Source: a virus | Lineage: Duplodnaviria > Caudoviricetes | IMG/VR virus record: IMGVR_UViG_3300032274_000545 | Coordinates: 1 to 46,663 of that record | Length of the DNA: 46,663 nt | Reading direction: 5' to 3' (one strand) | Part shown: positions 1 through 46,663 of the stretch, one piece after another | How positions within the stretch are numbered: the stretch's first letter is position 1 | How the letters are laid out: every line of letters starts with the position of its first letter | Notes under the pieces: model-generated | Database searches by the model: none | The model's input: only the letters and a program-made list of their open reading frames with translations | Told to the model about the DNA's origin: nothing | Made by a program: the position numbers and the translations under genes

Positions 1-126
1 GAAAAGCTTTCCTGGGACAGTCACCCGCCGAACGCTTTCATCTGCATAGGTGACATTTACCAAGCTTTCACCCGGCGCGTCCTCTGCTGCATAATGCAGT
101 TTTTGCCATTTTTGCTTATTTATTTC
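1..126. repeat. Terminal direct repeat, left copy (circular assembly overlap)
   Basis: Bases 1-126 are identical to 46537-46662; an ORF reads through the junction. Confidence 0.95.
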
Positions 127-153
127 TTGAAAAAAATCCGTACTCATAAGGTT

Positions 154-678
154 TTATCTATTTACTATTTGCGATTTGAAAAATGATTCAATGAGCAGGT
201 TAAAGGACTGTTCGACGGCGTTCTCAATCAGCCGCCCCAATTCATCCTCTTTTTCGTTCAGTCCCTGCTCAATAAATCCCGTTCTTCTCCCTGTCTTTGA
301 AAATCGTTTGCTTTTCGCGCTTGGCATGCCTTGCCGTAAATGCGTCCTAGCTATTGCAAAGGCTATTTTTTCTGCTTCCTTTCGGTTTGCCCCAAAACGC
401 ATTTTTGCGTAGCGCGTAAGCCCTTGAATATACTTTGAAGACGCGGCGCCAGATCCGGGGCTAAACGGTATCCGCGCGGAGGGAATACCCTGATTGATAT
501 TAGACATATAATCTTGTATCAAAAAGTCTATCCGTGTGCCGGTCGCCGTGTGCCTTACCTGTTCCTCGATAGATCGCGCCGCCTTTCCTGTAAGTTCGTG
601 CCCTTGCCGCCGCCATTCGATTACAACGGCCAGCTTTGCCCCCTCAATAACTTGTTGCAATACCTGTGCATCGATCAT
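154..678 (-). CDS. Putative neck/tail-completion protein (HK97 gp10-like)
   Basis: Basic 174 aa protein with an IAFAIAR...G motif typical of this class; lies in the morphogenesis block. Confidence 0.5.
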   Translation of the reverse strand: MIDAQVLQQVIEGAKLAVVIEWRRQGHELTGKAARSIEEQVRHTATGTRIDFLIQDYMSNINQGIPSARIPFSPGSGAASSKYIQGLTRYAKMRFGANRKEAEKIAFAIARTHLRQGMPSAKSKRFSKTGRRTGFIEQGLNEKEDELGRLIENAVEQSFNLLIESFFKSQIVNR

Positions 679-791
679 TTCTTTTTCTTCTTAGGCATCG
701 GCAACGGCAAGTCATCCGCCATCTCAGGGTACGCCATTGCTTTAATGTTTTTCTTTACTTCCTTTTTAATTTTCTTTATCTTTTTCTTCAT
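675..791 (-). CDS. 38-aa lysine-rich protein (MKKKIKKIKKEVKKNIKAMAYPEMADDLPLPMPKKKKK)
   Basis: Read by hand; fills the gap, and its TGA overlaps the next ATG (ATGA). Confidence 0.55.
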   Translation of the reverse strand: MKKKIKKIKKEVKKNIKAMAYPEMADDLPLPMPKKKKK

Positions 792-1515
792 TCTGGTATA
801 TGTTTATGCCCATCCTGTATAGGCTAACGTTTTTAGTGTATTTCGGCCAGCTTTCGCGCAAAGATTGCTCTTTAGCCTCCTGGTAGTCTTTAGGGTTTTG
901 CGCCGGGTCGCCTATGTGGTTTGCTGTCATATCGGACAAATAGTAAGTTTTGAGCTTTGCGAATGCGCAACGGTCGCAATAATCTAAGTCAAGCGGCGCA
1001 TAATTGCCGTAAGACTCATTATAATAACCAATCTTCTCTACAGCCAGCCGCGTAATCAACCAATTGCCAATAACTTGACCATTGTCAATTTTTATTCCGC
1101 TTATCCCTTCGCGCTTATAGCGAGTTACACCAGTGTGACTTGGAGGAATAGCAACGACGGCAGTATTTTCTATCTTTTGCGCGGCCCCAACTCTATCCCT
1201 TAGCCAGTTTTCTGGCTCTAGTATGTCGTTAGCCATTGTCATAAAATAATCATAACCTTGCTTGTACGCCTGCCGGATCATCGCATTCAATGCCTTTGCT
1301 ATACCGACGTTATTATCTGAATATTCCGTAAACTTCACGCGGTCGCCGTATTTATCCAGCATGCCCGCCATTTCCCAAAGATCCTCCGTAGTACTGCCAT
1401 TATCCCACCAAAACAGATCGAACTCGCAACCCGCATTATTCAGGTTGTGTGCCCAGGTTTTGCGCGTCATCTCTACGCGCCCCATTGTTAACATTAGTAT
1501 AGCTACTTTTCCCAT
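766..1515 (-). CDS. Glycosyltransferase, GT-A/GT2-like
   Basis: WDNGST, NVGIAKALN, MANDI (DxD-like), IGYYNESY...DLDYCDR motifs. Confidence 0.85.
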   Translation of the reverse strand: MGKVAILMLTMGRVEMTRKTWAHNLNNAGCEFDLFWWDNGSTTEDLWEMAGMLDKYGDRVKFTEYSDNNVGIAKALNAMIRQAYKQGYDYFMTMANDILEPENWLRDRVGAAQKIENTAVVAIPPSHTGVTRYKREGISGIKIDNGQVIGNWLITRLAVEKIGYYNESYGNYAPLDLDYCDRCAFAKLKTYYLSDMTANHIGDPAQNPKDYQEAKEQSLRESWPKYTKNVSLYRMGINIYQNEEKDKEN

Positions 1516-2138
1516 CTTCCAGCCTGTTGCTTTAGCGATTTAATCGTTTTCCACCCTCCTATATTAGCGTTGTAATCTAAGTTCAAGTCATCTGCAATAC
1601 TTTGCATGACGCTACCGAAATCGTCGTTTAGGTCGCTGTATTTAATGTCTATCCAACTTATTTTGCGTTCAGTAAAGAGCCTGACCAAACAAATATCCTG
1701 AGCGGTGAAATAAAGCCCGTCATTGTATGCCGCGTTTCCTGTCGTCTTGCTATCTGTCGTTTCCTCTACAAACTTCCTGAGCGCCGCGTTATTCATTAGC
1801 CGCATATGGATAACGTTATGCCAATTTAACTTTATATGGCTCGCTATGCGTTCGCTTATCGGCCTAATCATCCAAATGTAGCGAGCGTTAGGGTAGACCT
1901 CATTTAAGGTCGGTAAGCAAAAAGCAAATTCAGGACATTTCGCAACCTGCCAGTCCTGATCAACCAAAAGCGCGTTTTTGATCACTTCCGGCTTATGTAC
2001 GTTTTTGTATATCGTTTCGGCTAAGTGATTTGGTTCGGTTCCTTTGTCGCCCCACAACATTAACCCCGCCGACTGTAAAAGCCGCGCCATTACGCTTGTT
2101 CCGGATCTTCCGCCTACTATGATTATTTTTTCAGCCAT
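1503..2138 (-). CDS. Sulfotransferase-family protein
   Basis: GGRSGTS 5'-PSB loop; KCP; YPNARYIWMIRP...IAS 3'-PB motif. Confidence 0.8.
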   Translation of the reverse strand: MAEKIIIVGGRSGTSVMARLLQSAGLMLWGDKGTEPNHLAETIYKNVHKPEVIKNALLVDQDWQVAKCPEFAFCLPTLNEVYPNARYIWMIRPISERIASHIKLNWHNVIHMRLMNNAALRKFVEETTDSKTTGNAAYNDGLYFTAQDICLVRLFTERKISWIDIKYSDLNDDFGSVMQSIADDLNLDYNANIGGWKTIKSLKQQAGRWEK

Positions 2139-2665
2139 TTCTTATTTTGTCCTATTTTTCGTGCAGGCACACCGCCCCAAGTTTCCGCCGGTTTCATTTG
2201 CGCGGCGCTTTTCTTTGTTACGAACGCGCCCGCGCCAATCATGCACTTTGCGGGTATCGCGGTTTGCTGATGTACGCCGGAATTAATTCCCATGTTAACG
2301 TCGTTTCCTATAGTGCATTCGCCACCGACTACCGCGCCCGGCGAAAGTGTAACGCGCTGACCTAATACCGCATCATGCCCCACGTGGGAATGTTTCATCA
2401 AAAAACAATCTTTTCCTATTTCAGTCACGCCCTCATGACCGGAATCGACCGTAACGTGACCGGTAAGCGTCGCGCCTGTTCTTATGATCACTTTGCCCGA
2501 CGGTTTTTTGTGCCACTCCTTTGATATTTCTGCCGTGCCGCCGATAATACAAAAGGCACCAATACTTACACCTGACTCGATCACAACGCCCGGATATATT
2601 ACCGCGCTATGATGGACGTAAACGCCCCGATCTATGTAATTTCGCTCTGCTTGGTGTGTAATCAT
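2123..2665 (-). CDS. Hexapeptide-repeat acyltransferase (LpxA/NeuD-like)
   Basis: Left-handed beta-helix repeats; FLMKHSHVGHD catalytic-His segment; WGGVPARKI. Start placed at ATG 2665, which overlaps the upstream stop. Confidence 0.85.
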   Translation of the reverse strand: MITHQAERNYIDRGVYVHHSAVIYPGVVIESGVSIGAFCIIGGTAEISKEWHKKPSGKVIIRTGATLTGHVTVDSGHEGVTEIGKDCFLMKHSHVGHDAVLGQRVTLSPGAVVGGECTIGNDVNMGINSGVHQQTAIPAKCMIGAGAFVTKKSAAQMKPAETWGGVPARKIGQNKKWLKK

Positions 2666-3234
2666 CCGTGAACATTTTCTATGTCCGAAGACGATGAAGG
2701 CGGCCAGGTCAATCCGGCGGCGGTTACGTCGTCTGGATAAGTTATTGAAAGATTCGTGCAAGTACTCCGCGTCGATAATTCAAAGTCAAAATAAACATAT
2801 ATAAGCCGTTGACTCCCGGCGCTATCCATTAACCCGCCATTCAGCGACGTATTATTCAATGCGACATGAGCCGGGCGCGTCAGGTTCTTGTTTGCGTTCT
2901 GAACTTCCCTGAACCACTGTAACCCGTACTCAAACAAAGTAGACCACTGCTCTACCTTAGTCGAATTGTTTAAACTGGTATCGTTTGAATAAGCTTGCAA
3001 GTCCATGAAATGAACCCGAAAAGAAAAGCTCGTTCCTAAATCATTTGGGTTAAGCTGAATATCGGGAGGCGTAACCAGTACGGCAGGGTAGAGCGTCCCG
3101 GTTTGTTGGCTTGCGTCGTAGTTGTTTGCCACGTTCCTATCCATATCGGACGGCCAGCCAAAATGATAGTTCACAAAGGACGGGTGAACGGTTGTAACCG
3201 TGTTGAATATGTTGGATATTTCGAGCAATGTCAT
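2662..3234 (-). CDS. Putative tail terminator/completion protein
   Basis: 190 aa with a YPAVLV motif and beta-rich pattern; structural context. Confidence 0.5.
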   Translation of the reverse strand: MTLLEISNIFNTVTTVHPSFVNYHFGWPSDMDRNVANNYDASQQTGTLYPAVLVTPPDIQLNPNDLGTSFSFRVHFMDLQAYSNDTSLNNSTKVEQWSTLFEYGLQWFREVQNANKNLTRPAHVALNNTSLNGGLMDSAGSQRLIYVYFDFELSTRSTCTNLSITYPDDVTAAGLTWPPSSSSDIENVHG

Positions 3235-3278
3235 TGCCTTATAATTTATGTTATGTTAAATAGGGGCTATTCGTGCCT

Positions 3279-3518
3279 TTATTGTTTTAAAATCATTACG
3301 GAATCCCAACACCTAAATTTTTTCCTGACTCCTTTGTATTTCGGATTATCATAACTATGATTTCTTATCACTTCTATTTCGATAAATTTATTTTTTATCC
3401 TTGTGACCTTGCCATGAACTACCTCCACGCTACTACTGCCAACCATATAAGCAACTGCAACCTCTTGCCCTACCTTTATTTCTTTTTCGTAAATATCTGT
3501 ATTCTTAAATTCCCTCAT
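3279..3518 (-). CDS. Small SH3/KOW-like hypothetical protein (AT-rich insertion)
   Basis: DIYEKEIKVGQEVAV...GKVTRI pattern; AT-rich relative to neighbours. Confidence 0.55.
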   Translation of the reverse strand: MREFKNTDIYEKEIKVGQEVAVAYMVGSSSVEVVHGKVTRIKNKFIEIEVIRNHSYDNPKYKGVRKKFRCWDSVMILKQ

Positions 3519-3793
3519 TTCTGTTTCATTAAATTGTTCTTAAATTCCGTCTCCGCCGCCTTTGCGCTCAAATAATGAAACGCATCATAAAGCGGCGCTT
3601 GTTCTGCGGACTCCATCGGCGTAAGTCCTCCCCTATTGAAGACGCCGGCCTCCGCAATATCTTTAAGTGTCAAATACCAACCGTACGCTTTTGTAAGGTT
3701 TTTGACGCCAGCCTTAACCGCGCGAGGTTCCGGCTTGCGGTATAAATTTGGAAATCTCTCCCTAATTTCGCGCTTCGACTCATCAAAAAAAAA
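3515..3793 (-). CDS. Tail assembly chaperone, -1 frameshift extension (GT-like)
   Basis: Open frame beginning at the T9 slippery run; YGWY...IAE motif. Confidence 0.7.
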   Translation of the reverse strand, partial: FFFDESKREIRERFPNLYRKPEPRAVKAGVKNLTKAYGWYLTLKDIAEAGVFNRGGLTPMESAEQAPLYDAFHYLSAKAAETEFKNNLMKQK

Positions 3794-4431
3794 GCAGTCC
3801 GCCAAACGAGTGACAATGGCAGGTCGTTGAATAATTTCCGATTCCGTTTGTACACGTTCTCGTTGTACTTCTCCCCTGGTTGTCTGAGCAGGACGGCGCA
3901 AACATCTATTAGGCTTCGCATATTGCCGCCCTTTATGTCCGCCATTGCCGCCTGATATTGCGCCGATTCTGCGAACTCAATAACACTAGCATTTTCCATC
4001 AGCCTATCGGGTATTTCCCATTTCTTGCCGTTCCATTCAAATGCTTTTTGGTATACATAAGAAGAAACAGGCGGCGGGGCTAAGGCTCCTATAATTACCT
4101 CATACATCGCCTCCAATTGCTTGACATTCATCCCCAGCCCTTGCCGCCCGTCTAAAATAGGAATAGAAACATTCGTAAAATGAGAAACCACGGCGCAGTA
4201 GTAAGGGAAAATCTGTTTTGAAAGCATTGTTTGAGTAATTTTACTACTCAATTCCTGCACTTTTTCTTTGTCCTGCGCATCAATAGCCGCGTCAATATCT
4301 TTAACGATTTGCGGCGCTCGCTTATCGTACAAATCCAGATGTCCGATAAACTCCCCAAACGTTACGTCCTGCGCCGTCGTCGGGTATTTGTACTTTGTTT
4401 TATCGCCCGGTATGGTAAATACTACGCTCAT
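3670..4431 (-). CDS. Tail assembly chaperone (G-like)
   Basis: DVTFGEF N-terminus; ends shortly after GCT TTT TTT TTG (AFFL). Confidence 0.7.
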   Translation of the reverse strand: MSVVFTIPGDKTKYKYPTTAQDVTFGEFIGHLDLYDKRAPQIVKDIDAAIDAQDKEKVQELSSKITQTMLSKQIFPYYCAVVSHFTNVSIPILDGRQGLGMNVKQLEAMYEVIIGALAPPPVSSYVYQKAFEWNGKKWEIPDRLMENASVIEFAESAQYQAAMADIKGGNMRSLIDVCAVLLRQPGEKYNENVYKRNRKLFNDLPLSLVWRTAFFLMSRSAKLGRDFQIYTASRNLARLRLASKTLQKRTVGI

Positions 4432-4763
4432 TTACTTGCTTTTCTTCTTCTCCGCGTCCGCGGCGGCTTTGCGTCTGAATTAGTTGCTAATACGTCGCCT
4501 TGTGGCGGTCGCGGTGCAATGACTTTCTTTTTCTTTGCCGCAGGCGTTGTAAGTTGCGGCGCTCCCTTCACTATGCTTTTTGGAATAGGTAAATTTTCAA
4601 CCGTTATCCCGTTGAGCTTCGCCACCCTACAGGCAAGCGCGTAAGTCTTATTGAGCTTTGCGCGCCCGTCAAATGGTTTCTTCTGGTATTCTATAGCGGC
4701 CTCTCTGGTAGCTTCGTAAAACGCCTGAGCAATGGCTTTTAAATCTTTTGAATTACTAATCAT
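4428..4763 (-). CDS. Hypothetical protein with basic C-terminus
   Basis: Tightly packed ORF after terminase. Confidence 0.65.
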   Translation of the reverse strand: MISNSKDLKAIAQAFYEATREAAIEYQKKPFDGRAKLNKTYALACRVAKLNGITVENLPIPKSIVKGAPQLTTPAAKKKKVIAPRPPQGDVLATNSDAKPPRTRRRRKASK

Positions 4764-4767
4764 GTCT

Positions 4768-6027
4768 CTAATTTGTGGCTAATACTGAACTTCTAATATA
4801 GAGCCGGTTAAATGCGTACCTCATCGCGTCCAGCGCGTGATTATAGTCATCAATCGGCGTTTCGCTTTTCTTATCGTTCCAGGCGTAGTTCCTCAACTCT
4901 CTTTTGACGCTGTAACTACGCTCTGTTACTATTATTTCAAATTCCTGGATAAGTCGTATATCTTCAATTATCTCCCGTTTTTTCGCATTCGTAATATTAT
5001 AGCCTTCCTGAGCTATCCCTGCTATCAAAGTCGGTTCTGCGCTATCAGCTACGATTAAGTCGTACGGTCGATCAATGCACCCCGCCAGGTGTATTACATT
5101 CTGAGCAGGAAGATACGACTTATACAAATACTCATCAATGAAAATGCGCCGCTTTTTTGAATCGACCGCCACCTTAACCAGCGCAAGCGGAGAAGTAAAG
5201 CCAAAATCTAAGCCGTAGCAATAGGCTAATGTTCGGTCAAATTCGCCTTCCTTCCAATTCTCAAATACTACACCTTCTTTCCGATCTCGCCAAACCCCTA
5301 AGAACCTATAAGCGTACTTTCCTATATACTTCTTCCCTGGTTCGTCTTTCGCCTTATCTTGAGCGCGAAGCAACCGAATACCAGCCTTGTATGAATCGCT
5401 AAGAAATTCAAGCGCATCCATAAAGGTGGTATGAACATGCGTTACCGCCGGATGAGTGCTAATGGGTATTTGATACCCGTCTATCATCGTCATCCGATGA
5501 CTATGCTCAATCCATCGCTTATAAACCCAATGTTCAGAATTTGACGGGTTCATAATGATTACAATGATATTGGGCGCGTCATTCCGTCTAATGCTTTCGT
5601 CAATCTTGTCAAAATCTTCCTCGCTTTCAAACTCCTCGCCTTCCTCTACGATGAGTACGTTTACCCTCGCAATACTTTTTAATTTTGCCGTTTGGTTTCC
5701 TGAGCCTGTTTTAACGCCCGAAAAAACGACGTCCGACTTGGTGCTCGTGTTTGTGACCCAGTTTTTTGTTACATGGAATCGCGCCCTTATCTTCAGCGCA
5801 TCTAGCTTTTCCTCAAACTCTGGTATAATAGATTTTTCGGCGCTGGTCATAGTGTATCTAGTGTACAGCACCCGCCAACCTTCGTATCTTCTTAATGCGT
5901 CTGCTACCCAGGTCGAAACAGAATGGGACTTTGAAGCCGCCCGCCCGCCAGTAATTAGAAAGTAGCGCGTCTTTGGTGTATTTTCAAAGATCGTTTGAAA
6001 CTTATAGTTTATTCTGATTTGTCCCAT
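4768..6027 (-). CDS. terL: Terminase large subunit (PBSX-like)
   Basis: Walker A GGRAASKS; Walker B LIVEEGEE; MNP; GLDFG; DSAEP; NHALDAMRY. Confidence 0.95.
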   Translation of the reverse strand: MGQIRINYKFQTIFENTPKTRYFLITGGRAASKSHSVSTWVADALRRYEGWRVLYTRYTMTSAEKSIIPEFEEKLDALKIRARFHVTKNWVTNTSTKSDVVFSGVKTGSGNQTAKLKSIARVNVLIVEEGEEFESEEDFDKIDESIRRNDAPNIIVIIMNPSNSEHWVYKRWIEHSHRMTMIDGYQIPISTHPAVTHVHTTFMDALEFLSDSYKAGIRLLRAQDKAKDEPGKKYIGKYAYRFLGVWRDRKEGVVFENWKEGEFDRTLAYCYGLDFGFTSPLALVKVAVDSKKRRIFIDEYLYKSYLPAQNVIHLAGCIDRPYDLIVADSAEPTLIAGIAQEGYNITNAKKREIIEDIRLIQEFEIIVTERSYSVKRELRNYAWNDKKSETPIDDYNHALDAMRYAFNRLYIRSSVLATN

Positions 6028-6296
6028 TCATCAAATTCAGATTGATCCGGTTTGTAAAACACAATTGGCGGCGGTTCAATCTTTTCGCCGTCGCTCGTAA
6101 CATCTAGTTGTTGCTTAGGCTTGCCGTACCTATACTCAAAAAATAATTTGATCGCCCAGGCGTCGCCGTTTTTCACCGCCTTGACAAGCTGACTAGTCGC
6201 CGCGCTATCGTAGGGCGAAAGTAAATCAATCAACTCCTGCTCTTCTGCTTTCTTTTTTCTCCCTGCTCCCCGCCTTTTTCCGCCATGTTTAGTCAT
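6009..6296 (-). CDS. terS: Terminase small subunit (putative)
   Basis: HGGKRRGAGRK N-terminus; GDAWAIKLFFEYRYGKP; directly upstream of terL. Confidence 0.75.
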   Translation of the reverse strand: MTKHGGKRRGAGRKKKAEEQELIDLLSPYDSAATSQLVKAVKNGDAWAIKLFFEYRYGKPKQQLDVTSDGEKIEPPPIVFYKPDQSEFDEWDKSE

Positions 6297-6320
6297 CTTG
6301 AAAAAACTTGATTAATCAAT

Positions 6321-7361
6321 TTATACTACTTTCTTTTCCAACTTCCGAACCTTCGCCCCCATCAATCCCGCTATTAATTTTAATCGCTTCTCATTCTCCT
6401 TTTCCACTGTAACGAATTCCCTGAGCCATTGCTGGCCTTCCCGTACCGTTTCCCCCTTATCTATCTCTTTACGTTCGATCTTATCTAGTAGCTCGTTTAA
6501 ATGCGCTTCATCCTCGTAATTGATAATCCCAGGCGCGACAAACTCAGGAAAGCCGGAAGGGGCAAGAACGCCCGCACCTGCTGTTATGGCTTCTATCGCG
6601 GAAATATTAGACTTCGACTGATTGAAAGAATCATCAACTAAGGGGTAAATAAACCAATCGGGCTTTTGGGCTTTAAATCCATCGAAGTAGGTGAATAGGC
6701 GGTTTTCCCATCCGGCTAATTCGTACCCATCCGGGAAGAAAGGTTTTAGCGCCCACTCATGCAGCCCGAAAAACTTAACGCGCCATTTGGGTGACTCAAT
6801 AAGCCGGTCAATCGACTCTTTTACAGTTGCAATATCTCCGAGGTGCGTCATAGATCCGCGCCAAAATAATTTAATCGGGTCGCCCTGTGGTTTGATCGGG
6901 GCAAAGCGAGTATGAAAATTATCATAAGCGTTTTTTAAAACGACCGTTTCTTTTTGTGCGTATTCGTCATATTTGGATTTCAAGTAAGGGGTTGAAACAG
7001 TAACTAGGTCTGCGAAGCTTATTATCTGCTCTACGCTCTTAATTATCTCTTCTCTGCCAAAATGCACTTTTGCGGGGTTATAATCTGACAATTCGCCTAA
7101 TAGGTCGTCATAGTCGCACCAAGTACGCTTCCCCATCTTCTTCACCTCCTGGATTATATCAAGCAACGCGGAGCCGTTAGGCCGGGAAAAGAAAACTATG
7201 TCTGAAGTAAAAAAGGTGTGCCAGTCCGCGTCAGAGGGTTTAGTGCAAACTATCTGAATATCGCCGCCTGTGATCTTGGAAAGGTAAAAAAGCGGCGCTA
7301 CTGACCTATAATAGTCTGTGGTTGGCGACGTTGGATTAGTTACTACACAAATTTTAATCAA
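6321..7361 (-). CDS. Glycosyltransferase, GT-B/GT4-like
   Basis: YYR..P; DYDD; ADLVTVSTPYL; WRGSMTH..D; PLVDDSFNQSKSN...E motifs. Confidence 0.85.
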   Translation of the reverse strand: MIKICVVTNPTSPTTDYYRSVAPLFYLSKITGGDIQIVCTKPSDADWHTFFTSDIVFFSRPNGSALLDIIQEVKKMGKRTWCDYDDLLGELSDYNPAKVHFGREEIIKSVEQIISFADLVTVSTPYLKSKYDEYAQKETVVLKNAYDNFHTRFAPIKPQGDPIKLFWRGSMTHLGDIATVKESIDRLIESPKWRVKFFGLHEWALKPFFPDGYELAGWENRLFTYFDGFKAQKPDWFIYPLVDDSFNQSKSNISAIEAITAGAGVLAPSGFPEFVAPGIINYEDEAHLNELLDKIERKEIDKGETVREGQQWLREFVTVEKENEKRLKLIAGLMGAKVRKLEKKVV

Positions 7362-7401
7362 AAGAAAAACCTATTTGCGGACGCAAAACGCGGAGATGCG
7401 A

Positions 7402-7432
7402 CAAAGGTAAGGAAAAAAGGGGTGCGGTGCAA
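7402..7432 (-). promoter_or_regulatory. Bacteroidota-type promoter for the GT/terminase late block
   Basis: TTG-N20-TACCTTTG on the minus strand. Confidence 0.7.
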
Positions 7433-7476
7433 GTGCGCGGGTTTTTAAGTGTCAAATTGACTTTTATTAAAGTTGA

Positions 7477-7692
7477 TTATAGTTTCACTAACACATCCCC
7501 TTTTATAACATGTTTACAAAATTCCTTTATATCAAATCCATTCTTTTTTATGTATCTTTTCATTCCGCGCCCACTGAAGGTTAGGGTGATACTTCCTTTA
7601 GAGTAATCCAATTGTTCGTACATTCCATCATAAAACTGATCTGATTCTGTTTCCATTGCTACATTCACCGCCTTAATAGTTAATTTACTCAT
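7477..7692 (-). CDS. Hypothetical protein
   Basis: ORF with A-rich leader. Confidence 0.6.
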   Translation of the reverse strand: MSKLTIKAVNVAMETESDQFYDGMYEQLDYSKGSITLTFSGRGMKRYIKKNGFDIKEFCKHVIKGDVLVKL

Positions 7693-7727
7693 TATTTTAT
7701 TGTTTTTGCGTCTCGCATAACGCGGGT

Positions 7728-8297
7728 TTATTGGTTAGCTTTTTGCCTCTCTTGTTTTTCTAATTCCTTTACCTCCTCCGTTAACAATTGTATCCTGGTT
7801 TTATTCTCTTGCGGTATCTTGTCTCTACAATCTTTGCAATACCAATTATTTTCATTATCCTGCGTGTAGTACGTTTTTTTGGAGCAAATGCAGCACTCCT
7901 CTGTAGGTTCAAAAACGTCTGTCTCAAACATGTTGCAATGTTTGCAAAAGCCCGCGCCGTTAGTGTATCCTCTTGTTTCAAATTCATGTTCTTCGCACTC
8001 CCTGACTTTTTCAAACTTGACCCAAGCTTGCGCTTCTGCCTCTTCTATTGTCTTGCCTTCGCCCCTTATAAATGTGTTAGGAGACTTAGGAAAGGCTTCA
8101 AAAAATGCCGTTGTGTATGCCTCTGGATTGCTGGCCGACTCAGCCAGCACTTTCAATGGTTCGTCGCTGGCAAATACTTTATCAAATGACTTAGCAGGCA
8201 ATACGATCCCTCTACCGCCGCATTGAACAAAACAATCTTCCGGCCAATCCTTTTTACATCCGTATGGTTCGCCAAAACTTTTACGTGCTAGTTTCAT
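7728..8297 (-). CDS. Hypothetical Cys-rich (Zn-binding) protein
   Basis: C..H, CKHC, CCIC, YCKDC motifs. Confidence 0.75.
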   Translation of the reverse strand: MKLARKSFGEPYGCKKDWPEDCFVQCGGRGIVLPAKSFDKVFASDEPLKVLAESASNPEAYTTAFFEAFPKSPNTFIRGEGKTIEEAEAQAWVKFEKVRECEEHEFETRGYTNGAGFCKHCNMFETDVFEPTEECCICSKKTYYTQDNENNWYCKDCRDKIPQENKTRIQLLTEEVKELEKQERQKANQ

Positions 8298-8388
8298 AAT
8301 TCGCGGGTTATTTGGTTATAAATAAGTTTTGATCTACTCCTCCGGCGCCCGTCTAAGGTTATTTGGATTGTTATCTTGCGGCGGTGGG

Positions 8389-8745
8389 TCATTGTTTGAC
8401 GTATGTTTTTGTTTCTCCTTTTGCTATTTTATACATAGCCTCCAATTGCCCCAATGTGAATTTTTCTAGGTTGTCGCCGATAACCCTTTGTATCTGCTGT
8501 TTTCTGTATTGCGTTTTTAGCTCGTCTGTTTCTACGCTGTAGCTAGTCAAGCTAAAAGCTCGTTCACCAATCCTGTGAACAAATCTGCCGGAATATTCGC
8601 GCCGAAACCTTACGTTATTGGCGCTTATCGCAAGGGTTTTAGTTGTCCTAACTATTTTTATCCGACTTTTGATTTCGCCGCCCCTTGCGCCGATGGCGTA
8701 AATTAGGTCTCCTGTGGTCAGGTATTTTTTCATTTCTTTACTCAT
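8389..8745 (-). CDS. Hypothetical protein (SH3-like beta barrel)
   Basis: LTTGDLIY...KIVRTTKT; start placed at ATG 8745, coupled to the upstream stop. Confidence 0.65.
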   Translation of the reverse strand: MSKEMKKYLTTGDLIYAIGARGGEIKSRIKIVRTTKTLAISANNVRFRREYSGRFVHRIGERAFSLTSYSVETDELKTQYRKQQIQRVIGDNLEKFTLGQLEAMYKIAKGETKTYVKQ

Positions 8746-8870
8746 AACATAGGTCTTTGTTCGTGATAACTCAACCACTCCCTTTCCTCACGGGTTTCGG
8801 GAGCGGGGATCTCGATAGGTTCAAAATCTAGCAAAGTTTCTAAATCGGCAATGAATTGAATGTACGCCAT
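8742..8870 (-). CDS. 42-aa acidic protein (MAYIQFIADLETLLDFEPIEIPAPETREEREWLSYHEQRPML)
   Basis: Read by hand; ATGA coupling to the next gene; similar to the C-terminus of 9183-9476. Confidence 0.5.
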   Translation of the reverse strand: MAYIQFIADLETLLDFEPIEIPAPETREEREWLSYHEQRPML

Positions 8871-9103
8871 TTTGCGAGCGCTCGCCAACCGTCTACCTCT
8901 GCAAGGTCGGCGGTTGCATTTAGATAATCATCCGCAGGCAAGCCTTTGCGGCGTTGCTCCCTGATTGACTCTATCGCATGCGTTATTAAATTATCTTCCA
9001 GGCTGATCTTTACGCGGTATTCTTTTATGATTTTGTTTATTCTTACCTGTATTTCAAGCGCACTCGTATCCAATGATAGTTCAATATTTAATTTCTTAGC
9101 CAT
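8840..9103 (-). CDS. Hypothetical protein
   Basis: ORF in minus-strand run. Confidence 0.6.
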   Translation of the reverse strand: MAKKLNIELSLDTSALEIQVRINKIIKEYRVKISLEDNLITHAIESIREQRRKGLPADDYLNATADLAEVDGWRALAKWRTFNSLPI

Positions 9104-9182
9104 TTGCTTCCTTTTGCTCCGCCTGAGCGGAAGGTTTAAAAATATCTCCCAGTCTGGATTTACCCGTATCGTCGCCGGGTCA

Positions 9183-9476
9183 TTACAAGTTGTTTTTCAT
9201 CCACTCCCAGTCTCGGAGGTCGCTGTTAAATTCTAACGTTTCGGGGTCGGGGAGTTCGACAGGTTCGGGTAGTTCGGTAGCATCACATATGTTCACCCGG
9301 TGTTCTCCGTAGCAATTCGAGTCACTAAGCATCTCGCCCGATTCGGGACTAAAGCCGTCTTCGTTCTTGTTTAGCCCTAGACGCTTAGATTCTTTATTGA
9401 TTTGCTCTTGCAATACGGTTAGGTGCAATTTTAACTCTCTGATTGTATCGCAATTTATTTTAATGTTCACTTTCAT
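9183..9476 (-). CDS. Hypothetical protein
   Basis: ATGA-coupled to the upstream gene. Confidence 0.65.
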   Translation of the reverse strand: MKVNIKINCDTIRELKLHLTVLQEQINKESKRLGLNKNEDGFSPESGEMLSDSNCYGEHRVNICDATELPEPVELPDPETLEFNSDLRDWEWMKNNL

Positions 9477-9709
9477 CCCTCTTCATTTTGCTTCGCCTGA
9501 GCGGAAGTTAAAAAATCATCCGGCAAAGATAGCGCCCGTCGTGTGCCGCGTTCGATAAGATTAGCGTCTTTCGGATTCAAGACCTTCAAAATGGTTTTTC
9601 TAAGCCATACAGATTTCCCCATCCCCTCTGTACTCGAAGCGTTTTCAATTGCGGCCTTTAGCGCAGGGGTGACTAAAAATTCAATGCGTTCTGTCTTATT
9701 TCCTTTCAT
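9473..9709 (-). CDS. Ribbon-helix-helix-like regulator
   Basis: KTERIEFLVTPALKAAIENA...GMGKSVWLR pattern. Confidence 0.7.
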   Translation of the reverse strand: MKGNKTERIEFLVTPALKAAIENASSTEGMGKSVWLRKTILKVLNPKDANLIERGTRRALSLPDDFLTSAQAKQNEEG

Positions 9710-9710
9710 A

Positions 9711-9744
9711 CGTGCAATATACGGATATTGTACGTTATTTGCAA
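9711..9744 (-). promoter_or_regulatory. Promoter with overlapping palindromic operator
   Basis: TTG-N20-TATATTGC ending 4 nt before the ATG; inverted repeat CGTGCAATAT-acgg-ATATTGTACG at 9711-9734. Confidence 0.65.
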
Positions 9745-10002
9745 GAAAATTGCAAGAAAAAAACCGGACAAATCAAATAAGCATCGGAAGTGGTTAACCC
9801 GGAAGCCCCGTAAATACTAGAACCAAAATCGGATTTCATACTCTCTGTCTTCTATCTAATCCAATATACCTATGTTCGCCGAGCATGAAGCACTTAGGGG
9901 ATGTTTGCGCTTAAATAGTTGATTGTTAGCGTATTACAAGTAAGCGATAAACTAAATGTCTTTTTTTGACAAGAAAATTGCAAGAAAAGGAGGAGTTTGG
10001 AT

Positions 10003-10212
10003 TCAAAAACCTGTGAAATCCGGGAGCGCCTCAAACTCGCTCTGAGTGAGTAAACAAGTCTCGAAAGTATATTTTTCGATTTCGCCCGTGTCTTCTGTAT
10101 AAGCAACCATGTTGTTAATTACCTCTCGCATGTTTTCAGGCTTTTCGATAAAGGGGTTAGACTCTTCTAACGTAATTTTTATATACACTTTTTTTGCTTC
10201 AATCTTTTCCAT
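10003..10212 (-). CDS. Hypothetical acidic protein
   Basis: ORF with A-rich leader. Confidence 0.65.
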   Translation of the reverse strand: MEKIEAKKVYIKITLEESNPFIEKPENMREVINNMVAYTEDTGEIEKYTFETCLLTQSEFEALPDFTGF

Positions 10213-10270
10213 CTCTCTAAGGTTTTATTTTATTTTTGATGTATTATGTAATCAGTGCGAGTAGAAATAG

Positions 10271-10711
10271 TTAATCTCCCGAAGGATAAGTTATGTCATT
10301 AACCATATCTTCGCGATCAAACCAGCCTTCAAAGTAATCGTCTATACTCGCTTGAAAGCCCCGCGCTTTTATCTCCATTTCTATCGCGGCGTGGTTGCTC
10401 TTAAGTATCCGGCCTAATAAAAGCACAAAATACTGATCGCCTGGCCTTGCCCCCCATTTTTCAAGCCCACCTCCCACACATAATCCCTTGCACTGAACAA
10501 GAATCTGAGGTCTGTTTTTTGCATAGCCGTTGGAGAACACAATATCAACGTCAGTCGGATGGTAGCATCGTCCTTTTATTTTGATATACCCATTAACAAA
10601 AATTCTATTCCAGAACGGTTTGATTTCTCTGTACTCCTCTTTTTTTTCGTGCAAGAGGATTTCTTTAAACCATCGCCCTTTTAAATTTAAATGCAAAATA
10701 GGGTTTTCCAT
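10271..10711 (-). CDS. ASCH/PUA-like domain protein ending in DITYPSGD
   Basis: LHLNLKGRWF.EIL...KKEEYRE..PFW..R; FSNGY; start ATG 10711 overlaps the MTase stop. Confidence 0.75.
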   Translation of the reverse strand: MENPILHLNLKGRWFKEILLHEKKEEYREIKPFWNRIFVNGYIKIKGRCYHPTDVDIVFSNGYAKNRPQILVQCKGLCVGGGLEKWGARPGDQYFVLLLGRILKSNHAAIEMEIKARGFQASIDDYFEGWFDREDMVNDITYPSGD

Positions 10712-11475
10712 TATTTTATTTTTGAAAACAAATCTTTTTGAATGCCCGCGCTCATGCGGCGTTTTGCTGCGGCGTAGTAATCGGGGTCTATTTCGTAGCC
10801 GACGTAGTTCATATCGAACCGCTCGAACGTTAACAGACTGGACGCGCCGCCAACGTGCGTATCTAACAAAATCCAGTCCTTTTGAATTCCTTCTAGTTTC
10901 AAAACCCAACTATATAATTTTGTCGGCTTATGGTTCGGGTGTACGCGCTTTTCGCATAGCGCCCGATTGCCTTGACTTATATGTCCTTCCCTCAAACTTC
11001 TTCCCTGTAGTAACCCGTTCCACATATACCGAACCCGCCGGACGCTAGAAAATAAATTCGTCCAAGCAACCTCAAAATCGCTTTGGTCGCAATCGCCGTT
11101 TACTTTGTCCCAGAAAATTCGGCCTGAACTTTGCGCTTTCTGGTCAAACTGGAGGTAGTTACAGCCCCAAATTATTTGATATTTTGAAACCCGGAAAAGT
11201 TCATCAAAGTATTCCTGGTTAGGTTGCTCGTTGTCATAGCGGCTAGTAAGTTTGTATTTTTGCGGTTTCACTTTTACAACTGCGCCGTTTCTCTTATCGC
11301 GCTTTTTTATCGCGGTGCCATCTTTGCGAAAAACACGCCCTTGGTGCTTCCTCCCGTCGTCCTGTATCCCGTATGGCGGATCGATTATAGCCAAACCAAA
11401 ATAATTATCAGGATAAGACGGCAGCCCGTTCTTTTTATCCATACAATCGCCAAGTATAAATTTATTCCCCATCAT
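10711..11475 (-). CDS. DNA N6-adenine/N4-cytosine methyltransferase (beta class)
   Basis: GDCM; DPPY; HPNHKP; LDTHVGGASS; GYEIDPDY. Confidence 0.9.
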   Translation of the reverse strand: MMGNKFILGDCMDKKNGLPSYPDNYFGLAIIDPPYGIQDDGRKHQGRVFRKDGTAIKKRDKRNGAVVKVKPQKYKLTSRYDNEQPNQEYFDELFRVSKYQIIWGCNYLQFDQKAQSSGRIFWDKVNGDCDQSDFEVAWTNLFSSVRRVRYMWNGLLQGRSLREGHISQGNRALCEKRVHPNHKPTKLYSWVLKLEGIQKDWILLDTHVGGASSLLTFERFDMNYVGYEIDPDYYAAAKRRMSAGIQKDLFSKIK

Positions 11476-11756
11476 CTCCGTTTTTTACCTTTCCGCTCCA
11501 ACCACGCGTCAGCCTCCGACTCCCGACAGTACCACGTCGAGTTTACCGCTTTTTGCTCCGCCGGAAACTTCCCTTTCGCCGCAAGCGAAGAAATATGTTT
11601 TGCCGTATACGGGTTGCCTTTCGACTTCAGCCAGTCAACGACCCTTATGGGTTTTTCGACTTTTTTTTCCAATGCTTCCAGGCGCTGGTATAGCTCAGAA
11701 AACATTTCGTGCAGGGGTGCTAGGTCGGCCTGTGTTGCTATGTCATTGATATTCAT
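11472..11756 (-). CDS. Excisionase-like/winged HTH protein
   Basis: Coiled coil followed by ...AAKGKFPA...STWYCRESEADAWL. Confidence 0.55.
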   Translation of the reverse strand: MNINDIATQADLAPLHEMFSELYQRLEALEKKVEKPIRVVDWLKSKGNPYTAKHISSLAAKGKFPAEQKAVNSTWYCRESEADAWLERKGKKRR

Positions 11757-11761
11757 AATTG

Positions 11762-12154
11762 TTAGTATTTCCCGGTTTCCAAATATTCCTTTACTATCTT
11801 TTTGAACTCTTCCAGGCTCCGTGGTATAGCATAGCCGTATCCGTACTTAACCACGACTTTTTCAAATTCCTTTTGGTTCGGTTGCTGCCTGCCTTTTGGC
11901 GTCTTCATTTCGATATACAATCCCGCCAGGTCGCCGGAAGGTATAGAAAGAAACAGGTCGGCCACTCCGGCGGTCATTCCTGCGCGTTTCAGTCGTGCGC
12001 CCTGCTTTGCCCCTCCGCTTAACTTAATGCCATTCAGGGACGAAAAGAGCAGCATTGAGCGCGTCGGGTAGTTGTTGCGCCACCACGCGACGCACTCGCT
12101 TTGTATCTGTTCTTCTGTTTTGCTGTGCGTTTTTCGCCATTGCTGTACAGTCAT
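11762..12154 (-). CDS. VRR-NUC nuclease (Holliday junction resolvase-like)
   Basis: EEQIQ; GMTAGVADL; IEMKTPKGRQ...QK motifs. Confidence 0.9.
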   Translation of the reverse strand: MTVQQWRKTHSKTEEQIQSECVAWWRNNYPTRSMLLFSSLNGIKLSGGAKQGARLKRAGMTAGVADLFLSIPSGDLAGLYIEMKTPKGRQQPNQKEFEKVVVKYGYGYAIPRSLEEFKKIVKEYLETGKY

Positions 12155-12155
12155 T

Positions 12156-12329
12156 TCAAATATTTTTTGAGCGTTTCCGCTTCGCTTTTTTCTTCGCCGC
12201 ATTGACAATCAATTCAATCCATCCCGGCCGTACCGCTTGCAGTTTGATTTTGACCGGCTCTTTGAACTCCCCTGGAATAACCTTCCCGCGCCAGTCGCGT
12301 TTTGGTATTTCTATTTTGAATTTTTCCAT
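12156..12329 (-). CDS. 57-aa basic hypothetical protein
   Basis: Read by hand (MEKFKIEIPKRDWRG...); fills the gap. Confidence 0.5.
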   Translation of the reverse strand: MEKFKIEIPKRDWRGKVIPGEFKEPVKIKLQAVRPGWIELIVNAAKKKAKRKRSKNI

Positions 12330-12341
12330 GCCGCCTTTTTT

Positions 12342-12551
12342 TTATTCGCCGTACTCCTCCGCTACGGCTTTGTACAAATCCATGAATATTTCCTTAATTA
12401 CCACTTCGGAAACACCTTCTTTGAGTAATTTTTTGGCCACTTTTTTAAAAACCTCTGCGCCATTACCCCACCATTCGTCCTCTGGCGGTAATTCGTTTTC
12501 AATAAATGTTGTTAACTCTTTCATATCAATACTCATATTCATATACGTCAT
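12342..12551 (-). CDS. Hypothetical protein
   Basis: ORF in operon; start uncertain. Confidence 0.6.
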   Translation of the reverse strand: MTYMNMSIDMKELTTFIENELPPEDEWWGNGAEVFKKVAKKLLKEGVSEVVIKEIFMDLYKAVAEEYGE

Positions 12552-12837
12552 ATTTCAAGCAAATTTCGTGCAATTCCGGTATAGCTCGGAACGTGGACCA
12601 TTTTCGGCCTGAAGAATCATACTGCTTCTGCATAAGATATTTTTGCCCCGGCTTGATTTTGCCATTGCCCCATTTCCCGAATTCCACGTAAGCCCGCAAG
12701 GCCTTCCAGTCCTTTACCCATTTACCATTTTTGACCTCCCCTAAATCACAAGGATTAATGTATTCTATCCATATCCACGCCATACAATCGTGCACCTTCC
12801 GCGCTTTCACAATTCTTTCTTCTATTAATTCAGCCAT
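12526..12837 (-). CDS. Hypothetical protein (KARKxHxC type)
   Basis: VKARKVHDC...IKPGQKY pattern seen in phage proteins. Confidence 0.7.
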   Translation of the reverse strand: MAELIEERIVKARKVHDCMAWIWIEYINPCDLGEVKNGKWVKDWKALRAYVEFGKWGNGKIKPGQKYLMQKQYDSSGRKWSTFRAIPELHEICLKYDVYEYEY

Positions 12838-13253
12838 TGTTTTTTTTTTACCTCCGCCTGCGCCGCCTCGAGCGTAGGCAAAGCTTTTGTTAATCCGATC
12901 TCAACCGCCGTATGTATCGGCGAAATATTGTGGTCGTAGGCGGTGTAATTACCTGGTTCACCGGACGCGATAAGATACTCGTTATCCTCTACGACTAACG
13001 CGCCTATTGTGCCGTCTTCGAACAGATACCACGTGTCCTCGTGTTTTTTGATTATTTCAACCGTCTTTTTGAACTCCGAGAAAGCCGCTTTGGCCATTCT
13101 CATATGCAATTCGCTTTTTTCACGATCTATTGGGTCTTTGACTTCCGCAATGGCGCAGTCTAATTCCAAGCTATCGGAATCCAAGAAATCAGCCATTATT
13201 TCAATCAGATTTTGTTCTACGTTGTCAAACATTGCTTCTTTTACGTGTTTCAT
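12825..13253 (-). CDS. Hypothetical protein
   Basis: ORF in operon. Confidence 0.6.
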   Translation of the reverse strand: MKHVKEAMFDNVEQNLIEIMADFLDSDSLELDCAIAEVKDPIDREKSELHMRMAKAAFSEFKKTVEIIKKHEDTWYLFEDGTIGALVVEDNEYLIASGEPGNYTAYDHNISPIHTAVEIGLTKALPTLEAAQAEVKKKQWLN

Positions 13254-13418
13254 GTCGTCGTTTTTTACCCGACGCCGCCGCGCCTACCTGCTGGTAATGG
13301 CGCTCGGGCGTTGGGTGTTAGAATAAAATCAAGTCTTCTACTGTCATACCGTGGGGGATTAAATGCGCCCGGCGAGTTGCAGTCCGCCAGGCGCGGTCAA
13401 TTACAAATCATAATCTCG

Positions 13419-13490
13419 ACGCGGGAGCCGGATTTGAACCGACGACCTGGAGGTTATGAGCCTCCCGCGCTACCACTGCGCTATCCCGCG
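13419..13490 (-). tRNA. tRNA with CAT anticodon (Met-type; no encoded CCA)
   Basis: Cloverleaf: acceptor CGCGGGA/TCCCGCG; D-stem GCGC/GCGC; anticodon arm GGAGG-CTCATAA-CCTCC; T-loop GTTCAAATC. Confidence 0.9.
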
Positions 13491-13559
13491 AAAAGCCGTG
13501 GGGGCGGCGTAAATTTCCGGGCTTCTCCGCTTACGTCCTTGTTTGCCCGGTATGTTGAA

Positions 13560-14336
13560 TTAGTTGTTGTCAAACCGTTGCATGTGATCATACTTAATGC
13601 ACTCGAAAAGATATTCCGCTATAACTGGCGAAACAGCGTTACCGTATGCGCTTAACCGAGGCACTAGATATGATCGGGAACGTGATCTATCTCGAACCCC
13701 ATCATCCACGCCGAAAACTGCGGGTTTGCCAAACCTTTGCTCAAATTGTAAAAAGGGACTCCTTTTGTTATCCAATGCAGCGTCCTTTTCTTTTTTAATC
13801 TTTTTAAAGATCCGGCCAGAGTCGCCGTGTAGTAGCTCTTGCCGTCTCGTTCCATTGGCGTAGGCAATAACAAACAGCCTTTTTCTTCTGTGAGGCATTC
13901 CAAATGCGGAACATGATATACATTCCCATTGCGCATCGTACCCGAGGTCGGAAAGGTCGCATAGGACGCGCTCGAAGCCGACCCTAAGTAATTGAGGTGA
14001 ATTTTCAATAATCGCATATTTGCAATTAGTTTCTCCGATGATTCGGGCGTACTCTGCCCAAAGATAAGATTTCGCGCCTTTAATCCCTTCCTGTTTCCCC
14101 GCGACAGAAATATCTTGACACGGAAATCCACCACTGAGGACGTCAACTTTGCCCCGCCATTCTCTGCCGTCGAATTCTTTAATATCGCTGTATTGCTTTG
14201 CATTGTATTTCTCTTTGCATACGTTCCGGCAGAAAACTTTTTGCTCTACCTCGAATAAGGTTTTTATTCCTGCGCGTTTTGCGCCTTCCCCGAATCCTTC
14301 TATCCCCGAAAATAATGAACCGTGTTTTAGTGCCAT
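13560..14336 (-). CDS. DNA (cytosine-5) methyltransferase, main polypeptide
   Basis: SLFSGIEG (I); GGFPCQD (IV); IENS (VI); PHRRKRLF (VIII); YGNAV (X). Confidence 0.92.
   Translation of the reverse strand: MALKHGSLFSGIEGFGEGAKRAGIKTLFEVEQKVFCRNVCKEKYNAKQYSDIKEFDGREWRGKVDVLSGGFPCQDISVAGKQEGIKGAKSYLWAEYARIIGETNCKYAIIENSPQLLRVGFERVLCDLSDLGYDAQWECISCSAFGMPHRRKRLFVIAYANGTRRQELLHGDSGRIFKKIKKEKDAALDNKRSPFLQFEQRFGKPAVFGVDDGVRDRSRSRSYLVPRLSAYGNAVSPVIAEYLFECIKYDHMQRFDNN
13664..14203 (-). CDS. Nested alternative-frame ORF: putative beta subunit of the C5 methyltransferase
   Basis: 179-codon open frame with LLPTP and NPQFSAWMMGF (motif IX-like), which the main frame lacks. Confidence 0.7.
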   Translation of the reverse strand: MQSNTAILKNSTAENGGAKLTSSVVDFRVKIFLSRGNRKGLKARNLIFGQSTPESSEKLIANMRLLKIHLNYLGSASSASYATFPTSGTMRNGNVYHVPHLECLTEEKGCLLLPTPMERDGKSYYTATLAGSLKRLKKKRTLHWITKGVPFYNLSKGLANPQFSAWMMGFEIDHVPDHI

Positions 14337-14590
14337 ATCTCTTTTTTTAAAAAACCAGCGCGGGAAAAAGAAACGCGACTGACTTTTAAACCGCGCCGGA
14401 AGAAAAACCAACTTTCGCAGAGCAACCGAGCCGGAACCCGGTTGAAGAAGATTCTATCTACTTATAAAAAACTCTGCGAAAATTGCCGGGGCGCTTTTTG
14501 AGGCGATAATTACCAATTTGATTCACTATAATTTTGTTCCGCGCCTACCTGCCCCGGCTGGCCGCACTTTTGCGGTTTTCTTATGTTCCT

Positions 14591-14812
14591 TTAATCGCCT
14601 GAAGGATAAGTAATATCTTGAACCATATCCTCCGCGCCTAATCCGTATTGATTCATACCAGCAGCTTGTCGCAAGTCGAACAAAAAAGCCCTGTAACAGC
14701 CTAATTTTACGTCAAGTCGGGCTATTTCAGATTGTTCTTTTTTATTCTGCTGTATTTCAACTAGCGCTTTTACTTTGCGCTCGTAACTTTCGATAAGGTC
14801 TTGAATGTCCAT
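14591..14812 (-). CDS. Small helical protein ending in DITYPSGD
   Basis: ORF with A-rich leader and shared C-terminal tag. Confidence 0.75.
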   Translation of the reverse strand: MDIQDLIESYERKVKALVEIQQNKKEQSEIARLDVKLGCYRAFLFDLRQAAGMNQYGLGAEDMVQDITYPSGD

Positions 14813-15073
14813 TGCTTTTATTTTTCTTCCCTCCAGCGTGACACGCGCCCCGCTTTTGGTGTTGTATAAGTATTGAATGTGAAGAAAATAATTTTCGGGC
14901 GTGGGTCTATCCTGCGCCTTTTTCTTTCTTAATAACCCGGCGGCTCCCTTCCGTCTCCCCCAAAACGTCCAGTCTTAACCGCCGGGCACCCTTACGGGTA
15001 ATCCAGTCTTAAGGTCTGAGGGAGGATCAACCGGATTGTATGTTTCTTAATTCGTTCTCTAACCGTTTCAAAA

Positions 15074-15418
15074 TCACCTCTTACCGCCTTGCTTTGCCCC
15101 TAATTTTTCGATTTCGTCAATCCGCGGATTGAGTAGTCTTAACGCCGGGCTTAAGACACTTGAATCCTCTTCTGTTACCGCGTCCCAATGGTTCATAGCG
15201 TCTGCCATGCTTTCTGCGATTTCAGATATTGCCGCCGCGTATTCGTTCAGCGCCGCCTCTTTTTCTTCTCTTAGTTTCAGCATCATAGCGCCATCGCTAA
15301 AAGCGCACTGCAACCGAATTTCATTAATCGCATTACCGATATAATTGATAGTCTGAGTCGCTAACAAAATCCTGCTGTATGGGTCTATTTTGTAAGGAAG
15401 GAACTTCTTCGCACTCAT
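15074..15418 (-). CDS. Hypothetical helical protein
   Basis: ORF in operon. Confidence 0.65.
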   Translation of the reverse strand: MSAKKFLPYKIDPYSRILLATQTINYIGNAINEIRLQCAFSDGAMMLKLREEKEAALNEYAAAISEIAESMADAMNHWDAVTEEDSSVLSPALRLLNPRIDEIEKLGAKQGGKR

Positions 15419-15575
15419 AATTTTTTGTTGTTGATTTCAAATAATTCACTCTCTAATCTTCTCAGTATCGTTTTATCAATTTCTCGCTGTCGTAAGTTTC
15501 GTGGATCCTCCACCGCCTTTTGCATGACTCTAATCATTAGCGTCAGGTGTTCCGGGGTTTGTGGCGCGAGGGGCT

Positions 15576-16019
15576 TCAAAATGGTATTTGTTCGTCATAT
15601 TCCGCCTGGATAAATCGCGCTCTTGAAATTTCGTTGTATTTTATCAGCAGGCGCCTTTGTTCCTCCCGAATATTCGGATCGCAAGACTCGCCAAAATGTA
15701 TTTTCGCCGCCGCAGACATTGCGAACCCAGGGCGGTTGAATAATTTCGTTATCTCCCGGTGGTATAGCTTCGTCTTTTTTCTCATCATCCAGGCCGCAGC
15801 GTACCTTGCCGCCGTTGCTTTGTGGCAATATTTCGGGCTTTGCATTTCCTCAAAAGTAATTTTGTACACCTCCTTAACCGCCTCGATGCAGATAAATGCC
15901 GTGTCTAAATCCTTTGCCGCTTGTTTGTTTTTCGACTTACCTAGCGCCTCTCTGACTTTTCGCATGTCGTATAGCGGCTTCAGTGATTCGTATGCTTCTG
16001 AAATTGTGTAGTCTTTCAT
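15576..16019 (-). CDS. DnaA domain IV-like HTH protein with SSB-like tail
   Basis: IEAVKEVYKITFEEMQSP....AARYAAAWMMRK....EITKLFNR; ends YDEQIPF. Confidence 0.65.
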   Translation of the reverse strand: MKDYTISEAYESLKPLYDMRKVREALGKSKNKQAAKDLDTAFICIEAVKEVYKITFEEMQSPKYCHKATAARYAAAWMMRKKTKLYHREITKLFNRPGFAMSAAAKIHFGESCDPNIREEQRRLLIKYNEISRARFIQAEYDEQIPF

Positions 16020-16864
16020 GAGATTAGCTTTTTGTGTATTAGTAGTTTTTTTGCTATCGCCTTGACTCTGTCGTTGCCGCCTTTCGCTTCCATCTCCCTC
16101 AGTAGTTGCGTCGCCCGTCGCATCCCTTTTGTATTTCGTTCGTTCTCTATCAGCGCCCTTTTTTCTTTTTCGTATTCGTCAACCGCTTGATTCCAAGCTT
16201 CCGTTTTTTCGCCCGGCTCTAATCGTATCCATCCACGTGCATTAGCGAAGTCGTACCACGCGGAAGGAATTTTATTCCAAGGGCGTTTTTCATATCGCGC
16301 CTGCATTAGCTCGTAAAAGAAATTCGTTTCAAATTGCGCCTGCTCTTTTGCCGACTTTTGCGCCCGTCTCTTTTCTTCCTCGTAAGCGGCTTTTTCTGTC
16401 AGGTAAGCAGCAACTAACTTTCTCCGGTTTTCGTTGTAAGCGGAAATAATTAGCCCTACCTGCCGGGCGTTAAATTCGCCTCCGTACATTTCCGCACCGG
16501 TAACTTCTATTTCATTGTTCGCCCATTGGCGGTATGCTTCGGCGATTTCGTTTAATCCTAAGAATCCAAATCGCTGAATGATATTTACGGTCGCCTCTTG
16601 AATTTCCGGCGTTTCCGCGTCTACCCTTGCGCCGTATTTGTTCGCTAAGTCCGCGAGGAAAGCGCTAACCATTAGCGCCGCCGCTTCCGGCTGATCGTTC
16701 CTAAGCGGCTTCGACCGCCCACGCAAACAAATCATCAATTTCGCTGGCTTGCTCTCTAGCCTCTCTAATCTCAGCCGCAGCCCCGGCAGCAGCCCGTCTA
16801 ATTGTTTCCACTGTTGCAGCGCCGTGACGTTCGCCGGTTTCTTTTTTATTATTTCCTTTGTCAT
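16016..16864 (-). CDS. Replication accessory protein (helicase-loader position)
   Basis: Follows and overlaps the initiator; LNEIAEAY...YG pattern; start uncertain. Confidence 0.5.
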   Translation of the reverse strand: MTKEIIKKKPANVTALQQWKQLDGLLPGLRLRLERLESKPAKLMICLRGRSKPLRNDQPEAAALMVSAFLADLANKYGARVDAETPEIQEATVNIIQRFGFLGLNEIAEAYRQWANNEIEVTGAEMYGGEFNARQVGLIISAYNENRRKLVAAYLTEKAAYEEEKRRAQKSAKEQAQFETNFFYELMQARYEKRPWNKIPSAWYDFANARGWIRLEPGEKTEAWNQAVDEYEKEKRALIENERNTKGMRRATQLLREMEAKGGNDRVKAIAKKLLIHKKLIS

Positions 16865-17618
16865 GCTGTGCGGTTTTTTGCCCAAACCCTTTTTTGTCGC
16901 GTCTAATCCAATTCCGCGCCGCAGCTTTCCAATCTTTCATAGCTGTGCGGCCTGAAACTTTCCATCCGTTCGATTCAAAATGATCGAAAAAGGTTTCGGC
17001 AGATTCGGCGCAAGATTTTTTTTCTGTGAAATAGGAGGTTAATTCTTCAAGTGTTGGTTTTTGGAATTTCTTAGTTTCCTTTGGTGGTTTCGTGGGCGCG
17101 TCCTCTCTCTTAGTATCTTTATTAGTTGTATTATTCTTTATATTAGTATTGTGGGAACTTTCATACCTAGTGCCGTGGGAACTTTCATACCTAGTGCTTG
17201 GTATATTTGTTCCTAGTGAGGAACTTTCGTTCCTAGTGGTTTTTATCAAAAGATCGTAGTTTTCGCCCCAACAAAACCACATGCCGCGAAGTGATTTATT
17301 ATGTAGGTGTGATTCAATTATTGCTGCTTTTTTCAAATTTTCATATCGCTTTGTTACGCTCCGCCTCGTCTTTAATTTTAAGATAGGTTGTTGAGTAACT
17401 ACTAATTTCCAACTAAACAGATAGTATATTTTATCGCCCTCTACTATCTTTTGACACTGCTTTGAGTGTGAGAAATCTTTCAATAATTCAAAAATACTTA
17501 GGTCGATTACGTCTAAATCTAACTTGTGTTCGTCTACTGCTTTCTGGTTTATCTGCCAGCTCCATTTCATAGGATTGAATTTGTATAAATGAATAATGCG
17601 GGGGATTGGATTACTCAT
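16701..17618 (-). CDS. Phage replication initiator (lambda O-like)
   Basis: N-terminal wHTH; repetitive linker; FQKPTLEE...FFDHFESNGW....MKDWKAAARNW C-domain; alternative start at 17570. Confidence 0.85.
   Translation of the reverse strand: MSNPIPRIIHLYKFNPMKWSWQINQKAVDEHKLDLDVIDLSIFELLKDFSHSKQCQKIVEGDKIYYLFSWKLVVTQQPILKLKTRRSVTKRYENLKKAAIIESHLHNKSLRGMWFCWGENYDLLIKTTRNESSSLGTNIPSTRYESSHGTRYESSHNTNIKNNTTNKDTKREDAPTKPPKETKKFQKPTLEELTSYFTEKKSCAESAETFFDHFESNGWKVSGRTAMKDWKAAARNWIRRDKKGFGQKTAQHDKGNNKKETGERHGAATVETIRRAAAGAAAEIREAREQASEIDDLFAWAVEAA
17110..17239. repeat. Iterons plus AT-rich tract: probable replication origin
   Basis: GTGGGAACTTTCATACCTAGTGC at 17151 and 17175; variants near 17207 and 17218; AT-rich 17110-17150. 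Confidence 0.8.
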
Positions 17619-17632
17619 AGAGGCTTTATTTT

Positions 17633-17938
17633 TTAAAAAGGTAGTTCTTCATACTCGTTAATCAATTCGGTTATCCGCTTCCACTCCGCCCGGCTCGGTA
17701 GCAATTCCTTTTGCCGCGGCGCTGGCAAATCCGTTATTTGTTGCGGTAGGCTACATGCTTCCCAGACGTGCTTATCTACGTCGTAGCAAAGCGATATTTT
17801 CAAGTTCCATATTTCCAGCCCTTCGCCTATTATTTCCGTGTAGGTAAGCGCTAGAAAATAGCTGCCCGGTTGAAGAAATAGTTTTATCGGCGCTGGTTTG
17901 GAATGCGGCCGTATTTGGTGTGTTTGGTATACTTGCAT
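17633..17938 (-). CDS. Hypothetical protein with SSB-like tail (EYEELPF)
   Basis: ORF in operon. Confidence 0.6.
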   Translation of the reverse strand: MQVYQTHQIRPHSKPAPIKLFLQPGSYFLALTYTEIIGEGLEIWNLKISLCYDVDKHVWEACSLPQQITDLPAPRQKELLPSRAEWKRITELINEYEELPF

Positions 17939-17939
17939 A

Positions 17940-18377
17940 TTATACGTATTGTCTGTTACCGTACCGGCTTAATTGCTCTTCTAGGCTTCTTAGTTCTTCC
18001 TGCTCGTGCGGTTCCGGTAAATAGATTCCGTGAAACTTGCTTGCGTGATCGCGGAAAACGTCTATTGCAATCGTCATTTCCTTTGTGTCCAGGGCAGCGG
18101 TAGATCTAAAGAAAACCTTTCCACCTTTCTCGTATCTGAATAAGTCTTTACAAATCTCTCTTTTGAAAATTTCGTCTTTGACTTCCTGTAGGCTGTAACC
18201 GGTTTCGAGTCCGTACCAGCTTAGTATCAAGTGCAGGTATTTGTTCTGGCGTATCGTTCGCGCTTTGCTCTTTTGCTTCAGTTCTACCTGTTTCCGGTTG
18301 TTCCAGAAAAAGGCAATCTTTTCTTTGAATTGTTTGCGGTGCGCGTCGTTGTCTAGGTTGTAAATCATAGTCGCCAA
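17940..18377 (-). CDS. NinB/Orf-like recombination accessory protein
   Basis: RTIRQNKYLH; RSTAALDTKEM; GIYLPEP. Confidence 0.75.
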   Translation of the reverse strand: MATMIYNLDNDAHRKQFKEKIAFFWNNRKQVELKQKSKARTIRQNKYLHLILSWYGLETGYSLQEVKDEIFKREICKDLFRYEKGGKVFFRSTAALDTKEMTIAIDVFRDHASKFHGIYLPEPHEQEELRSLEEQLSRYGNRQYV

Positions 18378-18676
18378 GATTGAAAAACTAAGTCAATTTG
18401 CTTTCGCGGGTCTTCGCTTTGCTCTTCGTGTATCTGCATTAATTCGTCAATCACTTGAGGTAAGTCCAGTATATCTTTTGATTCAATACGAAGTAAAATC
18501 TTGTCGTACTCTTTATCTGTAAGTTTTACCTGCTCTAGCCTTGATAAAGCATACCAGTAAGCGCCGTCTGGGCATTTCCAAAACCCCTCTTTCCATTTGG
18601 TCGCCTTTGCTTCCTCGGAAAACATGATCTTGGTTTCCTGCTGCGCTATCCAGGTCAAAAAACTATCCTCCGGCAT
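18365..18676 (-). CDS. Hypothetical protein
   Basis: ORF in operon. Confidence 0.6.
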   Translation of the reverse strand: MPEDSFLTWIAQQETKIMFSEEAKATKWKEGFWKCPDGAYWYALSRLEQVKLTDKEYDKILLRIESKDILDLPQVIDELMQIHEEQSEDPRKQIDLVFQSWRL

Positions 18677-19340
18677 TTCTTATATTTTCATAAGTCGCCT
18701 TTGCTGTGTCGATGAAATCGGCGTCCTCGTGAAACGATCTAGCTATCTGACTTAACTCCTTTACGTCTTTTGCCCTGTCAAGGGCTTTCATTGCCCTGAT
18801 AGCGTACTTTTTGTACTCTGCCCGTATAACTGCCGCAGTAGGGTCTTTCTTTGTCTCAGGCGTGAATTCGTCCATTTCTTCGGAAGGCGTGCCCTGGTAT
18901 CCAGCCGCTTTGAATAACCAGCCAAGCAGGACGCGAAATGCCTTCCCTACTGCCCTGGTTTGCGCCATGCTTGCGATTGCGTATTCATCAAAATATTTTT
19001 TCTTGGATTCGCCGTTTGAGCAATAAGCAAAGGCGCGAGTAACTATCTTATCGTTGCTCTGGTCTACGATTTCAACCTCTGCCATGTATCGGAATTCTTC
19101 CGGCCTCGTGCTTTTGTCTTCCAACTTGACAATGCGAGGGAATAACCCGACTAAAGCACCGGCGTACTGCCACGCCTCAACCATTGGATATTTGTTTTTT
19201 TGGATAACTATAAACAGTTTTTCCTTTTCGATATGGGTCTGAATTTCGGCGGAAAGCTTGGAGAAGAGAACAGGGTCGTTTATGTTTTGGAAGTTACGTT
19301 TTTGTACGCCGTTTGGCTTTAGCTTGACTATATCGGACAT
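18663..19340 (-). CDS. Single-strand annealing recombinase (putative)
   Basis: YPMVEAW; EYAIASMAQTRAVGKA; TPSEEM motifs. Confidence 0.7.
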   Translation of the reverse strand: MSDIVKLKPNGVQKRNFQNINDPVLFSKLSAEIQTHIEKEKLFIVIQKNKYPMVEAWQYAGALVGLFPRIVKLEDKSTRPEEFRYMAEVEIVDQSNDKIVTRAFAYCSNGESKKKYFDEYAIASMAQTRAVGKAFRVLLGWLFKAAGYQGTPSEEMDEFTPETKKDPTAAVIRAEYKKYAIRAMKALDRAKDVKELSQIARSFHEDADFIDTAKATYENIRNAGG

Positions 19341-19399
19341 AATTTGTATTTTTGAATTGTTGATAAAATCTTTTCGGAGCCTCGTGAGGGGCTTTTTTT
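19324..19399 (+). ncRNA. Promoter plus terminator unit: candidate ~42-nt antisense sRNA
   Basis: TTG(19324)-N20-TATTTTTG(19347), then AGCCTC-gtga-GGGGCT-T7. Confidence 0.55.
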
Positions 19400-19401
19400 A
19401 T

Positions 19402-19659
19402 TTAGTCGCCCGACGGGTATCTGATTCCGGCGTCGTCTAATTCTTTTAAGTGCAAATCAATTCGCTCCTCCTCTTTGCTTCTTTCTTCAGCGAACCCTAT
19501 TGCTTTGTCCACATGATCGTCTAGCACACCGCTTGCCCCCGGCATTTCTGAACAGACAAACCGCCAAAGGTATTCGTGCAATTCTTGTATGTAATTGAAT
19601 ATCTCCCCGTCTTGATCGATATGTTCCGGCGACAAAAAACCGTTTGGCCTTTTTTTCAT
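19402..19659 (-). CDS. Hypothetical protein ending in GIRYPSGD
   Basis: ATGA-coupled ORF with shared C-terminal tag. Confidence 0.75.
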   Translation of the reverse strand: MKKRPNGFLSPEHIDQDGEIFNYIQELHEYLWRFVCSEMPGASGVLDDHVDKAIGFAEERSKEEERIDLHLKELDDAGIRYPSGD

Positions 19660-20030
19660 GCTGCTTGTTTTTGAGTGGTTTGGAATTCCGCGCTATTAGC
19701 CCGGATATACCCTATCAGCATCGCCTCAATTTCCTCCCCGCTCAAATCCTTCAAATACTGCGAAAAGGTGAAATGCAGCCGCTTTGCTTTCGTTTCGATA
19801 TACTGTCCGCGTGAATTAATATAATCAAATACGCCGCCGTCAAGTACAATCAAGCCCTCTCCTTCTTCGCTGTAGTCGTCGATATTGCCCGCCTCGAACT
19901 CCGCGCCGATAATGTCGGCGAAGTCCAGCGCCTCATCATAGTAGCGCCCGTCGAAGTCGAATTTTACGTTGATTTTGTGCTTTGGGGAAAGGTTGACGTC
20001 GTAGTCGTGGATTTGGATATTATTTTTCAT
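19656..20030 (-). CDS. Hypothetical acidic protein
   Basis: ORF in early operon. Confidence 0.7.
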   Translation of the reverse strand: MKNNIQIHDYDVNLSPKHKINVKFDFDGRYYDEALDFADIIGAEFEAGNIDDYSEEGEGLIVLDGGVFDYINSRGQYIETKAKRLHFTFSQYLKDLSGEEIEAMLIGYIRANSAEFQTTQKQAA

Positions 20031-20135
20031 GGAAGTTGTTTTGAATGATTTTTGAAATTCGGGGAGGGGAAATTTGCTTTTCAGCGGGGAGAATTGTAAT
20101 ATTTACGTGTTAAATCGCGAAAAGTCGCGGTTCCT

Positions 20136-20384
20136 TTAGGCTACTTTAGCAAGCAGCCTTTTTAGTCGTCGGTCTCTTTGCTTTTGCTTTCGCTGTTTTT
20201 CCTCCGCAGCCTCTTCAAGCAAAACGAGACATTTATCGACTACACCGTGTACGTCATAAGTCCAGCCATTTAGGACTTGACTTACTGCTGTTCTGTGGAT
20301 GCCTAGGTCGTAGGCTATGCGCTTGTTCGGTATCTTGTTCTCCCTTAGGGCAATCTTTAAATCAGGATATCGTTTCTTTATCAT
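20136..20384 (-). CDS. Cro-like XRE HTH regulator
   Basis: IPNKRIAYDLGIHRTAVSQVLNG; divergent from 20486. Confidence 0.8.
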   Translation of the reverse strand: MIKKRYPDLKIALRENKIPNKRIAYDLGIHRTAVSQVLNGWTYDVHGVVDKCLVLLEEAAEEKQRKQKQRDRRLKRLLAKVA

Positions 20385-20400
20385 TTCTTTATCGTTTTTG

Positions 20401-20470
20401 ATAACACAAATATATCACGAAAAAACGAGATAAACCGGAATAAGCCGCGATTTAACACAATGTTAACACA
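20401..20470 (-). promoter_or_regulatory. Divergent control region with early leftward promoter and TAACAC repeats
   Basis: TATATTTG at 20407-20414 (minus); TAACAC at 20402, 20453 and 20465. Confidence 0.6.
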
Positions 20471-20485
20471 TTTAAAAAACCTTTT

Positions 20486-20899
20486 ATGAGTAATCCTAGT
20501 CTAAAAGAATCCTTCCGGGTCTTTGTCAATCTATTGTACGATGCCGGTTACAGGGCGCCGCAAATAGCGCAAGAGTCAGGAGTCAGCGCAGGTAAAATCA
20601 GTTCAGCGCGAAGGCGAGAAGCAAGAAAGCGCACTTATGTAGCTACTATTGAAGAAGTAATTGCACTAAAGACGTACCTCGAAAATGTAACCAGCAAGAA
20701 ATACAGCGACGACGGCACAGAACAAACCGCCCAACCCCTACTGGCAACCGCCGAAGAGCTGGCCGCCTTGCAAAAAGCATTAGAAGAAGAAAAGGAATCA
20801 AAAGAAGAACTGCAAAGAGTAATGAACGAACTCAAAGCAAGAATGCAGAGGATAGAAAAAACGCTTACTGAGAAACTCAAAAGCGCTTTATTTCTTTAA
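20486..20899 (+). CDS. Repressor-position HTH protein with C-terminal coiled coil
   Basis: YRAPQIAQESGVSAGKIS; no S24 peptidase domain. Confidence 0.65.
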   Translation: MSNPSLKESFRVFVNLLYDAGYRAPQIAQESGVSAGKISSARRREARKRTYVATIEEVIALKTYLENVTSKKYSDDGTEQTAQPLLATAEELAALQKALEEEKESKEELQRVMNELKARMQRIEKTLTEKLKSALFL

Positions 20900-21072
20900 T
20901 ATATTGCAAAAATAATTTTCATTAGCCCGGACAAAAGTGTGTTTTTTCGCGCCCTTGTCTGGGCTTTCTTTGTGGTGCGAATAGCTTGTTTTTGCGTCAG
21001 TTTCGTAAACTCTTCTCTCTCTCCTTGCCGCCGGGCGACGACAAGTGTAGTTGCCTCATTAGGTCTAGACAT
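20896..21072 (-). CDS. 58-aa hypothetical protein (MSRPNEATT...)
   Basis: Read by hand; A-rich leader; converges on the 20486 gene. Confidence 0.4.
   Translation of the reverse strand: MSRPNEATTLVVARRQGEREEFTKLTQKQAIRTTKKAQTRARKNTLLSGLMKIIFAIY
20914..20971 (+). terminator. Hairpin plus T-rich tail
   Basis: AGCCCGGACAA...TTGTCTGGGCT-TTCTTT. Confidence 0.5.
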
Positions 21073-21290
21073 AGTGTGGATTATTTTGTTAGTATGTGTA
21101 AATAGTCAAAGTGCTTGCCATAGCCCTTTTCGGCGAGGAAACGGATTATAATAATCGCTAATACTTACCGGGGGGGGGTAAAAGGGAAGGTTAAGATATG
21201 TGGAAAATAATTATAAAGCAATGAGTAAAATCAACTAAAACAACGTGTGTTTGTTGTTTTATTGAAAAAAGAGGACTATTTTATCTTTTT

Positions 21291-21581
21291 TTATTCATCA
21301 TTCAACTCCTGTTGAAAAGAAATACCTATAATGAATTTGTGTCCGGTTAGGCGCAGTAAATAATCTAATACTTCATGGCTAGGGTTCTGTGTTCTTCCGT
21401 TCATGATTTTATACACTGCTTGAAATGAAACCTTGGGGTTTTCGTCTCTTTCGAGCAAATCTTGTATAGAAATACCGTTTGTCGCCAGGTATGATTTCAA
21501 AAACATTATTGTATTGGCCGTCGTCCCGTCCATTTTTTTGTCGAATTTACCCTTTTCCGGCATTACTAACAATTTTTGCAT
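21291..21581 (-). CDS. XRE-family HTH regulator
   Basis: GISIQDL...VSFQAVYKIMNGRTQNPSHEVL. Confidence 0.75.
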   Translation of the reverse strand: MQKLLVMPEKGKFDKKMDGTTANTIMFLKSYLATNGISIQDLLERDENPKVSFQAVYKIMNGRTQNPSHEVLDYLLRLTGHKFIIGISFQQELNDE

Positions 21582-21761
21582 TTTTGTTGTAGTTTTCTTT
21601 CAACTGTGGTTGAATTTTATTATCTTGCGTAAGATACAGAAATCACCGCGAAAAAGCAAAAGAAACTGGGTTTAGGTGTTCCCCGCCGCGTCAGTCGTTT
21701 TTGGTTTTCATTGAGATTTTATCCTGGGACGGCGCGGCGGTTTTTTGAAAAACAATAAACA

Positions 21762-21980
21762 ATGAAAGAAAGTCACGGACAGAAAATGAATCGATTACTC
21801 CCAAGTACAGGGGCGGGGCTAGGTATGACATTAATAGTGTTCGCGTTTTTTGCTTTCGCCAGCTGGGAAGTGAATCCTGCGGAATGGCACCCGGAAGCAA
21901 GGGCAGGTTTCAGCGCTGCCGGTTTCCTTGCGATGGTTCTAACTGCAATGCTAGTGTATGGCATGACAGACCCGGATTGA
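21762..21980 (+). CDS. Small two-TM membrane protein
   Basis: Two hydrophobic helices around WEVNPAEW. Confidence 0.7.
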   Translation: MKESHGQKMNRLLPSTGAGLGMTLIVFAFFAFASWEVNPAEWHPEARAGFSAAGFLAMVLTAMLVYGMTDPD

Positions 21981-22055
21981 AAAGATATTTCATGGGATTA
22001 TAATTTGTTGGGCGCCCGGTAAAATGAGGCCGGGCGCTTTTTAAAACCGCGTAGA

Positions 22056-22253
22056 ATGACAAACGACTTTGCACCAATATTCCTCATTTGCGCTCTAATC
22101 GCCTTTTTGGTGGTCGGCCTACCCTTTCTGCGGGCATTGAAAAGAAGCGCCGTACAGATAGCGAAAGACGCGCTACTATCGAAAGTTAAGCAGGCAATGA
22201 TTATCGACTTACTTAGGAAGGAATTGGAGAAAGAAAAAAAGAAAAGAGCATGA
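22056..22253 (+). CDS. Small membrane-anchored protein
   Basis: N-terminal TM; GCATGA coupling to the next gene. Confidence 0.65.
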   Translation: MTNDFAPIFLICALIAFLVVGLPFLRALKRSAVQIAKDALLSKVKQAMIIDLLRKELEKEKKKRA

Positions 22254-22762
22254 ACATAATAGTAGGCAAATTCAATCAAACAGGGGTCAACGAGGTTGAT
22301 GTCGCTTTGGTCGAAAAAAAATGGTGCGACCTGTGGCTGATAGCCCAATGGGGTGAATCTTTCAAGTTGGTTAAGTACGTTAGCAAAGATTCCGAAACGA
22401 TGCAGCTTAAAACTGAAGTATCACCAGGCCAAGCTTACGAAATAATTGAGAGGTTGGGTTTAACGTGCACCAAAAGCGCTTTTTTTAATCGCGGTGCCTC
22501 TTGGCGAAAAAAAAGAGAAAGCATGACAAACGACGAAAAAACACTAATCGATTTCTTGAACTGGCTAAGTGAATCGGGCTGGTACGCAGCGGCCGACGGG
22601 GAATACGATAACACGGAAGAGCCAAATAGTTGCTTTCGGCTGACAGCGCGGGAAGTCGTGCAGGAATATCTTATTAAGGAAAAGGGGTATGAGGTGGACA
22701 TGGACGACTTTGCAGCAGGTAGTTCCCGTCCTTTAAAGCTTAAGAAAAAAGAGAAAGCATGA
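22250..22762 (+). CDS. Hypothetical protein; apparent fusion of two cassettes (second starts at ATG 22523)
   Basis: Internal copy of the gene-junction motif. Confidence 0.65.
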   Translation: MNIIVGKFNQTGVNEVDVALVEKKWCDLWLIAQWGESFKLVKYVSKDSETMQLKTEVSPGQAYEIIERLGLTCTKSAFFNRGASWRKKRESMTNDEKTLIDFLNWLSESGWYAAADGEYDNTEEPNSCFRLTAREVVQEYLIKEKGYEVDMDDFAAGSSRPLKLKKKEKA

Positions 22763-23007
22763 AGACATTAAAAGTATGGGAACAATCCGACCTTAACTTA
22801 GACGTATTCCTGTCTGTTGGGGACGAAATAGACGAGGTGTTATATAACTATTTTGGCGAAGTCGTGGTGCCGCAGTATGTGAGCGAAAAATTTATTCAAT
22901 TAGGGGAGCCGGAGCATGAAGAAGAAGGCATTGATTTTTTCATGTCAGCCTGTTATACTGGCAAGAAATATATTTACCTCGGCATTTTGCCGGAATTCAA
23001 GCAATAA
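22759..23007 (+). CDS. Hypothetical acidic protein
   Basis: Coupled ORF. Confidence 0.7.
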   Translation: MKTLKVWEQSDLNLDVFLSVGDEIDEVLYNYFGEVVVPQYVSEKFIQLGEPEHEEEGIDFFMSACYTGKKYIYLGILPEFKQ

Positions 23008-23015
23008 GTAAAAGC

Positions 23016-23390
23016 ATGAAAAAGCACAGCCTCCACCCCTTGCTCATTTTCTTAGCCGCGTTCCTCGTGTCGTGGCCAGCGCTCTGGCTGATTTTCCGGC
23101 ATTGGGGCGCACCCTGGGGAGCGTTAATAGGGTCATTTCTGCTTATTGACGTACTCGATAGCGTAACCCTCCCCTCTTTTTCGCTCCCAGTACGCCAGAA
23201 ATCGCCCACAATCGACGATAAGGCAAGAAGCGCCCGAATGGTCGCGGAGGCAAGAGAAGCGGCACAGGCGAAAGAAACGCCCAAGGCAGACGAATTCGCT
23301 TTTTACGTCAAATCTAGCGCGGCGACGAACTTGAAGGCAGATCCGGCGCCGAAGCCCTGGAAAGAGCATGAAAAGAAAGGACTGAAGTAA
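23016..23390 (+). CDS. Membrane protein
   Basis: Two N-terminal hydrophobic segments. Confidence 0.65.
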   Translation: MKKHSLHPLLIFLAAFLVSWPALWLIFRHWGAPWGALIGSFLLIDVLDSVTLPSFSLPVRQKSPTIDDKARSARMVAEAREAAQAKETPKADEFAFYVKSSAATNLKADPAPKPWKEHEKKGLK

Positions 23391-23403
23391 CAAACTCAAT
23401 CCC

Positions 23404-23475
23404 ATGAATATGATAATTTTATTAATCGCCGCTCTGGTCTTGCCTGTCTTGATTAGGGCGGACTGGAAAGAATAA
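23404..23475 (+). CDS. 23-aa hydrophobic peptide (MNMIILLIAALVLPVLIRADWKE)
   Basis: Read by hand; single TM plus charged tail. Confidence 0.45.
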   Translation: MNMIILLIAALVLPVLIRADWKE

Positions 23476-23641
23476 AAAAAGGGTATGCCATGTAAGCCGT
23501 AAAAGACGAGCCAACAAGGCTGTCTTTGTGGGGTTGACTCGCAAAACGCTTTGGCTACCTAAAATAAAAAAGCCCGGCGCGCAGGATATGAAAAGCGCCG
23601 GGCAAACATACTTGAATTGTAAAAGTAAAAAATTAAGCCTT

Positions 23642-25300
23642 ATGAGTAAGAAATTTTTTCAAACTAAAAGCGACGCACTGTCTATATTAAAAACGACTCG
23701 GAACGCTGCCGCAACGGGCGGGGCGATTACTAGCATGGTAATAGTGGGTACTATAGCATACCAAGGGATGTTGGATTTTTTGCATCCCGTTTTTGCTGGA
23801 TTTCTTGCAATTCTAGCTATTGCCCTGGTTGCTTTCGTCGTGGATTACGGGCTAAGAAAAACACTTCCCTTTGGCTTCGATATACTAATTGCGGGCGAAT
23901 GGCGCAAGGACTGGAAAATAGCCGGATTTCTTTTTTTGCTGTTTGTCGTCAATGCCGGCCAAGTGTACACATCTTTAAAGCTATCATGGGAAGGGCGCAA
24001 GGAAGCCGCCGCCGCTATTCAACCCGATTTGCAAGTAAAAGACCTTACAGCGATTAACTCGCAAGTAACCGCATCAAACATAAGAGAACGGCGCGGAATT
24101 GAAAATCAGATTAAGGCTATTAGTACTCAAATAAGGGAGAAAGAAAAACAGACTATTGCGGCCTACCCTACTTATACTGAAAAAATAAAAAGCGGTGACG
24201 ACAAATGGGGTTGGCATGCCGGGCAACTAGAAAAGAAAAAAGAAAAAGCAACGGCAGACCTGAGAAGTCAAAAAACTGACCTTATTGCATCTCTTGCGAG
24301 TTTGACAAAAACGCAAACAATGAAAGACTCCCTGACGCTATTTAGTGCCGCGACAATCAACGCTTTTAATACAAATGAGTATGTGACGAACAAAGACCGA
24401 AACATGAAGTATATAGGGTATTTCGGCGCGGGTTGCGTTTTACTTGTCCCGTTTTTGTCGCTCATGTTGTCATTAATCGGCCAAAACGACACAGAAGAAG
24501 TCGAACAAAAAGAAATCAAAAGTCCAATGCGCCGACTAAAAAAAACTGCTACCGCGCCTCATGCTGCTATCCCTGCCAGATCCAGCGCGCCCGATGATTT
24601 TGAGGTGCAAAGGAGGCTAGAGATGCTGCATGCGCAAGCGGAGCAAGAGCGCAAAGAACGCGAACGATTAGAAGAAGAAATTAAGCGCAAGGAAGAACAA
24701 CAAGCGCAAGCAGAACAAGAGCGCAAGGAATTGCAAGCGCTAGAAGACGAGCGCAAGGAACGCGAAAGGCAAGCCGCAAAACTAGAGCGAATACGAGCGC
24801 AAAAGTTGGCGGAATTAGAGCGCAAGAACGCAGAAAGAAAGGCCGCAAAAAAAGCGCAAGAACTAGCCGCAAAGCAGGCGCAAGAAAAGGAAGCGCAAAG
24901 GCGCAAAGAAGAAGCGCAAAAACATGCGCAAGAATTGGCGGAATTAGAGCGCAAGCTGGAAGCGCAAAAGGCGCAGGCGCAAGCCGCAAAAGAAGCAGCG
25001 CAAAAGGCAAGCGCAAGCCCCTCCCCTGGTAGGCGCAAAGTTGCGTCCCAAGATATTGAAAACCAATCAGTTAAGACGCAATCTAAAAAGCGCAAGAAAA
25101 AAACGCAAGGGAGGAGCGCAAAAAAAGGCAAATCTCCGGGCAAAACTATCATTATTGCGGGTGAAGAAAAGACGCGCAATAACTGGCGCGCAAGAGTGTC
25201 AGCCTTGCGAAAGATTGCGCCTACAAAAAGAACCGCAAAACAAGCGCAAAGGCTAGCGCAAATAGAAGCGGTTTTGTGGCCGCAAAAAGTAATTTCCTAA
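23642..25300 (+). CDS. Multi-TM membrane protein with long coiled coils and basic C-terminal domain
   Basis: Three N-terminal TMs, coiled coil, fourth TM, E/R/K/A/Q-rich coil; start placed at ATG 23642. Confidence 0.85.
   Translation: MSKKFFQTKSDALSILKTTRNAAATGGAITSMVIVGTIAYQGMLDFLHPVFAGFLAILAIALVAFVVDYGLRKTLPFGFDILIAGEWRKDWKIAGFLFLLFVVNAGQVYTSLKLSWEGRKEAAAAIQPDLQVKDLTAINSQVTASNIRERRGIENQIKAISTQIREKEKQTIAAYPTYTEKIKSGDDKWGWHAGQLEKKKEKATADLRSQKTDLIASLASLTKTQTMKDSLTLFSAATINAFNTNEYVTNKDRNMKYIGYFGAGCVLLVPFLSLMLSLIGQNDTEEVEQKEIKSPMRRLKKTATAPHAAIPARSSAPDDFEVQRRLEMLHAQAEQERKERERLEEEIKRKEEQQAQAEQERKELQALEDERKERERQAAKLERIRAQKLAELERKNAERKAAKKAQELAAKQAQEKEAQRRKEEAQKHAQELAELERKLEAQKAQAQAAKEAAQKASASPSPGRRKVASQDIENQSVKTQSKKRKKKTQGRSAKKGKSPGKTIIIAGEEKTRNNWRARVSALRKIAPTKRTAKQAQRLAQIEAVLWPQKVIS
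24632..25261 (+). repeat. Array of 26 GCGCAA hexamers
   Basis: Counted by hand; all on the same strand, in all three frames. Confidence 0.85.
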
Positions 25301-25722
25301 CTCGTTTCGCGGCGAGTAGCCCGCGCACAAGAGCGCGGGCGAATTTTGAAACAGCAAAGTTATTAGCAATAATGCAAGACTTACGTTACACTGCGACTAT
25401 TGAAGAAAACGTTACTAGGGTAGGGGCGGGAATTGTTACGCCGCCCCTTGATTTGATAAGGCACGTATACATTATATCCAGCCGCGTTTTGTTTTTAGGA
25501 CGTTTTGGCGGCTGGCTTTTTGAAATCGGTATGTTTGAGAGATCAGGCATATATTAATATGTAGCGCGGTGAGTAGGGAAAGGCGGTCTTTGGACGCGCT
25601 GGAAAGTCTTGCCCGCTACTTTTTGAAACCAAGTTCATGGGATTATAATAGACCGGGCGTGCGGAGTATGGCGCCCGGTCGTTTCCCAGGAAAATAGAAA
25701 TATGGGTTTTAGGGCATTTTTC

Positions 25723-25752
25723 AAGCCCCTGCCGGTTGGTAGGGGCTTTTTT
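25723..25752 (+). terminator. Intrinsic terminator
   Basis: AAGCCCCTGCC-ggtt-GGTAGGGGCTT-TTTT. Confidence 0.8.
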
Positions 25753-25807
25753 GTACCTGGACGTGGGGAGAGGGGTATACCTAATGTTAGGTATGTGAAA
25801 TACGAAA

Positions 25808-25871
25808 AGTGTTAAAGTTTACACTTTCTTTCCTAATCACTTGACAAGTGTACATGTTTACACTATCTTTG
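25808..25871 (+). promoter_or_regulatory. Bacteroidota-type promoter with two palindromic operators
   Basis: TTG(25841)-N20-TATCTTTG(25864); AGTGT-N8-ACACT at 25808-25825 and 25847-25864. Confidence 0.8.
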
Positions 25872-25900
25872 TATTATTAATTAACAAAAAAACCATTAAG

Positions 25901-26152
25901 ATGAAATTCAAAGAAGTAAAAGCAATAGTAGTAGCATCTATCCCTTTCATGGCTGTCGAAACTCGAAATCGCGTTTTAAGTGAATACGCTATATTTCATC
26001 AACTGTACAAGCACTTAGACGAAGACGAGGATTACGATTTTGCCGAAATGTCTTCGCTCGTGAAATCAACTCGTTTTGATGAGTGTGAAATTTCACTAAA
26101 AGATGCTCTCGCTTACTCACATAACATATCATTGAATTTAATCAATCGGTAA
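25901..26152 (+). CDS. Hypothetical protein
   Basis: ATG downstream of the promoter and A-rich leader. Confidence 0.7.
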   Translation: MKFKEVKAIVVASIPFMAVETRNRVLSEYAIFHQLYKHLDEDEDYDFAEMSSLVKSTRFDECEISLKDALAYSHNISLNLINR

Positions 26153-26173
26153 TAATCCCGCGCCTTCGGGCGC

Positions 26174-26227
26174 TCCCTTAATGCCGCCGACGACGGTCAC
26201 AAGCCCGTGAAAATGCAGAGTGAGGGA
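26174..26227 (+). ncRNA. Twister self-cleaving ribozyme (type P1)
   Basis: P1 TCCCT/AGGGA; TAA; P2 TGC/GCA; GCC; CGGTCACAAGCCCG; GAG; pseudoknot CA/TG. Confidence 0.88.
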
Positions 26228-26254
26228 AATTTAACTAACAAAAAAACTAGAAAG

Positions 26255-26512
26255 ATGGCTGAAAAATTAAATATTAGAATGGCTGTTGAGGATAATACCG
26301 GACTATTAGATTTTCTGCTTATAGAGAAATTAAAAAAGTACTACGGTACAGAACATGCTCGGCAAGAGATGGACGATGTTTTTGTTATCCAGTTTGAAGA
26401 TGCGCGCTCTAATAAAATTATTTGGTCTTATGCGGAGAGAGTACCGGATACGCAACAACGAAAATTTGAAATGGAGTATAAAGGTCTTTTTATTTATGAA
26501 GCGAAACCTTGA
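26255..26512 (+). CDS. Hypothetical protein
   Basis: ATG after the A-rich leader downstream of the ribozyme. Confidence 0.7.
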   Translation: MAEKLNIRMAVEDNTGLLDFLLIEKLKKYYGTEHARQEMDDVFVIQFEDARSNKIIWSYAERVPDTQQRKFEMEYKGLFIYEAKP

Positions 26513-26524
26513 AAATCTGAAAAA

Positions 26525-26866
26525 ATGAAAAAAATAACATTAAAACAAATGTTTGAGTATCTCATAGAACGAGATATTGACAGTCCCGAAATGATAAAGG
26601 AATGCAAGGAATATGCAACCGAATTTCTAGGGTATTCTTTGAACGATAAGATTTACGGGTTTTGTGAGGACGATATGGGGTATTGTGGAGACCCGCGAAC
26701 AAATGAGTTTTGGGGTAATCAAGGGGCGTGCTACAAGGAATTGCAAGAAGATCAAACGGCATACGTAGAACCAGAAACGAGCGACGCGCCAAAGTTTTAT
26801 ATTATCGCGTACCCCGACGAATTAAAAACCGTTCAAAAATTCAGCGCAAAACTATTAAGGCCATGA
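26525..26866 (+). CDS. Hypothetical acidic protein
   Basis: ORF in operon. Confidence 0.7.
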   Translation: MKKITLKQMFEYLIERDIDSPEMIKECKEYATEFLGYSLNDKIYGFCEDDMGYCGDPRTNEFWGNQGACYKELQEDQTAYVEPETSDAPKFYIIAYPDELKTVQKFSAKLLRP

Positions 26867-27213
26867 AAAAAATAATAACCTTTTTAAAAGCCCGCCCGGC
26901 AATCAACGTCCGAGCGCTAGAGCGAGAAGCCGGAATACCAAAAAACACGCTTAGTAACGCGGTTTCGGGCGTATTGGGGAAAGTATTCCCAGAAAAGCAC
27001 ACATGGGCGTTAGTTCGTGCGCTTTGCGCCTACGGGCTTGAGTTGAACGGGCAGCGCTTCACGTACGACGAAACTACAGATATATTTTTCATTGAAAGCC
27101 CAACGGGCGAAGAGGTGAAAAGCGAGGATAAGGGCGATCATTTTGTCTATTTCGTCCCGGTTTATCGGGACATTGTGAGCGATGAAATTGAATTAAAAGA
27201 ATACTTAAAATAA
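26863..27213 (+). CDS. XRE-like HTH protein
   Basis: INVRALEREAGIPKNTLSNAV; ATGA-coupled start at 26863. Confidence 0.75.
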   Translation: MKKIITFLKARPAINVRALEREAGIPKNTLSNAVSGVLGKVFPEKHTWALVRALCAYGLELNGQRFTYDETTDIFFIESPTGEEVKSEDKGDHFVYFVPVYRDIVSDEIELKEYLK

Positions 27214-27263
27214 AATCGCGGAATATTCCGCTTAACTGCCCGTAAGGGTGAAAACAAAAAAAG

Positions 27264-27497
27264 ATGATTAAAGTAAAAATCACAAACCAAGAGTACGACA
27301 AAATAACGCGGTTCTACCCGAAGCCAGATCAGATCAATTACACTGGCCGGTATAGTAACACCGGCCAAGAAGCGTATTTTTCCGCCGATGCGGTGACGGA
27401 AAGCGGGCGTGTAGTCCTTCCGGCGGGGAGGGTCGCATGGTTCGACTACTCAAGGATATTGGGCAACTGTAGTAAGTTGCTTATTATCAGAGAGTAA
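27264..27497 (+). CDS. Hypothetical protein
   Basis: ORF with A-rich leader. Confidence 0.65.
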   Translation: MIKVKITNQEYDKITRFYPKPDQINYTGRYSNTGQEAYFSADAVTESGRVVLPAGRVAWFDYSRILGNCSKLLIIRE

Positions 27498-27501
27498 AAA
27501 C

Positions 27502-27538
27502 AAAAAAACCTCCCTGCCTGCACTAAGCAGGAGGGAGG
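27502..27538 (-). terminator. Terminator between convergent operons
   Basis: CCTCCCT.CCTGC stem-loop followed by T7 on the minus strand. Confidence 0.75.
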
Positions 27539-27563
27539 GGAAACAAAACCTTATGATAATCTT

Positions 27564-27992
27564 TTACGCCGCCGGCGCGATAGCTTCGCCCTGTGGCGTT
27601 TCTTCTTTAGGCGCGCTGAATATCTTGTATAGAATCGTAACTAGCGAAACCACGCCGATAATAGCACCCTGCCAGTTTCCACCGATCAAGTCGCGGGCAA
27701 CGCTTTCAATTAGTTCGATAGTCCCGCTCGGTAGGGTAGGAACGATAGCAACGACAATAGCGGTTAGATAATTCCAAAAGTTTGCATCCAGAACCCACCC
27801 TTTGACGTCGGTCGGGGAATCTTGAAAAAAGTTCCGGAGCGTTGCGCCCGCTCCTATTAACATGAAAATCCAGCCGACTACATTTGTGGCGACGTCCGCC
27901 GGAAAACCGACAAAGAACCCGCCTACAAGCAGCGTTACCGCCGTCCAAAAATTCGTACTTTGCCAAAACTGTTTTTTTATTTCTTCTGCCAT
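27564..27992 (-). CDS. Holin-like multi-TM protein
   Basis: KQFWQSTNFWTAV N-terminus, internally duplicated; four hydrophobic segments; last gene of the late block. Confidence 0.6.
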   Translation of the reverse strand: MAEEIKKQFWQSTNFWTAVTLLVGGFFVGFPADVATNVVGWIFMLIGAGATLRNFFQDSPTDVKGWVLDANFWNYLTAIVVAIVPTLPSGTIELIESVARDLIGGNWQGAIIGVVSLVTILYKIFSAPKEETPQGEAIAPAA

Positions 27993-28016
27993 AATGGTAT
28001 GTTTTTGGAGGGATGA

Positions 28017-28406
28017 TTAATTATTTTTGTTATTCTTGTTCGCGCCGTTCTGGGCGCGCTCGACTTCTTTGAGTCTGCTCCTCAATTCTATTATCTCCTT
28101 ATTCTTTGTCTCTAGCAAGGCTTTTAGCTCTGTTATTTCTTCGTCTTTCTCGCTTACTATTGTTTCCAATAACTCAACCTTTATTGTCAATTTTGCGGCC
28201 TCTATCTTCGCCTCCGTCAAGTCTTTCGTTACGTCTTCTACCTTCGTTTTGATGTAATCTAGTTCCGATTGCAGTGCGCTGTTAGTGCCTATTATCAGCT
28301 TTTTTGCATATTCCCTTATTCCGTTTCGCGAAAAAAAGCGCTGTGCTGCGAATTGCATAATACTCCCAATTATTGCGCCCAATAGGAGCGCGGCCAAATA
28401 ATCCAT
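28017..28406 (-). CDS. TM plus coiled-coil protein (holin/spanin-like)
   Basis: N-terminal TM followed by a long heptad repeat; lysis position. Confidence 0.55.
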   Translation of the reverse strand: MDYLAALLLGAIIGSIMQFAAQRFFSRNGIREYAKKLIIGTNSALQSELDYIKTKVEDVTKDLTEAKIEAAKLTIKVELLETIVSEKDEEITELKALLETKNKEIIELRSRLKEVERAQNGANKNNKNN

Positions 28407-28447
28407 TTTCTCGTGTTCATGGGAGGATTAAGAATTTGTTTTTGCCT

Positions 28448-28900
28448 TCAGTACCCTAGCTCTTTAATCGTGTTCTCGAAGATTGAACATAGCTGATCAG
28501 ACATTTCAAACCGCTTGCGGTTGTGCAATAAAGACGAATACATGTTGCCGTCTGCATGCCTTTCTGTCGCCGCTTTCCAGTCGAAAAACATTTCGATAAT
28601 ATCAAAAAGAGTCATGCCGTCAATACCTCGCGGATAGTGCTCAGGATGGTGTGAATTTTTAGAGTAATGGTGTTTTAAAGCGTCGCCTAACTCTATCAAG
28701 TACTCTTTGTATTTGGCACTTCCGTAAGTTGTGTTTTTTAGCTTTGGCGTCAATTCGTCAAACGCCTCTTTTTCTGGGCTTTTCAACTTCGAATCATCGT
28801 GACAATTTGCGCGCCTGATTAATTCCGCCGCCGCTTCTGTAAGTAGCTCTGAAACTCTTTTAATATGCTTTAGCGTGTCTGCTGTGCTGTCGTATCCCAT
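28448..28900 (-). CDS. HD-superfamily protein (DUF5662-like)
   Basis: TLKHI; HDDSK; HHYSKNSHHPEHY; EMFFDWKAA. Confidence 0.75.
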   Translation of the reverse strand: MGYDSTADTLKHIKRVSELLTEAAAELIRRANCHDDSKLKSPEKEAFDELTPKLKNTTYGSAKYKEYLIELGDALKHHYSKNSHHPEHYPRGIDGMTLFDIIEMFFDWKAATERHADGNMYSSLLHNRKRFEMSDQLCSIFENTIKELGY

Positions 28901-28901
28901 G

Positions 28902-29423
28902 TTAATGTATTTTCATTTCAACTTCAATCTTCATTTCCTGCGTTGCCTTGCCTCCGTACTCGCCCGGCGAATTATTCGCTCCGCCTATTGATGTTCCGAT
29001 TTCGCGCATGATCGTGCAGCGCCGGAAGTCGTGACCAGTTAGCGACGACTGTATTTTGTACTGCACTTTGCGCTTATAGATCACCGCTTCAAAATGCACC
29101 TTTTCTCCCGCTTTGGCTTTGACAAGTTCGCCCACAATCCACCGGGCGCCGGGATAGTTCGTATAAGCCGCAACCTCAAAAACACCGCGTTCTTCAGCAG
29201 GGCGCCACGCTATTATCGCGCTGTGGTGGTTGTTTGCGCCTATGTACCTGGTCAACCCCTTCAGCTTGTTCCAATCTCTTGCGTCCCGGTCGCCTTCCCA
29301 GTCAAACCAAGCTGATTCGTCAAACTTCGCCCACCCGGAGAAGCCGCGAACGACAAAGCGCGGTCGCCATGATTCAAGCGGGCGGAAATTCCATTGCCCG
29401 GGTTTGATTGTGTAGGTTGTCAT
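28902..29423 (-). CDS. Beta-sandwich (lectin/polysaccharide-lyase-like) protein, uncertain
   Basis: Trp-rich, beta-rich; DWNKLKG...SAIIAWR...EVAAY. Confidence 0.4.
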   Translation of the reverse strand: MTTYTIKPGQWNFRPLESWRPRFVVRGFSGWAKFDESAWFDWEGDRDARDWNKLKGLTRYIGANNHHSAIIAWRPAEERGVFEVAAYTNYPGARWIVGELVKAKAGEKVHFEAVIYKRKVQYKIQSSLTGHDFRRCTIMREIGTSIGGANNSPGEYGGKATQEMKIEVEMKIH

Positions 29424-29527
29424 TTTTCTAAGTCATCATGCTTTTGGTCGCCTTTCTGTATTAGCGTCGCGAAATTCCAAGAAACCACGACCACTATAAC
29501 CCCTAATAATACAATGTATCCTATCAT
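29420..29527 (-). CDS. 35-aa single-TM protein (MIGYIVLLGVIVVVVSWNF...)
   Basis: Read by hand; ATGA overlaps at both ends. Confidence 0.6.
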   Translation of the reverse strand: MIGYIVLLGVIVVVVSWNFATLIQKGDQKHDDLEK

Positions 29528-30243
29528 TCCTCTGTCAAGTCTCTATATATAATTAGCCTGTACTGATTGTCAGGAGTTCGCCACACTTCCCGCCCGGTTT
29601 CTACGCCGTCTTCATTCACCTGTTTGCCGATCAAAACGAATTCGCGGGTATCTCCGAACAAGTCAAGGAAACGAATATGGTCAACGTCGTAGAACCTAAT
29701 TAGCTTCGAATATCCTAATATTTTGTACCCGCTAAACGAGTATGTTTTTTCGCTGTTATTGATTGCCGCGTCGTTAACTTGTCGCGCCCGCAAGTTGCTA
29801 TTTATTTGCGCAAAAAACACGCTATCTGGGTCGGCGCTTCGGTCAGTAACTTTGATTAGCAAGTTTTTGAACTCTTCGCCGTACCGATCCTTTGACCTAT
29901 CGAAATAGGTTTCACCGGTAACTTCTTCTAGCAAGTCGCTCAGATCGTTGTGCGCCCGCCTGTACTCAAATTCTACCGCGCTTGTTTTGAACGCCCTTGC
30001 AAGCGGCCTAATAGCCTGGTGTGCGTCTCGGAATAGTCGCTTAATGAGCGTCAACGAATCTATCAACGCGCCGCACGCCTCCGAACTTTGCCCGTTGTCG
30101 TATTCCAGAACACGGCACTGTTGAAAGAAAGTAGTATCGTTTACCGTGCTCGTTTTCAAGTAAGAACTATCCTTTGTAATTGTCTGCGCCTGGCAAGTTA
30201 AGACCGCAAAAAACGCGCAAAGTATTAATATTAATTGTCTCAT
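29524..30243 (-). CDS. Exported protein with Sec signal peptide
   Basis: MRQLILILCAFFAVLTCQA|Q. Confidence 0.75.
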   Translation of the reverse strand: MRQLILILCAFFAVLTCQAQTITKDSSYLKTSTVNDTTFFQQCRVLEYDNGQSSEACGALIDSLTLIKRLFRDAHQAIRPLARAFKTSAVEFEYRRAHNDLSDLLEEVTGETYFDRSKDRYGEEFKNLLIKVTDRSADPDSVFFAQINSNLRARQVNDAAINNSEKTYSFSGYKILGYSKLIRFYDVDHIRFLDLFGDTREFVLIGKQVNEDGVETGREVWRTPDNQYRLIIYRDLTEE

Positions 30244-30248
30244 AATTG

Positions 30249-32891
30249 TTAATTATCGTGTGCAATCCAATCGAACGTTACCGCCGTTGACGTTGCCGCC
30301 GTTGACGTTCCGACCGTGTAAAATCTAACTTTGAAATTTGAAGCCGTTTTCGTGTGTACTGTATATTCGTAAGGCGTTGTGCCTGTTATCGTTACCGTTG
30401 CCGCAAAACTAGCGTCTATTAAGTTATGTGTAATTGTCAGATCGCCGCTCCCGTCCGTTGTATTGCTTTCGCTACCTTCGTCTTGGTCGTCTTTGTTAAT
30501 ATAGTTATCGTCTACCCAGTCGCGGTCGGCCAGCGTTTCCCATGCCGATCCTGTATAGATTCGAAAAGCGCTAGTATCCGGGTCGAAAAGCTTGAAACCA
30601 GCGCTTCCGGTCGGGTAGTCCGCAACCTGAACAGACGGAAAATCAACGCCCTCGTAAGCGACGAAAAAGCGGCTTTCTGTACCGCCCGAACCCGCAAAGC
30701 GAAAATCATATATAAGAGTATCCGACGATATACTGAATATTAGGTTTTTCGAACCCGACGAACCGCGTATGAATAGGTCGTTTTCTGCGCCGTACTGCTG
30801 ATTATTGGTTGTGTTTGGCCCGGCGCTTCCTATCTGAATACCCGCACTTTGCGAACTTAAACTAATTGCCGTCCTTGCGCTTGTTCCCGTGCTTTGGTTT
30901 GAAAACCGAAAAAGGGTCAGGCTATCCAATTGCCCGTCTACGAATAGCGGAATACTTGTACTTACTGCCGCGCCATAATCGACACTGAATTTCCTGCCAG
31001 GGTCGCCGCTTGTTCCTATGCCTACATTCCCGTCCCTGTATATTCCCGTCCCGTCTAGCGTCCAATAACTCGCCGCCGCCTGGTCTATCTCCTGCGCGTC
31101 AAATTCGCCTTTTGAAGCGTTCCAGGTTAGCAAATAGCCATCTTTGCTGGTCGTATCCTGGTCAACATCGAACGACCAGAGGCCGGACGTGAATCGGGCG
31201 TAATGACTACCGCCTATGCGAGCGTGGTAATTAACCGACGCGTCTACTTCCTGCCCTAAGAGAATAGGCGCCGTGTAAGTGTTTTCGTAGCCGGTTTGGT
31301 AGCCTATCGCAATCATGCTGTCGGCTTCGGCGGCATTGTAGCCGGTTTGGTAGCCTTGCAAGAAAGTACTATTTGCTGTTGTTGCAGTCGAAGTATAGGG
31401 GCCGGTTCGGAAACCCGAAAAAAAGCTACCTATTGCGGTAGAGACGTTTCTTGCGTTTTGTATTCCAGCGGCTTGCGAAAATTGCACGTTCGTTGAGTTT
31501 CGGAAGTTTTCACGCCCTTGCGCAACGATAGTATTTAGAGTGGTGGCCAGGTAGGCGTTTCGGTCGCCAATCAAAACTGATCCCGCAGTACTCCCGGCAT
31601 AAGTGTATCCGTTTAGGAAGCCAATCGCTGTGTTATTGTCGCCGCTTGTTGTGTTATACATGTTTTGATAACCAAGAAAGGTATTGTAATTGCCCGTAGT
31701 CCAGTCGATTCCGTTTTCAAAACCTTTTGCCGTGTTCGCGGTGCCTGTGGTTATTTTGGAAAGGTTATTTTGCCCTTGCGCTGTATTGTAGTTACCCGTC
31801 AACAATGCGATTAGGTTAGAACTACCCGTTGCAGTAGATCCTGAAACATTTGTCGCCACTAAGAGATTTTGAAAACCCGCCACGAAATTTCCAGTACCAG
31901 CGGTTTGCGCCTTAAGGTTCTGAAAGCCAATCGCCGTATTATAGTTGGAGGTAGTGGCGGCGGCTAGATTCTGATACCCCAAAACCGTATTTGCATTGCC
32001 GGAAGAGTGCGAGGGCATTGAACCCGAACCCATTATCGTGTTGCCTAGTCCCGCGTCCGTTCCGATATTCCCCGAAACATTGAGCGCTCCGGCGAACGTG
32101 CTAGTCCCTATTGCGATCTTCCCGGCGCTGTAATACATGTCGTCGTTTGTGTCCTTAATCCAATGCGAGATAGGGGAGTATGCCGCGCCGTCGTAGTAAT
32201 AGAAGTCGTCTAGGTCATCGTCATAATATAAACCGCCCTCTATCCCTACCGGCTGGCTGGCCGTCGTTATCGGCGTGAATTGAAAAAGTCCGTCGTCGTG
32301 CAGGGTAAGCCAGGCGGAAGACGCGCCCGCCTGAAAAATAAGGTCTGCGTCGGCGTTGGCTGTCCCTATGTACATTTCATCGCTTGCGTAATCCGCGACA
32401 ATACCGCCCCAGAAATTATCCGTTTCGTTTCCAAGGTAGATGTTTGAAGTGAAGCTGGACGGCGCGAGGATAGAAAGTCCGCTATTCGTGCCGCTCTCTA
32501 ATGTTAATTCATTTGCGCTACCGCTCGCCGCAACCGTTCCAGCAGTGCCGCTTTGTATATGTAAGTTCCCGTCGTAAGCGTCGCCCGAAAAGTCGCCTAT
32601 TCCTGTTAGCCCGTTGTAATATATCCCGCCGCCTGAGTTCGTCCAGAGTCCGCCCGCTACGCCATTATTCCCCGTCGCTATCGTATCTCCGTCCAAAACC
32701 AGAAAGCCGGGAACAAGCCTAAGTAGTGTATCCCACTGCCCGTCAAGGCTCGCGTTAGAAATAGCGAAGTAGCCTGAGTCCGGCGCCGCTTCAATCTGCT
32801 CCCAGAAAAAGCGCGGCCACTGCGCGAACGCCTGGCTCGCGCTGATAAAGAGAATACCTATTATGAGTATTTTTTTTAATATAAAATCCAT
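30249..32891 (-). CDS. Fibre/adhesin-like protein with signal peptide and YadA-like beta-roll repeats
   Basis: MDFILKKILIIGILFISASQAFA|Q; 17-aa NTAIGxxNL repeats; GNVGIGT; lectin-like C-terminal domain. Confidence 0.8.
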   Translation of the reverse strand: MDFILKKILIIGILFISASQAFAQWPRFFWEQIEAAPDSGYFAISNASLDGQWDTLLRLVPGFLVLDGDTIATGNNGVAGGLWTNSGGGIYYNGLTGIGDFSGDAYDGNLHIQSGTAGTVAASGSANELTLESGTNSGLSILAPSSFTSNIYLGNETDNFWGGIVADYASDEMYIGTANADADLIFQAGASSAWLTLHDDGLFQFTPITTASQPVGIEGGLYYDDDLDDFYYYDGAAYSPISHWIKDTNDDMYYSAGKIAIGTSTFAGALNVSGNIGTDAGLGNTIMGSGSMPSHSSGNANTVLGYQNLAAATTSNYNTAIGFQNLKAQTAGTGNFVAGFQNLLVATNVSGSTATGSSNLIALLTGNYNTAQGQNNLSKITTGTANTAKGFENGIDWTTGNYNTFLGYQNMYNTTSGDNNTAIGFLNGYTYAGSTAGSVLIGDRNAYLATTLNTIVAQGRENFRNSTNVQFSQAAGIQNARNVSTAIGSFFSGFRTGPYTSTATTANSTFLQGYQTGYNAAEADSMIAIGYQTGYENTYTAPILLGQEVDASVNYHARIGGSHYARFTSGLWSFDVDQDTTSKDGYLLTWNASKGEFDAQEIDQAAASYWTLDGTGIYRDGNVGIGTSGDPGRKFSVDYGAAVSTSIPLFVDGQLDSLTLFRFSNQSTGTSARTAISLSSQSAGIQIGSAGPNTTNNQQYGAENDLFIRGSSGSKNLIFSISSDTLIYDFRFAGSGGTESRFFVAYEGVDFPSVQVADYPTGSAGFKLFDPDTSAFRIYTGSAWETLADRDWVDDNYINKDDQDEGSESNTTDGSGDLTITHNLIDASFAATVTITGTTPYEYTVHTKTASNFKVRFYTVGTSTAATSTAVTFDWIAHDN

Positions 32892-33469
32892 CCGCTTATC
32901 TTTTCCGTTTCATCGTCTGTTTCGCATCCTGACGGGCAATAATCCACCGCCGAAGTACTAAACCCGTCTAGGCTTGCCGCGCAAGTGCAAAGGAATTGCT
33001 CTAGCCTTTCGCGCTTCAATTCTATTTTTCTTAGTAGTGTATCCTGCGCAAATTTCACACCCTCAAGCCCTGCGTTTTGACCAAATTGGCTATCATTGAA
33101 ATACAAACCGTTTGCGCCAACCTGCATACCTACCCAAGGCAGGGACTCGTACAAAACGCACGCGGCGGAATATTCGCGCAAGTGCTTAGTCCAAAGCGCC
33201 TCATAGCTTGCGTCCGAGAACTTAACTGCCGTACTACCTAACGCAGAATTGTATTGACTCTCCGCGCTAGACTGCGCGGCTATTAGGGTAGCATGAAAAG
33301 CGGAAGTTGTGACCGGCACAACAAAACGCTGCTCTGCGTCAAAAACATGAGCGCTAACCAAGTGCGCATCAAAACGAGCGTCGGAAGGCGCGGGGCGCAA
33401 TATCCCGCCGTTAACTACTTCGCCGGGTTTAATTAGAGTCTCCGCCATCTTCTTGTATTTCAGGATCAA
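32876..33469 (-). CDS. Head-tail adaptor (putative)
   Basis: Directly downstream of the portal; size and helical pattern fit; likely start MAETL. Confidence 0.6.
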   Translation of the reverse strand: MILKYKKMAETLIKPGEVVNGGILRPAPSDARFDAHLVSAHVFDAEQRFVVPVTTSAFHATLIAAQSSAESQYNSALGSTAVKFSDASYEALWTKHLREYSAACVLYESLPWVGMQVGANGLYFNDSQFGQNAGLEGVKFAQDTLLRKIELKRERLEQFLCTCAASLDGFSTSAVDYCPSGCETDDETEKISGWILY

Positions 33470-34862
33470 TAATAGGTTGCTCGTTCTCTTCTACGTCGTC
33501 GGGATCATACCCCAGTACTTCCCGTTTTTCGTTGCGGCTAAGGTTTGTATTAACGTCAATATCTCCCATGAATGAAATCGGCAGATTGTTGCTAATTGCC
33601 AGGTTGACTTCTCCCCAACTTCCGCCCGTCCACTGTGCGGCAATATCCAGGTAGGGGTTAATCACGCGGGATAAAAATAGGTTTTGGCGCGGCTTGATAA
33701 CCGTATTTTGCACGAATTCAGTTTCGTTTTTGAGCTGTTGGTTGGTTCCTAGTTTGCCCTCCGTGGAGTGACCGGATAAACCCATAGTCCACCGGCTGGC
33801 TGTAACAATAGCCTGAGCGGCCAATTGCTGAAGCTCCATGAATTGCCCTTCGTGCTTTTGCTCCAAGGGTACGACATTGGCCTTTAGTTTCTCGTCGCTG
33901 AGAACTTGAATGAAGGTTTTAAATGCGTTACCGGGTTGCGTGAATTTATCTTGTGCTTTTGTCACTAAATCCTTTGCCTCGTCTTGCGACATAGACCCAA
34001 AAAACTGTATAATACTAGAAAACATCATACCGTTTTCCAACTTGTCTACATTGACGCGGGCGATTCTATACTCAACCTCCGCCCAAAATTGTGCGCTAAT
34101 CCATTCCGGCAAGCCCCAGTAAAAGAAGCCCGGCGCATACTGTTTCAAATGAATGGCCGTTCTTTCTGTGCCATCCTCAAATCGTGTCCAGCGCGGGAAA
34201 ATAGAAACCTCGCGGAATCCCTCGGGCATTTGTTCGGGCTTGCTGGTTTCGTGTACCCGCTCCCAATCGTCATAAATACCTATTGTTTCGACAATGCGCG
34301 TCTCTACCGCTTTGCGTATTCCGACCATGTATAAAGGAACATGGTATAAATAACAAAACGACTCACTGCCCACATTCCCGCGCACCAATTCGACAACGCA
34401 ATTACCGAACGCTTCGTACTCGAAAGACATTCGAGCCAAAACGTCAACTAATGTTTCGTCGTACAAATTGACGCGGCTAATAAAAGCGCTTAGTTCTTCC
34501 AGTTCCGGCTCATTCCCTTCGTAGTATTGCCTGTTTTTTGCCGCAACAGTAAGCAGATCGTTTTGCACCCCGGCGTAAGGAATAAACCCGTCCCCGGTTA
34601 TCATATTTACTTTGTCGTTAATGATTCGGCGCAAAGTAGGGGAGTAGTTGCATAGCGCCATTAGGTTTTTGAGAAAGGAACTTTCAAAATTAAAAAAACG
34701 AACCCATTCGGTCGTACCTTCAAGGCGCTGCCGCGTGGGTTCGTTGTATAAGTCCTCTGTTATTATGTCGGTATCATTGCTAGTTATCCAGGCGCTTGCC
34801 AGGACGTCCGGCGTCCGCCTATGTCTCGGTTTTTTTCTTGCGGTTGGTTGCTTTTCTTGCAT
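33429..34862 (-). CDS. Portal protein
   Basis: YSPTLRRII..KV; FGNCVVE; YWGLPEW; LSRNEKREVLGY. Confidence 0.88.
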   Translation of the reverse strand: MQEKQPTARKKPRHRRTPDVLASAWITSNDTDIITEDLYNEPTRQRLEGTTEWVRFFNFESSFLKNLMALCNYSPTLRRIINDKVNMITGDGFIPYAGVQNDLLTVAAKNRQYYEGNEPELEELSAFISRVNLYDETLVDVLARMSFEYEAFGNCVVELVRGNVGSESFCYLYHVPLYMVGIRKAVETRIVETIGIYDDWERVHETSKPEQMPEGFREVSIFPRWTRFEDGTERTAIHLKQYAPGFFYWGLPEWISAQFWAEVEYRIARVNVDKLENGMMFSSIIQFFGSMSQDEAKDLVTKAQDKFTQPGNAFKTFIQVLSDEKLKANVVPLEQKHEGQFMELQQLAAQAIVTASRWTMGLSGHSTEGKLGTNQQLKNETEFVQNTVIKPRQNLFLSRVINPYLDIAAQWTGGSWGEVNLAISNNLPISFMGDIDVNTNLSRNEKREVLGYDPDDVEENEQPIIDPEIQEDGGDSN

Positions 34863-35112
34863 TTGCTTTTAATTTACTCGGTTTCCGTGTTTTTAGCGTT
34901 GTGTTTTCCTGCTCTTCGGGTACTTCCAAAACGCTTACGTACTTCCCGGCTGATGTGGCGTCCATCGCCCACCATGCCGCTAATTGATCCTGGCTAAAAT
35001 CTTTTATTTGGCAGGTTATGCCCTTTCCAGTGAGCGGGCACCCTCCGATAAAAATATGATCCGGCGCAAATACGCCGCCAAGGATGATTTTTTTCAATTC
35101 AAATTTTCGCAT
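34819..35112 (-). CDS. Hypothetical structural-region protein
   Basis: ORF between tail tube and portal. Confidence 0.55.
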   Translation of the reverse strand: MRKFELKKIILGGVFAPDHIFIGGCPLTGKGITCQIKDFSQDQLAAWWAMDATSAGKYVSVLEVPEEQENTTLKTRKPSKLKANARKATNRKKKTET

Positions 35113-35116
35113 CTGC

Positions 35117-35668
35117 TTAGATTAATGCAGCCATTACCGTTGCACCGTCGTACAATTCAATTGCTTTTTCTTTTGCAACGCAACGTAAATTAATTACCTC
35201 TACGTTTGCGTCAGACAAAGCCGCTCCGGTATCGCCTTCAGTCGTTGAAATACGGACGCGCTTTTTGCTGCCCGTTCCAGTATGCCCCCAAACCCAGTAT
35301 GTTCCGGTTTCTTCCATGTGAACCGCGACCATCCCACAGGCTTGGTTAGCTATATCGGTAATCAAATTCCGGTCGGTCATGTTCCGGCATGGCCAAACGC
35401 CCGTAAAGGTTTGCTCCACGCTTACAGCCCTGGTAACTTCATCCACGGTCAACGTCTCCGTAAATTGCGCCGATTCATCGCGGAAATCATAGGCGTAAAA
35501 ATTCACCGCCGTACTCGTCATTACAATTGCCGTAGCTGTGCCGCTTGCGTTCGTTGTTACGCTGCTAACCTCATTCGAGTTAGCCAGGTATAAGTAATCC
35601 GCCCCGGCTCCACCTGCGCAACCGCCTGACGTACACGCTGTAGTTCTTCCTGCGCTTAATGCACTCAT
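35117..35668 (-). CDS. Putative major tail (tube) protein
   Basis: 183 aa; C...GG N-terminus; YWVWG; GDTGAALSD.N pattern seen in Bacteroidota phage structural proteins. Confidence 0.6.
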   Translation of the reverse strand: MSALSAGRTTACTSGGCAGGAGADYLYLANSNEVSSVTTNASGTATAIVMTSTAVNFYAYDFRDESAQFTETLTVDEVTRAVSVEQTFTGVWPCRNMTDRNLITDIANQACGMVAVHMEETGTYWVWGHTGTGSKKRVRISTTEGDTGAALSDANVEVINLRCVAKEKAIELYDGATVMAALI

Positions 35669-35702
35669 TTGTTATTGTTTTGCAGCCTATTGGCCAGGTG
35701 AA

Positions 35703-36710
35703 TTAATAACCCACGCTAATTAGCGACGGGTGAACGTAATTACCGCCGATCTTAAAGCGAGTTTTGGTTTTTACTTTTTCGTCATCTTCATCAAACCAAA
35801 CCGTCAATTCAGAAGCGGTCAACCCCGCCAGTGCGGTATCGGTCGCCAGAATCTTATTCATTGGCGTGGTGTATTCTACGTAATTCGGCGTAGGGGTAGA
35901 AAGATCATTTGTCAGGATTGTGCTCCAGCGCCATTTCGGAACCACCGGAATCCCTCTAAACGTCGCCGTTTGGATACCATTTACAAGCGTTCTGAATCCT
36001 TCGTCGCCTGCGTAAGTGGTATTGGCGCCGTCTTCCAAATCCTGAATGTAGCGCTGATAAACTTCAGGCGTGACATTAATCACTTTCATACTGTGCGGTA
36101 GCGCTTGTAATTCATTCGGCGCATTGTCTACGACATCGCGAATAACCGTAATTCCGTTTCCGGCGGTCAATGGCGTACCTGAGCCAGTGTCTTTGTATGG
36201 GATAAGGTTGTCGGCTACCAAAGCAGGGTAGTGTACCGTCCAAACGCCATCGATCAGATCGTAATCAGGCTCGGAACTTTCCGTATTACCAAAATGGTAG
36301 ATCCTTTCAATGTCCAGGCGGATAGCTTCACGGATTTTTTCGAGCCAAATGTCATACATCAACGTACCGCGTAAGTCGGCGATACGGGCACCGCGCCGTA
36401 AAGTCTCCTCAAAAACGGTATCTTGAAATTCATCAAAACAAATTTCGGTATCTACTTTGGCTTTTTCGACCGTTACAAAGCGTTCATAGGTGCGCAAATT
36501 TCCAACCGGCGTAAATCCGCAGCCTGAATACTTGCGAACAATCTTTTCTAATTTCTCAACAAAGCCAATGCGTTTCTTTGATACTACGTTTGGCATTAGG
36601 CGATAACTCGAAAGCATTTCGTCGTCCATGAAGACTGGATCGAAAATTATTTCGTTTGCGCTATCTCCTACAAATTGCACTCTTCTTTCTCCTAATTTCG
36701 TTGTAGGCAT
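35703..36710 (-). CDS. Major capsid protein
   Basis: 335 aa downstream of the head protease; GCGFTPVG; EICFDEF; FRGIPVV. Confidence 0.8.
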   Translation of the reverse strand: MPTTKLGERRVQFVGDSANEIIFDPVFMDDEMLSSYRLMPNVVSKKRIGFVEKLEKIVRKYSGCGFTPVGNLRTYERFVTVEKAKVDTEICFDEFQDTVFEETLRRGARIADLRGTLMYDIWLEKIREAIRLDIERIYHFGNTESSEPDYDLIDGVWTVHYPALVADNLIPYKDTGSGTPLTAGNGITVIRDVVDNAPNELQALPHSMKVINVTPEVYQRYIQDLEDGANTTYAGDEGFRTLVNGIQTATFRGIPVVPKWRWSTILTNDLSTPTPNYVEYTTPMNKILATDTALAGLTASELTVWFDEDDEKVKTKTRFKIGGNYVHPSLISVGY

Positions 36711-36743
36711 CTTAAAAAAAGTTTTTGCGTTAATTAATTTGGG

Positions 36744-37205
36744 TTAATAATCCAGACTTATCGTAGCGCTGGAATTGGCGTAAATTGCACCGGTGCCAAT
36801 TGTAAAGCGATGCTCTACCCTGGTAGCGCCGGAATTGTTGGAAGTGGTATAAAATACCGTCCAATCATCACCGGGTTCCAAGCTTGATGTATCCACATTA
36901 AGCGGATCTGTTGCCGCGCTGGACTGGAAACCTGAACTGTACGCCTCGTTGCCGTGCATATCTACCACGCGAAATTTCACGTAATCGGTCGCCGTCGTTG
37001 CGCCGGTTCCAGGTGTAAAAGCGACTTGTGCGCCAGCCGTAGAGGCTGCCCACGTAAACGTAATATCGTGTGCATCGCGCAAACGCTCCACGCCATAAAG
37101 TTGAATCCCATTTGAGTTAGAAGCGCCGGGCGTCGATCTCTTGACGCTATTCGCGTCGATATAGTTAGCCGTAGAGGTATAACTATTGTCTATATCTTTA
37201 GCCAT
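36744..37205 (-). CDS. Putative head decoration protein
   Basis: S/T/A/G-rich beta protein between protease and MCP. Confidence 0.5.
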   Translation of the reverse strand: MAKDIDNSYTSTANYIDANSVKRSTPGASNSNGIQLYGVERLRDAHDITFTWAASTAGAQVAFTPGTGATTATDYVKFRVVDMHGNEAYSSGFQSSAATDPLNVDTSSLEPGDDWTVFYTTSNNSGATRVEHRFTIGTGAIYANSSATISLDY

Positions 37206-37239
37206 TTTTTGCTAATTTGTTTGGGTTAGAAAATTGGGT

Positions 37240-38334
37240 TTACCCTGGTCTATGCGCCTTAATAAGCGTAGCCAGATTGTCGAAAAATGGAGCTGCCGAC
37301 TTAGGGACGGTATTTTTGTCCTTTTTACCGTCGTCTTTAGCCGCGCCGCTTGGCGCGCCGGTTGTGCGCTTAACGGAGGCTTTCAATGCGTCCAGTTCGG
37401 CGCGAATAGCTACCAGTTCCGGGCTTTCTTCCGTTGCGGGTTCGGGCGCTTCTTCTTTGGCCACTGTGTAACCGTCTCGCTCCAAAAGTTGAATCATTTC
37501 CTCGGGCGTCATAGTTGCGTCCGTCGTTGCTTCTTCGGGTACTTCTTCCGTTGCCGCCGGGGCTTCTACTTCCTCGGCTGCTGAAACAAATAACTGTCCA
37601 AGCTTCGCAAATAAGTTCTTATTATCTGCCATTTTTGTAGTCTTGTTTGTGTTAGAAAATATTAATGAATCCGCAAGAGCTTGCGGGGTATTACTGTATT
37701 TAGCGAGCGCTTTATTTTGCACCTTCGCGTCGGCTGCGCTCTCCGCTATCTCTACGCTACCCGTCACCTTGTCGATAAGTCCTGCCGCTTTGGCTTCTTC
37801 GGCCGTGTACCACGTTTCGGCGGTCATTAGCGCCTTTACCTGCTTGAGTGTTACGGGGTTTCCATTTCCTTGCATCTTTGCAGCATAGATACCGGCTAGG
37901 TTGTCTGTCATTTTGTCTAAAAAATCAGCCGTGTGCCGCAAATCGTCAGCCTCGCCAACAGTAAAAGTCCAAGGGTTGTGAATCATCAAAAAGGCGTTCT
38001 CTGCCATGTGGACATTATCGGCGGCGAGTAGGACAATAGAAGCGATAGAGGCAACAAATCCTATACCTGTGGCAGTAGACTCCGCGTCATGCGCCCGGAT
38101 TAGATTAGCTATACCGATTCCCTCCATCGCGTTGCCGCCCGGTGAATGGATATTTATACTAAGTTTCTTTTTTTTGTTCTGGCTCAGATTGTACGCCATT
38201 TCACGAACGCCAAAACCCCAGAAATCGTCAATTTCTCCGAATATATCTATAGTCGCCGCCGTGGCTGCCGCCTGGAATCGGTAGCGGTCGCGGCCTGTAG
38301 GTAAGACTGAATTGATATTGTAACTCGCTTGCAT
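37240..38334 (-). CDS. ClpP-type head maturation protease with scaffold-like C-terminus
   Basis: IHSPGG; VASIAS; LMIHNP; ETWYTAEEA. Confidence 0.93.
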   Translation of the reverse strand: MQASYNINSVLPTGRDRYRFQAAATAATIDIFGEIDDFWGFGVREMAYNLSQNKKKKLSINIHSPGGNAMEGIGIANLIRAHDAESTATGIGFVASIASIVLLAADNVHMAENAFLMIHNPWTFTVGEADDLRHTADFLDKMTDNLAGIYAAKMQGNGNPVTLKQVKALMTAETWYTAEEAKAAGLIDKVTGSVEIAESAADAKVQNKALAKYSNTPQALADSLIFSNTNKTTKMADNKNLFAKLGQLFVSAAEEVEAPAATEEVPEEATTDATMTPEEMIQLLERDGYTVAKEEAPEPATEESPELVAIRAELDALKASVKRTTGAPSGAAKDDGKKDKNTVPKSAAPFFDNLATLIKAHRPG

Positions 38335-38339
38335 GTAGG

Positions 38340-38347
38340 CAAATATG
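38340..38347 (-). promoter_or_regulatory. Possible -7 element for a near-leaderless head-gene transcript
   Basis: CATATTTG 5 nt upstream of the ATG; one mismatch to consensus. Confidence 0.35.
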
Positions 38348-38389
38348 CAAGGTTGGGGTTAGGTAAGTGCTATCAAAAATGTTTTTGGG

Positions 38390-38710
38390 TTATAGTTCCC
38401 TTTGCCTTGCCAGCATGCGCCAAATAACCGGTTCGCTTACGCCGGTTTCATCTTCGAGCCTAGCTATCGCTTTTCGCTTACTTTCTTCCTCATATAACGC
38501 CTTTGGGTACAGTTCCAGAACCATGTATTTTGCGGCTGTCCTCTGCTTAATAACCGTCTTTCCAAGCATATATAAAACAAAACCCGACGTTGTAAATACC
38601 TCGTCCTCTCGCTTGCAGTGCATTGCGTATTTGTGAACAAGCGTCTGCGCAAACGTTTTGTTAGTTTCCTCTATCTGCCTATTGTCGTAATATGTTTTTT
38701 TTGCAACCAT
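38390..38710 (-). CDS. Hypothetical protein with C-terminal HTH-like segment
   Basis: AIARLEDETGVSEPVIWRML. Confidence 0.6.
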   Translation of the reverse strand: MVAKKTYYDNRQIEETNKTFAQTLVHKYAMHCKREDEVFTTSGFVLYMLGKTVIKQRTAAKYMVLELYPKALYEEESKRKAIARLEDETGVSEPVIWRMLARQREL

Positions 38711-38943
38711 ATTTTACACATGAAACGTAATTTTGAAACAACCTTTGCGCGGCAGCCACGGCACCCAATGTCTTCGACCTCGCCCCGGCTTAAATGACTG
38801 TTCCAAATTGAAAATAAATATTTCAAATCTTTCTCAGTGGGGGAGGTAGTATGCGAAACCTTATAGACGGTATTCGCTATCTTTTGCCGTTCGACTTGCG
38901 GCACGTTGAGGGAGTGTTTGTATATTAGGTCGTTTGTGTTCAT
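38671..38943 (-). CDS. Small CxxC protein
   Basis: GCRGC. Confidence 0.6.
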   Translation of the reverse strand: MNTNDLIYKHSLNVPQVERQKIANTVYKVSHTTSPTEKDLKYLFSIWNSHLSRGEVEDIGCRGCRAKVVSKLRFMCKIWLQKKHITTIGR

Positions 38944-39439
38944 TACTCAAAATGTTTCTAATAAAAGAATTTGCCTGTTTGCGCAATAATTCGCTTTTCC
39001 TGGGCGGCAGCGTTAATATGTGGTTAAGTCTTGAATGATATTTGCTCAAACCGTTGTATTTAGGCAAATAGCAAGCTATGTGTATGTATTCCGCCGTCTT
39101 TAACACTTGTGTGCTGTATTCAAAAAACGAAATACTATCAAACTCCTTATTTGCTAAATGGCTCTTAATCCTCTTGGTTAAAAATATTGATTCACCGATA
39201 TAGACTATGTGTTTGTTTTTGATTAGAAAATACAGGCTCCCTTTTGGATTAACTATTCTCTCCGTGTGCTCGTAATCATCTAATAAAACAGCGTTCTTTA
39301 AAACTTCGTCTATTCCATAAACCCCTATTTCGTCTACCGTCTTGAGTATTATCCATAAATCACCCCAAAGGGCGCATTCAAATTTATTCCTTACATATTT
39401 TATGTTCGGAACTTTTCCTATTGATGATCCTTTTTTCAT
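38861..39439 (-). CDS. GIY-YIG-like nuclease domain protein (AT-rich insertion)
   Basis: SLYFL...IVYIGES...KRIKSH...AE...I....PKYN. Confidence 0.65.
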   Translation of the reverse strand: MKKGSSIGKVPNIKYVRNKFECALWGDLWIILKTVDEIGVYGIDEVLKNAVLLDDYEHTERIVNPKGSLYFLIKNKHIVYIGESIFLTKRIKSHLANKEFDSISFFEYSTQVLKTAEYIHIACYLPKYNGLSKYHSRLNHILTLPPRKSELLRKQANSFIRNILSNEHKRPNIQTLPQRAASRTAKDSEYRL

Positions 39440-42246
39440 TCAAAAGTTGCTTGCGTCCTTATTGCTTCGCCTTCGCCCAGGTCGTTTGCTACGTCCTCAG
39501 AGACGACGAAAGTTTTGATTCTATCTATCCTGTTGTTTGTCGCTTCAATGCCGTTCTGTAGCTGCTTGATAACCGTCGTTAGTTCCGCATTGCCACCGCC
39601 AACCGCTTGGGGTAGAGTAGGGGCGCTAATAGGTGCGGTAATCGCTCCGCCGCCAGCGAAACCCGGTACACCAATAGCCCGGAAGGTAGACGCGCCGCCG
39701 AGTGCCGCCTGCTGGATGCGATTCAAAACAACCTCCCCGCGCCTGACGGTTGCCAGAACATTGTCGCCGTTGCTTTGAGTGGGAATGTTTTGGCGGTCTG
39801 ATATTCGCCGCCCTGTAATGATCCCGCCCGTTGCAAGCGGTTGCGCGGCTATGATAGCGGTTTGGGCAGCGCCTTGAATACCGGCGATAATGGCCTGAGG
39901 AATAGAGAACGGAACGCCCGGCGGATTTGCAAGCGCACGGGAAACAGATAGCGCCGTCTGGATAATGGATTGAATAATACTTAACCCCTTTTCTTTCTTC
40001 GCCTGCTCTTCGGCTAGTTTTTCCCTCTCGCTATTGCTACGCGCTAAGGCTTCATTTTCGGCGGCTAGTCGTTGCTCTAGCGCTTCGCGTTGCCGTCCCG
40101 ACGAATTACTTATTTGCTCTTCAAGCTCTGCAATACTTTCCTCTTGCTCAGAAATTTGCGCGTCTATCGCTTCGGTTGCTTTTGCGGCGCTGCGCTGTTG
40201 GAAGGCAGATAGTAACGGAGCAATGGTATCTAGCCCGGTTTGCACTTGTTCGCCGATCTTCACCGGATCAAACAGCGCGTCCGGCTTGTCTGAAATCTGT
40301 TTGACGCGCTTAAAAATATCCTGCGCCGTGCTTTCTATATTGCCGCTAAGGATTCTAAAGCCGTCCTCGGTCTTTTCTATTGTTCCCTTAATCAGTTCGT
40401 CGGTTGCGCCAAGTGCGGTTTTAATCGTATTTATCCTTAGCTTTTCAATTACGCCAAGTTGTTGCAACGTGTCCCGGCGCTCGTTTTCTAGCGCTCTTTG
40501 GCGTTCTTTTGCTTGTTTGTCTGCTGCCCGCTTGGCTTCTCTCTCGGAATCGCGCCGCCTCTTATCTCCATCTTTCTTTTCCTGATCGCTTACGCCCTTG
40601 CTCGTGCTTCTCGCAATTTTAGCGCCGACCTCCTCCGCCTGCTTGGCTATTTCATTATCCTTTTCGACTTTCTCTAATCCTTCTAAGTACGCTTTTTTAT
40701 ACGCATCCGCAACGCTGCCCGTCTCCCCAAAAAGCCCAAACCCCGCGCTTAGGTTCTGCCTGAATTGAAAGATTGCCGCGCTAACGCCCGATACTGTAGC
40801 TGGTAATTCGTCAAAGAATTGCAATATATCCGCGCCAATCCCAAACAAAAAGGCTTTGACGTTTGCCGTAAGCTTTGCGAATTCTACGCCAGAATTCCCG
40901 AATTCACCCGCCAATCTTGCCTGAGCTTCGGCCAGTGCCAAATTGGCTTCAAAAAGTTCCTCTTGCTGGCTTTGATATTCGTTTGTTGATTCGGTAACGT
41001 TCTGGGTTTCGCTGTCTATATCGGCTAATAGCTCTAAGTATCTTATTCCGGCATTCTCACCGGGCCCGCCAAAAGTATCGGCAATAACGCGCTGGGTCTG
41101 TTCGGCGGTCAACTCCGTATCTCTTAGCCCTTTTGTTACTCTTGAAAGCGCCTCTGTGGTCGTTATTGAGCCGTCATTGATACTACCAAATAGATTGCTC
41201 GTAAACTCTTCGCCAAACGCATTATTAAGCGCGTCCCTCGTTGCTTTTGTTTGCTCTCTGATCCTTAGCCCGAATTCCTTTACCGCGTCCAGCCCTGTAT
41301 CGCTATATATCCCTTCGGTTTGCGCCTTAATCAGTATCCCGACGAATTCCTCTGCTGTATTACCGGCTTCCCGAAATTGCGCAGGGTATTCTCTAAGCTG
41401 CTGCAAGAAATCACCCTGAGCGTCCGCGCCTTTCCTAAAGCCCGCTTCTGTCAATTCCAGTGCCCGACCTAATGTAATACCGAATTCCTTGCTTAATGTG
41501 TTGGCGGCGTCCGCTATCTGTTTTGCGTCCTCCTGGTAGGTATTGGCTATTGCGCTTACCTGTGCGGTGCTTTGTTCTAATGCCTTTCCTGTTTCGCCTG
41601 TAAAGTTTTGTATCTCCCCTTGCAAGACTCTGAACTCTTCAGTAAACTCACTCAGCGCCTGAACGCCCGCCGCTAATTGGTTGATTAATTCAAAAACAAA
41701 AAAGCTGGTTGCTATCGCTTTGCCTGATAAACTGGCCTGTTCTCCGATTGACTTAATCCCTTCGCTGAAATCGCCTAAAAAGGGGATTGCGTTTTTGAAT
41801 GCGTTTTCATAGTCGCCGACGTTGCGCTGAAACTGTCCCGCACGGGCGTCTATATCTTTTAGCCTGCTGTCAAAAGCCCCTACCGTTTTTTCTAGTGCCT
41901 TAAATTCCTCTGTATTCTCTTTCCCTGCCGCTGCCAAATCCTTCATTCTAGTACGCGCAACGATTAGCTGATTGGATAGCTTTCTATACGCCCCTACGTT
42001 ATCCTCTGCAACTTCAAATTCAGCCTGCCTAGCCTTTACACTAGCTCTAACTTCGGCATTAACTTCCTTTTGCCGCGCCTTCAAGTCAATAAGCTGCTTT
42101 TCCAGTTTAGCGGTCTGCGGTTTCGTTAGCGCCGGATCTTTCAATTGCTTATTAATCGCTTGAATAGCCAGTTTCAAGTCGGTAGCGCTTTCAATCGCCG
42201 CCTCTGTTCCCTCTATGTTGATCGTAAATCCTAGTACCTTAGCCAT
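39436..42246 (-). CDS. Tape measure protein
   Basis: 936 aa helical; QRNVGDY; EYPAQF; DAVKEFGLR; LATGG...GDNV...GEVV. Confidence 0.9.
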   Translation of the reverse strand: MAKVLGFTINIEGTEAAIESATDLKLAIQAINKQLKDPALTKPQTAKLEKQLIDLKARQKEVNAEVRASVKARQAEFEVAEDNVGAYRKLSNQLIVARTRMKDLAAAGKENTEEFKALEKTVGAFDSRLKDIDARAGQFQRNVGDYENAFKNAIPFLGDFSEGIKSIGEQASLSGKAIATSFFVFELINQLAAGVQALSEFTEEFRVLQGEIQNFTGETGKALEQSTAQVSAIANTYQEDAKQIADAANTLSKEFGITLGRALELTEAGFRKGADAQGDFLQQLREYPAQFREAGNTAEEFVGILIKAQTEGIYSDTGLDAVKEFGLRIREQTKATRDALNNAFGEEFTSNLFGSINDGSITTTEALSRVTKGLRDTELTAEQTQRVIADTFGGPGENAGIRYLELLADIDSETQNVTESTNEYQSQQEELFEANLALAEAQARLAGEFGNSGVEFAKLTANVKAFLFGIGADILQFFDELPATVSGVSAAIFQFRQNLSAGFGLFGETGSVADAYKKAYLEGLEKVEKDNEIAKQAEEVGAKIARSTSKGVSDQEKKDGDKRRRDSEREAKRAADKQAKERQRALENERRDTLQQLGVIEKLRINTIKTALGATDELIKGTIEKTEDGFRILSGNIESTAQDIFKRVKQISDKPDALFDPVKIGEQVQTGLDTIAPLLSAFQQRSAAKATEAIDAQISEQEESIAELEEQISNSSGRQREALEQRLAAENEALARSNSEREKLAEEQAKKEKGLSIIQSIIQTALSVSRALANPPGVPFSIPQAIIAGIQGAAQTAIIAAQPLATGGIITGRRISDRQNIPTQSNGDNVLATVRRGEVVLNRIQQAALGGASTFRAIGVPGFAGGGAITAPISAPTLPQAVGGGNAELTTVIKQLQNGIEATNNRIDRIKTFVVSEDVANDLGEGEAIRTQATFE

Positions 42247-42247
42247 G

Positions 42248-44743
42248 TTACGGGTATCTAAACCGTACCGTGATATTAACCACTGTTACGGGCGTATTTG
42301 TAAATGTTATTTCATCGTCTGAGCCGTCGATATTTGTTACAGAGTAATTACTTGAGTCTATATACATGCCATTAGCGTAAACCCAAATCTGGGCTTTGTC
42401 TGATGGTAATGTGCCGGAATTGACACTAACGCTAATCGTCTGAGCTACGGGCGCGGTAAATACTTCCTCATAGAAGCCGGAAATACTGCCCGGAATGATC
42501 GCGCCGCCTAAGTAACCGCCAGCGCCGCCGGAACCGCCCGAAATACTAGACTCACCTTCGCCAACCGGGCTACTTACTTTGTTATCCGCGTCGGTTTGCA
42601 GCGGCACCGCGTCCAGTAAAAGCCGTGTTTTTGTGCTATTGCTTGAAAGCGGATTGTAGCCGTCGATTTCTTGCAAAATATATTTGTCACCGTTGATTTC
42701 TATACGATAACGGAAAGACAATTGTGCCAGGTCGATCTCATTCCAAAATAGGTAATAGTCATATTGCTTGCCTACCTCAATACGTTTTGCGCTTTGCAAA
42801 TGGAATCGGGTAAGTAAACCCGTTACCGTTTCGCCCGTGTTGGTCGTTTCGTCTCCAAAAGAAAGGGAAAGGTCAACGCCGGACGGGTCGTTGAAATTAA
42901 CCATGAACGCCGCCGGGAAGTCATACGCCGACGTAGCACTTGTTGCCGTGTCGTACAGGTTCACATACCCGTCGTACCCTGAACGCCGCCCAGCATAGTA
43001 TAGAAGTCTGGGCGCCGTGTCGTAGTCGGGATCACTGGCCGTTGTGTTTTGGTAGTCTTCCGGGTAAATAATCGGGATCTGCGGCACAAAATCCGTACTG
43101 CTTGAATTATATATTGAATTAGCAGGGTAGTGCAAGGCCTTAGCAAAGAATTGGGTTGTTGTTCTATCTTCACCTTCTGGGAAACGCCCGGCAGGGTAGC
43201 GGTAGCGGGCAGAATATAAAGAAACGCCTTTCGCCCCTTCAATCGCTTCGGTTGTTTCGTCATCGGTCGCCCACGCTAAAACAAAATCTCTTTTCTTGTT
43301 TGTGATCATAGCCAATTCGCCGCCCTTACTAACATCAAAGTATCGCGACATATCCGAAGCGGAAGAACGAAAGAAAAATCCGTCATTTGCTTCTGTCGTC
43401 GTCGCTCCCGTTGAATCTGCGCGATAGGTAGCGTAGTAGTAGTCTGCCGGATAAGCGGCGACTGTACCCGCTTGTACGTCCGTTTGCCATTTTAGATTGA
43501 AAATCCGCGTTAGGTCGGTTATCATATCGCGCACCTTCCAGTCAAAAGGTATGATATATTGCCATGGTATAGGGTCATTTAGGAACCATTCGTCTTTTTC
43601 GAAATCGACAGTAAAAACAGAGGTCAAAGTAAAGGGGTCGCTGTCTGTTGTATCGGTTTCAGTTTCAATAAACGCCCGTATTTCTGCGTCTGCTTCGAGC
43701 GTACCCGTCCAGCTTATCGTATGTAGGCCTATACCGCCCGTTTGACTCACTGTTGAGTCGTATATTTTCGTAAAATTGAATGTTGTGGTATCGTTTTTGA
43801 ACCCTAAATAAACGGTCTGGTCGTCAGGGAAACCCGAACCCGATTCTAAAAAGTCGATTAAGTTAACTGTTAAATTGAGCCGGTAGAGTGCTTTTAGCGG
43901 CGCTTTGAAGCTTTGCGCGTAAGTATGGCCGCCCTCGTTGTAGCGGTCGCCGGGGTCGCGGTTTGGGTCGGGTGTTTCTTTGTCGTGATTTATGATAGTT
44001 TCCGTTGCCGTCGTTGTGGGCGCTGCAATGGTTTGCGCCGCGCTGCTTTCTACCCTTATATTTACCTGACTATTCGCATATTCGCCGTCTAAGTTTAGCG
44101 GAACAGGTATAATTAGGCGGTTAAATGGGTCTGAGTCATACAGAGAGGCCACAGAATATCCGATTAAGGTAAACGCCTTGTCTAGTATTGAATTAACAAA
44201 AATCGCGGGTGTGTGGTCAATATGCCGAATTGCAGAGCTTTGCGCCCATTCTGCCCACTTAACGACGGTAAAGCAGGATTCGTCAGCAGTAGGGGAGTAG
44301 GCCGCCTCTGTTGCGCTTGCAGTCAACGTGCCGTCTGTCCATCCTAAATCCCTAATGCGCAAGTCTCCCAAGTCCTGAAACCAATCGGCGTTGGAACCAA
44401 AGAACGCATATTTGTAGCCTGCTGGCCTAAGCCCGTACCCTTTGCGGATAAGCGAGACATTAGTTAGTTGCGCTTTGCCAGCCAGGACAGGCAAGCCGTT
44501 TACTTCAATCCTTGCGGCCTGGAGTGTCCCGGCGGCGCTGGTTATCGTTGCCGGTTCGTCTGCACTTTCTGCTATTTCCGTGTTGACATTAGTGGGCGGC
44601 AGAACAATAGCCCGCTTTGAGTGTGCGCCCCGGACGTTACCCAAATCCGTTTCCTCAATACTGTATTGAATCGCAAGAGATAAGCCGCTAACGTCTACGT
44701 TTGCCTGCTGCCCGCCTATGAATATGTCAACGTATTTTTTCAT
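42248..44743 (-). CDS. Tail tip/baseplate hub protein (putative)
   Basis: 831 aa adjacent to the TMP; HSKRAIVLPPT.VN; LTRIFNL. Confidence 0.7.
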   Translation of the reverse strand: MKKYVDIFIGGQQANVDVSGLSLAIQYSIEETDLGNVRGAHSKRAIVLPPTNVNTEIAESADEPATITSAAGTLQAARIEVNGLPVLAGKAQLTNVSLIRKGYGLRPAGYKYAFFGSNADWFQDLGDLRIRDLGWTDGTLTASATEAAYSPTADESCFTVVKWAEWAQSSAIRHIDHTPAIFVNSILDKAFTLIGYSVASLYDSDPFNRLIIPVPLNLDGEYANSQVNIRVESSAAQTIAAPTTTATETIINHDKETPDPNRDPGDRYNEGGHTYAQSFKAPLKALYRLNLTVNLIDFLESGSGFPDDQTVYLGFKNDTTTFNFTKIYDSTVSQTGGIGLHTISWTGTLEADAEIRAFIETETDTTDSDPFTLTSVFTVDFEKDEWFLNDPIPWQYIIPFDWKVRDMITDLTRIFNLKWQTDVQAGTVAAYPADYYYATYRADSTGATTTEANDGFFFRSSASDMSRYFDVSKGGELAMITNKKRDFVLAWATDDETTEAIEGAKGVSLYSARYRYPAGRFPEGEDRTTTQFFAKALHYPANSIYNSSSTDFVPQIPIIYPEDYQNTTASDPDYDTAPRLLYYAGRRSGYDGYVNLYDTATSATSAYDFPAAFMVNFNDPSGVDLSLSFGDETTNTGETVTGLLTRFHLQSAKRIEVGKQYDYYLFWNEIDLAQLSFRYRIEINGDKYILQEIDGYNPLSSNSTKTRLLLDAVPLQTDADNKVSSPVGEGESSISGGSGGAGGYLGGAIIPGSISGFYEEVFTAPVAQTISVSVNSGTLPSDKAQIWVYANGMYIDSSNYSVTNIDGSDDEITFTNTPVTVVNITVRFRYP

Positions 44744-45918
44744 CAGCTTTCCTGCGTTATCTCATTTTCAAAAAGTACGGTAAAATCAATTTCTTGTTCT
44801 GCCAGATTGCTAGTGTCTATATTGTTGCTGCCAGGTTCGACGGTAACAAGCCAAAGGGAGCCGTCTAATTCCATATACACTTCCGGCGAAATAAACATAT
44901 TTCTAACCCAGTCCGCCGTCGTTTGGTCGATCACGACTTTGAATTTGTATTTGATACGGCTTTCAATGCCGGTCTTAATTATCCCCTCCAGGTCGCTATC
45001 GGTTGGAATAGGTTGGTTTATTTCGCCTATCTGCCCGTCATGCTCGTGTTGCTTGATAATTTGCCCCTCAAACGTGTATTGATCAACGCCGCCCAGGCTG
45101 TTCAGCCAATAAAATCGGTAAGCGTCGGCGCACCTGGTCACAACGTCAAAACGCCAGGCTTCGCTGTAAGCGTCTCCGCTTGCGTTCCCTAGCTCAATAG
45201 TGTAGTAAGTAATGTCTGAGAAGTCGGCAGGCATACCGCTTTCGCCTTCTAGGTTCGCCGTTCCTGCGTCAATGCTTATCATTGTCGGGTTGGGGCCGGC
45301 CGAAAATGTGTTTTGAGAAGCCGACGAATTAAACCCCGCGCTATCATAGAACTTTAACAGGATGTACTGCCAACCTTTACGCGCCGCGCAGACCGCCGCC
45401 GGTTCACTTTGCCCTATGTCCTGAGCGCTTGCGCCGTCTGTCAACCACTTAAAAGGCGTTGCCGTGCTTTGCTGATAATAGTCAGTCATCGTTATATCAT
45501 TCGCCGGGCGTTTGGCAGCAAAAGCGTAGAGCGTTGACGAGGTTTCGCCCGAGCCGGACGTTTCCAATAAACCAACGCTGTTACGGTATTCTAAATAAGC
45601 GTCAACGCTGTAATTCGCGTAAGCATCCGCCGCAACGGTCGCCGTAAAGCCAGACTGAGCCGGGAAGATAGTAGACGCTGCAACATAATCAGTGCGGGGC
45701 AAAAGATAGCGCTGTATAGGGCTTTGTACGTCGATATAGAAAGTATAATCATTGCCGTCTTTCGCGGCATAGGGCTTCCTGTACGTCACCTGCAATGCTC
45801 CGGCGACATATACCTCAACTTTCAACGCCTCAATACTTGCCGTGCTGCTCGCCGTGCTTGTGAATCTTAGCGGCCTATATGCGGCGCTCAGTTCTTCCGG
45901 TTCGACTGTAAAACTCAT
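44743..45918 (-). CDS. Distal tail protein-like
   Basis: FYWLNSLGGVDQYTF; ISPEVY. Confidence 0.65.
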   Translation of the reverse strand: MSFTVEPEELSAAYRPLRFTSTASSTASIEALKVEVYVAGALQVTYRKPYAAKDGNDYTFYIDVQSPIQRYLLPRTDYVAASTIFPAQSGFTATVAADAYANYSVDAYLEYRNSVGLLETSGSGETSSTLYAFAAKRPANDITMTDYYQQSTATPFKWLTDGASAQDIGQSEPAAVCAARKGWQYILLKFYDSAGFNSSASQNTFSAGPNPTMISIDAGTANLEGESGMPADFSDITYYTIELGNASGDAYSEAWRFDVVTRCADAYRFYWLNSLGGVDQYTFEGQIIKQHEHDGQIGEINQPIPTDSDLEGIIKTGIESRIKYKFKVVIDQTTADWVRNMFISPEVYMELDGSLWLVTVEPGSNNIDTSNLAEQEIDFTVLFENEITQES

Positions 45919-46073
45919 TTTTCATCGCATTTATAGTGTATGTACCCTTCATTTGATCCAAGCATGGCTGCCATTTCATTACCCTTTTTGACTATCGGGC
46001 AACCATCCACGCCCCATTTTACAGCCTTTCCGCAAACAATACATTTAGGATGTTTTTCTTTTTCTTTGCCCAT
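45915..46073 (-). CDS. 52-aa zinc-finger protein (CIVC...HYKC)
   Basis: Read by hand; ATGA overlap with the next gene. Confidence 0.6.
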   Translation of the reverse strand: MGKEKEKHPKCIVCGKAVKWGVDGCPIVKKGNEMAAMLGSNEGYIHYKCDEK

Positions 46074-46662
46074 TTTTTTTAGGTTTTTTTTCTAGTCGTT
46101 TCAATGTTGTATCCGAAACCGCCCAACTCCCAACCTTATAGTCAAGGCTCATTAATTCGTGTGCAAAAATATTCGCGTCCACCTCATAAGGTAGCAACTC
46201 ATGAAAAACGTGGTTAACCGAATCCTCGGTATAAGGCAACGCGCTATAAACTTTTGCGAGATTTTCGTTATAAATGCAAGTGCGAACCGGAGCGAAATTG
46301 TATTGGATTTTATGCCGAAACTCATGCAATAAAAGCCAAATCATTTTTATCACAGACGGCTCATATTCGCTGCCTACGTGGAAGGTCAAATAATCGCCCT
46401 CGTCAATCCCGATAATCATTTTTTTGTTTATCCAGGGATTTTTAAGATTTTTTTTAGATTCATCCAGCGGTCGCAACTTCACCTCGTAGGGCAGAAACCG
46501 CAAGTACTCTGGCCGGCGCTCCTTGATCATCTTCGTGAAAAGCTTTCCTGGGACAGTCACCCGCCGAACGCTTTCATCTGCATAGGTGACATTTACCAAG
46601 CTTTCACCCGGCGCGTCCTCTGCTGCATAATGCAGTTTTTGCCATTTTTGCTTATTTATTTC
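46045..46662 (-). CDS. HExxH zinc-metallopeptidase-like protein; starts at ATG 147 across the circular junction (212 aa)
   Basis: LLHEFRHKIQ...YEVDANIFA; the frame continues through the terminal overlap to MSTDFFQEINK. Confidence 0.75.
   Translation of the reverse strand, partial: EINKQKWQKLHYAAEDAPGESLVNVTYADESVRRVTVPGKLFTKMIKERRPEYLRFLPYEVKLRPLDESKKNLKNPWINKKMIIGIDEGDYLTFHVGSEYEPSVIKMIWLLLHEFRHKIQYNFAPVRTCIYNENLAKVYSALPYTEDSVNHVFHELLPYEVDANIFAHELMSLDYKVGSWAVSDTTLKRLEKKPKKNGQRKRKTS
46537..46662. repeat. Terminal direct repeat, right copy
   Basis: Identical to 1-126. Confidence 0.95.
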
Positions 46663-46663
46663 A

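Follow-up and report, generated by a model that had tools for sequence, protein, structure and literature searches.

Three small proteins encoded in the stretch of phage DNA analyzed here (46,663 nucleotides of a Caudoviricetes record; the window) end in the same peptide, IxYPSGD, followed directly by a stop codon. The question that this locus raises is what one common end might be doing on three different proteins.

Three window proteins with a common C-terminal end

The three proteins and the copies of the shared end that they carry are as follows.

10271-10711, minus strand: ASCH-like protein, 146 aa, ending ...EDMVNDITYPSGD, stop TAA
10271..10312, minus strand: copy 1, its last 13 codons plus stop (EDMVNDITYPSGD)
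14591-14812, minus strand: 73-aa protein, ending ...EDMVQDITYPSGD, stop TAA
14591..14656, minus strand: copy 2, its last 21 codons plus stop (MNQYGLGAEDMVQDITYPSGD)
19402-19659, minus strand: 85-aa protein, ending ...ELDDAGIRYPSGD, stop TAA
19402..19425, minus strand: copy 3, its last 7 codons plus stop (IRYPSGD)

The initial annotation had described three nonhomologous genes with a common IxYPSGD end, and this was confirmed, with stops at 10271, 14591, and 19402. Pairwise BLASTP aligned just the last 13, 7, and 7 residues, apart from one further match of 23 aa (E 0.8), and the DNA downstream of the three stops had nothing in common. The underlying DNA pattern occurs three times in the window; 100 shuffles gave 0.06 occurrences on average and never as many as three. 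The probability of an IxYPSGD end for one of the 160 open reading frames (ORFs) is ca. 3e-6, a value computed after the fact. An assembly error behind the three copies is unlikely: a sequencing run from another study (X3) spans positions 10203-10697 with 0 differences, and run X1, from which the window DNA may itself derive, spans positions 14300-19800, also with 0 differences. Among the runs listed for this DNA, none was of RNA.

The claim that conservation is at the peptide level also held. Over their last 13 codons plus stop, copies 1 and 2 differ at five synonymous codons and one N/Q codon (7/42 nucleotides), and across the three copies all five third positions of the YPSGD codons vary, compared with none of the ten other positions.

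The shared end belongs to a longer terminal module

IxYPSGD itself did not stand as the conserved unit, because the element that is shared is longer and does not end in SGD elsewhere. Its consensus is approximately K-L-x-F-M-x-x-N-G-L-G-x-[ED]-D-M-x-N-D-I-T-Y-P-x(2-3)-stop, ca. 20 residues. By profile comparison, two of the three window tails, copies 1 and 2, are the end of this module, which is common to unrelated phages. Against a profile built without the window rows, copy 2 (front and back half of the module) matched at profile positions 16-35 (E 1.5e-10) and copy 1 (back half) at positions 24-35 (E 1e-5); copy 2 is 64% identical to the tail of one other carrier (L058) across the aligned stretch. 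Copy 3 failed against the profile (E 14) and resembles only its genome-mates, copies 1 and 2. Among the 9-mers of the window, the one that would represent its front is in the top 0.2% (17 positions tried), which no more than suggests that copy 3 is the module after loss of an internal segment. The three copies are nested in length, at 21 (copy 2), 13 (copy 1), and 7 (copy 3) residues.

Beyond the window, 17 carriers were found, nearly all mutually unrelated and all with the module at the terminus. Ten have the DITYP back half; six have another back half (KGG type), four of them in cultured Vibrio phages; and one, a family in cultured Flavobacterium phages, is cut short by a stop directly after the EDMxxD stretch. 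The residues after the proline can be SGD, HEL, HEF, HGI, SEI, NEL, QEI, RS, or NG, and the final residue is accordingly D, L, F, I, S, or G. When only the back half was searched for, 6 of the 10 viral matches also had the NGLG front, which had not been part of the search, and all 6 were terminal. The front alone gave 49 distinct contexts, 11 with a back half, and all 11 were terminal. Three matches to the NGLG stretch only (L333, L243, and L230) were left out as members, and L058, near an ASCH gene, was found independently of both patterns. In L220/L335, an apparently free-standing ORF of 25 aa was not accepted, since a frameshift has probably separated it from a longer gene.

With their last 30 residues removed, 18 carriers contained a single homologous pair (L251/L417) plus one 13-aa match (E 0.035), and the carrier phages have 0 to 3 genes in common pairwise. 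The proposal of a portable address tag survives in that the module is portable, sits on unrelated carriers, and invariably forms the free C-terminus. The part that did not survive is a proteome-wide address system, because the module occurs only once per record, on a single protein, in all 11 other records searched; use on several cargoes was thus observed only in the present genome. The DITYP type occurs in Shine-Dalgarno-poor, Bacteroidota-like records (Shine-Dalgarno-like fraction of 0.00-0.13 in eight records), whereas the KGG type occurs in Shine-Dalgarno-rich records (0.58 and 0.60 in two) and in cultured Vibrio phages.

Among 12 members, pS was 0.82 and pN 0.13, a ratio that is partly built in because the members were collected with peptide-derived patterns. 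Differences at the three codon positions were 0.19, 0.13, and 0.57, and the alternative reading frames contain stops. The module is under purifying selection, on the peptide.

Searches for further copies and for known families

The pattern search that the initial annotation had proposed yielded other carriers through the longer module, but strict scans found the IxYPSGD end on no other gene. In viral contigs, YPSGD-stop gave 0 matches with the I/V position fixed and 26 with it free, none at a plausible gene end on inspection. A metagenome scan gave 21 matches, 3 of which were the phage's own record (L030, L032, and L038) and 18 of which were implausible gene ends. These scans fixed TCN and TAA, which is too narrow for the module family. 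The exact YPSGD-stop is private to the present phage. A scan for the short form IxYPHE[LIF]-TAA revealed no new carrier, with 26/28 matches outside plausible genes and 2/28 in known full members. A tblastn search of GenBank phages with the copy 2 tail found nothing, and a pattern search of 301 genomes of the G002 family found one internal chance match.

The module was not found in host proteins in genome samples of 301, 401, 301, and 300 (ca. 1,300 genome searches, with some genomes recurring between sets). Apart from the prophage contig of L058, these samples yielded just partial matches of marginal significance (E 0.005-0.04). Since no host protein in the genomes searched has the module, simple mimicry of a host tail does not account for it there. 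No family was recovered from Pfam, PHROGs, NCBIfam, PADLOC, PDB, or the ESM Atlas, in which there were weak coiled-coil matches only (best Atlas score, 0.83). In agreement with the earlier statement that no described system using the motif is known, literature searches gave no description among the matches listed, those to the motif letters all being unrelated words such as "ditype". A term search of the main text of the Flavobacterium phage paper (PMC7077304) gave no passage on gp010 or a motif.

Carrier proteins and their homologues

Each window carrier can be divided into a phage core and an end of its own.

ASCH-like carrier: core at ca. residues 1-105, followed by a private stretch of ca. 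40 aa with the back half of the module at its end
73-aa carrier: widespread two-helix phage core at ca. residues 1-52, plus nearly the whole module
85-aa carrier: phage core of ca. 60 aa, followed by an extension that is acidic and helical and has IRYPSGD at its end

The ASCH-like carrier matched phrog_625 over residues 4-104 (E 5e-15) and its homologues are named ASCH domain-containing protein; Pfam ASCH was not reached at E 0.01. The 23 homologues of the 73-aa carrier align with it at residues 2-56 only, and their tails are varied, extending 5-81 residues past the core in the 21/23 that could be anchored; a low-confidence Atlas model of the core is helical-hairpin-like. The ten homologues of the 85-aa carrier have its core in common. 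Whether homologues gain or lose the tail independently had been suggested as a check, and the tail proved to be absent from all 152 homologues (0/119 ASCH-like, 0/23 for the 73-aa protein, and 0/10 for the 85-aa protein). The carriers are small genes of the early or accessory region. Neither the capsid-like protein nor the 85-aa protein led to close relatives of the phage in viral contigs. Of the loci flanking ASCH genes (160 loci with 7,123 ORFs), the best had six genes in common with the window, and no ORF ended in YPSGD.

A portable docking module and its alternatives

The reading that we favor, with a probability of about one half, is that the module is a portable docking peptide, a putative plug, for one conserved host protein. 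Since the phages have almost no genes in common and the type of back half changes with the host group, its reader would be encoded by the host. The module's shape, as read from its letters alone, would be a helix, a GLG turn, a short acidic helix, and an extended I-T-Y-P. Recombination at gene ends would graft the module onto new carriers, which could have led to the three nested lengths in the present phage. The activity may lie in the module in most phages, with the carrier as a passenger, whereas the present phage, in which three copies end in SGD, would use it as a shared handle. The variable last 2 to 3 residues and the stop after EDMxxD are hard to reconcile with a pocket that binds the free carboxyl end. 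Also against docking are the lack of the module in host proteins of the genomes searched, its single occurrence per record in the 11 other records, the failure of copy 3 against the family profile, the lack of short-form carriers, and the apparent frameshift that separates the L220/L335 copy from its gene.

A more specific form of the docking reading, which we offer tentatively, is that the plug is tuned to the host, fits one machine conserved from Bacteroidota to Gammaproteobacteria, is traded by phages, and has here been grafted onto three proteins with a private SGD end. Candidates for the machine are a protease, a replisome or transcription hub, and the ribosome. If true, this would show a single-copy effector peptide growing into a multiprotein tail tag. 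No part of phage genomes is less well understood than the small accessory proteins. The module, which moves between unrelated carriers, reaches across phages of two host groups, and is present in cultured Flavobacterium and Vibrio phages, offers a cheap, synthesizable bait; one pull-down with it could name a host target and annotate otherwise unrelated hypothetical proteins, and the nested copies of 21, 13, and 7 residues are a natural deletion series pointing to the minimal active part.

It is also conceivable, although unlikely, that the module works in one ancestral family of small coiled-coil genes and that the window copies are unused leftovers of gene-end shuffling. The homologues of the carriers manage without the tail, the carrier families bear many unrelated tails, the window copies are progressively shorter, and the L220/L335 copy appears frameshifted, all of which speak for this reading. 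Their codons argue otherwise. Between copies 1 and 2, differences fall on 5 of 7.7 synonymous sites but on only 2 of 31.3 nonsynonymous sites, and copy 3 retains 6/7 residues identical to copies 1 and 2 despite saturated synonymous sites. The DNA of copy 1 is nearer to L058, L252, and L335 (27/30 nucleotides) than to copy 2 (25/30), and thus recent duplication is not indicated, although 30 nucleotides carry little signal.

A degron or stability tag, with a host protease or adaptor reading the tail and setting the lifetime of early proteins, is rather unlikely. A strictly terminal, portable element on small proteins of the early or accessory region would suit such a role. Known ClpX and Prc degrons rely on the last few residues, mostly small or apolar. 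Conserved last residues of the ssrA/ClpX or Prc type were not found here; instead, ca. 20 residues are conserved and the last ones vary, with the copies in the present phage ending in Asp.

We consider it distinctly improbable that the last ca. 20 residues slow termination from within the ribosome tunnel as a nascent-chain arrest peptide, tuning downstream genes or mRNA stability. TnaC is a termination-arrest peptide of ca. 20 residues fixed to the stop codon. So is PepNL, an example of stop-codon arrest by short peptides (PMC11890864). The module is likewise fixed to the stop codon, its length suits the tunnel, the DITYP type has Pro 3 to 4 residues before the end, and the type of back half changes with the host group. 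However, those peptides are encoded by leader ORFs that serve no other purpose and precede one set regulated gene, whereas both the carriers and their downstream genes vary here: the next ORF starts at -8 to +358 nucleotides, the next genes are unrelated, and no fixed position before a regulated gene or RNA switch was found. In addition, all three stop codons are in use, no structure past the stop is shared, and the length after Pro varies.

Equally improbable is a self-association or helix-capping microdomain, in which the helix-GLG-helix front seals a coiled coil or associates with another copy of itself. In many carriers a coiled-coil-like stretch runs directly into the module. The H-NS central dimerization site resembles the proposed helix-GLG-helix association. 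Nevertheless, the module matched no H-NS family in Pfam (E up to 1) and no such chain in the PDB (E up to 10), and copies 1 and 3 lose the front while retaining the back half. PF00816 was found in 0/2 Bacteroidota genomes and 1/14 controls.

That the module is a nucleic acid element (recombination site, binding site, or hairpin in DNA or RNA) and merely reads as peptide is very improbable and largely refuted by the codon pattern: inverted-repeat-like DNA does directly follow two carriers, and such small phage genes are heavily shuffled, yet variation falls at third codon positions, no consensus RNA structure was found for the module region, the sequence past the stop is not conserved between carriers, their flanks are unrelated, and six sequencing runs (contigs, mostly patchy cover) contained no joints between copies.

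Comparison with known terminal peptides

In phage T4, gp43, gp55, and gp33 have interchangeable C-terminal epitopes, joined by a divergent linker, that bind the sliding clamp (PMC2988020). The likeness is that a short acidic and hydrophobic C-terminal peptide sits on unrelated proteins of one phage, and the module, too, is a free C-terminus shared by unrelated proteins. The T4 epitopes belong to core proteins of replication and transcription, and their partner is the clamp that T4 itself encodes, whereas the module is on accessory proteins and a scan of 42 window proteins against Pfam and PHROGs found no sliding clamp. Unlike the T4 epitopes, the module also occurs across unrelated phage groups and in two host groups, is usually single copy, and has another sequence.

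Mimics of the SSB C-terminal tail (DDDIPF) have been proposed on prophage DUF669 proteins (PMC13687109; PMC5872125). These are acidic terminal peptides on phage proteins, proposed to reach host machines, and in this they resemble the module. In contrast to the SSB tail, the module is three times longer, does not end in Pro-Phe or in acidic residues followed by [IL]-P-F, and has no host protein copy in the genomes searched. An xPF end resembling the SSB tail does occupy the same terminal slot in 7/119 of the ASCH homologues, which indicates that the ASCH domain does take on short terminal handles. Two other window proteins also have xPF ends.

A C-terminal peptide shared by unrelated phage proteins

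The initial annotation held that three unrelated early proteins of the window share the end IxYPSGD-stop. The window sequence confirms the three ends, on the following genes:

10271-10711, minus strand, ASCH-like protein of 146 amino acids (copy 1)
14591-14812, minus strand, 73-amino-acid protein (copy 2)
19402-19659, minus strand, 85-amino-acid protein (copy 3)

The corresponding DNA pattern occurs three times in the window versus 0.06 expected. The proteins are indeed unrelated apart from the tail, the shared terminal stretch being 13 or 7 residues long, and the DNA 3' of the three stops is unrelated. Conservation at the peptide level was also borne out: across the three copies, each of the five third codon positions of YPSGD changes, whereas the remaining 10 positions are invariant. 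Between copies 1 and 2, 5 of 7.7 synonymous sites and 2 of 31.3 nonsynonymous sites are different. Contigs of the same phage agree letter for letter, over copy 1 in a sequencing run from another study (X3) and over copies 2 and 3 in a run that is possibly the source of the window DNA (X1). The core of each carrier is widespread, and its homologues either end with the core or go on in other ways. The tail was found on 0 of 10 homologues of the 85-amino-acid core, 0 of 23 of the 73-amino-acid core, and 0 of 119 ASCH homologues (119 listed of 193 found), 7 of which have an xPF end instead.

The expectation that other genes carry the same tag failed in its strict form; scans for YPSGD-stop returned no other gene, and the exact motif is private to the window phage. 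Among 160 loci read around ASCH genes, one protein, on a prophage contig (L058), has an unrelated N-terminal part and ends ...HYGLGPEDMINDITYPNG. This end belongs to a module of about 20 residues that has an NGLG front half and, depending on the member, a back half of DITYP or KGG type. Searched by itself, the back half had 10 viral matches: six had the unsearched NGLG front, all ending within 11 to 12 residues, three were internal without the front, and one was a chance short frame. The front alone matched at least 120 loci in at least 49 distinct contexts; at least 11 of these contexts had a back half, terminal in 11 of 11 among the matches listed. In GenBank phages, tblastn found a shortened module in 23 Flavobacterium phage records (gp010, QHB38771.1) and, in the four cultured Vibrio phages read, another back half (KGG-x-[IR]-x-D). 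Outside the window there are at least 17 distinct carriers (at least 10 DITYP type, one of them frameshifted, at least 6 KGG type, and 1 shortened). Minus their last 30 residues, 18 carriers (compared without loci L335 and L419) include only one homologous pair, and nine other records have 0 to 3 genes in common, both among themselves and with the window. One carrier phage beyond these nine is 640 kb in size. What is shown is a module that is terminal, portable, and conserved as a peptide.

A family profile built without the window rows matched copy 2 at positions 16-35 (E 1.5e-10) and copy 1 at positions 24-35 (E 1e-5) but did not match copy 3 (E 14). What places copy 3 with the other two is its similarity to them (chance about 3e-6). 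Measured back from the stop, the copies are 21, 13, and 7 residues long and nest within one another. SGD is the end of all three and of no other member found. Copy 1 DNA is the same as copy 2 at 25 of 30 nucleotides and the same as three outside members at 27 of 30; because it is no closer to copy 2, recent duplication is not indicated. Either the SGD end was kept or reached by selection in the window phage, or the duplication is old.

Distribution across phages and hosts

Ten viral records (five with a completeness of 90% or more) and the genome that contains L058 each had one module copy. Reading nine records over all or nearly all of their length revealed no second, partial copy, nor did a pattern search of four, and the window was the only record searched with three copies. 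Bacterial genomes (301 and 401 around a Maribacter bin at family and phylum level, 301 from the Flavilitoribacter family, and 300 from the class of a Cellvibrionaceae bin) yielded only the L058 prophage contig and marginal partial matches. The back half appears to follow host group, because the Shine-Dalgarno-like fraction is 0.00 to 0.13 in DITYP-type records (n = 8) versus 0.58 and 0.60 in KGG-type records (n = 2, one with only 5 ORFs).

Possible function of the module

A docking role is favored, with a probability of roughly 0.5. The module would bind a partner, presumably a protein of the host, since the module sits in unrelated phages and its back half appears to vary with host group. The proposal of an address tag stands as far as portability, terminal position, and peptide-level conservation are concerned, but three points speak against a general address system: the presence of just one copy in other records, the variation in the final residues, and the lack of a partner. 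Hitch-hiking is unlikely, and a degron slightly more so; an arrest peptide and self-association are both doubtful, a shade below the degron. The putative secondary structure of the module was read from its sequence pattern.

A nucleic acid element is very improbable. Among 12 members, pS was 0.82 and pN 0.13, a contrast partly built in by the search patterns, although the unsearched halves were conserved too. The other reading frames of the module hold stops, and no consensus RNA structure was found. Similarity between members ends at the stop codon, and the next gene and its spacing vary.

Docking peptides shared by the ends of phage proteins are already known. T4 clamp-binding tails are interchangeable among gp43, gp55, and gp33 (PMC2988020), and partner binding is proposed for DDDIPF tails on prophage proteins (PMC13687109). 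Docking of the module would resemble both, but the module belongs to neither group. Family libraries, PDB sequences, and Atlas clusters held nothing that explains it, and, in agreement with the initial annotation, no description was found among the top literature matches, where coverage of subscription papers is thin. The module is real and undescribed, with docking as a candidate function; what sets it apart is its length, its spread over unrelated phages and two host groups, its usual occurrence as a single copy, and a natural deletion series within one genome.

The window phage and its host

The window looks like a whole circular genome because its first 126 bases recur at its end; in CheckV, however, the record is given as linear with a completeness of 70%. 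Among the genes are those for a terminase, a portal, a Clp-type protease, and a tape measure, and the phage occurs in three microbial-mat sequencing runs. Bacteroidota rarely use Shine-Dalgarno-like motifs. The host is probably a member of this phylum, because only 7% of the longer ORFs have such a motif, the terminase shares about 45% identity with Riemerella phage terminases, and among named ASCH relatives the best comes from Flavilitoribacter. The tailed genes lie in a leftward early/accessory region among methyltransferases, a VRR-NUC nuclease, NinB, and one tRNA:

13418-13490, minus strand, tRNA-Met (CAT), early region

Additional observations

Two more early proteins, 15576-16019 (-) and 17633-17938 (-), have SSB-tail-like ends, ..EQIPF and ..EELPF. 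The proteins of 10711-11475 (-) and 18365-18676 (-) have a QxDL[FV]-like stretch near the end, which resembles the bacterial beta-clamp-binding motif.

Homologues of the 73-amino-acid protein (P0013-P0035) follow the two-helix core with a variety of unrelated tails, and an L-x-I-x-x-V-[SM] junction often recurs where these begin. The module carriers L241 and L324 both have this junction on the upstream side and, on the downstream side, DNA resembling inverted repeats, which hints at cassette shuffling of small Bacteroidota phage genes.

At L220:806-883 (= L335), a 2-nt frameshift apparently separates a module copy from its gene, and another frame upstream reads like the carrier of L252; this reflects gene decay or else an error in the assembly. 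A 68-amino-acid protein (L333:190-396) has an NGLG-x-DDM front, then a long basic helix and neither back half. The N-terminal domain of the L058 carrier (14614-14868) resembles by eye the module-free 73-amino-acid protein at 46-267 of the same prophage, and the two look like tagged and untagged paralogues.

A 179-amino-acid ORF (13664-14203, -) matching methyltransferase phrog_1008 overlaps a C5 methyltransferase (13560-14336, -) in another frame of the same strand. L058 has the same arrangement (3297-3962 inside 3167-4012), suggesting a possible two-subunit methyltransferase from overlapping genes. An imperfect 40-nt repeat (9107-9146 and 9481-9520; identity 83%) contains a palindrome. It immediately precedes two small genes and is possibly an operator or promoter element. 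The gene at 23528-25300 (+) encodes a 570- to 590-amino-acid protein with long imperfect Ala/Gln/Lys/Glu-rich repeats and no family match.
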